From Lama guanicoe (Eukaryota), in contig MU053196.1 of the NCBI GenBank assembly GCA_013239625.1, positions 124,001-188,000 on the forward strand: a stretch of DNA of 64,000 nt, written 5' to 3'. Positions within the stretch are counted from its first letter, which is position 1. Each line of letters starts with the position of its first letter. The notes below the pieces were generated by a model. It was not told the origin of the DNA and made no database searches. It was given only the letters and a program-made list of their open reading frames with translations. The position numbers and the translations under genes were made by a program. Below, in pieces: positions 1 through 64,000 of the stretch.

Positions 1-97
1 GGATGATAGAAACGCATATCAGAAAGCCAGGTGAAAGCAGAGAACCATCTCAGATAGGGCCTTAATACTTCTCCCTTTTTATTGTCTTTTCAGACAA

Positions 98-211
98 ATG
101 GAAACACTTGACTGTCAGCAGGACGGAGGTGTACCGGGCTCTGTGGCCGAAAGTGAGTCTGCTCACCTGCAGGCGCAGACTGGCCCAAATTCAGCCCCCA
201 CTTTAGCCCAG
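98..211 (+). CDS. CREM: CREM exon B (coding part; exon starts at 94), METLDCQQDG...APTLAQ
   Basis: Pyrimidine tract + CAG acceptor at 91-93, ATG at 98, donor CAG|GTAAAC at 211/212 (phase 0). The peptide resembles the CREM N-terminus METVESQHDG...NSIPALAQ. Confidence 0.93.
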
Positions 212-614
212 GTAAACCCAGTGTGGGCAGCAGGAGGCACCCCGGAAAGCTGGCCTTGTGGGTTCTGTTTTTTTGCATTTGACCTTGAGTTTCCCGTCTC
301 CTGGTTCTCAGCCACCTTACTGATTTGACTTTGTAGCGAAGATAACGTGTTTGAATTACTTTGCGTGAAGGAAAACAAAACCCCTCCTTAGTTTGTAATC
401 CTCAAATTATTATTTGAGAGGGTCGGTGATTCCAAATGGATCCAGTTTTATATTCTTTGCTATAAATATGGCAGAAATCATTTGTCCAGTATATATTTGG
501 TTTAATCTTTACTTTCGTTTTAGTTAACCAATAGGAGTTAGCATTTGTTATTCAGCTCCTAAACTTTATTTCTGGGATATCTATAAAATAGGTGCTAAAA
601 ACAAACGCATCTAT

Positions 615-1160
615 TTAGCTCATCAGATACCTCCTGAGTACCTCCTGTACGGAGGCACTGGTCTGGGGAGATGCATTTCCCAGCTGTAGGTATCGAATGG
701 GCTTAGTGGGGCGGAGATGTTGGAGTGATGATTCCAGCAGTGTGAGAGGCTGGAAGCTGTCACGGAGCAGTGACAGGCGTGGTTGCCCGGAGTGTTTGTA
801 GAGGATTTTACTTTCGGGCTGGACACAGGGTGAGTGGAGGCCGCCAGGTGGACAAGGATCAGGAAGCATGCTGCAGGCCTGGGAAGAGTGCGCAGAGGCC
901 CAGGGGCGGAGAACGGGGTCAGGAACTGTAGTGTTGAGGGCCCGCTTGTCTGGCTGGGAGGTTGAGCTGGTCCAGGTCTGTCCTGAATTCTAAATGTTCT
1001 TGAGATGTCGTCCAGGGTTCATCGTGCTTCAGACCCAGCGGCCGGGTGGGGTTAGACTGGAAGTCAGTGCCCCTGCGTGGTGATGTGGACGAGCAGTAGG
1101 CAGTATCTCAAGAAATAACGGAAAGGGCTGAGGGCTGATCTGAGGGCCAGGGGTCAGGGG
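615..1160 (-). mobile_element. Degenerate L2 LINE fragment
   Basis: tcatcagatacctcctgagtacctcctgtacggaggcactgg resembles the antisense L2 3' end, followed by purine-rich L2-like sequence. Confidence 0.45.
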
Positions 1161-4100
1161 GACTTCCTGCCCTGTCTACCCGACTGGTTCCTGGGAGACC
1201 CTTCTCTCCCAAGGCGCCCCCACCTGCCCTGGGGGCCTCTCCTCACAGGTGGTCCTCCCGCTCCCGCCCCCACCCCCGCCCCTGCTCCCACCCAAGACAG
1301 GCATGCAGGCCTTGGCTCTGTTTTTTAAATGCAGCCTTTTTCTTGTTAAAAAAAAAAATGCACGTTCATTGTAGAAAATTGACAGAATATATATTATTGT
1401 AAAGAAGAAAATTAAAGCTATCTATACTTTTCATATCCAGAAATTTAAGCTTTGTTAGCATTTTGGTATTTATCCTTTAGTCTTTTTATCTGTGTAAACA
1501 GAATGCACACATAATTTTTGGTGAATTTGGGGTCTTCTAGAGTTTTTATAACTATAATTCCTGGCCTTTCATAACTATAATTTTATAGCTATTTATCTTT
1601 TATATAATTTTGTAACTGTCATTCAGCCCTTTTGCTGCACATCTTCCCTCTCCCTTTAGGAAATGGCTCCCTGTCCTCCTGCTCCCAACCTCTGGTCCTG
1701 CACAGTCAGAACGGTAGACCTCAGTATCTAAGAGTGGGGGCCTGCGGCCTGTAGGCCCCCAGCTGTGGGAGCCTCAGTAAGAAGTTGCTGGAGAGGTCAA
1801 GTAATATGAAGTGTGTAAAATAACCTTGGATTTATGAGGTTTTCGAGTTGAATAGGAGTCCAGTGAACAGAAACCAGGTTTCAGTAGGAGAGAGAATAAA
1901 TCAGAGGGAGAGGAAGTGGAAATTGGAAGTATAGATTCTTCAAGCAATTTTTCTGTGAAGTAATAGAGGAAGATGGGTCTGTGAAACAGCAGTGAGACGT
2001 GGGGTGTGGGAAAGTTGGGAGTGTTAAATAGAAGGGGAGATAGAGGTTTATGAGAAGGCTGATCTCAGAACTAGAAGAAGGCTATGGTTTACATTTATAA
2101 TGTTTGCTTCCTTAAAAACCTCAAATGTATCAAATGTTGATAGTCATTAAATCTGGATAGCAAGTTTATGGACTTGCTGTATTATTTTATTGTCTAATAA
2201 ATTGTCTCTGTTTATTTATATATTTTAAATATTTGATCAAAAATAAATTACAGTTTTTATCTTTCACATACTAGGAATGTTAGGAGATTAAGAAGGAATC
2301 TGTATGCTGATTTGTTGATTCTTTTGGTTCAACAAGAGTTATCCTCTGTGGACACGAGACTACGAATCCTCCGTGGATCATGGTTTAGTGAAGAGTTAGG
2401 GCATAGTTCTTAGCAGTCAAAATTTTCTGAACATAATTATTAATTTAGATTCTTGTGATGCCTGAAGCTGTTCATTTATGAGGATTCATCATGTTATGCA
2501 GTATTACGTAGGTGGAGGACTAGGAAATGAAGCTGAAATCTTTATTAAGCCTGTAATGGATGCTCAAACTGATGGGCTTTCCTGAGTAGTTCCCGATGTC
2601 ACCATATGTACTCTCCACTTGCTGCGTTTAAACTCGAGGACTGAATTTCCAGGTGTTTTAGACTTAAATTCAGTTTTGTAACACTTATTTTCCTTTTTAC
2701 TGGTCTAATTATTAAATAGTGTGGGAATAGAAGTGGTGGGTTTGCTCCTTTGCAGCTGGTCGTTCGATGGTGCTAGTTTGGCACACCCTGGCCTTGCTGA
2801 GGCTGCTGCCGGTCATGCTAACTCTGAAAATCATCCCAGTTCCGAAGGTCTGAGTATCGGGCATGCCCCTGGCCTCCCCACGCGGCGGTGGTGACTGACT
2901 GAGGGAGGCAGAGGTGCGTCAGGGGAGGTGGAGCTTTCAGTTTTCAGTGTTTATGTTTCATGACTCCCCAGACACCAGTGGAGCCTTACCCTTCTCTCTG
3001 TGTCCAAAAGTAAATAGAAGTCATGGTGGTGACAGCGTCACAGAGCTGGAAGCTGGGTTGGCAGTCATCGAGGTTGAGTGTTGTGACTTGGTTTTCTTTC
3101 TGCCTGAGTTATTTTTTATGCTGATTTATTTTTAATTAAGCTGGTATCTTGTCTGTTTATGTTGATATATAAGAATAGATTCTGCCCCCCTCTCCACCTC
3201 GGGAAATTCTTGGTGATAAAGTGGAGAGTCTATTTTAAATAACCAAGCCAGGAGGAAACCCTTTCCAAAAGCCAAAATGGTGAAAAGCAAAATTACTATA
3301 TATACAAGTAGTTTTTAAAGGCACACTTAGAGCCTTTGGAAATAATATGATCCTTCGGTGGGTAGCGGGAAGTTACTTCTTTGGTGGTGGAAGACTTCAG
3401 ACATATGCAGGGGTAGAATAATACTCCGACATATATGTAGATATCTAATAATTATTAAGATTTCATAGCACTTGCTTCATTCATCTTTTTTCTTTTTGTT
3501 GAAGTACTTTAAGCGGCTCTACGGATCTCAGACACCCTGTCATGCTGGGTTTGCTACTCTTAAAGGATTGTGGAGTTTTTCTTATTTGGCTGAATGTCAT
3601 GACTGTACTTAATAAAATTGAGCTTAATTCCATGGCGTAATATGGGCTCCCCATTTATCTCACAAACGCGAGGTCTGGTCTGAAAGCAGCAGTGATGGCA
3701 CCCTGAGTGCTTCCGTTCTGTGTCTCTTGGGGACTTGCAGCACCGCCTGGAGGGTCTGGGTGCGCGAGGCCATCCCGAGGGAGCCTGGGAGACGGTAAGC
3801 TGTCCCGAGCGCCAGGTCTCGCAGCTAACGGCACAGCCGGTGGCCTGAGGGTGACTCCTCACTCTGAAGGCTGACAGACTCTGCTTTGTAAATGACCGGT
3901 TCCCACAGTTTGGGCAGAGATGGGGAGGAGAGTGTGAGGAGCAGAATCGAGGTCATAGAGCTGGAGGGGAGCTCCATGGCTTCAGGGTCCAGGGACGCCT
4001 TGGGGACTAGTTCTCATATGAAGCCTAAGCTTCCCGAGGACCGAGTATTTTGGACACACGGAGATGGGCGGCCACTGGGGAACGCTGTCCAGGGGTTATA

Positions 4101-5820
4101 CACCGCGCACCTGCTTTCCCGTCCTCTCTGCTCTAACGCAAGCAGTTTGTAGGGGGGCACCTGGGGGAACGCAGTGAGGGGCTGAAACACGATGACTCAG
4201 CCATGTGGGTCTCCATGCACGACCCACGTGTTTTCTGTTTCAAACTGGTGGAAAACTGGAATGGCATTCCTCGTCGCTTTGGCCAGCTGTGGCTAAAATC
4301 CGTCTCCTTGGTCCTGAGTAGGACCAGGAAAGGTGTGGATGGCTATCAGAAGACAAAACAAGCAGTATTTGGTCAGCAACATATTTGTATATGAAATAAG
4401 TTCTGCATCGTGTTAGGTTGACTTGGTGTATTTACTGTCGGCTAAGTACGTCTAGTTCAAGCACAGTGTGAATTGAATCTTGTTTTTTAACCTCAGTGTG
4501 CTCATTTCCCGACTTAAGGGGCTCTTACTGAAAGAGAAAATGTTCCTGTTAAGATTTTGAAATAAAAATTTTCATTTTACTGTTGGCTTTCTATTGCTCC
4601 TTAATTTTATGTATTCTTTCCCCTGGTTATTTTTAATTGCCCTAATTTTTTTTAACATTATGTTTGTATACACTTAGAATTAACACTAAAAATTAACGAA
4701 AGTTGGGAGGGAAAAGTAACATTGAATTTTTCTCAGTAAATGCTAAATCTTTATTGTTACTTAGTCAACTAATTCAATGAAATATACTGCTTTGAAATGT
4801 AACTCATTCTTGAAGGTAATTCAGGGTTTAAGGGATATAAAGTAAAAGTAATTTGTGAACTGCTAATATTAGTGACCCTCCTCCCTTTTTCAGGGAGAAA
4901 AATTAGCTAAAGGCATTGTCTTTGAAAGCATGAAGAACTCTTAATTTTAACTGCTCATCACTGATCATCACAGTACTATTGGAAGTATTATCAAAATAGA
5001 CTATGGAATTAAGAATGACTAGATTTTGGTATTTGCTTTGCTTTCAGGAGGGGAATTTTCTTGAAGAGATATCATATTTGGCCATTTATAATTACAATAC
5101 CAGAAACAGATAACCACTTCTCTCTTTTTAAATTCAGACCATAGGTTTCAGACAGAATTTGTTTATCTCCTGCACACAGAGAGGACTCAGGGCCCCACTG
5201 CAGTCCTCGTTAGGTTTTAACAGAGCAGACATGTAAATACCAGTCTGACGTGGCTAGCTCTGTCTGTGCTTTCAGCTGATATTTGCAAGGTAAAAGTAGG
5301 TAAAATTTAACTCCACTGATTTTTTTGCAATTTGTTAGCCACACTGTTTAAAAAAAACTCAGTGGGAAAGACAAACACTGAAGACACTAAAATGATACTG
5401 ATTCTACATTTTTCATTTTGTCTTTACTTAGCACAATTAAATACAGCTTTTTAAAAAGTGAAATATTTTGCATCTTGATGAAAATGTTCACATTTGTAAT
5501 ATTAGTTTCTTGTTTTCAGCCTTAACAATATTTGAAATATTCTTTAAACCCTTTTTCCGTAGAAGAAACAGACTCTTTTGGGAATCCTGTCTTAATACAC
5601 AGAAATCAAGTTTTCCACCTTCTCGTGCAGAGTGTTAGTGGGCTTTCATTGTAGTCCTTGAGATTAAAATAGGTAATCTATAGATCTGAGTTCTATAGGC
5701 AGCAGAGTTGATAGTAAAATCTGCTATACCGTGAATTCACATTTTTCATCCTTTATTAACTGTCTTACACACAGGCTCAGTGGCTCTGTGACATGGGCAG
5801 CTGCTCTGTGACACCATAAG

Positions 5821-6027
5821 CCCCGTCATAAGGGAACCTAGCGACGGACTGGAGCCAGTCCACTGGGTGTTGATCAAATGCCGTGGTACCACATTGTGAG
5901 CTTTCCCCAGTTATAACTGTCGCTACCAGAGTTTTTAAATTGCAAAGCCAAGTCAGGCCATCAGTTGCGTCATCTTAAGTTATCATTTCTTCTGACTGAC
6001 TACTGTCTGTTGTGGGGTTTCCGGTGA
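5821..6027 (+). promoter_or_regulatory. CREM: Putative P4 promoter / 5'UTR of the theta2 leader exon, with CRE-like sites
   Basis: CGTCA half-site at 5824-5828 and TTGCGTCA at 5965-5972, directly upstream of the theta2 ATG. Confidence 0.55.
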
Positions 6028-6105
6028 ATGTGGTGGCATCGGCATAACCTGTGTTCCAGTCGCCCTGTAGAAAGAGATTATTCTTCAGGAGGTCTGCAAA
6101 AGAAG
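6028..6105 (+). CDS. CREM: CREM alternative leader exon theta2, MWWHRHNLCSSRPVERDYSSGGLQKK
   Basis: 26 codons from ATG 6028 to donor AAG|GTAAAG, phase 0 and in frame with exon C. It resembles the recalled human isoform start MWWHQHNLCFRRPIEEDYSSGDVEEK. Too short for the ORF track. Confidence 0.85.
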
Positions 6106-7842
6106 GTAAAGTAGGTCTGCTGTGAGTCCATTTCACGCACTGTTAAAGCCTCACAAAAGGGTATAAACTATGAAGCATAAAATGCTCCATCTTATGTCTC
6201 TGCTTTTGAGCAGCTGCCCACTTGATCATTGGATGATGATGGTACTCATGTGTCTCCCCAAGGCTGTCTTCCCCTCTTTTCTTTTGGGCTTTTTGGGCAA
6301 ATGTTCTCTCCTCTGGGGAGCTTTCCACAGCAGGTGTACTTCATTTAGCTTCCTTCCACCCTCCCCCCACCACCTTGCCAGTTACCTTACTTTATTTTTC
6401 TGTTAAGAATTTAGCACCACCCCAAATCATATTTGTCTCGTCATCAGTTTTCTGTCTCCTTCTGATCTGGGAGCTGAGACTTCTCTTGTTACCTGCTGTA
6501 TCCCCATTGTCTAGACGGGTCCACAGGGCAGGACACTTAGTCAATAAAAGAATGAGTTAATTCGTACTTGTGACTTGTTTCTGTGAGATTTCCTTATTGG
6601 AGTCTTGGAGTTTGATGCTTATGAGGAAGATTTTTCTCCTTCCACCTGAAGTATGCACACTTTAGTTCAAGTGAGCTGAGTTTCGTGTTCCACACAGCAG
6701 TCTTCAGGAGAGACGCCCTCCTCTTCTCTTCCTGGGGCTTCTTGAGAATTCTGTTCGTGCCCCAGGAACAGAGTAATCACAGTGCTCTGTCTAGACAGCT
6801 GTCTCCAGTCTTTCTCCCGTCTTTATTTGCTGTCTGAGCTTGAGCCAGCATCTGTCCATCCTCTGCGCCTGGTTGCCTCCCATTGCTTTCAGCCTACAAC
6901 TGACCCTGCCACCTTGCACACAAACAAAAAGCTGCTTCTTCATTGTCCGTTTTTGGCCTTGGGGCCACCTCGCGCGTTCCTACCCCTGAGCACCGTAGCC
7001 TTCTCCAAGGGCACTCTGTAGTCCGCGTAGAGTAATACGGTAATAGTGCTCAGAGGTTAAAGGTGAGGAGCCACATGACGTTTTCTGTGAATAATGATGA
7101 AGTTTGTCCTTTAACTCTGCCAATACAGTTATAAGCTTAATGCTGGTCACTTAGCAGTTTTGGCAAAACTAGTGAGGATGGAGAAAGCCTGGCAGCTCTA
7201 GGTCTAAGGGTTTTGCTGTTGGTGGTGAGGACACATTGGAATTGTAACTTTAGGGCACGTCACTTGGGCTGCTTCTCAGCCTCTAATTAATGAAAGAGTG
7301 GTCCCGGGGACTTTCGTATTGCCCAGAGTTGGACACATGGTGTTCACTGTGGCTCCAGATTCGTGTAACTCATCTCCAGAATTGTATGCGTATAGTTTCG
7401 TACTAGTGGGAACAGCTCCGTTCTATAGCAGGTTTCCTTGACACTAAGCCATTTTGATAGCTCACTGCTTAATCATTTAAAATCCTGAAAATTATACTTG
7501 AAAAATAATCAAAGCAAGTGAAGGCATGATTTATACTTATCAAAACTCTATAATTCTTCCTGGAGTTGATCTTCTCAGTCTCCGATGTCTCTGAAGCTGG
7601 GGCATTCCGCCACAGACATGAGTGGGGCCCTGTCTGCATTTGGGCCCCCAGGTCTGGTTTGCGAGGACGCTTGCATGTGCTACCGTGGGATACAGTTCAT
7701 ACTCTGCTTCGCTCAGTCTTTGATACGTGGATGCTCCGTCAGGATTACTGGATGTGCTGCTGTGGCCGGGCAGAAACCGCAGCCTGCGTCAGCACTTTGC
7801 CCTCTGAGCTGTGAGCAGAGCCTGGGGCTGCGTGAGGCCAGA

Positions 7843-9459
7843 GCAGTGGTTTTCAAAGTGGGGTGCCTGGAACCCTGGGGGGAGACTCCAAGGACTTGGT
7901 ATGTTCCAAATAACTACTGTATGATGTTGCAAAGTCATGCCTGGAGGTTTGTGAGGACAAAACTGTCTTCACAATCATGCTAAGATTTCTTTCTCTTTTA
8001 TCTCTGTATTGGCGTTTGCCCTGATGGTGCAGAAACAGCAGGGGGTAAGCCTGTTGGCGCCTCAGCACAGTCAAGTCAGTGGCACAAAACCGCATCCAGT
8101 TCCAGTTGAAAAAAAAGCCCCTGATGAACCAGTAAATGTTACCGATTGAGTTAAATCTTGAGACTCAGGTACATGTTGTCTTCATATTCTGTGCTGTGAA
8201 ACTGGGACGTTCATAGAAGCATTCTCGTGCCTCCTGGAGACTGATGGTGTTCTTGAGAAAAAACACTTGAGTTATTGTCTGAGTGGCAACATGAACTAGC
8301 TGTGTTTTTTCCCCACAGAACATAATTTTTCTTGAAACAATGGCAAATAGCCAAACTGTGGCTGTTCAATTCAAGTATTTGAAAAACATTTTCCCCAAAG
8401 CAAATGAAGTCATAAGCTTGTCACTTCAAGGAAAACAATTAACAATGTTTATTGCCAATGATAGAACTCAAGCTTTTAAATGGAAGTTTTGAGTTTTGGA
8501 AAACCTGCACCTGTCATTTTGAGCTTGACAGTGCCCCAGTATTTATCGTCTTCTGATGAAACTGATGTTGATTTAATGAATGTGATTTTTGGATAGTATA
8601 TCATGAAATGTGTCAGCATTTGGGAGGCCTACTTAATTCAGTGAGCCAGTATTTTCTTAGTAATGACCACATGATGTTCCAAAATCATACCTGGCTAAAG
8701 AGCTATCCAAAGTATAAGACAGACCAGTGGATTTTGACATAACTGATCGGTTTTCAGATTCCACATGGCAGCTAACATTAAGAGACAACCGCTTGCTGAG
8801 TTTGGGTGTAGTATCACAGAAGAATGTCCACATTTTTCTGAAAAAGCGATTGAAATACTCCTCCTTTCCCAAGCATATCTCTGTGGAAGGCGTCTTCTCT
8901 TCACGTACTGACTAAAACAACACCTTGCAACTGATTCAGTGCAGAAATAGGTATGAAAATCTAGTTGTTTTCAGTTAAACCAGACATTAAAAGAATTTGA
9001 AAAATGTAAAACATTGACACTCTTGTCACGAATTATTTTGTTTTGGAAAATAATTCATCTTCATAAAATGTCATTGATGTTAGCATGTGATGGAATTATT
9101 ATCATTATTTTAAAATGAGTTACTAAATATTTAAAAACTTCTCAGAGTTGATTTCTGATGTGGCAAATGTCAGTGCACATAAGCAGTGGTGACTTGGGAG
9201 AGCTGGTAGTGCACACCCTTTGCAGTTTGGTGTCCGGTGACATCGCTGGGAGCTGAGAAATCTGCTGTAGTGGCAGTGTTCACGTTACACAGGCCGCAAA
9301 CGTTACACACAGTGTTCTGTCTTCCCAGGAGCTGGCTGCAGACATTTACAGGCGTTTATCCTGCTGGATGTACATTACATGAACAGAGGTTCTTTGAGGT
9401 CATCAGTAGTTTTTCAGAGTGTAAAGTGTCCTGAGGCTAAAAAGTCTGAGCTTTAGTTG
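7843..9459 (+). mobile_element. hAT-Charlie (Charlie1-like) DNA transposon fossil
   Basis: 5' end CAGTGGTTTTCAAAGTG, internal decayed transposase-like sequence (gtcacttcaaggaaaacaa...tttattgccaatgat), 3' end gagtgtaaagtgtcctgaggctaaaaagtctgag. Confidence 0.7.
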
Positions 9460-9578
9460 TGTGGCAGAGGAATACCTTTTGGCAGTTGGTTCACAAGGAG
9501 GTGGATGCCTGTTTGTAATTCACACGGAATTGCCTTTTGTGCTGGAAACATTTGTACAACAAATCCAATGGTTTTTAA

Positions 9579-9671
9579 TATTTGTTTTTTTTTTGAATGG
9601 AGATACTGGGGATAGAACCAGGACCTCGTGCATGCTAAGCATGTGCTCTACCACTGAGCTGTATCCTCCCC
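9579..9671 (-). mobile_element. tRNA-derived SINE (camelid Vic-1-like) with target-site duplication
   Basis: Reverse strand shows A box tacagctcagtggtagagc, a B-box region and an A tail. TSD caaatcca(a/g)tggtttttaa at 9560-9578 and 9672-9690. Confidence 0.88.
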
Positions 9672-11145
9672 CAAATCCAGTGGTTTTTAAACTTCCGGGT
9701 GTTAAATCTGCTGGCTCCATCATGGAGGAACCCTTTTCTTTTCCCTAAAATCTAAATAGGCAGTGGTACTCTAGGGTAGGCGGGCTGAACCTGCTTCTTG
9801 AGCTATATGTTGGGTGCCCCTGGCCTGGCTTCCCACGTTTCTTTCCCCTGGTGTCCAGGCTGCAGCAAGGCCCCCACCCGTGGTTCAGGCTGCACTGCCC
9901 TTTCTGGCCTGTGGTTTTCATGACCTGGCCAGCAGAGCAGTTCGTTCCACAGTGTGTGTGTGTGCTATTGTTTCTCAGGTGTTGGTCTTAGCAATTCTGT
10001 TTCTACCCTAGTGCACCTAATTCAATGCTCTCCGCATAGGTTCCCTCTCACGGATGAAAGAGTTTGTTCTTTTGGATTGCCAAAGACGTGTGCCTTCCAA
10101 GGGAATGATGTCGTAAATAAACCTAATTCATGTAAACCCAGTTTTGAGTACTTTTTAAAAAGTATTAATGTAAATAGTTTGGAAATGACTGGTTTTCCTT
10201 AAAGTGAGGCTTTCCCGCAGAGGCTTTCTTGAAAATGTTTTAGCTTCTGTGCTTTCCTACCACTCACGATAGAAAACAGTAGCCTCCTTCATTTCCAAAG
10301 TCTTTGACTGTTTTGAGCAAGTCATAATGAAGAGTGAAACTCAGTAGAACGAGGCAGAGTTTCTAAGATTACTCTGGCCCATAGGAGTGAGTTATTTACA
10401 AACTAGAAACTTGGCAGGTTTTGAAGTCCAGAGGAGTGAAGGTTTATTGTGTTCTGCGCAGGGATCTTTGTCAAAGGCACCCAGGGTAGCCGGGAAGTGG
10501 TGGCCCTCTCCTCCCGTGTGAGCTCGGGAAGCTTCTGGGCCTCTCTGGATGCTGGGGCGTGGGGAGGGGGCTTTCTCTGGTTCAGAGACGCTGGGGGCAT
10601 GAGAGGTCCTGGGGTTTTTTTGGCCGGGGCCTTTTTTGCGACTACAGGGGCACAAGAGTAATGGCAGTTTTCATCAGTATAGAGATGAGGCATCAGCTGG
10701 TATCTGGAAGTCTAGCCACTGTAATATATGTAACAAGTTTCATTTATTAAGAAACAATGTACCATGTTTAAGTTCTGCCTCTAATTTCTCTCTAGAAGTA
10801 GAGGGTGGCTTATACTCTGGCCTAAAGAAGGCTTCACTTCTTGGTAGCCGTGCAGTCCTAGTGAGGTAGTTTAACTGCTTTAGAACCTCATGCTTGGAAC
10901 ATTCTTAGCCACCGAAGCATGGGACCCGAAAGTGAGGAGCATGGGTTCTTTAGTATGTGTCACATCAGGGGATGACCGTTCCAGGACAGTAACCATCTCC
11001 TAATGGTAAGGACCCTGGCTTGCCTGCCATTTCTTAGAAGCAGGGAAACCAGGCCAGTCCTAACAGTGAATGGTGTCTCTTTAAGAAAAATGGAAAGGGC
11101 GAAGAGAAGGTCCAGCCTTAATCCTCCACGATGATCACTTTGCAG

Positions 11146-11292
11146 GTTTCTGTAGCTGGACCAGGCACCGGAAGAGGCTCCCCCAGTGTGACTCTGGTAC
11201 AGTTACCTTCGGGCCAGACTGTCCATGTCCAGGAAGTAATTCAGACACCACAGCCATCGAGCACCCTGTCACCACAGATACAGGCGGTGCAG
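11146..11292 (+). CDS. CREM: CREM exon C (glutamine-rich Q1 cassette exon, 147 nt)
   Basis: TTTGCAG acceptor and CAG|GTCAGC donor. Encodes VSVAGPGTGRGSPSVTLVQLPSGQTVHVQEVIQTPQPSSTLSPQIQAVQ. Confidence 0.95.
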
Positions 11293-13452
11293 GTCAGCTT
11301 CCTTCCCGGGTGATCAGCCTTTGACCTCCTTGAGCTTTTTTTTTTCTTTTACTAATCCATTTATCATCATTTTCTTTGTGTAGCTTTTATGCTCAAATAC
11401 CACTGTGAAGCGCTTGGAGGGGTTTCCTCCTTGTGTGCGAGGTGCACTGGGCTGGGCGGGCTGCACGGATCTGACTTGGGTTGCGGTCTCCTTTTCGGCT
11501 CCGAGTCACTCTGCTTTACGCTGTTGCTCTGGGCTCAAACTCAGTGTGTCAGCTGAGCTCTCCAGAGGTGCTGGGAAGTACTTGGAGGATTCTCCGGCAA
11601 TGTCTGATGCGCATGGTGACATGAGGTCTGCAGCACTGATGCCCCCTGCCGCCGACACTCACGGTAGTGGGTGGACGTTTAGGTTCATTGTTAATTCGGT
11701 GTGTGTGACGTGATCCTGTTGTTTCCCTGCTGTTATGTTCGTATGTCAGATTAAACCTTGGTTTTTTTAAGACACGGTTAGTGTTGTGGTTGTGAACCAG
11801 AGATGTAGTTTTTTATTTATTAATATCAAAGTTGGTCATAAATGCTTAACATTTCTTGAAGCCAAAACATTTTTGGCATCAATAGATGTGAATTATTAAG
11901 TGTGCATTTTTTTTAAAGCATACTTTTCTCTTTTGCTGAATTTATTTCTGTTCCTTTTTAAGATCTGTTACTATCATTTAAATGTTTAAATTATTTGAAC
12001 CTAATTGCTGACAAAAAGATGCTGAGGAAAATGTAGCTGCTTACAGTCTTGTCCTTTTCGTGCAAGTTGAACCCGGTTCTTTGTGGGATGGGCTGAGGCC
12101 TGCAACGCGGCACTGGAAGCAGTCCCCATGTGCCTTAAGGCTTGGTTAGCTCTCGGTGTGGTGGTCTTTCTCGTCGTTTGGAAGCGTAGGAACGAGCCTC
12201 AGTGTTGTCTTTTTTTTGGGGGATGACCTTTGTTTGATTCTGGGAGTTTCTGACTCTTTCTGACCCTAATTATCAAGCAAGAAGGCCTTTGCACTCTCCT
12301 TGTGTTACGACTTTCACTGAGTGCAGATGTCTCCACCTGGTTTTCACCTGGCGGGTTCCCATCCTCAGTAGGCTCTTCTGGATTTTGCTAAATGGATGAT
12401 TTAATTGTGTTAGAGATAGGTGCCTGTGGATCTTGTTTCAGAATTCCTACCTGTTGAATGATAAACTTCAGTTTTTACTTTCTAAAGTCACAGCCGCACG
12501 AGGAGGCTGCTGTGATTATATGAGAGATGTGTGAAAGCCCAGCATGAAGTGGTGACTAGCAGGTGGTGAGGTGTGGTTGTCTGATTGCAACATTTTCTCT
12601 AACAGCTTCTACTCATGGGTGATAGTGCTTGTGTGTGGGGTGTCCACCACCAGAGGCGCACTGTCAAGCATGCAGGTGAACACCTGTGCACAGCCGTGTG
12701 CCTTGGGAAGTACATCCTCCTGCTTGCACTTTTGGTACTTTAGTAAGCTCTTTTGATTGTGCCCAAATCAAATGCCCACGTAAGTGTGATAAGTAAACTG
12801 AGTTTTATGCTAGGCCCTGAGTAATAAGTGGCTGAATGTACTGAGAGCAGTCGTGTTGTAAAGAGGCCATTAGTTCAGTTTTCTGACTTTCTTTAATAAC
12901 CATGTTATTATATTATATTATTACTTGAAAAGTGAACTCATGCTTAAAACTGGGATCTTTCTTTTAAGGAGTAATTCCTTATTTTGACTTTCAAGACCAA
13001 GCCCCAGCCCACTTCTTAAAGGTAAAGCCTGACTTTAACCAGGCTTGTTGTGTGTTCATCTGCTTAAACAAGTTGCTTCTTCCACAGACGTATCCAGGGT
13101 ATAGCCTGGAGACCCACCTCAGGTCAGCAGTGGTGCTATGAAACCGAGACTCTCCTGCTGTCGTGGCCAGCGGCCCCGGCTGGATTCATGAGAGTGTTCC
13201 CAGGGCTGGATCTTAGGTCTTAAGTCCCTACATCTAGTGCTTTCCTGTGAAGGCTCGCCTGACATTTGTGTTTCTGCGGCACCTGTACGCGGCCGTCCCA
13301 GGCCCGCCGGCTGGCCCTGCAGCCTGGGTGCTGGGGTCCGTGTGCGCCCGACTCGGTGCGCCGGCCTGGTGCCGCACTGAGACCCTGGGCCCTGGGCCGT
13401 GAGTGAGACAGCGCGGATTTCGCATTGCATTCCAGGAACTCTTGTGTTGTAG

Positions 13453-13550
13453 GTAGTAGCCGTCGCAGAGGCTGATGACTCTGCAGAATCGGAAGGTGTA
13501 ACTGACTCTCAGAAACGGAGAGAAATCCTTTCACGAAGACCCTCTTATAG
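13453..13550 (+). CDS. CREM: CREM exon E (kinase-inducible domain, first half; PKA site RRPSY, Ser codon 13543-13545)
   Basis: TTGTAG acceptor and TAG|GTAAGT donor, 98 nt. Encodes VVAVAEADDSAESEGVTDSQKRREILSRRPSY(R). Confidence 0.97.
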
Positions 13551-13695
13551 GTAAGTTAAGTCATGATACTGTCATGATACTTTTTCCAAAAAGGGAGAAT
13601 AATTGTGCATCAAATGGGTTCTCCCGTTGTAGCTTTTTCTGCTTTAAATCTCATTCATGCATCTTAATCATTTATACTGTCAAATTATATTTTAG

Positions 13696-13838
13696 AAAAA
13701 TACTGAATGAACTTTCCTCTGATGTGCCTGGTGTTCCCAAGATTGAAGAAGAAAAGTCAGAGGAGGAAGGCGTGCCCCCTCACGTGGCTGCGATGGCAGT
13801 GCCGACTAGCATTTACCAGACCAGCACGGGGCAATACA
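13696..13838 (+). CDS. CREM: CREM exon F (KID second half)
   Basis: TTTTAG acceptor after a 145-nt intron, donor ACA|GTATGT, 143 nt. Encodes KILNELSSDVPGVPKIEEEKSEEEGVPPHVAAMAVPTSIYQTSTGQY. Confidence 0.97.
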
Positions 13839-16800
13839 GTATGTATGCCGCGCCGGAGGGGCCTAGCACTCGCCTGAGCCTGTTGCGCTACTGGAGCGCC
13901 TGGTTTTGGACTAAAGCGCCCTTGTCACGGTGCATCATAATACTAAGCTGTGTGGGAAAAGCGTGTCAGAGAAGTGAGAGATTGGGCCTAACAGCTGTTG
14001 TAGACTTTTGAAAAGTAAAAGAATGTTTTACCAAATAGAAGAAAACCTTGAGGTAAATGCAAAGGGAGGGTCTCTCCTGTCTGTATGTTTATGTTCGTGC
14101 CTCATACAGGTTTAAAGCTCACTGCCTTTATGATGCATGTGACCCTGATGAGATATAAAGTATGTTTCATTCTTGTTGGCCTTTGTTACCAACAATTACA
14201 TTTTATACTGACGAATCTAGAAGAGGTACATATGTTTTCTAAATTATGTTTCGAATGTAATTCTCTACTGTGTTAATTTGTGCTACAGCTTTTTCTAGAA
14301 GAGGATGGAAAAATGATTTATCTTTTTTAAACTAAAGCGATTGGACAGATCATTTATTTGAAATTTTAAGCACCAAAAGCTGGAAATAAACAGATACATT
14401 CACATTTAGTCTTGCGCATTTTAATTGGCTGTTAATTCTGTGCTTTTTGCTCCAGTTAAAGCACTAGTCTTTTCCCAATTCAAGAATTTTTATGTTTGGT
14501 ACATAAAAATACTTCACTAAAATATGAGAGCTGGGAAGAAAAGTGGGGAGGAAAAGATGGAAAAAGGACTGAAAAAAATGTTTTTTAGAAAAAGCTAGTT
14601 AGGTACAGGAATATGTATGATGTTAATTACTGTGTTGATCCAAGTACAGTGTTAAGATTTTAGATGTATTTTCTGTTTTCCCTCAGAAAATAATACTACC
14701 TACAAAAAGTGTCAAGTCTTAACTTATGACTTAGCTGCTAAAGCAAGCTGTAGTCTGTGGGAAAACCTTATAGAGTCATTAGTTTTTAGGGCTTTTCTTT
14801 TAGTGGTGGTAGATTTGCAGTATTAAATGAATTCTGCCTTGGTGATTTCGGCTCTTTGGCTAGCTCCCACCCTGATACCTGGCAGAACTGGGCTGTAATT
14901 TGTCCATATCCTCTACAGGGTGCTGCTTGGACGTGTCCAGAGTCAACGTTAGGAAAAGAAACCTCCCCACGGTCTGTAAGAGTTAAACCCTGAGGATTTT
15001 TTCAATTTCATTTCTCTTGTATTGCTTCTCTGATTTATTTGGCTCCCTTGTCTGGCCCGCTGGGACCATGCGGCGGGAGTTTTAGGACCGTTAAGTCAGA
15101 GCCTGCTCCCTGGTGTGCATCAGTCCCCATGCAGGTCCCCAGGCCCTGGAGCGGCTGGCTGGGGCTTGGGGCTACTCGAACTCCTGGCTGGTCAGCTCTG
15201 ACCTTGAGCAGCAGGCCGTGCACATAGTATCATTTTCTGTTTTGTGTCACAACGGGGAAGGTTGGCAGTCACTGCTGGAACAATCTAAGATGTCTTCAGT
15301 AGGAGGGAGAGCTCAGACGCTGTCCCCTCGGCATTTCTCCAGCAGGTCCTGATGCTGCTTCGCACTGATCTCTTTACAAGTGACCTGGGCGGGGTGGCTG
15401 AGGGTTAACATACCTGGTTAGTACCCACAGACGTGATGTGAAGTTGTACTGGGGGTGGAGAGAGTGCTGGAGCTGGGGACGGGTTGGGGCAGGCGGCACC
15501 GGCCCTGTGCTCCACTGCCGGGGTCAGAGCGAGAGTTTCGAATTTCAGGTTTCTGGTCTGTGAAGTGGGAATAACACTAATTGCCAGACTCTGGGGTTAG
15601 CGTGAGACAAACGGAGAAGACAGGTTTTACCAGAGCAGTTGGCTGGCTGAGGCAGCGCCTTGGTCATAGTCACGGTGGCTCCCATCTCCCCTCCGCTGCA
15701 CCACAGCCTGGTCCCCTGCTCCGGCGCACACTTGCAGAGGGGCAGCACCTTGGGGTGGGGCATGTGAGTGTCAGGAGTGGAGTCAGCCCTTCTGGTTAAG
15801 AACTAGACAATCGAATGTTTAGCAGGTAGGCATTTATCTCTTTGCCACATGAGAAGTCATGGACGATTTCTTACTTGGGGTTCTCAGTTCGCACCCACAC
15901 GCTAAGATGCAGGCAGGAGTTTCAGTGAGCAGGGTGGTTGTCCTTCGTGTGCTCTCTGTAGGTAAAACTTCCATTTCATTGGTTCACAAAAAAGTGATAT
16001 TGCCTTTGTTAAACATGCATTTCATAGACATTTAGTGACACTTACGTTGGTAATTCTGTCATCTGAAAAGTGAATACTAACATTCAAACTTTTCTTTAGA
16101 AGTCATTTGCTTTAACTGGAGGGTAAATGTGTATTTATACCTACATCAGATCCATGTTCATCAATCATTTCTTACCAGCAATAACAACTGAAATTAATGT
16201 GTTAATGTTCCTGAGTATCTAGACATAGAAACAATTACTGATGTCCTTTGGTTTTTGGAATGGAGGAGTTTATTTTACTAGGATTTCTGGTGATTTTTCT
16301 GTGTATTTGCATGTACCCATTTTTGAGACCATTTGTAACTTTTTATTGTAAAAAATTTTTAATTCTTCCTTCAACTTTTATCCATGGATGACGTTCTCCT
16401 AAACATCGCTTTGTTTCTTTTTTTCCTATAAAGTATTGTTGTTATTTATTTGTAATTTGGTATATGATTTACTTGGAGTTAAAAACAAAAGAACTAAACT
16501 AAAAGGCCTTTGTGAGTCAAAGTTGAAGAAATAAAATAAAAATAAATGTACTCGGGTTTTCTTATATACAAGTAGGCACGTTAATACTTGAAAATGAGGT
16601 ATTTGACGGAAGTTGGGCTTATTATTTCAGCGTATTTTTTCAATCACAAAAATAAGAAGTGAAAGTTAGAATAGGCTATTTCCGGGAGTAGGGAAAATAA
16701 CTTAAAATAGGCAGGGATTCATTACTGCGACACCAAGAAAGTGAGCTGCACTTGTGAAATCTTTACTGGGGTGCAGATCTCGGTGACAGGTCTGCTGTGT

Positions 16801-18952
16801 GCCCAGCAAGTCGCTCTGGTCAAAGAAAATCTGTTCTGTCTCAAGAGACTCTTTCTGAAAGATGGTGGTCTGGATAGTCTTAGAACCCGCAAAGAATGGT
16901 ACTTGCTGCCTGAGACATTTAAGACGGGCACGAAATGGGAGTGAACCCAGAGTCGAAGTTGTGGTTCTTCTGTATGTGCTGTCGTAGGTGAAGAAATGTA
17001 AATGTTGGAAGTTTCTTAATTCACTAAATTTTCCCTAAAGACAGTTGTTTTGAACCCTTCATCTGCTTTACCCAGCCTCTTCCCTTACTCATAAGGATTC
17101 ACCCAAGACTTCAACTTTTTTTTTTCTAAACATCCCTGTCTCTCTGCTTGCTCCTCCTTTATTTTACTAGGAATATTGTTAGAATGAGTCTCTATTAACC
17201 CATCTTTACTGACATTCTTAAACCCGAAGGAAAGTGGGTCAACCCGAAAACCCACCGTAATGAAGAAAGATACATGAGCTTTGTGGACTGCTTGAAGAAT
17301 TCAGAATTCTCAGGAGACACGAATGAGTGCACTCTGATTCCACTTCTTCTAACAGGAGTCTGCGTGCTAGGCTTGCACATTCTAAAGTGAATACGGTGCA
17401 TTTATCATTCTTGGGACTGACTTTGCTTGCATGCTCCCAAGGTTCCTTTCAAAGCCCTCCTGGAAGGTGTGTACTCAGTGCCAGCCTGGCTCCTTAACCC
17501 CAGCGCTGCTGCTCCCGGTACAGCCGGGGCTCTCAGGCTTTCTTCTGCTGCATCCACGTCTTGGCTTTTAAGGCCCAGGTACTCACAGGTTCTGGTTTGT
17601 GCTCACTTTTTGAATTTCAATCTGAGAATTCACTGGAATAAGGTCTGCTATTCCTTTTTAAAGTTCATTCAATGAAATTTTATTTATGAAACTTTTTATT
17701 GCAATTTGGAATACAGATGGTTTTAAATGATAAGTAAACATTTACAAGTTTATGTATTTGAATTAGCTCATGGTATAGAGGTTTAGGATTAAAAAGATGT
17801 TAGCATCAAGTGAGAAAGAGGTCAAGTGAAGTCTTAATTTAAATGAATCACACTTCCTCATTTGGTCATGAACTCTTTTTTTTGGTTTTGCATCCTTATT
17901 TTTCTCTTCTGCCCTCTTTACTGATTATACCAGACTGAAAATATTATTTTTTAATTAAAACTTTACCAAAATTTTTGAATTTCCATCCCATAAATAGTAT
18001 TTTCCTTGCCTCAGTGATATTTAAAGGCTCTGGGAAGGAAGTGCTCAGTGGCAGTGAGGGGTGGAAGTGGCGGGTTTTTTAAACAGTTCCGTACACCAGG
18101 AATTTTCTAAGAACTCACTGCCTAGACTAGTTGGTGTGATATCGTCTTGGTTACATGGTGGACAGTAAGTTTGGGGTGGTGAGAACATACTCGGGTTAAC
18201 ACTGATTTGAAATGAAATATCATGACTGCATAGTAATGTATATAAAGACATTTATTTAACTACTAAAGCTAAGTAGAAAAACACTTAGTAAATTAACGAA
18301 TTATACTCTCTAGACAAACTCTCTTTCAAGGTCATTGTGTTCAACATTCAGCCTGTGGTTACAGCCCAACCTACTTAATTATGGAGTGTAGCTCAGCTGA
18401 GACATCGGGGTGGAGGTTGGGGGAGCTAGGGATGTCCCAGAGCAGCCAGGACAACAGGCCTTACCCTCCACCCGGTACTGCTACGCGCAGGTGACACATG
18501 AGCAGGCTTCAGCCAGTCAGCAACAGCGTTGAAGTAGAACTGAATTGATTATATAACCGAGCTGCTCAGTTTTAATGCAGTTTAGATGATTTCATCAAAC
18601 TGTAATGCTACTGAGGAAAACAAGTATACGTAGAGTATAAAATAATAAACCACTCTTACTGCTGCTTAAGTCCTAATCAGTGTTCACAGGCCAGTGTGGA
18701 CTCTTCGTCAGGAACAGCGAAGTGGCTGAAGGTGTGAGCTTTGATGTCGCAGTTGCATGTGTCTGTCCAGGAGAGCATTAATAAAACCTCAGGCCCTGAA
18801 GTAAAATCAGAAGGAAGATGGAGGTTTTTTTTTTTTTTTGTTTGTTTGTTTGTATTGGTCACTAATGGCCTTGATAGGGGCCAATCATTTTATTTAAAAA
18901 TGATCAGCCAGACATGATATCTGAGATTTGTTTTGAAATACTCCAGACATAA

Positions 18953-19086
18953 GAGGGAGGGTATAGCTCAGTGACAGAGTGTGTGCCTAGCACGCATGAG
19001 ATCCTGGGTTCAATCCTCAGCACCTCCATTAAAGATAAATAAATAAAAACCTAATTATCTCCAATAAAAAATTAATTAAAAAAAAA
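18953..19086 (+). mobile_element. tRNA-derived SINE (Vic-1-like) with 15-bp TSD, followed by (CA)n
   Basis: gggagggtatagctcagtg...cctgggttcaatcc...A-rich tail. TSD gaaatactccagaca at 18935-18949 and 19087-19101. Confidence 0.9.
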
Positions 19087-20711
19087 GAAATACTCCAGAC
19101 ACACACACACACACAAATGATTTGGAATGAGTGGGCAGGGAAAGTAAATAACAAAATTCTTTCACCTTTTCTTTTCACTAGAAGATTTTTATAAGTTAAA
19201 AAATAGTAATTAGCTAAAACAGGATATGACTAAATTCATTCTGTTAATTTCATTTTAGTTTTTCCTACTATTTATCTTGATGTGTGTTTACTGAAGACAT
19301 ATTAATGCTATCTTTGAATATTTTGTAACCTAAAAAGTTTCCTCCTCAAATCTTTTGAATGCACACACATGCCCACAAAGTGTATTTCTGGTATCCTGAA
19401 ACATTGGGAAATCTTGTTTCTTGTCAGTTGAGAGGCTTTGTATGGGAAGGCCCTCTGTTGTTGGATAACGCCAAAATCAAGAGCACCTCTGGTGTGAAAA
19501 ATAAAAGCCAGATTAAAGGACAAGACTCATCAGGAGAAGTATTTCCCTCCTAGAGCCAGCTTGTGTATGCGTGTGCGTGTGGCTTTTGTTTTCCACATCT
19601 AATTATATAATGACCAGAAAATAAAATGATCAGAGGAACAGATTTTTGATAAAACAGATTACACAGTGTGAAAGCAAAGAAGTTTGGTTGGAACTATGGG
19701 GAAACACTGGGGGAAAAAAGACTGAAAAAGTATAAAAAGAAAAAAGAAAGGATCCTTGTCATCTACCTGTTTCATGGTTCTTATCCTTGGAAGCAACTGC
19801 TCTCACCTTAGATTTTTCACTAGTTCAGAAGCTTGATAATTGTGTTGTCAATATGGAAAATTCAGTTCTATAATTATAACTGGAAACCATACTTTTGGAA
19901 CTCTTCTAGGCTCACAAGTGGCCTAAGTTGTTGTTATAGACTCTATCTTGAGGCGATGATGGCCCTTCATGCATCTTGTTTATTGAGTGCCTGCTGTTTG
20001 CTGGGCTTTGTGGTCACACTGCTTGGGTGTGTTCTTTCTAAAGTGCCATTTCTATGACGTCAGACTCAACTGAAAATATGCATTCACACAAATGATCACG
20101 TGTGAACCTCATTCATGTCCAGAGAGGAAGAGTGATTTAAAGCCCTCCTTTTTCAGACTGCTCTCAAATCCTCTTACTATTAAGGAGTAAGTCCTGAGAC
20201 CCTTGGAATCTCTGGAGACTCCTGGTGAAAGCTTGTTTGTAAAATGTGCACAGAGTGTGAGACTCCAGGTGAGCCAGATAAATAAAGTGAGATCACTCCG
20301 AGTTTCTCAACCATAGCACTGTTGACATTTGGTAACTGATTCTTCAGTTTCTGTCAATCGTATAGCAGCCTGTCAACGAACAAAACCAGACGGTGCCTCT
20401 GTGTCGAAGTCTTTAAAAAAAAATGTTAACCCATCTTTCTGTGTGAGCCTGAGAACCGCAGGTCAAGGAACTGAAGGTGTGTGGTGGTGGTTACTCTCTC
20501 CAGGATTCTCAGGTCAGGCGGTCACCTACGTGGTCCTTTGCTTAGATACCGTTACAGAGTTAGGGACTGACTCAAACGTTCAGGTGTGCTCTGGACACTG
20601 CTACAACACTCCTGTAAGGCACTGACATTGATTTATAGGTGCTGTGTTATTCTGATTATGTATTATTTTTATCTTCATTGTAAAGTCTAGTTAGCCAATT
20701 TATATGTAATT

Positions 20712-20801
20712 TTCCTTCTTTTGTTAATGGAGGTGCTGGGAACTAAACCCAGGACCTCAGGATGCTAAGCACACATTCCACCACTGAGCTATGCCCTCCC
20801 C
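20712..20801 (-). mobile_element. tRNA-derived SINE (Vic-1-like)
   Basis: cccaggacctc...gctaagcac...ccactgagctatgccctcccc. Confidence 0.85.
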
Positions 20802-21736
20802 GCTGTGATTTTCTTCTTTTTAACAAGAATAGCCCTTGGTTCCACTTAATCTCTAGTGTTTAAACTCAAACATGGCGTCGTAATCTTTATGTTAAAGTAT
20901 GTACAATTCAGGTATTTTCAACAGTACTTACTTGTCTATTAGAGTGAAGTTTAAAAACATAACATTTAATCAATTATTCTTTTGAAACTTTCTGTTAATG
21001 TGTTAACTTTTAAATGTGGCTGGCAAGTCCCACTGTTTAAAAGGACGTCTGCCTCCTGTTTGTTGCCATTAGCTGTTCTTGTTCAAGACGCTTAGTAGAG
21101 GTAAATATTGTAGCACAAATTCTTTCAATAGTTACCTTTTAAGGTTCTTTCCAACTTAATGTTTTGTATTTCAGGATTCTCCTGACATAGTCAAAGTGGT
21201 AACAGTTACAGTTTTATAGACTTGAGCTTTAAAGCCAACATGTATAATATATATTCCATTAGGAGATACTTTCTTTTGATGATAAATTAGACAAATGTTT
21301 GCTGAATGAAGGTACAAATTCATTGTAATTATAATGCTCAATGGAATTTAATGGGCCATTTCTTAAATGTTAGAAGAATGTTGTATTTCTGTAACTAAAA
21401 ATAGAGGAAAGAGTGGAGAAGATTAAGAGGCTCTCCCTGTCCACACCTCCACGCATTCTCTTAAACATCTAGGTGGAGGGATGCCAGGGAGGAGGCAAAC
21501 GCCATGAGTTCTGTTTCAAACAGTTCTGAGTGTAAGAGATTTTCAAGTGTCCTGAGCTCTTTCAGAGTATTATCCATGCGGGCGGGTTCCCTCATCAGCT
21601 CAGCACAGGGACCTGAGGGTAACCTGAGAATGAGAAACTTTGGTAATAAACAGACCCAGAGTATATGCTTCCAATATGGGGTTATTAAAAAACGAATCTT
21701 GAAATTCTCTAATATTTCTTTTCTTTTTCTGTTAAG

Positions 21737-21925
21737 TTGCTATAGCCCAAGGTGGAGCAATCCAGATTTCTACCCCAGGATCTGACGGTGTTCAGGGCCT
21801 GCAGGCATTAACAATGACAAACTCAGGAGCTCCTCCGCCAGGTGCTACAATCGTACAGTACGCAGCGCAGTCAGCTGATGGCACACAGCAGTTCTTTGTC
21901 CCAGGCAGCCAGGTGGTGGTTCAAG
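21737..21925 (+). CDS. CREM: CREM exon G (glutamine-rich Q2 cassette exon, 189 nt)
   Basis: Pyrimidine tract + AAG acceptor, donor AAG|GTATAT, phase 1-1. Encodes IAIAQGGAIQISTPGSDGVQGLQALTMTNSGAPPPGATIVQYAAQSADGTQQFFVPGSQVVVQ. Confidence 0.96.
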
Positions 21926-23504
21926 GTATATGTCATTCGTCTAATACGTTTAGCGTACCTGGGGGTTACGGTAGAACGCCATTCCCTGGAGGTTTCATAG
22001 TTTTCTGAAATACACAGGTAGATTTGGGGGGTAAGGGGACACTTAAAGGGGCTTGAAGAAGAAATATCTTAGTATATTAAACAACAAATTAAATAAATTA
22101 TATAATTTCCAGCTTTTAGCAGGTTTTATTGGCTCTATAGAAAAGTTAAATTCAGGATAGCGTAATGGAAAAAGGGAGTTGGAAACTTGAATGAATTTTT
22201 AATTAAGTAAATATTCTTCATTTGGGGGTTATAAACGTTGTACTGAGTATGTTTTTAGTGCCTGGTCTAGGAAAATTCAAGTATCCTGTCCACGATGCAC
22301 TGAATTTGGGTTTTTCCCCGGTTGTTGCACTCAAGTCTGCTTTTTTGACCTCTCATTTCAAAGCCAGTGCTGTTTTTCCTCTACACCATTCTTGGTATGT
22401 TTGAATTCTGAGATTCTTCCTCTTATGGAAGCTGAGAGCAGTGAAATCAAACAGTTGGGACAGAGCCTTGAGCTTTTAGAATAACCTAAGATTTCAATTA
22501 AAACTGAGTTATACATTATTTTATTCAGTCGTGCTCAGATAACCATATGTGTTCAGTACAGCTTTCAAAAACCCTGCGTTTTAGTTTAATTATATTCCCC
22601 TCAGTTCACTTGCACTAATTTTAAGGGGAGTACTATCAGTTCTTTTAGTTTGAAAGTATCACAAGTATAGAAAACAGATTATAACTGACGAATCTCTTGT
22701 TAATTAGCTTTACTCTTCGGTATTTGGGGGGCCAATATGGACTATAATATAAGTGTAGGAATAGCTAAAGTGGTGACATTTATGGACTAAAAAATCCATT
22801 TTATTTTCCCAATACTTTAATGTTTTAAATATAAAATTAAAGCACCCATTCTGTTTCCTTGATACTCAGGAACCCTGTATGTTTAAATGAATAATCATAA
22901 AGAAAGCACATTTCTTGTATCTCTTTTATATGGGAAGTCCACTGAGAACGTGATACTTTAAGGAGGAGATTTTTTTAAATGTCTCATGTTTTGCATTGAT
23001 AGTACATGCATAAGTTTTGTACTTTGGAGCTTTTCAGAACTCTTTTTCTTCTGTAAGTCATAAAGATGTTTTTCTGCATTGATTTTGCTGGCTTTATGGT
23101 TTTACCTTTCACATTCTGCCCTTAAGCCACCTCTGTGTGAGTGCTAGCTGGGAACCACACTTATGTCTTCTCCATGTGTCGCGCCCATGTTGCCTGCCCA
23201 CCAGTCAGGCCTTTCCCCATGGATGTGGGGCGCCGCCCCTGTGCGGTGGGTCTTGCGCAGCCTGGGTTTCTTTCCTGCAGTCTGGTCTCTCTCGTTCTGC
23301 GTGCTGGCACCACCTGGGTTTTCTGTCACAGAACAAGTGCCCTTTTTTTCTTTTAATTTTTTTTTTAGTGCTGTTTTAGCTTTTGTGAACTGTTGTTCTC
23401 TCACATGCATTTGGAATAAGTTTGAGTTTCCAAGTAATAATATAATAAAACCAAGGATGAGATTACATTTAATTTACAGATTAATTTAGGGAGAACTGAA
23501 GCCT

Positions 23505-24258
23505 TTTGTTTTGTTGAGGTGTGATTGACACATAACATTATATTAGCTTTAGGTGTACAGTATGGTGTGTCGACATTTGTGTAAGTCACAGTAAGTGGTC
23601 ACCACAGTAGGTCTAGTTCACATCCTTGACCATATATAATTACAGATTATTTTTCATGTGATGAGGACGTCTAAGAGCTACTCTCAGCACCTTGCAGATA
23701 CGCAACCCAGTATCCTCACATCCCTGGGACTTAGTAATTTTATAACTGAAAGTTTGTACCTTTTGACCCCCTTCACCCATTTCCCCACCCCCACTGCCCA
23801 CCTCTGGCAACCACCAGTCTGTGTTCTGTGTCTGAGTTTGGGTTTCTTTCTTTCTTTGTTTAGATTCCACATGTAAGTGAGATCATACAGCGTGTCTTTC
23901 TCTCACTGATTTCACTTGGCGTGACGCTGCCCTGGGGGTCTGTCTAGATTGTCACAAACGGCAGAATTTCCTTTTTTTATAGCTGAATAAAATTACATTG
24001 CATGTGTATACATCTGCTTTACCTGGTCATCTGTCGATAGACAATTAGATCGCTTCCACGTCTTCGCTGTTGTGACTACTGCTGCAGTGCACATGGGTGT
24101 GTGGGGCTTTCTGGGTTTGTGTTTTTATCTTCTTCAGATAAATAACCAGAAGTGGGGTTGCTGGATCGTATCGTAATTCTGGTTTTAGTTTTCTGAAGAC
24201 CCTCCATGCTGTTTTCCATAGCGGCTGCATGAGTTTACGTTTTAACCAACAGAGCACA
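23505..24258 (-). mobile_element. L1 3'-end fragment
   Basis: Antisense L1 3' region; the minus-strand ORFs MQPLWKTAWRVFRKLKPELRYDPATPLL and MWNLNKE are L1 ORF2 C-terminus / 3'UTR-like. Confidence 0.88.
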
Positions 24259-24478
24259 GACTGTCTTTCTTATTCAGACCGTAACTTCTTTGACCGGTTT
24301 AAAATGTTCTCCATAGGAGTCTGTCATACTCTGTATCCAGTTAGTTCTTGAATGCTTGATGGTTTTGTTGCTATGATGAGTGGTGGCTTTCTGTTACGTT
24401 TTCTAGTTGTTGCTGGAAAAATACTTTTTTTTTAAAAGCTTGTCTTTTATCCATGAACCTTCCTGAACTCTAATTACA

Positions 24479-24610
24479 TTTTTTGGGGGGGTGGATAGTA
24501 ATTAGGCTTATTTATGTTTGTATGTATTTATTTGACGGAGGCCCTGGGGATTGAACCTGGGGCCTCATGCATGCTGAGCATGCTCTCTGCCATTTGAGCT
24601 ACACCCTCCC
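24479..24610 (-). mobile_element. tRNA-derived SINE (Vic-1-like)
   Basis: ggggattgaacctgggg...catgcatgctgagcatg...gagctacaccctcccc, with TSD ctaattac on both sides. Confidence 0.88.
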
Positions 24611-24849
24611 CTAATTACTTCTAATACGTGATTCTTTGTAAATCACCCTGTGATGCTGTGTGAATTTTATGTCAAATACAAGATGTCTGCTTTTTCCCTT
24701 CCCGTCTTCATTCCTCCTTCCCTTGCCTTCCCTTTCCTTTTCCTTTTCTCTTCTTTCTTTTCTGCTTCTCCTTCTTTTTTAAGATAATAATGGCCAGGAG
24801 TTTAGGTCCGTTCAGCAGCAGGGTCCATGGGGTCTTGCCCTCCTCTCTG

Positions 24850-25830
24850 CCCACTCTGCCCACCTCCCGGCGTGTCCTCCCCTTGAAAGGTCAGAGCAGT
24901 GTCTGGGAGCCTCAGTCCTCCTCTAGGTGGGTCCTTTCACAGCATTTAGCGCTGTTGGCTTCTGCTGCCTTCACTTCCCTGGTGTTCTGTCTCTCTTCCA
25001 GTCTCCTCCGCCCAGCTCCTGAGGGTGGTGGTGGCCCTCAGGGTTACATCCCGGGCCCCCTCCGCCGGCCCTGGGTGACCTCTCCCTGCCCACACCTCTG
25101 ATGCCTGAAGTCCAGAGCCTGCTTCCATCCCTTCCACCCCAGGTCTCCTTTTGTTCCCATTTCAGGAGCCATCCACCCTGTTGCTTCAGCCAGAAACCTG
25201 GTGGCGCCTGTCACTCTCTCTCATTGCTAAAGCACCGGCTCTTCACTGCTCTCAATCAGGCTCTCTCTTCATCCCTCCCCAGGGTTCTGGGAACTACTGC
25301 TGTGGCTTAAACCCGAAAGTCTCTGCCTCCAGCGTTTCCCTTTCTCCACTAGACTCTCCCTTCTGTGGTTAGGGGTGGTGCTTCTAAAATTCACGTGGTC
25401 GTGCCAGCCTCCCACTTGGAGCCCTTGGTGAGTGCCTGTTACTTGTGAGCCACGGTCAGAACCCTTGGCAGAGCCCCCTCCCCTGCCTGATCCAGGCCAT
25501 GCTGCCTGGCCTGGCCACCTCCCTCTGCTGCTCCCTCTTTTGTGCTGCATTTCTGTCACTTCCTGTGACGGGAGAGGCCCTCTCTCCTCTCTGGGCCCTC
25601 ACACATGGCCCTGGCAGGAGCACTTCCCCAGAGGTGGGCACTGCTCAGGTGCCATATGGGCCAGCACTTCCCTCGGAAGCCTCCCCCTAACCCCCCCGTC
25701 CAGGTCTGGCTCACAGGAACCCCTGCTGGCTCCTCCTGCGCCCACAGGGTCACTTCTGTTTGGACAGGGGTCTTTAGTCCTAGCACAGTCCCTGGCGTGA
25801 TAAATGTTCAGTAACCTTTACTGAGTGAAA
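24850..25830 (+). mobile_element. Degenerate L2 fragment (3' region)
   Basis: Pyrimidine-rich L2-like body ending cctagcacagtccctggcgtgataaatgttcagtaacctttactgagtgaa. Confidence 0.6.
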
Positions 25831-26651
25831 GTGAAGCACTCCTCTGGGGAAAGGCTACTAGTTCTGTGTGCTGATTAACCCAGTCTATCTGGTCCAGGGG
25901 GTTTACTGAAACCTTACCAATGGCAGCAGTCGGTCACACAGCCAACCTCCCTTCTTCCTTTCCTTCCTCCGCCCTTTTTTTTTTTTTTAACACTAATCTT
26001 TACTGAGCACCTAAGTGCCAATTTAAAGGAATGTTGAGATTAAAATCAACTTGAAATTTCTGGAATTTGAAATAAAGTTGACTCGTGTTCTTGGAACCAA
26101 GCCCTTAGGTGTGGCTGGGATGGAGAAAAGTCTTCCCTGGATTCTGGGGTGGGCCCCGGACTTTTTGACTTAGCCAGGGTGTCTTTAGTTTCTGTGCTCT
26201 GGAGAATGACTAGAAACACGGGTCCTCACAATGTTCCACCTGCTAAGCGTCCAAGTGTAAGGGCCCTGAGGTCTTACTAGAGGTGCTTACTCGAATAAGG
26301 CAGAAATGTGGTGGACTGCCCTTGCATTGACGTAAGGTCGGGTTGACTCGTACTTATCCAGGGAATGGGCTTTGTAAACGCACTGATAAGGATAAAGGTC
26401 AGTGATACGGCCCTTACTTTGTGTGGTGGAGATGCGTGTCATTTCCCCCGGGCTGTGGTTTGCCAGACGGTGGAACAGGCACCTGTCTTCTGTCTGACTT
26501 TGCAGTTGAATTGCTAGCTGTTTGTGTGCTGAACCCTCATTAAGTACCCACATGAAGTTGGACATGTTTTAAAAAACTGACAAATAGTAATTGTGATTTT
26601 TTAAAATCACAATATTCTTTTCAAGGATATTTAATTTAATAAGCTAGTATA

Positions 26652-26730
26652 TTAGACCTAGCCACATGAAATAGCTGTTTTTGTGGGTGAAAAAGTTTGA
26701 ATAACAGTAAATTCATATGGTTTTTTCTAA
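26652..26730. mobile_element. MADE2-like mariner MITE
   Basis: About 80-bp imperfect palindrome ttagacctagccacatgaaat...ttcatatggttttttctaa, resembling the recalled MADE2 consensus. Confidence 0.6.
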
Positions 26731-26996
26731 TTTTTATGGAAAAATGCTACTTAGTACTTGCTACTTTGGCACAGTGAATTTTTAAAATTTAAGTCTCTAT
26801 TCTCTGCAAGTGAAATTAGCAAATTCTGTATCATCTTAGGAGAGGCTGGATTTTATGGTGTTGTAGCAAATAAAAATGTGTTTAGTGAACTAAGGTAGCT
26901 GGGTATTTCTTACTTGGTCGATTTAGAGTGTCGGTGAACATTTAAAAGTGTCTGCTTCTGTGTTTCACAATGTTCTTCTGGCTGATTGTCAGTTGT

Positions 26997-27120
26997 GTGT
27001 GTGTGTAGGGGGTGGTAACTAGGTTTATTTCTTTACTCCCTTTTTTAACTGGCGGTCCAGGGGCAGGACCTCGCGCGTGCTGATAAGCACGTACTCTGCC
27101 ACTGAGCTCTGCCCTCCCCC
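26997..27120 (-). mobile_element. tRNA-derived SINE (Vic-1-like) just upstream of the ICER promoter
   Basis: caggacctcgcgcgtgc...ccactgagctctgccctccccc, with TSD tcagttgt. Confidence 0.8.
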
Positions 27121-27379
27121 TTCAGTTGTTAATCAGTTGTTTTCTGCTTCTATGAGTTATGAAAAATATGTAGGGTTTATAACCACTTTGGTTTCTTAGA
27201 AACCTTGGACAGAACAATGATAAAGCAGCAGCCCTGTAACATGTCACTCTTCATGCTAAGGAGTTGTTTTTTTTTTGTTTTTTTTTTTTGCCGGAGCCCA
27301 ACTCAGCTGAATTTTATGTAAAAACGAGAAACCAGAGCACTCAGCTGGTTCGTCACAGGAAGGGTTGCTAGGGTTTGGT

Positions 27380-27534
27380 TTCGGGGAGCCGGCCTGTGAC
27401 AAAGCGCACTGACGGCAGCGCGGGGCCGGGGACGTCACGGTGACGCCAGCGCCCCCTCGCCCTGCGCGCGCCGCTGGCCTGGAACACTCGGCGCCGGCGC
27501 GCGGTCCGGCGGCGCGGTGCGCGCGGGGCCCGTC
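27380..27534 (+). promoter_or_regulatory. CREM: ICER (P2) intronic promoter with clustered cAMP-autoregulatory CRE-like elements
   Basis: TGACAAAG 27397-27404, TGACGGCA 27410-27417, GGACGTCA 27430-27437 and TGACGCCA 27441-27448, about 90-140 nt upstream of the ICER ATG. Confidence 0.88.
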
Positions 27535-27559
27535 ATGGCCGTGACTGGGGACGACACAG
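27535..27559 (+). CDS. CREM: ICER-specific leader exon, coding part (MAVTGDDT)
   Basis: GTCATGG Kozak context, ATGGCCGTGACTGGGGACGACACAG|GTGAGA. Phase 1, in frame with gamma and H; gives 120/108 aa with exon Ia. Confidence 0.95.
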
Positions 27560-27730
27560 GTGAGAGTTCCAGCGGGGAGTCAGATGCCGCGGATTTGGGT
27601 TGAAGTTTAGAAGAACGATGTAGGGACCGCTGGTGTTCGGGAAAGTGCTAACTTCTAGCAGCCGAGGAGGGAGAAGTTTCTTTACTCTGGAAGCGTGAGT
27701 GCCCGGCGCGGTTAGGGGGCCGGCGCGTAC

Positions 27731-27758
27731 TGCCCGGTGCCCGGTGCCCGGTGCCCGG
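27731..27758 (+). repeat. (TGCCCGG)4 tandem repeat
   Basis: Four perfect 7-mers read directly. Confidence 0.9.
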
Positions 27759-28006
27759 TACGTGCTGCGCCGCTGACGGCGCGGACCGTCCCCGGCCCCC
27801 TCCGCGCGTCTCGCCGCTGAAATCAGCTGTTGCTTCACCTGCAACCTGTTGCGGACCCAGCGCAGCTGCGCGGTAACGCACATTCTGCTCGACTCGTGAA
27901 AAAGGCAGCTTCCGATTCCCTTGCGGTGTCGGATCAGAGCTGCAGAACCGGCTTGACACCGGCGTCGGGGGGTTTGTGCGGCGGCCGCCCTGTCCCGGTC
28001 CAGAGG

Positions 28007-28200
28007 TGGCGTCACGGCCTTTCCTGGAACCAGCGCGGCGGGGGCGGGAAGTCAGCCGCGGGCAGCCGGGCGGACACTGACGTCAGCCGGTCACGCAGGG
28101 CCTGAGTCACCCTGCCCTCCCGGCCGCCCGGCCGCCCGCGCAGGTGGGGCCCCGGTGCGCCCCGACCGCCGCTCGGCCTCGCCCGGACCTGGGGCCGCAG
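28007..28200 (+). promoter_or_regulatory. CREM: Second intronic CRE promoter and non-coding leader exon (smICER-like)
   Basis: TGGCGTCA 28007-28014, TTCCTGGAA 28021-28029, perfect TGACGTCA 28078-28085, TGAGTCA 28103-28109 and consensus donor CAG|GTAAGT at 28200/28201. Confidence 0.65.
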
Positions 28201-31200
28201 GTAAGTGTGCGGCCCGAGCAGGTGCCGGGAAGCAGCTCCTGCTAGCGCCGGTCGGGGAGGTGCCGTCCTGCCCGCCCCCACCTACCCCCATCCCACCCCG
28301 CAGCCCGCCCCTGCCTTCAGCTCTTTCCAGGGGCCGTGCTTCCAGTTACAGGTAGTGCCTGTGACTGGGTTACTTGCAGTGGCCAGCCCACTACTGAGCC
28401 GAGGTTGAATTCCCTCCCGAACCGCTTCTCTGCTCCTTAGCTGTTGCCTGAGGTCTCCCTTCTTGGATGGGAACATTCCATTGTCTTGAGCAAGAAAAGC
28501 CCTTGTTAGGTCGTTTTTACCAAAGAAGTCTTTGAGGTGCTATAGATTGCAGAAGCCCCCAAATGACCGATTTATTGTAAGATATAGGTGGGCTTTAAAT
28601 AATCTCAAATATTGCATGTCACATGATTCTCAGGACCAAAAGGCGTTTTTGTGCCTATTTCTTTTCTAAAAATTATTAGTTGTTTCTTATATCCTTATTT
28701 AATAAACCTTCAGTTCCAATTCTCATGTCCAAACATGAGAGAATTGTAACAAAAAATAAAATTAAATGATTTGAAAAGGCACAGAATATTTTTAAATATT
28801 AAATTTTTAAGTAAAAATTTACGTAAAATTTTAAACTGTTGCTCGTAAATAAGTGAACATTTTTACACATTTAATTTTACAGCATGGACGTGCCGCCCTT
28901 GGAAAGATTTTTTCCAATTTCACCTGTAATGGCTATCCATTACAATTTAAATTTTCAAAATGCTGAAATTTTTAGATGTCAGACTTTTTTCACAAGACCT
29001 CATTGTGCCTCTGGAAATCATTATTTTTGGAAATCTGCTGAGTTCTCACAGAATCAATTTTATTTAAAGTGCTATTTGAAAATGAAAAGCAAATTTTATT
29101 TCCTCTTTTGGGGAGCCCAAAGAGCAAAGGATATGCAGGGGCTTTTGTGAAGGTGTGGGAGGGCAGCTTTGGGACTACCTTTGGCGCCTCATTTCCAGGT
29201 ACCCTCCCCCACCGTCCCCATCCCCTGTGTGGACTGGTGAACCGAGACTGAGCTGTGAGCTACATGTCTGGCTTGTAGACTTTGACCATGACCCACATTT
29301 TATCATGATGCAGTAGACCTCTGTGTGTATGTGTGTTTACATAAAACAAGCATGTTTATATAAACCACGTTTCAAAAAGAGTGCTTATCCTTGACTGTAT
29401 GTGAGGTACTCCTACTTTTCTGTTCTGTCCTTTTTTAAATGCTATTCTTGACCCATGAGATTGATTTGATCAACTATTCATGATCTACAACTTAGACTTT
29501 GAAAAACTGATCTAGACCAAAGTCAGTCTCCAAATAATGACTGGCCTGGAAAAGGCTTTCGGGGCATTTGCTTATATGACCATGGACTGGAATGTGGAAT
29601 GAAGATGTATAGTTTCTATTATTACAGAACTGATTGTGCTGGGTGTAGTTTAAGTGTTTACTAGACATCGGTTTTGGGCCTTATTCATAAACTGATTGTG
29701 TTTAGCAGCCTAATTGTAGTCTCCAAGCCTAAAAAACTTTTAATACAGTATATTGTGCCTGGATTTCTGAATTGCTGAAAAACAAATGTTACAACTTATT
29801 CAAAGCTGGAAAACAGTATCTGGGTTGATACTCGATGTGTAAGAATAATGATAATCCACCTTCGTGGAAGAAGGCTGCTGGAAAGGTTTTTGTTTGGAAA
29901 TTTCATACAGAAGAATGGTTTGGGTCGGGTTGTGACAGCTTCTTGAAGTTCGCAGCAAAGCTGGTTATGATCATGTTGGAGATGAAAATGACAAGTCACT
30001 CGTCTACCTTAAGTTTCCATAAAACTCCAAACCTGTGTGGAGGGTACACGGACACTGCCTTTATGCTATTTCCTCACTAATTTTGAAAACAATTTAATGA
30101 AATGTAATTGGGATAATTGTTTTACTTTGCCTGGTTTTATCTGCATATATGACTATATTGCCTAAAAAAACATGATACTTTGCATTTATGCAAACTTTAA
30201 AAAATCACTTCTTGTTGCAAAGAAACATAAGTACAAATGTGGTGAATGCTGTCAGAGAATCTGTCAGGTGGATCCGGGTGAAAGCATCGGGACAGGCCAC
30301 CTTTGGAAACCATGTTTCCCCGAGAGGAGCAGCGCCCTCAGGTCCGTGAGAGGCAGAGCTCTCACTGGCGTGCTCAGCACAGACTAGGGCGCACTCAGCG
30401 GAGTGCGGTCAGCGTGGGGAGGGACTTCTAGCTCCCAAAGTGAGCAAATGGTGAACCTGTTTGGATTTTCAGACTCCTCGTCTGGTTCTGTTCACACCAC
30501 ATTACAGTGCTGCTCAGAACTCACCTGACCTGGGTAAATTCACGCTGCTGTTAGATGAGTTAGAGGATGTGCTGCATGCCGCTTATAAAGACACAAAGTG
30601 AAGTTAGCACCATGTTAAGGAGTCAAAATGCAAATCTGTGGAATGTTTATTACTACTCTCATAGGACAGTAGAGCATGTACTTGGTCTTATATAGAACTT
30701 TAAATTTCAATATTCTTAATTTATCACCTTTTACATAGACTTTTTTTTAACTTTAAGATTTTCACTTAATTGAACACTCAGGAAGGTCCCTTATGTGTAA
30801 CTTAAAATAAAAAAATATGCGCTGGCTAGATTCCTTGTGGTCTGTGTGTTACAGTCTTTGTAACAAACTTGAAAATATTCAGTGGTTAAATAGTGAGATT
30901 TGTGTAGGATTTAATCTTCCTGGAAAGAGTGGAGCACGGGAGGGCAGGTCTCTGCACGTGTGAGGCCCCAGGCGAGGACTGGCCTGATTTGGGCGTGAGC
31001 AGCACTGGTGTGGGAGGGACAACAGAGAACAGTGAAGGTGCCAGTCGTCTGCTGGAGGGAATGAAGCCCCGGCGTCCAGGTACCACCTCCAGGTCCCCTC
31101 CGTCACTCCTGACCTTAGTGCCTTTGGGGTCAGCGACAAGTAGCGAAATGATACATGTGAAGGCAGAAGCTGCACGATGAAAGTGCGTCTGTTCTGCTGC

Positions 31201-31729
31201 CGTGCTCAGTGCCACGGCAAGCTCAGGACAGACAGGCCCCTCCTGTCACCACCGGGGGTCTGATCATCGGTCACTGTGGAAGCTACCAAGATAGGTACGC
31301 ATCTGGCTGGGTGTTTCCTTCCTTTCTTCCTTCCTTCTTTTCTTCCTTTCCTCGAAACAAACACCTCTGACTAGTGAGGTTTTCACTTTTCTTGTTACCA
31401 GTCTGATGAGATTGTATCATTTGGTGATTTGAGAGCCTCCACCTCCATGGTCTCTTTTAAATTACATACACTGGAAAGGATATTTTGTAGTATCTTTTTG
31501 TAATTTATTTTCTAGGGATATAATAAACTCGAGTAGAAATTTTGCAAGTTTTTAAAGAGGTGTATTAAGTTAAATAAGAAAGAAGAGCCACACATTTTGA
31601 TCATTCTGTTAGAAGGGAAACTCCAGGGGAAAATATATTTATGGTTGCTGTCTGCCTTTTAACTAATATACCGTGTAAGCATGATGTGGAACATTGTCTT
31701 TCAGAACTTAAGGAAGGGAAGAGGAGGGG

Positions 31730-31940
31730 AACTAACATTTGCTGGATGCCTACCATGTGCCAGGCACTGTGCTAGACACTTTGACATACTTTGCAGGGTC
31801 TGTTGTGAGTATTACATGAGATCATGTGTCCCCATTTTACAGATGAGGAAACTGAACTTGCCCCAAGTCACATGGCTGGTAAGTGGCAGAGCTGGACTAG
31901 AACCCAGACTCCAAATCTCATGCTTTTTCTGCTGTACCGT
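31730..31940 (-). mobile_element. MIR SINE (antisense) containing exon gamma
   Basis: MIR hallmarks: ctaacattt...tgtgccaggcactgtgcta, ccccattttacagatgaggaaactga, acttgccc-aagtcaca...gtaagtggcagagc...gaaccca. Confidence 0.9.
31843..31878 (+). CDS. CREM: CREM exon gamma (36-nt cassette, DEETELAPSHMA)
   Basis: TTTTACAG acceptor and CTG|GTAAGT donor, phase 1-1. The peptide matches the known gamma insert. Confidence 0.95.
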
Positions 31941-32156
31941 GTTTAAAGCTCGCAAACAGAGGTATGAAGTTCCTGACCAGAACTGAGCATTCTAGGAGTT
32001 TTGTTCCCCATGAAATGTTGATACTAAACCTAAAGCTTTTTTTTGTATGTCAGGAGTTAGATGGTAGGAAACACACTGTAATTAGAACTCTTCTGCTTCT
32101 AAAATGCCAGGTTAGATGACTGGTATCTAAGGGAAGACTTAAATAATGCCTTTGGT

Positions 32157-32300
32157 GGGGAGGGCGTGGGTCAGCGGTAGAGCGCAGGCTTAGCATACCC
32201 ATGGTCCTGGGTTCAATCCCCAGAACCCCCTCTAAAAATAAATACATAAGTAAACCTAATTACCAACCCCCCACAATATTAAAAAAATTTAAGAAAAAAG
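32157..32300 (+). mobile_element. tRNA-derived SINE (Vic-1-like)
   Basis: ggggagggcgtgggtcagcggtagagcgc...ggtcctgggttcaatcccc...aaacctaattacc + A-rich tail. Confidence 0.88.
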
Positions 32301-33702
32301 AAGTAAGAAAGGCCAGTTTGAATAAATACATGGCAGCTTCCAGAGCTTTCCATGTCTTAGTGTTAAAGACTTAGCTGTAATAATAAGAGCTAATTATAGT
32401 CCATAATAATAATAATACCACTCAGTTTAAACATTCTGAATGACAGTGGGCTTTTGCAAAACCTTGGGCAGTTCTGGATTTACTTTGTGGGGCACAAGTA
32501 GTCTTGCCAAGCACCCGTCATGTGCCAAGGGCTGCACTGGGTCCTGGGGTACCAGGCAGGGAAAATGCCCCTGATGTGTGTTTAAAGTTGGCTGCCTTAG
32601 AGTAAAATGAGTACATACATCTCTCTTTCTTTTCTTTCTTCAATCATGAGTTTAAAGCCCCCAATGATGATCCATTTATTTTTGGAAACAATTTACACAA
32701 TGAAATTCTAAAATAAGTAATTTGGACACTTTTAGCACTTGGAACAGGAACTGGCCTTCGTAGGGGGACAGGGAGCAGACTCTGTCATCAGAGAATGTAG
32801 TGTGGTGCCCAGGACTGTGAGCCTCCACCCCTGAGTCCATGACATTGGAAACTGAAGCAAAGATAAAAACTACCTTGTGACATGTTTCAAAAACAAAACT
32901 TTGACATTTGGATTTCCTCAAAACAGGAGATTCTCTTTGCTCATATCTTACTAACACGCACTAACACGACCACACTGAGTACGTGGGGTCTGCCATAGAT
33001 GCTCATTCAGGGACCGTCAAAAGTGTGCCATCTTACAGGTTCTTTGGGATGTTACTGAAATTATACTAATGTATACTAATTCCCATTTCTGGTTTGAACT
33101 TATGAGCTGCAATCTGATTTTTGTTGAAGGAGATAAAATGATTATGTACTATGTCTGGAAAATTATAATTAAAACCCAATTTGTTAGCTAATATCCTGGA
33201 ACTGATAAATTCAGACGTATCATTTTCTTCCAAGTTCTCATTTTAAAGCGATGTTTTTTCCCCCGAGCTGCTGCTCAGAATGTTTTAAGAATTCTCCTTT
33301 TGAAACTGCAGAAATCCTTCAGAGTTTGGTCTTTGGAGAGTTTTTCAGCTTTTGGAAATGGGCGAAAGTTTAGAATCATTTCTGGTTTTAAGACCAGGGA
33401 ATGAACTTCATTTGCCTTTCGGAGCATTTCATTGTCCCTCTGTGAGCAGAGTTTGGCGTCCATGCTGCCTGCAGACGTCAGCACGGTGACACACGGGTGA
33501 CACACGGGGACTTCTCATTCGTCACTGCCATCGTTCCAGTTTTAGAAAGCTTCGTTTCTCCAGCTGTTCATTGTTTAACCCTCATTGTCCCCTAACTGCC
33601 TTCTCTGGATGTGAGGAAAGAGAAGAGGACAGAACTCTATTGTTCTGAGCATTGTTCTGTCTCCTCTGACAGGAAGATTAAAATATTTTAACAAATCTTT
33701 AA

Positions 33703-33786
33703 GGGGGTGTTAGTATCTCAGTGGTAGAGCATGTGCTCAGCATGCACAAGGTCCTGGGTTCAATCCCCAGCCCATCCATTAAAAAA
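33703..33786 (+). mobile_element. tRNA-derived SINE (Vic-1-like, short)
   Basis: ctcagtggtagagcatgtgctcagcatgcacaaggtcctgggttcaatcccc. Confidence 0.85.
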
Positions 33787-34963
33787 CTTTAGTAAGTTAA
33801 CAATTGATAACTGATTTTTAAAAAGATTTTAAGTATTTCCAAATATTTCTAAATTTTCTATGACATATAATGAGACATCTGTGTATATAGCATTTTAAAT
33901 AGTCACAAAAACAAATTTTGGATTTTTTCCAAATTTATTCATAGAGTTTTTGCTGGTGATCATTGCATCCATCAGTTACTATTTATCACCATTGTTTATT
34001 AAATTAGATGTAGAAGGAAGAATCTTATAAATGATATTTTAAAAAAATCATATGAAGAAGACCTGTAGTGATATTCACCCAAAGCCCTATTTTTATTCTT
34101 TTACCTGATCCTTGAGCCCTAGAGGGAAAAAACCTGGCATTTACCCCAAAGAAGCACATAGATCAATTTTTGACTAACCATTTAAACTGCTTGGTTGTTT
34201 TCAGTGATAATAAATAATTCCATTTAAGTGAAAAAGTCTTTGTCTCCTTTTTGGGTAAAATTTCAGTTCTTACTCAGTGGGTATAATACATTTTAATGAA
34301 ATATGGCAGTGATATATTTCATGTTTCAGTTGGCATTAGGTTCAGACCAATTTTTATAGGATTTGATCATTTTAAAAAATCTTTTTCTTGCATTTAGCTT
34401 TGAGAGAGCATGCATTTTGTAATATCAAGAGTGTCTAATCTGGACCATATATCCTCCAAGCTGAAACACTGGTGGTGGCAACATATTTAACTGCTAAATC
34501 CATCTGTCCTTTCTAGGAAGCTATGTTTATGGCAATAGATAGACAGATTTTCAAATTAAATTAGGACACTTTGAGGACTTAAATTTAGTATTCAATCTGA
34601 ATACTAAATAAATATAAAATCTGTAATTTAACTATTACTATACTATAATTAGAAAGTGTGTTGTAAAAAATGAATACTTAGAAATATATTATTATCCCAA
34701 CAAACCTAAGAAAGACAAAAATTATCATTCCCCAGAGAAACCAGTTTTAAGGAGAGCTTTCCAGTTTCTTACTTTGTTTTCGTTTTTAAGCTGAAAATAC
34801 AGTAAGCTAGTATCTTCCTTCCAGTACATTAGTCATCTTCTGTTAATAAAACTTGCACTTAAAGAGACTCAGTGCTGTGCTTCAGGCATGATGTGGGGTT
34901 TAGGAAAATCTCTTACCTGGGACACTCAGGAGATGGAGATGTTCTGCTTCATTAAAATTTCTG

Positions 34964-35354
34964 CAGTGACGTGCTAGGGCCAGTTCCCACTGGTTTGCTG
35001 GAGCCAATGAGTAAATTTTCAGGGTTTTTATGAACCTGTTGCAAAAACAGCCATTATTAAAAATTAAATATATATGAATACTTATATATTAACAAATAAA
35101 TTGCATTAAAAACATTAATACTCAAAACTCCCTATTTCTGATAATTTTCTCTCTGCCCTTGAGGTTGCTTACACCCACTGTATCTGCACAGTGTGCTACT
35201 TCCGTGTATGTCCCTCCAGCTCTCCACTCGGTGAAGTCACGCTGGTAGCTTGGCCATGGTTGGCCTGTTAAAGTCATGGGACTCGATAAACACTACAGAT
35301 CAGGGCTTCCTCCCTGTGAGAGCTGGTGGTTATGCACTTGGCAGCACACCACTG
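34964..35354 (+). mobile_element. Arthur1-like hAT-Tip100 non-autonomous DNA transposon
   Basis: Terminal inverted repeats CAGTGACGTGCT / AGCACACCACTG and internal acagccattattaaaaattaaat, matching the recalled consensus. Confidence 0.7.
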
Positions 35355-35628
35355 GTTTTCAGGCTAAATGAATTATCAGTTGAAAAGCCTTTGATGAAAA
35401 CCTTTCTAAAATGCATTAGGGCATTTTCCTGTTACATGCATGGGGCAGGCGAGGTGTCACTGTCCCGAGTGCGGCAGGAGATCTCTGACACCTAAGGTTT
35501 CCATGACGTTCAGAACTGTTGTCTTAAACATCAGCCAGACACTCTTACGAGTGAAAAGACATGAGTTTTATATAAGCTACCAAGTCAAACATGGTTTATA
35601 TAACTTGTGACATTTCGTTTTGTTGCAG

Positions 35629-35785
35629 CCGCCACCGGTGACATGCCTACTTACCAGATCCGGGCCCCAGCTACGGCTCTGCCTCAGGGCGTGGTGATGG
35701 CTGCGTCTCCGGGAAGCCTGCACAGCCCCCAGCAGCTCGCAGAGGAGGCCACGCGCAAACGAGAGCTGAGGCTGATGAAAAACAG
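35629..35785 (+). CDS. CREM: CREM exon H (common exon, start of basic region)
   Basis: TTGCAG acceptor and CAG|GTGAGA donor, 157 nt. Encodes AATGDMPTYQIRAPATALPQGVVMAASPGSLHSPQQLAEEATRKRELRLMKNR. Confidence 0.97.
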
Positions 35786-36539
35786 GTGAGACGCTCCATA
35801 GGCAGCAGGCAGCATGTGGGTGGCTGGGGGGCTTCTTAAAGATCACTTTTCTGGAACCGTTGCGCCCAGGTTGTGTGTTGTGTGGCATTTCATGTGGGCT
35901 TGTGCTCTGCATGTGCTGATGTTCTTCTGGTCAGAGTCCCCGCCAGGAAACCATCTCGGCTGCAGGAGGTGCACTGCTGTGTGTTTTCTGGTAGTGTCTA
36001 ACAGATACATTAACTTTTGTTAATAATAATGGAAAGACACATAAAGATTCATTTTTACTTGGTATTTACTTTGTGAAGTGGGTGATAATCTTTTAGCTGC
36101 TTTATAAGCAAAATAAGTTTGAGTGTGAGTGCAGAGTTTTCCGTCTCTTACACGTGGCTTCCTTTTATTTATTCTGTAACTTTGCTTTTTCTCTATTATG
36201 CTGAAACACATTTATTTTGGGAAATTCTGGCTGAGCACAAGTACACAGCAAGAGAGAGAATTAAACTCATGGCCAGCCCGCCACATGGAGACGCCTCCTG
36301 GTACCAGCATGTGCCCTCCCTGCCTCACATGTCCCTGCACATTTCATTGGCTGGAATGAGCTAAGAGACTCCCTGGCCACGAGGGACCCCGGGTTTCAGT
36401 TTCAGAGCCAGCCGAGAGGACGAGTGAGCAGCAGATGCTAAGTGTCACTGGGTCGCTCAGGGTCTGCTGAGCGAGTGCGCAGCGCTTGTCTCTGCCGTTC
36501 CTTTACCTCGCAGTGACTCTCGCAGGAGCACAGGTCTGC

Positions 36540-36630
36540 TCTTCTTACTTGACAGGTGAGGAACTGAGGTTCAGAGAGGGTCAGTAGCGAGCTGGTTAAG
36601 GTCACACAGCGTGAGCTGCAGTCGGGCCGT
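36540..36630 (-). mobile_element. MIR core fragment
   Basis: tttgacaggtgaggaactgaggttcagagaggg...aaggtcacacagc. Confidence 0.7.
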
Positions 36631-38556
36631 CTTCACCCAGGGCCCGTCCCCTGCACCAGCGCAGTCACCTCCAGGAGGCTCCAGCTTCGTGGAGAGTGCA
36701 GGCCTCCCTTGTCAACATGACGGGCCTCCTGTCCACTCTCTCTGAGGAGAGAGTGAACGCATTGGCGGCAGTCATAATGGAGATTTCGTGACATTTCTAC
36801 CAACCCAGCGACAGCTTTTATTTCAACAGCCATTTTTAAAAATGCATTCCACTTTGCCATGTGTTCCCCTCCATGTGAGGATGTGTCCAGACGAACACAA
36901 GGCCTGAAAATGGAGCTATTAATAGAAGAAACAGGTGTTTTCCATAGCTGAGACCTCCTTAGGAATGTACCACCTCCTGGTGTGACCGTCCAAAGCTTTG
37001 TGCTTGGAACATTCTGATTCTGGTAACATGCGTGCAGCGTGAGACACGGAACGTGGACGTGCACAGTAAATGGTGCACCTGGTGCCCGCAGCGCTGCGGT
37101 TAGATACTTAAACTTTCATTTAACAGTAACTTGTTCTGTAAAATGACTGTTTTCCTTCCAGATCTAGGATTTAATATAATGATTTAGTCATGAGAACCTT
37201 GGTATTCAGAACTATATTTTAGTTTCCTTGTGGAGGAGTTGAATTATGTTTCCAAACTGGCAAATGTATAAGTGTGCTTGGATTTATGGTGGACTTTGCC
37301 CTGTGAGTCACTGAGATGAGATGAATCTGATTTATCAGACTCAGGTCACTTTCACACTGTTAATTTTTCTGTTCACCAGTTGCGTAGCCGGAGAGCCCTG
37401 GGGGGGTCCCGGGGTGACAGCACTGTTCTTGGCTGGCAAGTTAGGCTTGATCTTTTCCTGTAGTTCACGGGGATTTCAAGGTCTCCCCTCTGCTGACAGA
37501 GGGGACTTCCCACAGAGAAAACAGATAACCAGCCGTGAGCGTCAGCATCCTAAAAATAAAACAAAGCTGTCCCAGTGTGCTACACGTGTCGCTCCGGGTT
37601 CGGAGTGGCCGCACTGCCAGCTGGCATTGTAGGACCCGGCACTGAGCCGAGAGCACAGGCTTTGTTTGTGTGTCTCAATTATCTGCTTCAATGTGACAGG
37701 CACCCCAAAGGCAGTTAATCTCAAATGAATACTCCAAAGCTGTTTTCAGGGGGTACATTCTACAGAGGAGTCAGCAATGTAGTTGCCACCCCCTGCCCCC
37801 AGGAGGAGAGAGCGAATGCTGGCTGCACCCGCCGTCTGTAGCGGGATGTGCGCGGCAGCGACGAGCTCTGTCCAGCTGTTTGTGTTGCTTTTGCTGCTGG
37901 TCGGTCTGTCCCCGGGCGTCTGCGGGGCTTGGTCCTTTCCAGCGTTTGGGCCGCCGTGTCCTCACGTCTGAGCTGCTGAGCGCGCGCTCTGTGCTCCCCC
38001 CACCAGCCCCCGGCTTCGGAGGCAGAGCCCTGCGTCCTGGTCTGAACGTGCGCGGTCTGCCTGTCGGCCTCCGAGTGCTGGCGTCCCCCAGCCTACAGCC
38101 TGGCCTGCGGCTTGTTGTGCCGAGGCTGAGCCTTGGGAGAATGGAATCCCCAATCCTGACGTTAAGGTTCCTGAGGTTTAACCCTTTCCCTCGTTTTTGA
38201 TCAAATAACATAACTCACAGTGATATCTCTGGGGCTCCGGGTGGACAGAAGTAGCTGAGAGAATTGAAAAGATCCGTGAACACTTTTGTAGAAATTCCAC
38301 GTGGGAATGAAGCCCTGCTGTTTTGGCCACTGAAGCCCATTGTGGCCACTGTGATCCCGGGACGTGAGCCCAAGGACGCAGGCTTCACGCCGGGCCTAGG
38401 GTGACCCACGGAGAGCTTGGCTGCCCCTGACCCGGGGCCCCACACAGACCTTACCGGGGAGGCCTGCCAGGCGGTTGAGTTTGGGGGGCAGACGCGGAGA
38501 AGCTCTGGATCGTGCTGGGAGGTGCCCTGTAGTCACCTGCCTTGTGTTGGTTCCAG

Positions 38557-38701
38557 GGAGGCTGCCCGGGAGTGTCGCAGGAAGAAGAAGGAATATGTCA
38601 AATGTCTTGAAAACCGTGTGGCGGTGCTTGAAAACCAAAACAAGACTCTGATTGAGGAACTCAAGGCCCTCAAAGATCTTTATTGCCATAAAGCAGAGTA
38701 A
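38557..38701 (+). CDS. CREM: CREM exon Ia (bZIP DNA-binding domain I) to stop
   Basis: TTCCAG acceptor. Encodes EAARECRRKKKEYVKCLENRVAVLENQNKTLIEELKALKDLYCHKAE*. Confidence 0.97.
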
Positions 38702-38932
38702 CTGTCTTTGACTTGGACCTTGTTTGCTCTGAACTACTAGCTGCCATGTGGACTTGGGAGAGGGAAGCTTGTGACCCTCCGGAGCCCAGTGCGGCTTAGT
38801 GTTGGAAGCGGAACGGGGTGTTGGTCCACGTTGTGGAAGGCCACCATGGCCACTTCACCAGGCTTGCTTCCGCCTCGTTGCTGCATGCCAAAAATATTTT
38901 CCCTTTGCCCTTTCGCTTCTGCTTTCTTTCAG

Positions 38933-39080
38933 GGAAGCCGCTAAAGAGTGTCGACGTCGGAAGAAAGAATACGTCAAGTGTCTGGAGAGCCGCGTCGCAG
39001 TGCTGGAGGTCCAGAACAAGAAGCTCATAGAGGAACTGGAGACCCTGAAAGACATCTGCTCTCCTAAGACAGACGTGTAG
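38933..39080 (+). CDS. CREM: CREM exon Ib (alternative bZIP DNA-binding domain II) to stop
   Basis: Long pyrimidine tract + CAG acceptor. Encodes EAAKECRRRKKEYVKCLESRVAVLEVQNKKLIEELETLKDICSPKTDV*. Confidence 0.97.
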
Positions 39081-39382
39081 AAATATTTAACTATGGACTG
39101 ATGACAGCGTGTACAGTTGCTTTTGAAGGCAATACAATATACAGCCGGCAAGAACGATGGCTTTTCTCCTTTGTATCATTCATCGGATTTTCTAATCTCT
39201 AACATTCCCAAACTGCTTCCCTGTACGTAGTTAACTCTTAGCTGTAACTTCAATTTTTTAAAAGAGACAAACTAAAAAAAAAAAAAAAAGTACGTAACAG
39301 ATCCTTAAGGTGCGGTATTTGTAGGACTTGTTGCCACATATTTGTAGCTCCCAATCTCTGGGTCAGGAATAGTGTTTTATGC

Positions 39383-39459
39383 AATAAATTTTGTGCAGGT
39401 CTTTAAAAATCACTTTAGGGAAGGATGATCACAGATTACGCATCCAGCAGTACAATAAA
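39383..39459 (+). terminator. CREM: Proximal polyadenylation signals of the CREM 3'UTR
   Basis: AATAAA at 39383-39388 and 39454-39459. Confidence 0.6.
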
Positions 39460-40142
39460 AGTAAACCACTGAAAATACCTCAGGAGAAACAGAATGCACC
39501 CAAGGATACGCCTGTGTGAAAGTAATGCCAAGGAATTTACGGCACCTGCAGATTTTTATGTTAGTTGCTTTGTAAAGAAGATACTGTGTTGCGGCCCTTG
39601 AGCGCACAGCTGAAGGGAGTTCTTAACAGAACTGTGCTGGTTACACTTTGTAGTATTTGCTGCTCATTTATCTATCTGAACAGTTCCTATAGTTTTGACT
39701 CTGTTGTGTTACATAAAAGATCTCACATAAGTTTCTGAGTTTTTAGTGTCGCTTGGATGTTCTGTGATGAGAGGTAACACAAATGTTAACATCTGGACTG
39801 AGTCGCGAGCTGAGGTAGGAGTGTGCGCGCCTTCGGGGGTCCCTGGCCGCCCCGGCAGTGGGCCTGGGCTCTGCAGGGCTTGTCCCGCCGCCTCATCGGG
39901 CCCGGCGTTTGCCGAGAAGAGCGGCTGCCGGAGGTCAGCCAGACGGGGCCGTCAGCTTGGAGATCTGACTTGGAGATCTGACTAACCATAGGAGTGTTCA
40001 AGTAAAAACAAAAACAATCCGAGATTGTATTTCCCGTTTCCGAACAGCCTGCAGGCTCCGTTAGCTCAGGTATGTGTAAGTTAGCACATCCGGATGCAGC
40101 TGTGTTGAGTTCTTCCTGGCAGCCCGTTTCAGCTGCTTTCAT

Positions 40143-40148
40143 AATAAA
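40143..40148 (+). terminator. CREM: Candidate distal polyadenylation signal
   Basis: AATAAA about 1.06 kb after the Ib stop codon; usage cannot be shown from sequence. Confidence 0.4.
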
Positions 40149-41149
40149 AAGCTTCAGGGTGTCACCCTGCCGGTGAGAGGCTCCAGCACCTTCGCACATG
40201 AATCTGCTCGGCGCCCCCGAGTGCGGGTTCTCCGCTGACTCCTGACCCCGTGTTGGCCATGGAGCTGGTCCCTGTGGATGAGGGCCAGACCTGGGGGGCC
40301 CCCCACGCCCTCCTCCTCTTCTCACCTGTAACCCCTGCCTTGCAGGGCTCTCTTTAGAAGCACTCCTCCGTCAGGGTCTGGGCTTTGAAGTCTTTCATCT
40401 CAGCTTTTGCCTTGTCTCCTACAGAGAAGAGAGACGAAAGGCCAGCAAGAAAGGAGGGAAGGAACCCCAAGTTTCAGGTGAAGGAAGAGGGTGCCTCGAA
40501 CTCACACATTCATTCACTGACTCGTCCTCTCCTGCAGCTGAGCAGCTGGGCAGTCAGTGGCCGCGGCATGCGCACCTGGGGTGTGGACGCAGAGGGAGAC
40601 ACCAGCCAGCAGACAGGACGCACCTGAGGCGAGGTGATCAGCGCTGGGGGCCGGCTGCAGGAGGCTGGGCTGGGGCAGGTGTCCAGACGGGTTGCAGAGC
40701 CTGTGCCCCTCCAAGGAGCTTGAGGCCTGGAGCTGGGGTGGGGGGGCGGAATTAGGACCTACCCGGGTTGCTTTAGTTTAAAGGACAGAGTGTGTGCACG
40801 TGCGTGTGCCCTGCTCTAAGGAGGTGGTTGTTTCCAGGAAGGAGATTCCATCTGATTACTGGGGCCCCTTCTCCCTGGCCACGTGACACTAAGGAGCAGG
40901 GCGGAGGAGGGGGTGACGCAGCCGGACTCTCGGCCTCTGCTCCCGTGTGACCTGGCCCCGGCCCTCCTGCCCGGCTGCAGCTCCTCTTGTGTGGTTTGCA
41001 GGGCAGGGAGGGTGTGCACAGAAGACCCTGGCAGCCCACTCCCCCAGCCTCACCAGCCAGACATGCGTGTGGTCCCCTCCTGGTCGTCACAGGTGGCCGG
41101 GAGGAGAGGGGATGAGAGCTCTGGTTTCTGGTGCGGAGCCAAATAAATT

Positions 41150-41585
41150 TTTATTTTAACACTTTCATTGTGGTCTGGTTCCTGTACAATAAAGTACACA
41201 TATTTCAGATGCACACTTTCATGAATTTTTGATAGGTCTATACACCCCTGAAACCACCACCACAATCAAGATACCTAACATTTCCATCACTCCCCAGGAG
41301 GTGCAAATTTCAAATTCCCAGTTTATCCCTTTCGCCTCTGGTAGCCAAAAGTTTGTTCTCTGTCTGTGAGTCTGTCTCTGTTTTGTAGATAAGTTCATTT
41401 GTGTCCTTTTTTTCAGATTCCACATATAAGCAATATCATATGGTATTTATCTTTCTCTTTCTGGCTCACTGCACTTAGATTCCATTGTATAAATACACCA
41501 CAGCTTCTTTATCCAGTCCCCTGTTGATGGACATTTAGGTTGCTTCCATGTCTTGGCTGTTGTAAACAGTGCTGCTGTGAATAGC
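41150..41585 (-). mobile_element. L1 3'-end fragments
   Basis: aaccaccaccacaatcaagata...catttccatcac; ttcagattccacatataag; gatggacatttaggttgcttccatgtcttggct. Confidence 0.85.
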
Positions 41586-44321
41586 TGTGGTGTTCTATTC
41601 TTTTTCTTTTTTCCAGCCTCAGTATTTTAAAAAGCTCTGAGGGCTGGGGTCAGAGCAGTTTCTTACTGTTTACAGCATTGTAAAGCAACTATACTTCAAT
41701 TTTAAAAAATTAAAAAAACCACCCACTAGGGCTAGGCTCCATCTCCTTGTTAACTGGAAAGGGGGGCATGGAGACGGGGAGAGTGGCCGGTGCTTCTGAG
41801 GTGCAGCGGGACTGAGAAATGGGGGCCACACAGAGCAAAGTCCCTGCCCACATATGGGCCAAGTCCTCGACATGCAGGTGAGCACCAGGGTCCCACAGGG
41901 AGGGTCCAGGGGGAGGTCGAGGATCTTATTTGCTAAAAATATACATATTCTCTTAATTTCAGTCACTTCCCCCTAAATCTTCTAAGAAAAGTGACTGCTT
42001 TGTGTTTTAAAAGGGGTTTTAAAGAACACTAGAACCTTCTAAAATCTGTGAACTGACCACCAGAGGGAGCCAGATTGACAAAGAAATAAATGACCTCCCT
42101 CCTGGGCTGAGCAGTCTTAACCCACAGGTCCAAGATGAGCCCTGTGTGGGAATCACTGGTCTGAAAGTGGCTTTTAAAACAATTCCTCGAGATAACAATC
42201 AGCACATTCAATGTCTAAAAAAGGCAGCAAACAATGTGGTTTTCAACAAGAGAAGCCTTCATGCTAAGCCTTTCCTATTGGCTGTGGGTGGAGAGCAGGT
42301 GCGACCCCAGGACAGAACACACTGAACCTAGAACTGCAGGCCAGAACCGAGTGTGACAGCTGACCTAGTGTGTCTGGGAAAGGCCCTGGGAAGACGGCGT
42401 CAGAAATCTGTAGGCTCTCTGCTCCCCGCCCACAGGATGCCCCCTCCCCAGAGCTCTCGGACTGGGCAGCGGTGGGTGGGGGGTGGGGGGGGGACCAGCC
42501 AGGGCGGCTCCCTCCAGCCACTGCTTCCTCTTCCCAGGCCGGGAGAAGGAACTTTTCTCTTTTCCTTTCCTGTTTCAAGGGGCTCCCTTACACTCTGGCC
42601 TAAAGTAATTGTGTTTTACATTTTTCAAAAGCTCGTCAGTGTGAAAGTTTATGCCCTTGTCATTCACAATCTACGAGCCAGCCTGATTTGCCCCTGGAAA
42701 TACAAAGACAGTGCATTCGGCATTGAGAAAGTTCTGTCTCTTTCAAAGCCTGTTTTGCAAGTTTGTGATCTTAAAAATTCTCAGAAGCAAAGACTAGACT
42801 GAAAAAACGTAACGTTTTCTCTTGGCCTTCCTTCCACAAGAATCATCATCCTGCCTGAGACAGATGGACACCGCCAACAGAGTGGGGAGGTCTTGTTCCA
42901 GGTGCTGGGAGAACATCCCATCACGTATCTAAAGACAATACCAATTATGATTAGTCAGCCTGCAGTCAGCCCAGCTTCACCGATACTTCTAACGCCTGAT
43001 GTCTGAGCGGTCGTTATTAAGAGCCAAGCAAACAAATAGTTCCCATTCTCTTGCACACACCTTCTCCATTAGGGTGTTCCAATCTCCCTACCTGGAGGCA
43101 TCTGCTGGGGCCACTCCAACCCTCCACAGACATTAGACCAAGCAAATGTTTTCCATTTCTCGATGACTGATGTGAGTACAATAACGAGTCTAAACGGCTA
43201 AAGAATCATTCCAGAACAATTTTTCAAACGATCCCAAAACTATACTAACAGAACTGGCTGATGTGGAGGGTGGCTCACGTGGTGCCTGCGCACCTGCTGG
43301 ACGGCTGGGTGGTGCCCTGACATCGGGTGAGAGAGGCTGCAGGGGTGAGGACACCCTGGGCTGGTCACCCAGTGCTGGAACAGTTACATCTTGGCAGCTA
43401 CTAGGTGCTGTAAAAGGCTGAACAGCAATTTGAAACGACACAGTAAACACCAGTGGGAGAAAACAGAGACCAATGAAGAGAGAAAAGCAGAGCCCTCCCT
43501 CTGCTTTGCTGTAGTCAGGGAGCCAGTCACTGTCACCTGTGTCCTGGTGGAGACACAAAGGTGGGCAGAGGAGTGGGAAGGCTTTGAACAGAGCAGAAAG
43601 GGAAGCTTCCAGGTGCGCCCGACCGGAGGCTGTGGCAGGGCAGGCCGGGGTGGACCATCCCGAGTCCAGCACCCAGCGTGACAGGTTGGGGTGCATTTTG
43701 GCTTTGTCTGGTTGGTCCTAAGGTGGAAGCAGGGACAAAAATCAGGAAAGGCTGTCAGTTATTAATCAAGTCCTGGCCGTTTGGGGCCAGTTGTTACTTT
43801 ACAGAAGTTAGTTTAGCCTCCTGGCTTGTTGCTAGAGACGGTAGCCTTGCTTCCTGGGCTGGTGACTAGGCGGGGCTGCTCCCCTGGGCAGGTGGCTGCA
43901 GCTTATGGGTCCGAGCCCTATTTTTATGGATGGTCTGGCCGTTGTCTGTATGCACATTCAGTCTCTCACATCCCATTCTTTACTCTATATAACAGAAAGG
44001 AAAACTAAACAGACACACCCAAAAGATGTTACTGATAAATTTTTTAATCATTGTGCTCTTTTAGAATTAAGATATTTAAATTTCAAATATATTCTTCAGA
44101 CGGGTCAGGTGCAGACATTCTGTGTAAATCACTTGTTTTATGAAAGCCTACAATCAGGCGCCTCACTAGGTGGGCTGCAAAGGCGTGTGTGTTTATGTGC
44201 TGTGCTCTGGAACGTCAGCTCTGAGAGGCACCTCAGCCCTGGCGTCAACAGGCCTGATACGCAATAGGCACAAAAGAGGTATTTACTGAATGAATTAATG
44301 CTTCTAGCTCTTTTTTAAAAA

Positions 44322-44645
44322 AATTATTTTTAACTGTGGTAAAATACATACGACATGAAGTTTACCGTTTTAGCCATTTTTAGGTGTACACTTGAGTGGT
44401 GGTAAGTACATTCACTTGGTTGTGTAATCATCTCCAGAACTCTTTTCATCTTGCAAAACTGAAACTCTACCCATTAAACACCAATTCCCCATTGGCCCCT
44501 CTCCCCAACCTGGCTCTGAGTATGATTTCTTGTATCTGCGGAATCATAGTCTTTGTCCTTTTGTGATGGACTTATTTCACATGGTATAAATCCTCAAGGC
44601 TCATTCATGTTGTAGCACGTGTCAGAATTTCCTCGCTTCCTTTCT
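44322..44645 (-). mobile_element. L1 (L1MB-like) 3' fragment, left part of an interrupted copy
   Basis: gtggtaaaatacata...ctcttttcatcttgcaaaactgaaactcta...catgttgtagcacgtgtcagaatttcc. Confidence 0.85.
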
Positions 44646-44649
44646 TTGG

Positions 44650-44755
44650 TAAATTTTAATGTACTTTTAAATTATTTTAATGGCAGTAATGGGACTGAAC
44701 CAGGACCGCGTGCATGCTAAGCATGCATGCTACCCGCTGAGCTGTACCGTCCCCC
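44650..44755 (-). mobile_element. tRNA-derived SINE (Vic-1-like) inserted in the L1
   Basis: caggaccgcgtgcatgctaagcatgcatgctacccgctgagctgtaccgtccccc. Confidence 0.85.
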
Positions 44756-45184
44756 TTCCTTTTTTTAACCTTCCCCCACCTACCCCTCCCCCACCAACTC
44801 AGGAAGGATCAGTCTGAGAACGGTGAACTCACAGCAGTGCCTTTTTTTCTCTCCGCTCATTTTTGGCATTTGGAAATGGCCACCCCTCCAATCCTCATCT
44901 CCCTCGTCAATAAAACAGCGTTGTAAGGTGTTCATTGCACACGTGCGCTGATCTGTCCTGCCCCACGAGCCAGGCTGAGGGCTAAGCCCTCCTGATGGGC
45001 CCCTTGAGCTTCCCCCCAACCCTATCTCTGTCCCTCAATGCCCTTCCCTCCTCTTCCGACCCTCCCGGAGCTGAGGGCCCAGGGTACGGGTGGGTCATGA
45101 CACTCACAGGTCAGGGCTGGGATGAGAGTGACCCAGAGGAAGAAAACCCACACCATCCAGGACAACGTAGGGATTCTGGGGGAA

Positions 45185-45480
45185 ATCCTGCCTTTTTAAG
45201 GCTGAACGATACTCCCCTGTGTGTACGTACACCACGGTTCGTTTATCTGTTAGTGGCCCCCAGGTTGCTCCCACTTTTTGACTGCTGTGAGTAGGACGGC
45301 TGAGAACAGGAGCTCACAAAAGCCTCCCGGATCCTGCCTTCTCTTCTTCCGGGTATCCGCCCGAAAGTGGGGCTGCTGCGCCAGACGGCTCTTTCCACTC
45401 CCGGGGCCCCCGCGCTAGTTTCCACAGCGGCCGTGCCATCGCGCGCCCGTGGCAGCACCGCACAGGCGGCTCCCGACTCC
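45185..45480 (-). mobile_element. L1 fragment, right part of the interrupted copy (unusually CpG-rich)
   Basis: cctttttaaggctgaacgatactcc...tttccacagcggccgtgccatc continues the L1 consensus from about 44640. Confidence 0.75.
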
Positions 45481-45859
45481 GGAGCCGGACGCCTGGGTGC
45501 TGGTCCGGGGCAGGGAGCAGCGGTGACTCGGGACGGGTGAGCAGGTGACAGAGCGTGGAGTCACCCGGGAACCTAACGCTGCCTGACGAGAACCCCAAGA
45601 CGCAAAGCTCGTGCGGGGTTATTGCAATGTTCAGTCATGGGTGCTCTCACGGTGCTCCGGACGGAAGGGAAACGGGAAATTGTGTTTGCTTCCCACTGTG
45701 TAAGGAGGCAGGCATCTGCGTGTGCTTTAGAAAAACATCCACTGATAAGTATGTAGTACTGAAGTGTTCAATTTTATTATAATTTCCAAAACTAAGAGTT
45801 CCATCAAAAATAGTGACATTTTTCAAAGGGCTGGTCTTTGTGTGTATGTGTGTGTGCCT

Positions 45860-46180
45860 TTTAAAAAAATTTTATTCTTTACTGAAGTATAGTCAGTTTA
45901 CAATGTTGTGTCAGTTTCTGGTGGACAGCGTCGTGTTTTAGTCATACATGTACATGGATATATTCATTTTTGTGTTTTTTTCATTATAAGTTACTGCAAG
46001 ATATTGACTACAGTTCCCTGTGATACACAGTAGGACCTTGCTGTTTATCTGTTTTATGTATAGTAGTTAGTATCTGAAAATCTCGGTAAGATTTGTTTTC
46101 TTATGTTTGTTTTCTATGTCTGTGAGTTGTGAGTCTGTTTCTGTTTTGTAAATGAGTTTTGTGTCTTGTTTTTAGATTCA
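45860..46180 (-). mobile_element. L1 3' end (cetartiodactyl-type)
   Basis: actgaagtatagtcagtttacaatgttgtgtcagtttctgg...cagttccctgtgatacacagtaggacc. Confidence 0.85.
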
Positions 46181-47400
46181 AAGGGCTGATCTTTCAGGTT
46201 TTCCTTTATCCAGGAAGTTCCTGTACACGGCCTGGACCCCTCATTGTAAGACCACGTGAGACTTTCCAAATATGAAGCATGATGTATTAAGGACATATAC
46301 TCAGCCAAAATAATATTTTCAGCTACTGGTGAGTACGTGGTTGTGAAATGTTTATTGATTAAGGAAGGAAGTAATCCACAGAGCTGGGAGAACAGGTGTG
46401 GAGCTGAAAACTCAGACACCTGTGAAATAGGACCCTGAGGGTGGAGGTAAAATCCTGTAGGATTTCTGAAGTGGCATCTTTCCCAGCCTCATCTTTCTTA
46501 ACTCACTGACAAACCAAACCACAGGAGAATGACAGGTCTAACAGTTTGTCACCACTTGTGAGGGAGGTGGGTCTTACAGATGGAGTGCTAGGAACCTGGA
46601 CGGAGTGAGGAGGTGACATCAGGCCTGGGAGGGGCATGACCTAGCTATGACACACAAGGGGCATTATTACAGTGTGAGGACTGCACCTGGGGGCACAGGG
46701 GTGGCCGAAGGGACGTGCCCCTAACCCAGGCAAGGACCACTGCGCCCACCCCAAGTGTGGCTGGCAGGGAGAGGCATGGTGGTGAGCTGGGAGCCTGGCC
46801 AGGGGCCGCTGGGGATTGGGGGGTCTGGGAGTCAGGAGAAACATCTGTCTGAAAGCTTGGCCAACAGAGACTGAAGCCAGGGAGACCGCAAGGCTAGGGA
46901 CCCCAGGTGATCTGAGCAGAAGGCACCGGAACTGAGAATAAACAAGAAACTGACAGTTAAATCGGCAGAGGGTCACTGGAGGGAGTGTGGGGACATCGTG
47001 ACCATGAGGCTCCCCTGTGCACCTTGACCTGGGAAGGTGCGCCATCACTCTGTTGGCCCCGTGTCCTGGCTCCTGGGTCACGTCAGGTGTGCTGTCACTC
47101 CAGGTTCACGGCGAGGAAGCTGGGCAGTGAGCCCGAGCCCCCTGGGCACAGGGACACCAGGAGCTGAGCTGGGACTGGAACCACCTGCTCTGGAACTTTT
47201 TGCTGCCAGGTGAGCCTTGGTCCTGTCATTTTTCAGTGCTGAACATCTTCAGCCTAGAAAGCTTTTGTTTCTAGTAAATGTATTATGTCTTCATGGGCAG
47301 TGAGTTGGGGGACAGTGACTTGTGTAAACAAATCATTCAAAATGTATTTTAGTTAAAGTGGCTGTGAGAGAAGCCTCGTATCTCTGCTTTTAAGAATGTT

Positions 47401-47994
47401 GATGATGGATAAAGAAGCTGTGGTATATTTATACAAGGGAATACTACTCAGCCATGAAAAAGAGCAATGCCATCTGCAGCAACATGGATGGACCTGGAGA
47501 CTGTCATTCTAAGTGAAGTAAGCCAGAAGGAAAAAGAAAAATTCCACATGATTTCATTCATATGCAAATTAGAAAAAGACACAAATGACCTTATTTACAA
47601 ACGAGAAACAGACTCACAGACATAGAAAGCAAACTTATGGTTACCAGAGGGGAAAGAGGGTGGGAAGGGATAAATTGAGAGGTGGATATTTGCAGATACT
47701 AACTACTGTTATAAAAATATAAACAGTAGTTTATATATAAAAATATATAAAAATATATATATATTATATATATATAATATATATATTATATAATATATAT
47801 ATAATAGATAAATATATATAAAAATAGATAAACAGTAAGTTCTTCTGTAAAGCACAGGGAACTATATTCAATATCTTGTAACCTACAATGAAAAAAATAT
47901 GAAAAGAAATATATACATGTATGAGTGAACTATTACACTGTACACCAGAAATTGAAACACTGTAAACTGATTGTACTTCAATTAAAAAAATAAA
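47401..47994 (+). mobile_element. L1 3' end (cetartiodactyl-type) with internal (AT)-rich expansion at about 47710-47830
   Basis: tggataaagaag...tactactcagcc...gcaacatggatggacctggag...cttcaattaaaaaaataaa. The stretch ataaacagta is repeated either side of the AT tract. Confidence 0.9.
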
Positions 47995-49379
47995 GTGCTG
48001 GTGACAGGCTTGGGAGCTGTTCACAGCAAGCCTTCACACTGGGAGGATTAGGAATACATTGGGATTGTTAGCAGACTGGAGATACCTGGCAATGAAGATA
48101 AGCGTGAAGGAACAATCTGGGCCTATTCTGTACAAACCTGTTTATTTTCTTGACAAAGGGGAAAGTTAAGTGGAGAAGCCAGCTGAGGGTTTCTGCAGCA
48201 GTTCTGGTTGTGGATCTCTGAGTCATTTCTATTATCCCTTACTAAACTTAGGTTTGCAATTTTTGTGCTTAAGTAACCTCCTTGGAGATGTTCCGCCTGT
48301 GTCTCTCCTGTGTGGTTGTGCAGCCGGAGCTCAGGGCCCTGGGAAGAGGGCATCACAAGGACAGTGCCAGAGGACTCTAGGTGTGTGCCTGAGCGGGCTG
48401 CAGCACAGGTCTGAAGACAGACAGAGGCGTCGTGTCACTGATGTGGGACACACGGTTGCCCGTGTGGAGCCGAACATCCCTAAATGTTAAGGAGAAAGTA
48501 AGGCTTTTCAGGGCAGATGCTCCAAAGCCCACAGCTTCTCAGAAGCAGGAGCACAGGTCCGGCAGGTCGGTTGCTGGAGGGGATCTGGCTCAGAAATCCC
48601 ACTTCAGTGTCGACCTCCTGGGCCCTACCAGTCTTAGATGATTCCTGGAGACAGAGATGCCACACTGCATGCAGGGAAGGGGCCGCTTCACCTGGAGGCC
48701 GGTGAGGTTCCAGGGATCCGAGAGCTCTACACACCGTATATGGTCATGACCCTCCAGGTCCACTGTGAGAAGCGGCGTGCTCCTCACAGGCTCACCGGTC
48801 AGGGTGAGGTTAATGTCCTCATCCACAGGCACAAACGAGCTGAGGAACCCCCTCTTGTGGGTGGGGCTGGCAGATCCAAAAGTTAGATTACTTTCTAAGG
48901 CCGAAATGCTAGAAAGGTTGACGATGGAGTTCTCCCTCCAGGTCCCCCTTCCCTCGGTATTTTTCTCCCCAGCTGCTCCTTAGGAGAAGGGCCAAGAGTT
49001 TAGGACAGGGAGTGAGGCAGAGAGAAGTGGCTTGCCCGAAGTCAGTGAGCCAGTAAATGACACATGGAAACCTCCCATTCATTGTTGCTTGACCAGCCAT
49101 CAAACATCAACTAGTCTGGGGTGCCGTCTGGGGTAGGTCACGTGTGTGGTTTCTCTGGGAAGGGCTTCGTCCACCTGCAACACACTGGACTTGCCTGATG
49201 AGGTTATTTTTTGTGGAAGGAGAAGAGGAACTGGCTAAAGAGAATTTAAAATTTGGTGAGACCAGTTAAATCAGGGTAATTATACCGTCTGCACCACAGT
49301 GTCAGTTTAGGTTGAGAAACTCAAATCCAAAATAATTGAGAGTCAGTTCCTCCAAGGATCAACAGTCATCCTGACACCC

Positions 49380-50047
49380 AGCGTCGCCCTCATCCCATGT
49401 CCAGTCTGCTAGGAGATCCGTCAGCCCCCTTCTGAAGCCTCTGCTGCTGCTAAGGTCTGAGCAGCCTGCCTGGCTTGTGCGCTCTCCCCTTCCCCACGGT
49501 CTTCTCTGCACGGCCGCTGGCCTGGGGTCCTTTCAGAGCTCTGAAGCCGCAGCCACTCCTTACTTCACGTGGAGTAAAAGCCTCACAGTGCGCTAGACAG
49601 CGGAGCTCTTCTGGGGGACCCTGGGCCCTGTGACCTGCCTGCCCTCCCACGCACTCATGAGCTCTTCCAGCCACACTGGACACACCAGGCATGCTCTCAC
49701 CGCAGGACCTTTGCTCTGTTCTCTGCCTGGAATGCTCCCCTCTGGTATCCTCTTGGCTGACTCCCTCACCTTCATGCTGGCTTCCAAGTCCCACTTCTTC
49801 AGTGTGGCCTTCCCAGTCACCCACTTCACATCCCTCTTGCCACCCTGATGGATGTTCCCTGCACTGCTGTTTCTTTGTGGCCTGTCACCTCTGGTGCATT
49901 GTGCATGTGTGCACGTGTGGTACCTCTTTCAGCTGCTCTGGCATGTCAGTTCCAGTAGAACGTTCTTATTTGGCTCATTGTGCCAACTGCCAAGAGCAGT
50001 GCCCGATACCTCGAAGACACTATGTATATATTTGTTGAACAAGTGAG
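49380..50047 (+). mobile_element. L2 3' fragment
   Basis: ccagccacactgg...ctctgcctggaatgctc...cagtgcccgatac...atatttgttgaacaagtga. Confidence 0.75.
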
Positions 50048-50975
50048 CGAAGCCGGCCACTGAAGGAGGTCAGCACCTGAGCATCTGCGTGTGTGTTTGC
50101 TGAGTGAGGACACTGGAGGCTGGAGGGAGAGAATGAGGCTGGGGGCAGTGACAGCCGACTGGATGTGAAACTTTCAGCTTGTTTCCGTTTTAACCTGGGA
50201 GGTAAGCAGATAGGTTGATGTCCTGAAAATGAAACAAGAAAACCCACACAGACCCAAACTGAAAGGAAACCGTGGCTGGTGGAAATCTGTTCAGGAGTGT
50301 GATCTTCCGATAAATGGCTTTAGTTTCACGTCTCTAAGGATCAAAATTAGACTGAAATGCTAACTGAGCTAAAAAGTACTCGATAAACAGATGCGAGCGT
50401 GGACGTAGCCCCTCGTGGTGGTTTGCTCGGACTCCACGTGATATGTCCTGGGATGCTCAGCAGTGGAGTCTGACCCTCCTGTGGCCAGAGGAGCTGGAGG
50501 CCTGAGGGGCTCATCCTGGGCATGGAGGGGGCTGGGAGAGCCCTCTGCTGAAGGCGGGGGACAAGGGATTGCTTCAGACCTGAGTGCCTACTGGGAGGGT
50601 CTGCAGCCTGTGGGTGTTCCTCTCTGCCGCCGCCTTTTCTCGGCCCCCTTTATCCTTCCCAGCCTGGTGGGCAAAACTGTCCCTGTGGGCTTTGGTTCCA
50701 GGTGAAGATTTATTAGCTGCGCTGCATCCGTTAAGCTGCTGGACTGAGCGCGGGCTGTCTGCTCGGTGGTGGAGGGCCGGGGGTGAAGCCTTCCCGAGAC
50801 AGCGGTCCTCTGGGCGCCCGTCAGGGCTCTGAGCCCCGCTGCACTCGCTTGTCCGATTTCCTCTCATGGAGAGTCCCTGCTGCCATGCCCTCACTTCACC
50901 GATGAGGGTGCTGGATCTGGGGCAGTTGCCCAGGTTGTGCAGATCCTGGGCCTGGGTGGTGAGTCTTCAGCTCTC

Positions 50976-51075
50976 TCCCATTTTACAGGAGAGGAGGTTG
51001 AGCCCTGGAGGTTAAGAAATTCGCTCAAGCTCCATGGCTGGCTGGTGGCGGAGCTGGGGCCCCGCCTGTCCTCAG
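50976..51075 (-). mobile_element. MIR fragment
   Basis: cccattttacaggagaggaggttgag...gaggttaag...ggtggcggagctgggg. Confidence 0.65.
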
Positions 51076-54000
51076 CTGCTCCTTAGGGAGGGAGTGGTCT
51101 GCATTCGGAGGTCCGCTCACTGCCTGCGTGCTTCTGGCTCACTGTGCTTGGTGGTTCGGAGTTTTACTTTTTGGCTCCTTTCTGAGAGGAGCAAAGATCA
51201 AATAATTTTGTGGAATAGTAGATTTTCTCACCCGCTTCAACAAAGCTGATTGTCTCTGTCATCTTAAGGGGATGAATTGCTTTCACATTTCTGGCCAGAT
51301 GAAACTAACAACACACAGAGGAAACCCATTCGTAGCCAGGAAAACGTGGTGAGAGGCGAGCTGTGTGAGCAGCCCCGAAATCCTGTGTAATCACGTGGGG
51401 TCTGAGGTTCAGCTCCAAGCTTGTCGCGTTGGGCTCACTTTAAGGAAGCAGCGTTTGGTGTTTTTCACGAGCGGCTGTTGACGCTGTCAGGCCTGTCTGG
51501 TGCTTCCAGGTACAAATCCACTTATGACTCAGCATCTCGGCGCCTGGTAAGTCGGGACAACAGCAGTTGATGCGGGCCCTGTCGGGCTTTCAGTGTCATT
51601 TCAGCATCATTCCAAGCTTGTGGCTGGAAGGAGGGAGAGCTGTCTCCCCGCAGCCTTCTGGGTTACCTTGAGGTGTTGAGTTTGGTGCTGGGGGTCTTGG
51701 GTGGGAGGCCATTTCCTCTATCCTGCCTTTCCTGAGGAACAAAGGATGGCTCTTCTGGGGGGTTCACAGAAGGTGCCCCGGCTCTGGAGTGGGTGGAGGT
51801 CAGAGATCAGGAGCCCAACAGTTGGGAGGATGTGGGGCCCTCTGTCCTCCTGAGCCCCTCTCTCCTCTTGCTTGAAAAAGGTGCTTAAAAGTACTGCCAT
51901 AATATCTGGCCTGCGGGACCTAAAAGGAGACTGAAATTCTTATTAACCCAGGAAGGACCAGGTGTACGCCTGTCACTGTGAACGTAGCACTGGTGTGGAT
52001 TTTCTCGGGTAAGGTGTGCAGTCCGGGCCTGAACCCGCAGAGCCAGCGGGCCGGAGCCTGAGGGCTGTCCCGCAGACGCGGCAGGTGTTTCAGGCTGGCT
52101 GGAAGGAAGGGCAGCTGGGATTCAGGCGCTGGGCGGGGTGGGGTTATACATGCCAAGTATATGTGCGATCTTTGAATGGAAGCTTGCTGGCAGTTGATTT
52201 TGCAATAGTAATAATCCTCTTTCTAGCATGTATTGCCCTCTGGGTTGCATCTTTCTAGAGCCTCACTGTGATGCCATGCAGTGAGCAATCGGGTGAGAAC
52301 TTGAGACCGCATCCCCGACTCCAGGCAGGTCAGCGTGGGCCCTGACGGAGAGCCGGGGCCAGGGAGTTTTTAAAGAAATTCTTCAAAGAATAAGGTTTTG
52401 AGGCATGCATACTTGCACTTTCTGGTATTAAAATATGCTTTAAATAAAGGGGAATTGATGCGCTGAAAGGGGAGCTCGGGCGGCCCTGAGTGAGTTCTTT
52501 GGGGCGGTTTGTGCCCGGTTCATTCAAGGAAGGGTCTGCCTGGCTGGGTCCACAGCTGTGCTGACCCAGAGGAGACCCCACTCTGCTCCCCTTCCTGGCC
52601 CTCGTGCCGCTGAGGCTGTTCTGCGGGGCTCCCGGGCCTTTTTGTGCTGGGAGAAGGGCAGTGCTGAAGCTCAAGTCGGGTGTGCTCAGTCTGGTGGCAG
52701 ACAGGCCGGCGGATTCCTGCATCGGCAGGGTCTGCCCGGAGGTCTCTTGGTGACTCTGAGAAGAGACGTGGTCGCAGAGACATCAGTTCCAAACCTTGCT
52801 GGGCAGGCTGCACTCGGACTGGAGCAGAACATCTTGAAATCCTCTACTTTCCTCCTTTGTCAGAAGAGTGACATTCTGTACGTTAGTTTTGACTTTGTAA
52901 AGGAACTTCTGTTTTGTTTTTGATTTGTTTTTTCATATGGCTCAAAAATTGGACCCAAAGGCAATTCTGAAAAGGGAGTTCTGAAATATTCGGGCAGTGG
53001 TGACATCTCTGGGCTAAGTGTGGTCTCCTGTGGTTATACTGCTTTGATAAATATTTCAGCCAGATTTCATTACTCAATAGACACATTAGCTCGGATGTGT
53101 GATTTTAATTCCTGGGTCATTATTCTGTGGTCTTGGTCCGCTGCTTGGGATGCGCAGGTGGGGCTCCTGTGGGTTTGGTGGATGTGGGTGCAGTGCTCAG
53201 TGGAGACGGACCAGCCTCTGTAGATGTGCCAGCTCCTCCTGGTGCTGAGCCACAGCTGGAGTACACTGGAGAGAATTGTTAGCAACTGCAATCACACTTG
53301 CCAGTTTGCTGTGTGAGATTTGCAGAATGTTAGTTGGGTGGCAAAATGCAAGTCACTTGATTGTGGATGCCTCTGATATAGACCTCGTGCTCTGAGGGGT
53401 GACAAGGACATACTCTGAGTGGGAGCTCACATGCCACATGGCTGCAGCCAGAGGGTGGTACTGGGGATGCTGCAGGACTGCGTTCTTCCCTGTGCGTGGG
53501 CGCTTCTGCTCCTGGTGCAAAGGGGAAGCGATCGAAGATATTTTGATTGTATTTGGTAAACTCTTGTCTCCCTCTCCAAGTGTTGCGTAATCAGGGGAGT
53601 CAGTGCATGGGTGGCTAGGTTAGGAGGTCTGTCCTTCACCTCAGGATAAGGGTTCACTTCCCATTTCGAATTCTGTCCAGTCGTGAACCTGTGACTCTCT
53701 CAGGACACTCGTTGATTATAACTGTTTCAGGATGTGTAATCGTGATTGTCCTTTGAACAATCTCTGGCTTTTAGATGTGGATCTGGACTTGGATAGCTGC
53801 TTCCTGGTCCAGGTTTTAGGGCTCCCTGCGTGTCCTGCTGAAGTCTAGAATGAGAGGCCATCAGTCACAAATGCATCAAGCAGTCCTTTCATCTTAGAGT
53901 GCAATAAGATAATCTTATTTTTCCACGGCCGTCCCCCTCAAGCCGTGTGTAAGTGAGGTGCTGTTACTTCACTGCGTGGCTCTTGCTCCTTCTCTGCTTG

Positions 54001-54984
54001 AAGGGCACTGCTGAACAGGTTCCACAGCTCTGGAGACTGACTGCCTCTGTCTTCCGAGACTGGAGCTGACGTTACCCAAGAGGTTCACAGGGCTCGTTCA
54101 CTTTAATGTTGGCATATTTGCCTCTTACTTTTCTTAAAATAAATCTAACGTCAGATTTTCTGGTTCTGACATCTTGTAGGAAGTCTGGAAGGAGCATAAC
54201 AAAGCTGGTTTTCAGAAGTGTGAGTTTCTTAACCGCGTGGTCTTAACTGAAGGAGGCGGGAGCGTGTTTTGCTCTGCATACGGCTCTCCAGTGCAGGTTG
54301 GGGCTGGTGCTGGGCTGTGGGTCTGAGAACCGGGCTGGTCAGCACAGGAGGGACGTGCTGGGGAGGTGGCCTGGTGCAGCTGTGGGAAGCAGAGGACATG
54401 AATGGGGGCTGGGGGGAGACAGGGAGGCCCCAGGGCGAGGCCCACATCCTCTGCTGTTTGGGTTTCTGCCTCCTGGAGAATGCTTTGGGCTGGATGGCAA
54501 GTGTGGTGTGGTTTTCCCAGGTGGCGGGGTTTGTCCGCTGGGGAGAGGTCCTGAGGACTTCTAGTGTGAGACCAGAAGGCTGTGGACAACGTTGTGAAAT
54601 GAGAGGGAGGAGGGTGTGTCGCTGGGTGAGCTGGGGCCGCCCCCTGCGAGGGGATAGTCTGCACAGAGGCCGGGTTTAGTTCAGCTGCAGTGGTAAGATT
54701 GGTGAAAAGAATGGATGTTTGATTCGGGATCTGGTATTCAAGGTCACGCTTAGTGAAGAACTTGGGGGGAACCCTCTGGGTGTGGGATCTGTGTTGCACT
54801 GTTACACTCAAGAAATGAAAAAAATGTTTAGGGGTGAACCCACTTAAATCATTTGATTTGAAGAAGTTTCTTTACCCAAGCACACTGCTACTGAAATAAG
54901 GAAATGGCCATGTGGGTTTCTTGAAATTGAGGTTTAGAAATTCAAACACATTCTAAAAGATCTACATTTTTTAGGTCCCTCCCC

Positions 54985-55665
54985 CTTGCTTTGTTTTGTT
55001 GATGTCATATTTATATCTTCATGTTACTCCCTTTACTGCTTATCTCAATTATAGTTGATTTTATAATTTTTGTCTTTTAATCTTCATACTGTCTCATTTA
55101 AGTGGTTAATCCACAGCCTTTATTCTATATTTGCCTTTCATAGTGGGATTTTCCCTTTCCCATAGATTCTTACTTCTTGTTATTATCTTTTCCACTTAAA
55201 GAAGACTCTTAACACTTAGGATCAGTTTAGTATTGATTAAATCTTTTTGTTTTTCCTGTCTGAGAAGTTCTTTATCTCTCCTTCAATTCTGAATTACAAC
55301 CTTGCTGGATAGAGTATCCTCGGTTGTAGGTTTTTCCCTTTCAGCAGTTTAAATATGTCATGCAACTCCCATCTGGTCTGCAAATTTTCTGCAGAAAAAT
55401 CATTGATAGCTTTATACGGGTTCCATTGTATGTGACTATTTTTCTCTTGCTGCCTTTAGAGTTCTCTAACTTTTGCCATTTTAATTGTGGTATATATTTG
55501 TGTAGGTATCTTTGGATTCATCTCTTTTGAGACTCTCGGTATTTCCTGTACCTGGATATCTGTTTCCTTCTTCAGTTTTAGAAGATTTTTTCAGCCATAA
55601 TTTCATCAAATACATTTTCAACCCCTTCCTCCCTCTTCTATTCTGGGACTCCTATCATGCAAATG
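54985..55665 (-). mobile_element. Old L1 internal fragment
   Basis: gtctgagaagttctttatctctccttcaattctga...cttgctggatagagtatcc...tatgtcatgcaactccc...ttcagccataatttc. Confidence 0.75.
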
Positions 55666-55719
55666 ATAGTTTGCTATAAATAATAACTATAAATAATTCA
55701 GGAACTACTTTAACAAAGC

Positions 55720-56700
55720 TACTCAAGAACTTCATGAAAAAATTTCAAACTCTATAACTGTATTAAAGGAGACTAGGATAGTTTGAAAGATATACTGTAC
55801 TAATGGATAAAATGACAGCTTTCATATGTGTGATCTCTCTCTCAATCTATGAATTCAATGAAATGTAATCAATACTAGGGCAAGTATTTTATTTTTTTTA
55901 GTAAATGACAAGTTGATTCTTAATTCTTATGACAGAATAAGGGCATGAATAGGTAAAACAAGAGTGTTGATCCTAGTACACATTAAGACAGGCTACAAAG
56001 CCATAGTAGTAAAAACAAGGTAGTATTTCCTTAGCACAGATAAATAGGCCAGTGGAATAGAATAGAGAACTCAGCAACAAATTTATATATAGATATATAA
56101 ACTTGCTATGTGATGGAAGAGGCACTCCAAGGATAATTGTTCACTAGATGTGATGGCAAACTTGGTGTTCTATATGGTAAAATGAAGCTGGGTCCCTCCT
56201 TGGTATTATGCAGAAAGGTGATTTCTGGGTTAATAAACTGTGATTTGAAAAAATGACACAGTTAATGTTTAAAATGAAAGAGATGCCTTGTGACATAGAG
56301 GTTGGAAAAGATTAGGCAAGACTGCAATAGTGTCAAATATGAACTTATAATTTATGATTAGACTATATTAAGTCAAAGATTTCTAGTCAATGAAGAAAGC
56401 TATAAACTGTTAAAAGATGAGTGACAAATATCTAAATTCCATAAATACCATAAGAGATTAATATTTAGAATAAACAAGGAATTCTTGGAAAATCTACACA
56501 AGAATTTCAGGAAGCCTAATAGAAGTATGAATAGGCAGTTTGTACACATGAAAGAATGCTAAATAGCTAACAATTACATGAAGAAAATGCTCAGTTATAT
56601 TTGAAATTGGAAAAATATAAAATAAAGCATTGTGATACTACACATTCATCAGCACGGCAAAATTTTGAAAGTCAGCTAATATTAAAGTGTTTGTGATTAT
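55720..56700 (+). mobile_element. Highly decayed L1 ORF2 fragment
   Basis: gctacaaagccatagtagtaaaaaca...agtggaatagaatagagaactcag...ctcagttatat, A-rich and L1-like. Confidence 0.65.
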
Positions 56701-57829
56701 GTGGGTGTATCAGTTATACAAGTAGGTCTATCTATTCCTCTTAACAAAATAAAATAATTCGTATGTAACTTATTTCTACTTCAGATTCTCATCAAGAGTC
56801 CGATGTTTGTGTGCCTATCTCTGGCCAGAGCTTCAGAATCTTTAGTTATCATTGGAACATCTGCACTTTTGCCCATATATGCAGAAAGTCAGTTTATGTT
56901 ACCACTCAGTGAAGCAACTACACTTTTAAGTAGGTGTTTCTGCTCATCGTACTCCTAGTGAAATTTTTATGTAAAGTTTTCTCTTATGTATTTACGGAAA
57001 TATTTCAAATAGGCAGGAAGTAGGAGTGGTGGTATTTGCTCAAATTTTAAATACCTAAATGTTGTTCACTCAAATTTTAAAAATATGAGCACTTTGCCAT
57101 CATTGCATCAATAGTTTAAAATACGTAAAACCTTTAAGATGTCTGCACCTGTCCCTTATCCCGTTTCTCTTCCTCTCTCCCCATGGGTAACAACTCTTCT
57201 AAAGCTAGAGTGCATTCTTTATATATTTTTACTTATGTGCCTATGTACATACGATTTCTAAAATTCATCATTTTGTGTACTCTTGCATTACTTTCGTGTG
57301 AAATTATGTTCATCAGATTCATGTTGCTCTCTATTTAGTGCATTTTAACAGTGCTGTGGAACTCTATGAATATACTACTGTTTATCCATTATAATATTAA
57401 TGGACATGAAGTTGCCTCTAACTTTCTCACCTTTCCAGACAATGCAGTAACAAATAGATTTGCACATATCTACTTGTACACGTTTGTAGAATTGATCTGT
57501 GTTTGGACATTGAAGGGGAATTGCTTTTGTGTACATTAGTTTTACTACATATTGAGAAATAGGCGCTCCAAAAGAAGTTACAAATGAAATTAATTGTTTT
57601 AAAATTCTAGCATTAATGGGAAGGTGGTAGATGTGATCATTTATTATTATGCTGTAAAAAGTCAAGGATGTGTGTGGTAACTTTGAGCTAACCAGTGAAA
57701 GAATAGTAAAAAGAGTAGTGAAAGAGTGTGTTAATTTGAAATTTTGATTAATAATTTTAAAAAACGAGAGAAGGAACATAAAATATGTGGGCCAAATAAA
57801 CAAATGTTAAGATGTGCAAAAACATTTAC

Positions 57830-59400
57830 TATCAGCCTTTTATTGAATAGATTTTGTGATAGAGGGCACACCATTGTGAGACTGGAAATAGTCCAAAAGC
57901 CAAAAACATGAGTTTCAAGGGCCATAATGACAGATTTTTTCCATGAGCACTGTTTTACCACTGTTTACCACACTGTTTACCACTCTGATAAATCTGATTA
58001 ACAGATACAGGGGCTAAATTCATTTAACTTGTTTCATATAGTATTTAATTGTGGCTAATATCAATAAGACTCTAAACAACAAGATAAAGCCACCTGCAGT
58101 ATTGGCTTCAATCCTGCTGGCTAAGTCCTGGACCCAGCCAGCTGAACAAATTTCTTGGCCCTCAGGGTCTACCTTAAGAATAATGTCATTCTCCTTAAGT
58201 TTCTGTATTGACCTTTCCTCTTAGCCTGAGATAGTTAATCCAAGTATAAAAGAATGCATTAGCAATTGCATATATTTATCCCTGACCTGCAAGGGTGAAG
58301 TTTTGGGCGGTTCTGTCGTCCACAGCAATGCTGATCAGTGACTGAGGCTGACCAGAATGCTTTCCACAGATGAGCTGGTGTCATTTATTATTTCAGGTAA
58401 AATCAGGGACAAATTTTGTACCACATTTTCTAATTGGGTTACTCTCAGAGTAATAGATACCTGCCCTCAGGGTGCATATAAATAATGTGTCAGTAATCCC
58501 TCTGGAAATCTCCCCTTAGTAACCAAGAGTAACTTCACTCAAGAGATTTCTAGTCTTCTGAGGGCTGTGTGATCCACTGATGGTGTTTCTTTAAAGATCT
58601 GAAGATCTCTTAAGACCATCCCTGTGGCTTTAATAGATCACTTCCAGTTGATAAGTAAGGCTTGCCAAATGGTTAGTTGTGAATCTATTTTGGTTCATCT
58701 TAAATGAGAATAGCAGTCCACAAAATCACGAAGTCTCTGCAGGACAGGGCTTTGCTTCTGACAAGAGGTCAGTAGTAAGCTAAGAGTTGCTCTTCAGATA
58801 TAGCTGTTTCCGGGAGGCAGTGAGTCCTGTACAACGGAGGATGCTTCTGAGCAGAGGTTGCCTTCCTTTTCCAAAGACTCTGGCACAAAAAATCATCAGT
58901 CATGGAGGCTTGTAGCTCAAATAGGTCATTAGGTTTGTGGTACCTCAGAGTAGGGAGCACACCACAGCATGCTGATTAACTTCCAGTGTAGGTCTGTGGG
59001 TTATACTCCCTGTAGGTTACCTGATACAAAAGACCAAAGAGAATGCCCAAATGTGTCATCTGCTGTTTCCAATATTCAAGAAGCCAAAGAGATGCTAGGC
59101 TGGATTTCGGATGAGGGGAAGGGAGAAAATTTTCCCTTAACTTCCAGAGTGATAGACCATTATGAATCTGTCTGCACAGTCCTCCCAAAACTTGACAAGC
59201 AGTCTTTTTTTGTTAGGCTTCATCAGTCAACTTTGCTAATGATGGTGTGATAACACCAAAGTCAGAGCCACTGAGTCTTAGGCTTCTGATCCAATGGCTA
59301 ACTGAATATTATCTATCATTGAAAGCTTTGGGCATCATAAGGTAGTGGTAGTCACAATAAATCCTGACCTGCTCCCTTGTAGTAAATGAAAGAGGAATTT
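57830..59400 (-). mobile_element. Decayed ERVL/class III-like endogenous retrovirus internal (pol) region; boundaries approximate
   Basis: Minus-strand peptide LPTLRYHKPNDLFELQAS...SLWKR...EEQLLAYY resembles the ERVL pol connection/RNase H segment (...SLWQ...EKQLLACYWAL). Confidence 0.6.
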
Positions 59401-59879
59401 AGGTACCCCTGAGGGAATGCTGAAGAAGTATATATGTAGGTCTATTTCTACATGCTGTTCTGTTCCATTAGTTTATTTTTGTATCCTTGCACCAACATTA
59501 TACTGTCTTAATTGCTATATATTTATTGTGAACATTTGTATCAATCTTTGTGGTAAGTCCATCTTTGAGATTATCTTTGTCATTCTTAGCCCTTTGTATT
59601 TCCAGGTGATTAAAATTGCCTAGTCATTATCCATAAAAGATATTCAGAGATTTTGATCGGAATGCCTTTCAGTTGATTTGGGAGCATTGCTATACTTACC
59701 ACATTGTCTCTTGATTAATTAGTGAAGTATAATTCCTTCATTGATTTAAATCTTTGTTTCTTCCAATAATGTTTCATAATTTTTGTTTTCAGAGTGGAGG
59801 TCTTATACCTCCTTCATTAGTTTCATTCCTAGATAACTGATGCTTTTGATGTTTAGTATAGCATTGTATAATATAGCAT

Positions 59880-61400
59880 CCTTTCATGTGCCTATTGGCC
59901 ATCTCTGTCTTCTTTGGAGAAACATATGTTTAGGTCTTCTGCCCGTTTTTGATTGGGTTGTTTTTTGTTATTGTTGTTATTGAGTTGCATGAGCTACTTG
60001 TATATTGTAGAAATTAAGCACTTACCAGGTGCATCATTTGCACATATTTTCTTCTATTCAGTAGGTTACCTTTTCATTTTGTTTATAGTTTCATTCACTC
60101 ACTGTGCAAAAACTCATAAGTTTAACTATTTTTTTCTTTTTGCTTTTATTTCGATTGCTTTGGTAGACTGACCTAGGAGAACATTGCTAAGATTTATGTC
60201 AGAGAATGTATTGCCTGTATTCTCTTATGAGATTTATGGTGTCTTGTCTTATGTTGAAGTCTTTAAGCCATTTTAAGTTTATTTTTGAATATGGTGTGAG
60301 GGAGTGTCGTAACTTCATTGATATACATGCAGCTGTCCAGCTTTCCCAACAGCACTGGCAAAGAGACCATCTTCTCTTCACTGTATTTTGCCTTTGTTGA
60401 AGATGAATTGATCATAGGAGTGTAGGTTTATTTCTAGGGTCTCTGTTCTGTTCCATTGATCCATATGTCTGTTTTGTGCTAATAACACACTGCTTTGATT
60501 ACTGTAGCTTTGTAGTATTTAGTATTGTCTGAAGTCTGGGAGGGTTATGCCTCCAGTTTCATTCTTTTTCTGCAGTACTGCTTTGGCATTTATGGGTCTT
60601 TTGTGATTCCATATAAATTTTAGATTATTTGTTCTAGTTCTGTGAAAAATGTTGTAGGTAATTTGATAGAGAGCCCATTAAATGTATAGCTTGCTTTGAG
60701 TACTATGGCCATTTTAACAATATTAATTCTTCCAGTCCAAGAGCATGGGCTATCTTTCCATTTCTTTAAATCATCTTTAATTGCCTTTATCAATGTTTTG
60801 TAGCCCTCAGCATATAAATCTTTAACCTCCTTGGTAAGGGTTATTCCTAAGTTTTTCAGTTTTTTGGATATCATTTTCAGAGATTTTTTTAACTTCTATT
60901 TTTTGATATTTCATTGTTAGTGTAAAGAAATACAACATAGTTTTGTATGTTAATCTTGCTACCTAGCTGAATTCTTTTATTAGCTCTAGTAGTTTTTGTG
61001 TGAAGTCTTTAGGGTTTTCTATATATAGTATCATGCCATTCTCATATAGTGACAATTTTACCTCTTCCTTTCCAATTTGGACCCCTTTGATTTCTTTTTC
61101 TTGTCTGAATCCCATGGCTAGGACTTCCAATATTATGTTGAATAGAAGTGGTGAGAGTGGGCATCCTTGTTTTGTTCCAGATTTCAGTGGGAAGGCTTTT
61201 AGCTTTTCTCCAGTAAGTATGATGTTAGGTGTGGGTTTGTCATAAACAGCTTTTATGATGTTGAGATATGTTCCCTCTATGCCTACTTTGGTAAGAGTTT
61301 TTAATCATGAATCGATGTTGAATTTTATCAAATGCTTTTTCTGCATCTGTTGAGATAATTATGTGGGGTTTGTCTTTTGTTTTGTTGGTGTGGTGTATTT
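59880..61400 (-). mobile_element. L1 ORF2 fragment (RT C-terminal region), disrupted
   Basis: Minus-strand peptide [49 protein letters not shown] and CWESWTAAC...[14 protein letters not shown] are typical L1 ORF2. Confidence 0.95.
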
Positions 61401-61599
61401 TCTCAAGTGACAATGTCTGGGTGCTTTAGAATTGAAGAGAACTATTCCACAAAACCTCAAGTGTTGATCAGGATGAAGGAGAACACATCTATACTTGGTG
61501 GCAACAGTTTACTTTAAAAAGGAAGATTTATCAGTGGATTAAGTCCTAGAATTCATATGATAATACATCTTAGGGACTCTAAAGTCACATTGCAAAAGT

Positions 61600-61760
61600 T
61601 TTCATTTCAGCCTTGCTACTCATCTGTATGATCTCAAACAAATCACTCAACCTCAGAAGCCACAAAGTCTTCACTGTAGAAGGGAAATACTACTACCAGC
61701 CTCCTAATATGGGTTTGAAAATTAAAAGAGATAATGCTTATAAGGTGCTCAGTTTAGTGG
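61600..61760 (+). mobile_element. MIR fragment
   Basis: aaatcactcaacctc...ctgtagaaggg...aaattaaaagagataatgcttataaggtgctcag. Confidence 0.6.
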
Positions 61761-64000
61761 ATACGCCAAAAACTTTTCATTTTCTTCTTAGCCCTGGCTG
61801 CATGAAGAAGACTGTCACACTAAGGACACGGTATACCACAGCAGCCCTATGCTGTTATAACACTATTTTGTTCTAACTTGGGGGAGGCAGGAGAACACAG
61901 GTATGAAAGAATTTCAAGGTAACAATTTTACTTAAATCCATCAACATCAACACCCTTTTACTGAGGCAGTAACAAAAGTGTTAGGAATATATTTATCAAA
62001 GAAATACTATTACTCAGAGCTTCCTAACTAATGCGCTGTGACACCACGGGCATGTCTATGCTGAGACACAGGTCTCTTGGCCCTCAGAGTTTGTGGGGAA
62101 GGGCTGGGGTGAATCAAGCTCTCAATGACTTAGAGCTTTTCCTGATTACTCCAGATAGAAATATCATTTTCTATCTATGCAATGTCATGAAAAGGGTAGG
62201 GAAGTTACGGCTGTAACTAACCACAAAATATATACAGTATATTTAAATCTGTATGTGGAGAGTTCTGTTGCTTACATGATGCTATTATCCAGAGAGTGTC
62301 TTATAATCACAAGATTACTAGGACAATGATTAGCAAGAGAAGCAAAGGGAGGCCAGGGATGCCAGGTCTGAAAAGTCATAAAGGCTTCTGAACAGATTAA
62401 AAGAAAATATATGTGTGTCTCTCCACATTGTCTTCCTTAGCACCATTCATTAAATAGTTTCTCCAGTGAGAGAACAGGTTGTATCACCATTCAGTCAAGT
62501 AAAACTTTAAATATATAGGCAAATTCATCAAAGTTACAAAACATTTTAAAATGGAGTTCAAAGGATCACAGTAACATCTATCATGTTAGAACTCAAAATA
62601 AAAAGAATGAGAATTACAAAGGTCATTACCCACTGTTTTAGCAGCACTATGAACAAAGGAAAATGAGAAATCAAAGTCTGAGCACAAATTCTGAATTCTG
62701 CATGAACTAAACCACCACACATTCAGTCACAGATGAAGCAATCATACACAAAGGAGAAAACAGTGACCATATTTTCTGACGCCATCATTTACTGACTCAT
62801 TCTCAAAGAGGTTAATTTCAACTCAGACGCATACATAGTTAACCTTGATCTCCACATAATTATTTTCTTGAGAGCAAGAAGACAAATTATACATGAAATA
62901 CTCAATATATGAACACCTCCTTCTAAATTGTAAAGTTAAATCAAAGCCTTAACGTTGACTATCATATCATACCAGTCTTCACAAAAATCTTCTCGCCCCT
63001 TACAGAAAACAAACCAGCGCAATTACTTTAAGAGGCTTCTCAGGGAACAAGCTTCCCTAGTGACTGTGAGTTTCAAATCCCTATCGAACTACTAGTCATC
63101 ACTCACTTCTTTTCTTGCCCACACTATGTAAACAAAAGTGGGTACATTTTCAAACTATTTACCGCATTTCCCTCTATAACTCAGCGTTGCCTTCTGTAAG
63201 CTGCCTTACATGGTCTCTCTTGAATATTACTGTGACTCTTTTGCATTAAGATTCTTCCACTTTCAGATCTTTTTAAAGCAGATCAGATTAAGCCCATAGT
63301 TAACAAAAAACTAACAAATCCACTAGAAACATTTTCATCATTTTTTTCTATAATCCAGTTAGAAAAAATTCTCAATGTTCCAATTTTAAATTAGTTGCAG
63401 TCATAGAAGGAACTTATTATTAAAAGCAGAATTAAGTGATTGAGAAAAACCTCTCCCTTTGTTAATCTCTTCCTTTCGCCAATGAAGACATCATTCTTCC
63501 AGTCTATCCTATTTATTATATACCTACTAAAGCAAAACTATTACCAATGTCTTACGCATTTCTCAAGATCCATTTCAAGTGTTACTTCCTCTGCAAAATA
63601 CCTCTATAGATTGAATTTGAAATCATTTCTCTATAATTGCAGAGCATGATTATCTCTGTTACATCTTATATCATGGTCACCACATCCTCTGTATAATTTG
63701 TAGACAGCACCACTCAAACTGTACTTTGTGTGAATGGCAGTCCATAGATGTATGACCAACAGGTATGACCATTCCCGTTGGAGCCCTGTCTTTTCTGGAC
63801 CTGCAGTGTTTTTTAAATAACTCTTTCTAGAAGACCACTCCCAAGATAGGCAGTCATGTTCATACTACCATCACAATTAATACAGTACTTCACCAAGAAC
63901 TGTTTAGTGGAACACTCTCCCTCCTGCCACTGAAACATCCAGAAGATTTAACTTAATTCATAATTTCACTTGTACTAGCCGTGTCTAGCAATTTAACACC

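Follow-up and report, generated by a model that had tools for sequence, protein, structure and literature searches.

The gamma cassette exon of CREM in Lama guanicoe very probably derives from a MIR SINE that inserted in the antisense orientation, lost about 19 nt and was exonised as a placental gamma cassette. The evidence comes from the splice sites and frame of the exon, from the alignment of the whole exon to other copies of the repeat, from the lengths of those copies, and from the distribution of the gamma peptide among annotated proteins.

The gamma exon in the CREM locus

The window, which is the whole 64,000-nt stretch analysed here, carries the CREM exon series on its forward strand.

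~13534-13736, + strand: KID region of the CREM exon series (six-frame motif mapping)
21925, + strand: donor of exon G (six-frame motif mapping)
27535-27559, + strand: coding part of the ICER-specific exon X, the upstream partner exon (25 nt, phase 1)
31843-31878, + strand: CREM/ICER gamma cassette exon (36 nt, phase 1-1, (D/N)EETELAPSHMA)
35629-35785, + strand: CREM exon H, the downstream partner exon
~38560 and ~38940, + strand: two DNA-binding exons (six-frame motif mapping)

The Camelus and Vicugna CREM records show 100% identity over exon H. Exon X reads MAVTGDDT in the window and MAVTGDET in other mammals. The ICER promoter region (27330-27559) is GC-rich, has several CRE-like elements of imperfect sequence and lacks a perfect palindrome.

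The gamma acceptor (...ttttacag) ends at 31842 and the donor (gtaagt) begins at 31879, with exactly 36 nt between them. This cassette, DEETELAPSHMA, is open in the CREM frame and is read as (D/N)EETELAPSHMA. It is symmetric, and the computed joins are free of stop codons both with it (X+gamma+H) and without it (X+H). Its inclusion adds 12 residues, acidic in character, together with an in-frame ATG. The original prediction had called this segment a 36-nt, stop-free CREM gamma exon with an internal Met; the splice sites, the frame and the annotated peptide bear out the first point, and the ATG at 31872-31874, the Met of SHMA, bears out the second.

In annotated isoforms the gamma segment follows exon G (D...), exon F (N...) or exon X, and forms that skip it are annotated as well. 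At the annotation level, the camelid isoforms with gamma are P0059, P0060, P0105-P0108 and P0220 (Camelus). The exon had also been described as the cassette that separates gamma from non-gamma isoforms. It does separate them, but the names run the other way: ICER I and II carry the small exon gamma, and the I-gamma and the II-gamma forms are those without it, as given in a review (PMC3941242) that describes the four isoforms as in principle functionally equivalent.

The host repeat and its internal deletion

The repeat that hosts the exon, its functional sites and its relatives in the window are as follows.

~31730-31942 (outer limits approximate), - strand: antisense MIR-type SINE copy hosting the gamma exon, core at 31829-31896 by profile
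31829-31842, + strand: 3' splice site supplied by the repeat, a short pyrimidine tract and CAG; the same word is found in the 50976 copy and in L001 and L002, two metagenome copies picked by an exact 25-nt word, so that its sharing there was selected for
~31855-31856, + strand: point of the internal deletion of about 19 nt, which removed one ZNF768 anchor
31879-31884 (CTG from 31876), + strand: 5' splice site CTG/gtaagt, to be compared with CTA/gtaagt, the major MIR 5' splice site in PMC2394776
31895-31904, - strand: B-box-like site, a putative remnant of the tRNA-derived SINE head (relaxed pattern; one match on the minus strand and none on the plus strand within 31601-32100)
36522-36649, - strand: second intronic MIR copy, undeleted and in the same orientation, with the full ZNF768 motif at 36572-36610 (profile and motif search)
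50952-51075 (matched part 50976-51057), - strand: third MIR-like copy, in the same orientation, with a core 16 nt longer than that of gamma

A search of the window with positions 31690-31960 finds one significant second site, at 50976-51057 (E=0.0017). The profile built from the 50976 and 36540 copies alone, with the gamma locus excluded, matches 31829-31896 with E=0.001. Adding the two metagenome copies brings this value to 6e-8, which is partly circular because they were chosen by the exact 25-nt word. The acceptor, the donor and both halves of the exon all align to the locus-excluding profile, in agreement with the earlier claim that each lies within the repeat. The gamma exon is therefore made of repeat sequence and is not merely flanked by it.

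The assignment to MIR is based on published motifs. The ZNF768 motif, GCTGTGTG-N20-CCTCTCTG, belongs to the consensus of all MIR types according to PMC6344866. Its reverse complement has one match in the window, at 36572-36610 in the second intronic copy, with both anchors exact and a linker of 23 rather than 20 nt; none of 100 shuffles contained a match. At the gamma locus one anchor is preserved at 6 of 8 positions, and the other falls in the deletion. The survey of Sela et al. (2007, PMC2394776) gives one major MIR 5' splice site, CTA/gtaagt, from which the gamma donor differs by one base, and it places 121 of 181 human MIR exons in the antisense orientation. The B-box-like site is on the minus strand, where the head of an antisense SINE would be expected, which supports this orientation. 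Rfam gave no tRNA match over this site (31904-31895) and nothing above the gathering threshold over the gamma exon. The hosting repeat spans about 210 nt, the full length of MIR being about 240 bp. By its resemblance to the element, segment 31730-31800 is presumably the MIR 3' tail; self-matches of this segment in the window search with 31690-31960 were not significant.

It is extremely improbable that the resemblance is due to chance, or that the repeat is not a MIR. Such a reading can point to the comparison set of four copies, two of them chosen by the exact 25-nt word, and to the behavior of a 20-nt word, whose three matches in non-mammalian collections (L003-L005) were chance matches and were dropped, so that short word matches alone mean little. 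Against it, the E values versus independent copies are 0.001-0.0017, the two halves of the exon are colinear with the repeat, and both the published MIR motif and the published splice site match. The presence of the gamma exon in an antisense MIR, as originally predicted, is supported by the profile, by the MIR motif in the sister copy, by the donor and by the minus-strand B-box-like site.

The 25-nt repeat word occurs in two metagenome contigs and in none of the viral or prokaryote genome contigs, and blastn against phage and plasmid sequences returned no further copies of the repeat. One of the metagenome contigs (L001:1-505) combines AT-rich sequence with a short MIR-like core and a GC-rich, bacterial-looking part, and is probably chimeric. 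The intronic MIR at 36572-36610, between exon H and the DNA-binding exons, is a candidate ZNF768 site. tRNA-like matches are found at 9598-9668, 18957-19028, 32160-32270 and 33707-33778, the one at 32160 being followed by an A-rich tail; they are probably young tRNA-derived SINE copies of a camelid family.

Compared with its relatives, the gamma copy is short inside the exon. Between the last base of ACTGA and the CACAnnGC anchor lie 13 nt in gamma and 35 nt in the 36540 copy, a spacing that becomes 32 nt with the published 20-nt linker. The difference between 32 and 13 nt gives 19 nt as the best estimate of what gamma has lost. All four other copies are longer inside the exon by 14-22 nt (50976, +16; 36540, +22; L001, +16, and L002, about +14, these last two counted by eye), and gamma aligns colinearly with 50976-51057 up to, and again after, a 16-nt gap that falls within the exon. 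Three divides none of the values 14, 16, 19 and 22, and the frame would therefore shift if the exon used these splice sites in undeleted form. Going by the MIR consensus, the lost segment may have contained an in-frame stop as well.

Both the deletion of about 19 nt and the retention of the corresponding segment in the 36540 copy had been proposed from the first reading of the DNA, and both hold. The further proposal, that the deletion made the exon in-frame, stands for the deletion; that this event was the cause is an interpretation of the lengths, and the deletion may have come before or after exonisation.

Distribution of the gamma peptide

The gamma peptide is present in human, mouse, tree shrew, many laurasiatherians, the two-toed sloth, manatees, dugong and golden mole. 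All four placental superorders are represented (Euarchontoglires; Laurasiatheria; Xenarthra, by Choloepus; Afrotheria, by Trichechus, Dugong and Chrysochloris). It occurs in 190 of the 359 proteins listed (placental or unnamed), with 9-11 of 11 residues identical, and four of the 11 positions are invariant in all 190. The protein searches covered the best 120 of 1460, of 476 and of 1198 matches, and the large gamma-bearing clusters are represented by 15 of 446 and 15 of 154 members. Armadillo, elephant, tenrec and elephant-shrew are uninformative, with gamma-less isoforms alone listed for them (one or two each).

Among the matches listed, gamma is found in none of 36 annotated marsupial proteins (11 genera; 11 proteins with the exon G-H junction), in none of four annotated platypus proteins, and in none of 12 proteins from one catfish. 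With a query blind to gamma, the peptide is found in 0 of 21 marsupial and 29 of 93 other exon-H-bearing proteins (Fisher p=0.0016, with rows that are not independent), six of the 99 other proteins being left out as they have no exon H. At the level of protein annotation, the distribution is thus the predicted one, with gamma in placentals and not in the marsupial and monotreme proteins. An argument from RefSeq isoform numbering, that no 248-aa form lies between consecutive marsupial isoforms, was discarded, as the gamma-bearing sloth has the same gap.

Two sets of records deserve separate mention. Residues 1-17 of koala CREM isoform X14 (P0355) include TCPRSQ, which resembles TCPKSH, the peptide read from the gamma exon in its +1 frame; this N-terminal peptide may come from a separate MIR-type exon elsewhere in marsupial CREM. 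Records from Bos javanicus (P0169, P0170, P0172, P0176 and P0391) give CREM sequence under the name of cyclin-Y isoforms, which suggests merged gene models or read-through.

The sloth model P0224, which extends into the upstream flank, and four read-through translations share the flank or flanks of the repeat and the same 12-residue length, a sign of a single insertion and a single deletion common to all of them. Six weak matches in the read-through search (P0582-P0587) are unrelated repetitive proteins and were dropped. The same MIR might have inserted earlier, in the therian or mammalian ancestor, and remained intronic in marsupials and monotremes, with deletion and exonisation confined to placentals. 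By the account in PMC6344866, MIRs were spreading both ahead of the mammalian radiation and in the course of it, and an unspliced copy would be invisible to protein data. The read-through relatives found are four, and all have the deleted form. This older insertion, a different timing within the favored explanation, has some standing but is less likely than not.

In sauropsids, exon H follows directly in 148 of 166 proteins, and in the remaining 18 the junction carries other sequence. Gamma-like inserts are found in eight of the 166 models, with scores of 10-26. Six are from birds and end in S[HQR]VA (loon, ibis, penguin, roller, seriema and pelican; P0467, P0468, P0477, P0488, P0493 and P0507), one is from a gecko (P0459), and one is a turtle-like protein (P0491). 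The inserts are 11-12 residues long, lie exactly at the gamma junction, and are identical to gamma at 3-6 of 11 positions. They raise the alternative that gamma is as old as the amniotes, as an ancient CORE-SINE or an ancestral exon common to birds, turtles and geckos that marsupials have lost or in which it is unannotated.

The exact junction and the length of the inserts fit this alternative, as does the occurrence of the bird insert after two different upstream exons, as expected of a cassette or of an alternative acceptor. Moreover, in simulated 13.4-kb introns with strict AG/GT sites and 36 nt between them, none of 300 reaches a score of 24 (maximum 18), and simple chance under canonical sites therefore does not explain the inserts. 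On the other hand, 3 of 40 simulated introns reach 24 when the splice constraints are removed, and the direct junction to exon H in the 148 proteins argues against an ancestral exon. The turtle-like, gecko and bird inserts also score -1 to 14 against one another and 18-26 against the camelid peptide, a pattern that gene models biased by a mammalian template would show. Finally, the end of the camelid intron reads ...FRFVA into exon H, so that the pyrimidine-coded bird ending LLLSHVA may be a read-through of the acceptor region. Descent from an amniote exon is accordingly judged very unlikely, and the sauropsid inserts are probably template-forced models or acceptor read-through.

Start codons, origin and significance

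The repeat supplies three ATG codons in and near the exon, and a candidate leader exon lies upstream.

28078-28200, + strand: palindromic perfect CRE at 28078, then an ATG-free stretch to a strong GTAAGT donor; candidate P6/smICER leader exon
31824-31826, + strand: upstream in-frame ATG in the intronic part of the repeat, 19 nt 5' of the acceptor
31843-31845, + strand: out-of-frame ATG at the first base of the exon, with a putative 34-codon ORF by computation
31872-31874, + strand: in-frame ATG, the Met of SHMA, with C at -3 and G at +4

The computed 34-codon ORF from base 1 ends at base 67 of exon H and overlaps two in-frame starts. A Met matching the ATG at 31824-31826 starts the sloth model P0224 and three of the four read-through translations, and with transcription starting in the intron this codon might give rise to an extended form. 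The gamma Met is the first residue of another sloth model (P0223, 102 aa), and the exon H Met that of a model of 95 aa. The gamma Met is kept in 186 of the 190 gamma-bearing proteins and replaced in four. The replacements by Val or Ile (P0231, P0233 and P0239 from Glossophaga, and P0178 from dolphins) are natural tests of the importance of this start codon.

As reported in PMC4787626, promoter P6, which lies downstream of P2, gives rise to a smICER transcript, and the smICER, ICER and CREM-Ib-deltaC-X transcripts have small proteins in common (PMC4787626, PMC4729809). From its sequence features, segment 28078-28200 is likely the P6/smICER first exon. The likeliest role of gamma, at about even odds, would be to adjust how long the short repressor isoforms are, where they start or how stable they are, and would not concern DNA binding.

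A more ambitious proposal, which we consider unlikely, is that the MIR acts as a placental switch of CREM translation and not as a spacer alone, with splicing of the SINE exon setting both the choice of small ICER protein and its amount. In transcripts that begin at the cAMP-inducible internal promoter, with a candidate leader (28086-28200) devoid of AUG, inclusion of gamma would put two MIR-derived AUGs first. The out-of-frame AUG at base 1 would open the 34-codon ORF over the gamma start and the first start of exon H, and the in-frame gamma Met would give a 102-residue repressor. If true, such a switch would be a placental-specific control on cAMP feedback, with its SINE origin itself unreported.

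The favored origin would proceed as follows. An antisense MIR SINE would have inserted into the intron of CREM that precedes exon H. An acceptor, CAG, and a donor close to the canonical form, GTAAGT, were already present in its core, as shown by homology to the other copies and by the published splice site. Undeleted, these sites would enclose about 55 nt and shift the frame. The deletion of about 19 nt left an open 36-nt exon of phase 1-1, which would then have become a tolerated cassette, before the split of the four placental superorders as the proteins show. The near-invariance of the peptide suggests purifying selection since then. Inclusion of the exon places an acidic spacer of 12 residues immediately upstream of the exon H/bZIP region and brings an additional in-frame start codon.

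Gamma can be compared with three known systems. The MIR exons of DMWD (alternative) and MYT1L (constitutive), orthologous in human and mouse, share with it placental conservation, high protein conservation and the major donor type (PMC2394776). In gamma, the exon consists of MIR throughout, as do its acceptor and donor, and a frame-restoring deletion has shortened it. Exon 5 of IGF-1, a MIRb exonisation, is likewise a mammal-specific, MIR-derived alternative exon in a well-studied regulator (PMC7786948). It forms a C-terminal tail with lineage-specific use, whereas gamma is an in-frame internal spacer and nearly invariant. The cryptic exon in FGB intron 1 also lies in an antisense MIR in which a small internal deletion favors exon use (PMC4615370). 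That exon is pathogenic and lies in a stable hairpin; in comparison, the RNA fold of the gamma region is ordinary, no better than shuffles (z=0.08), and a hairpin-type exon definition as in FGB was rejected for gamma.

The exon is known, and so is antisense MIR exonisation as a class of mechanism; the link between gamma and MIR was not found in print. No statement of it was found in the full-text papers searched, a scope outside which lie the catalogues by Krull et al. (2007) and by Lin et al. (2009), reportedly the main ones for MIR exons. The term 'CREM' has no occurrence in the main text of PMC2394776, PMC6924539 or PMC7786948. It is also absent from supplements of PMC2394776 (one of 13 files, a coordinate table, and hence weak), PMC2194731 (two files), PMC2203978 (two files) and PMC6924539 (one file). 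As given in PMC6924539, 789 human coding exons overlap MIR, so the gamma exon has probably gone unnoticed in genome-wide tables.

Protein-coding MIR exons conserved across placentals are scarce, and the human-mouse survey reports only four orthologous MIR exons (PMC2394776). The gamma exon belongs to a heavily studied transcription factor and regulator of the cAMP response, in which it defines half of the classic ICER isoforms. A MIR origin would date the split between gamma and non-gamma forms to the placental stem, with marsupials and birds as natural 'before' states for comparison. It would also illustrate a simple route from a SINE to a coding cassette, by one deletion between ready-made splice sites.
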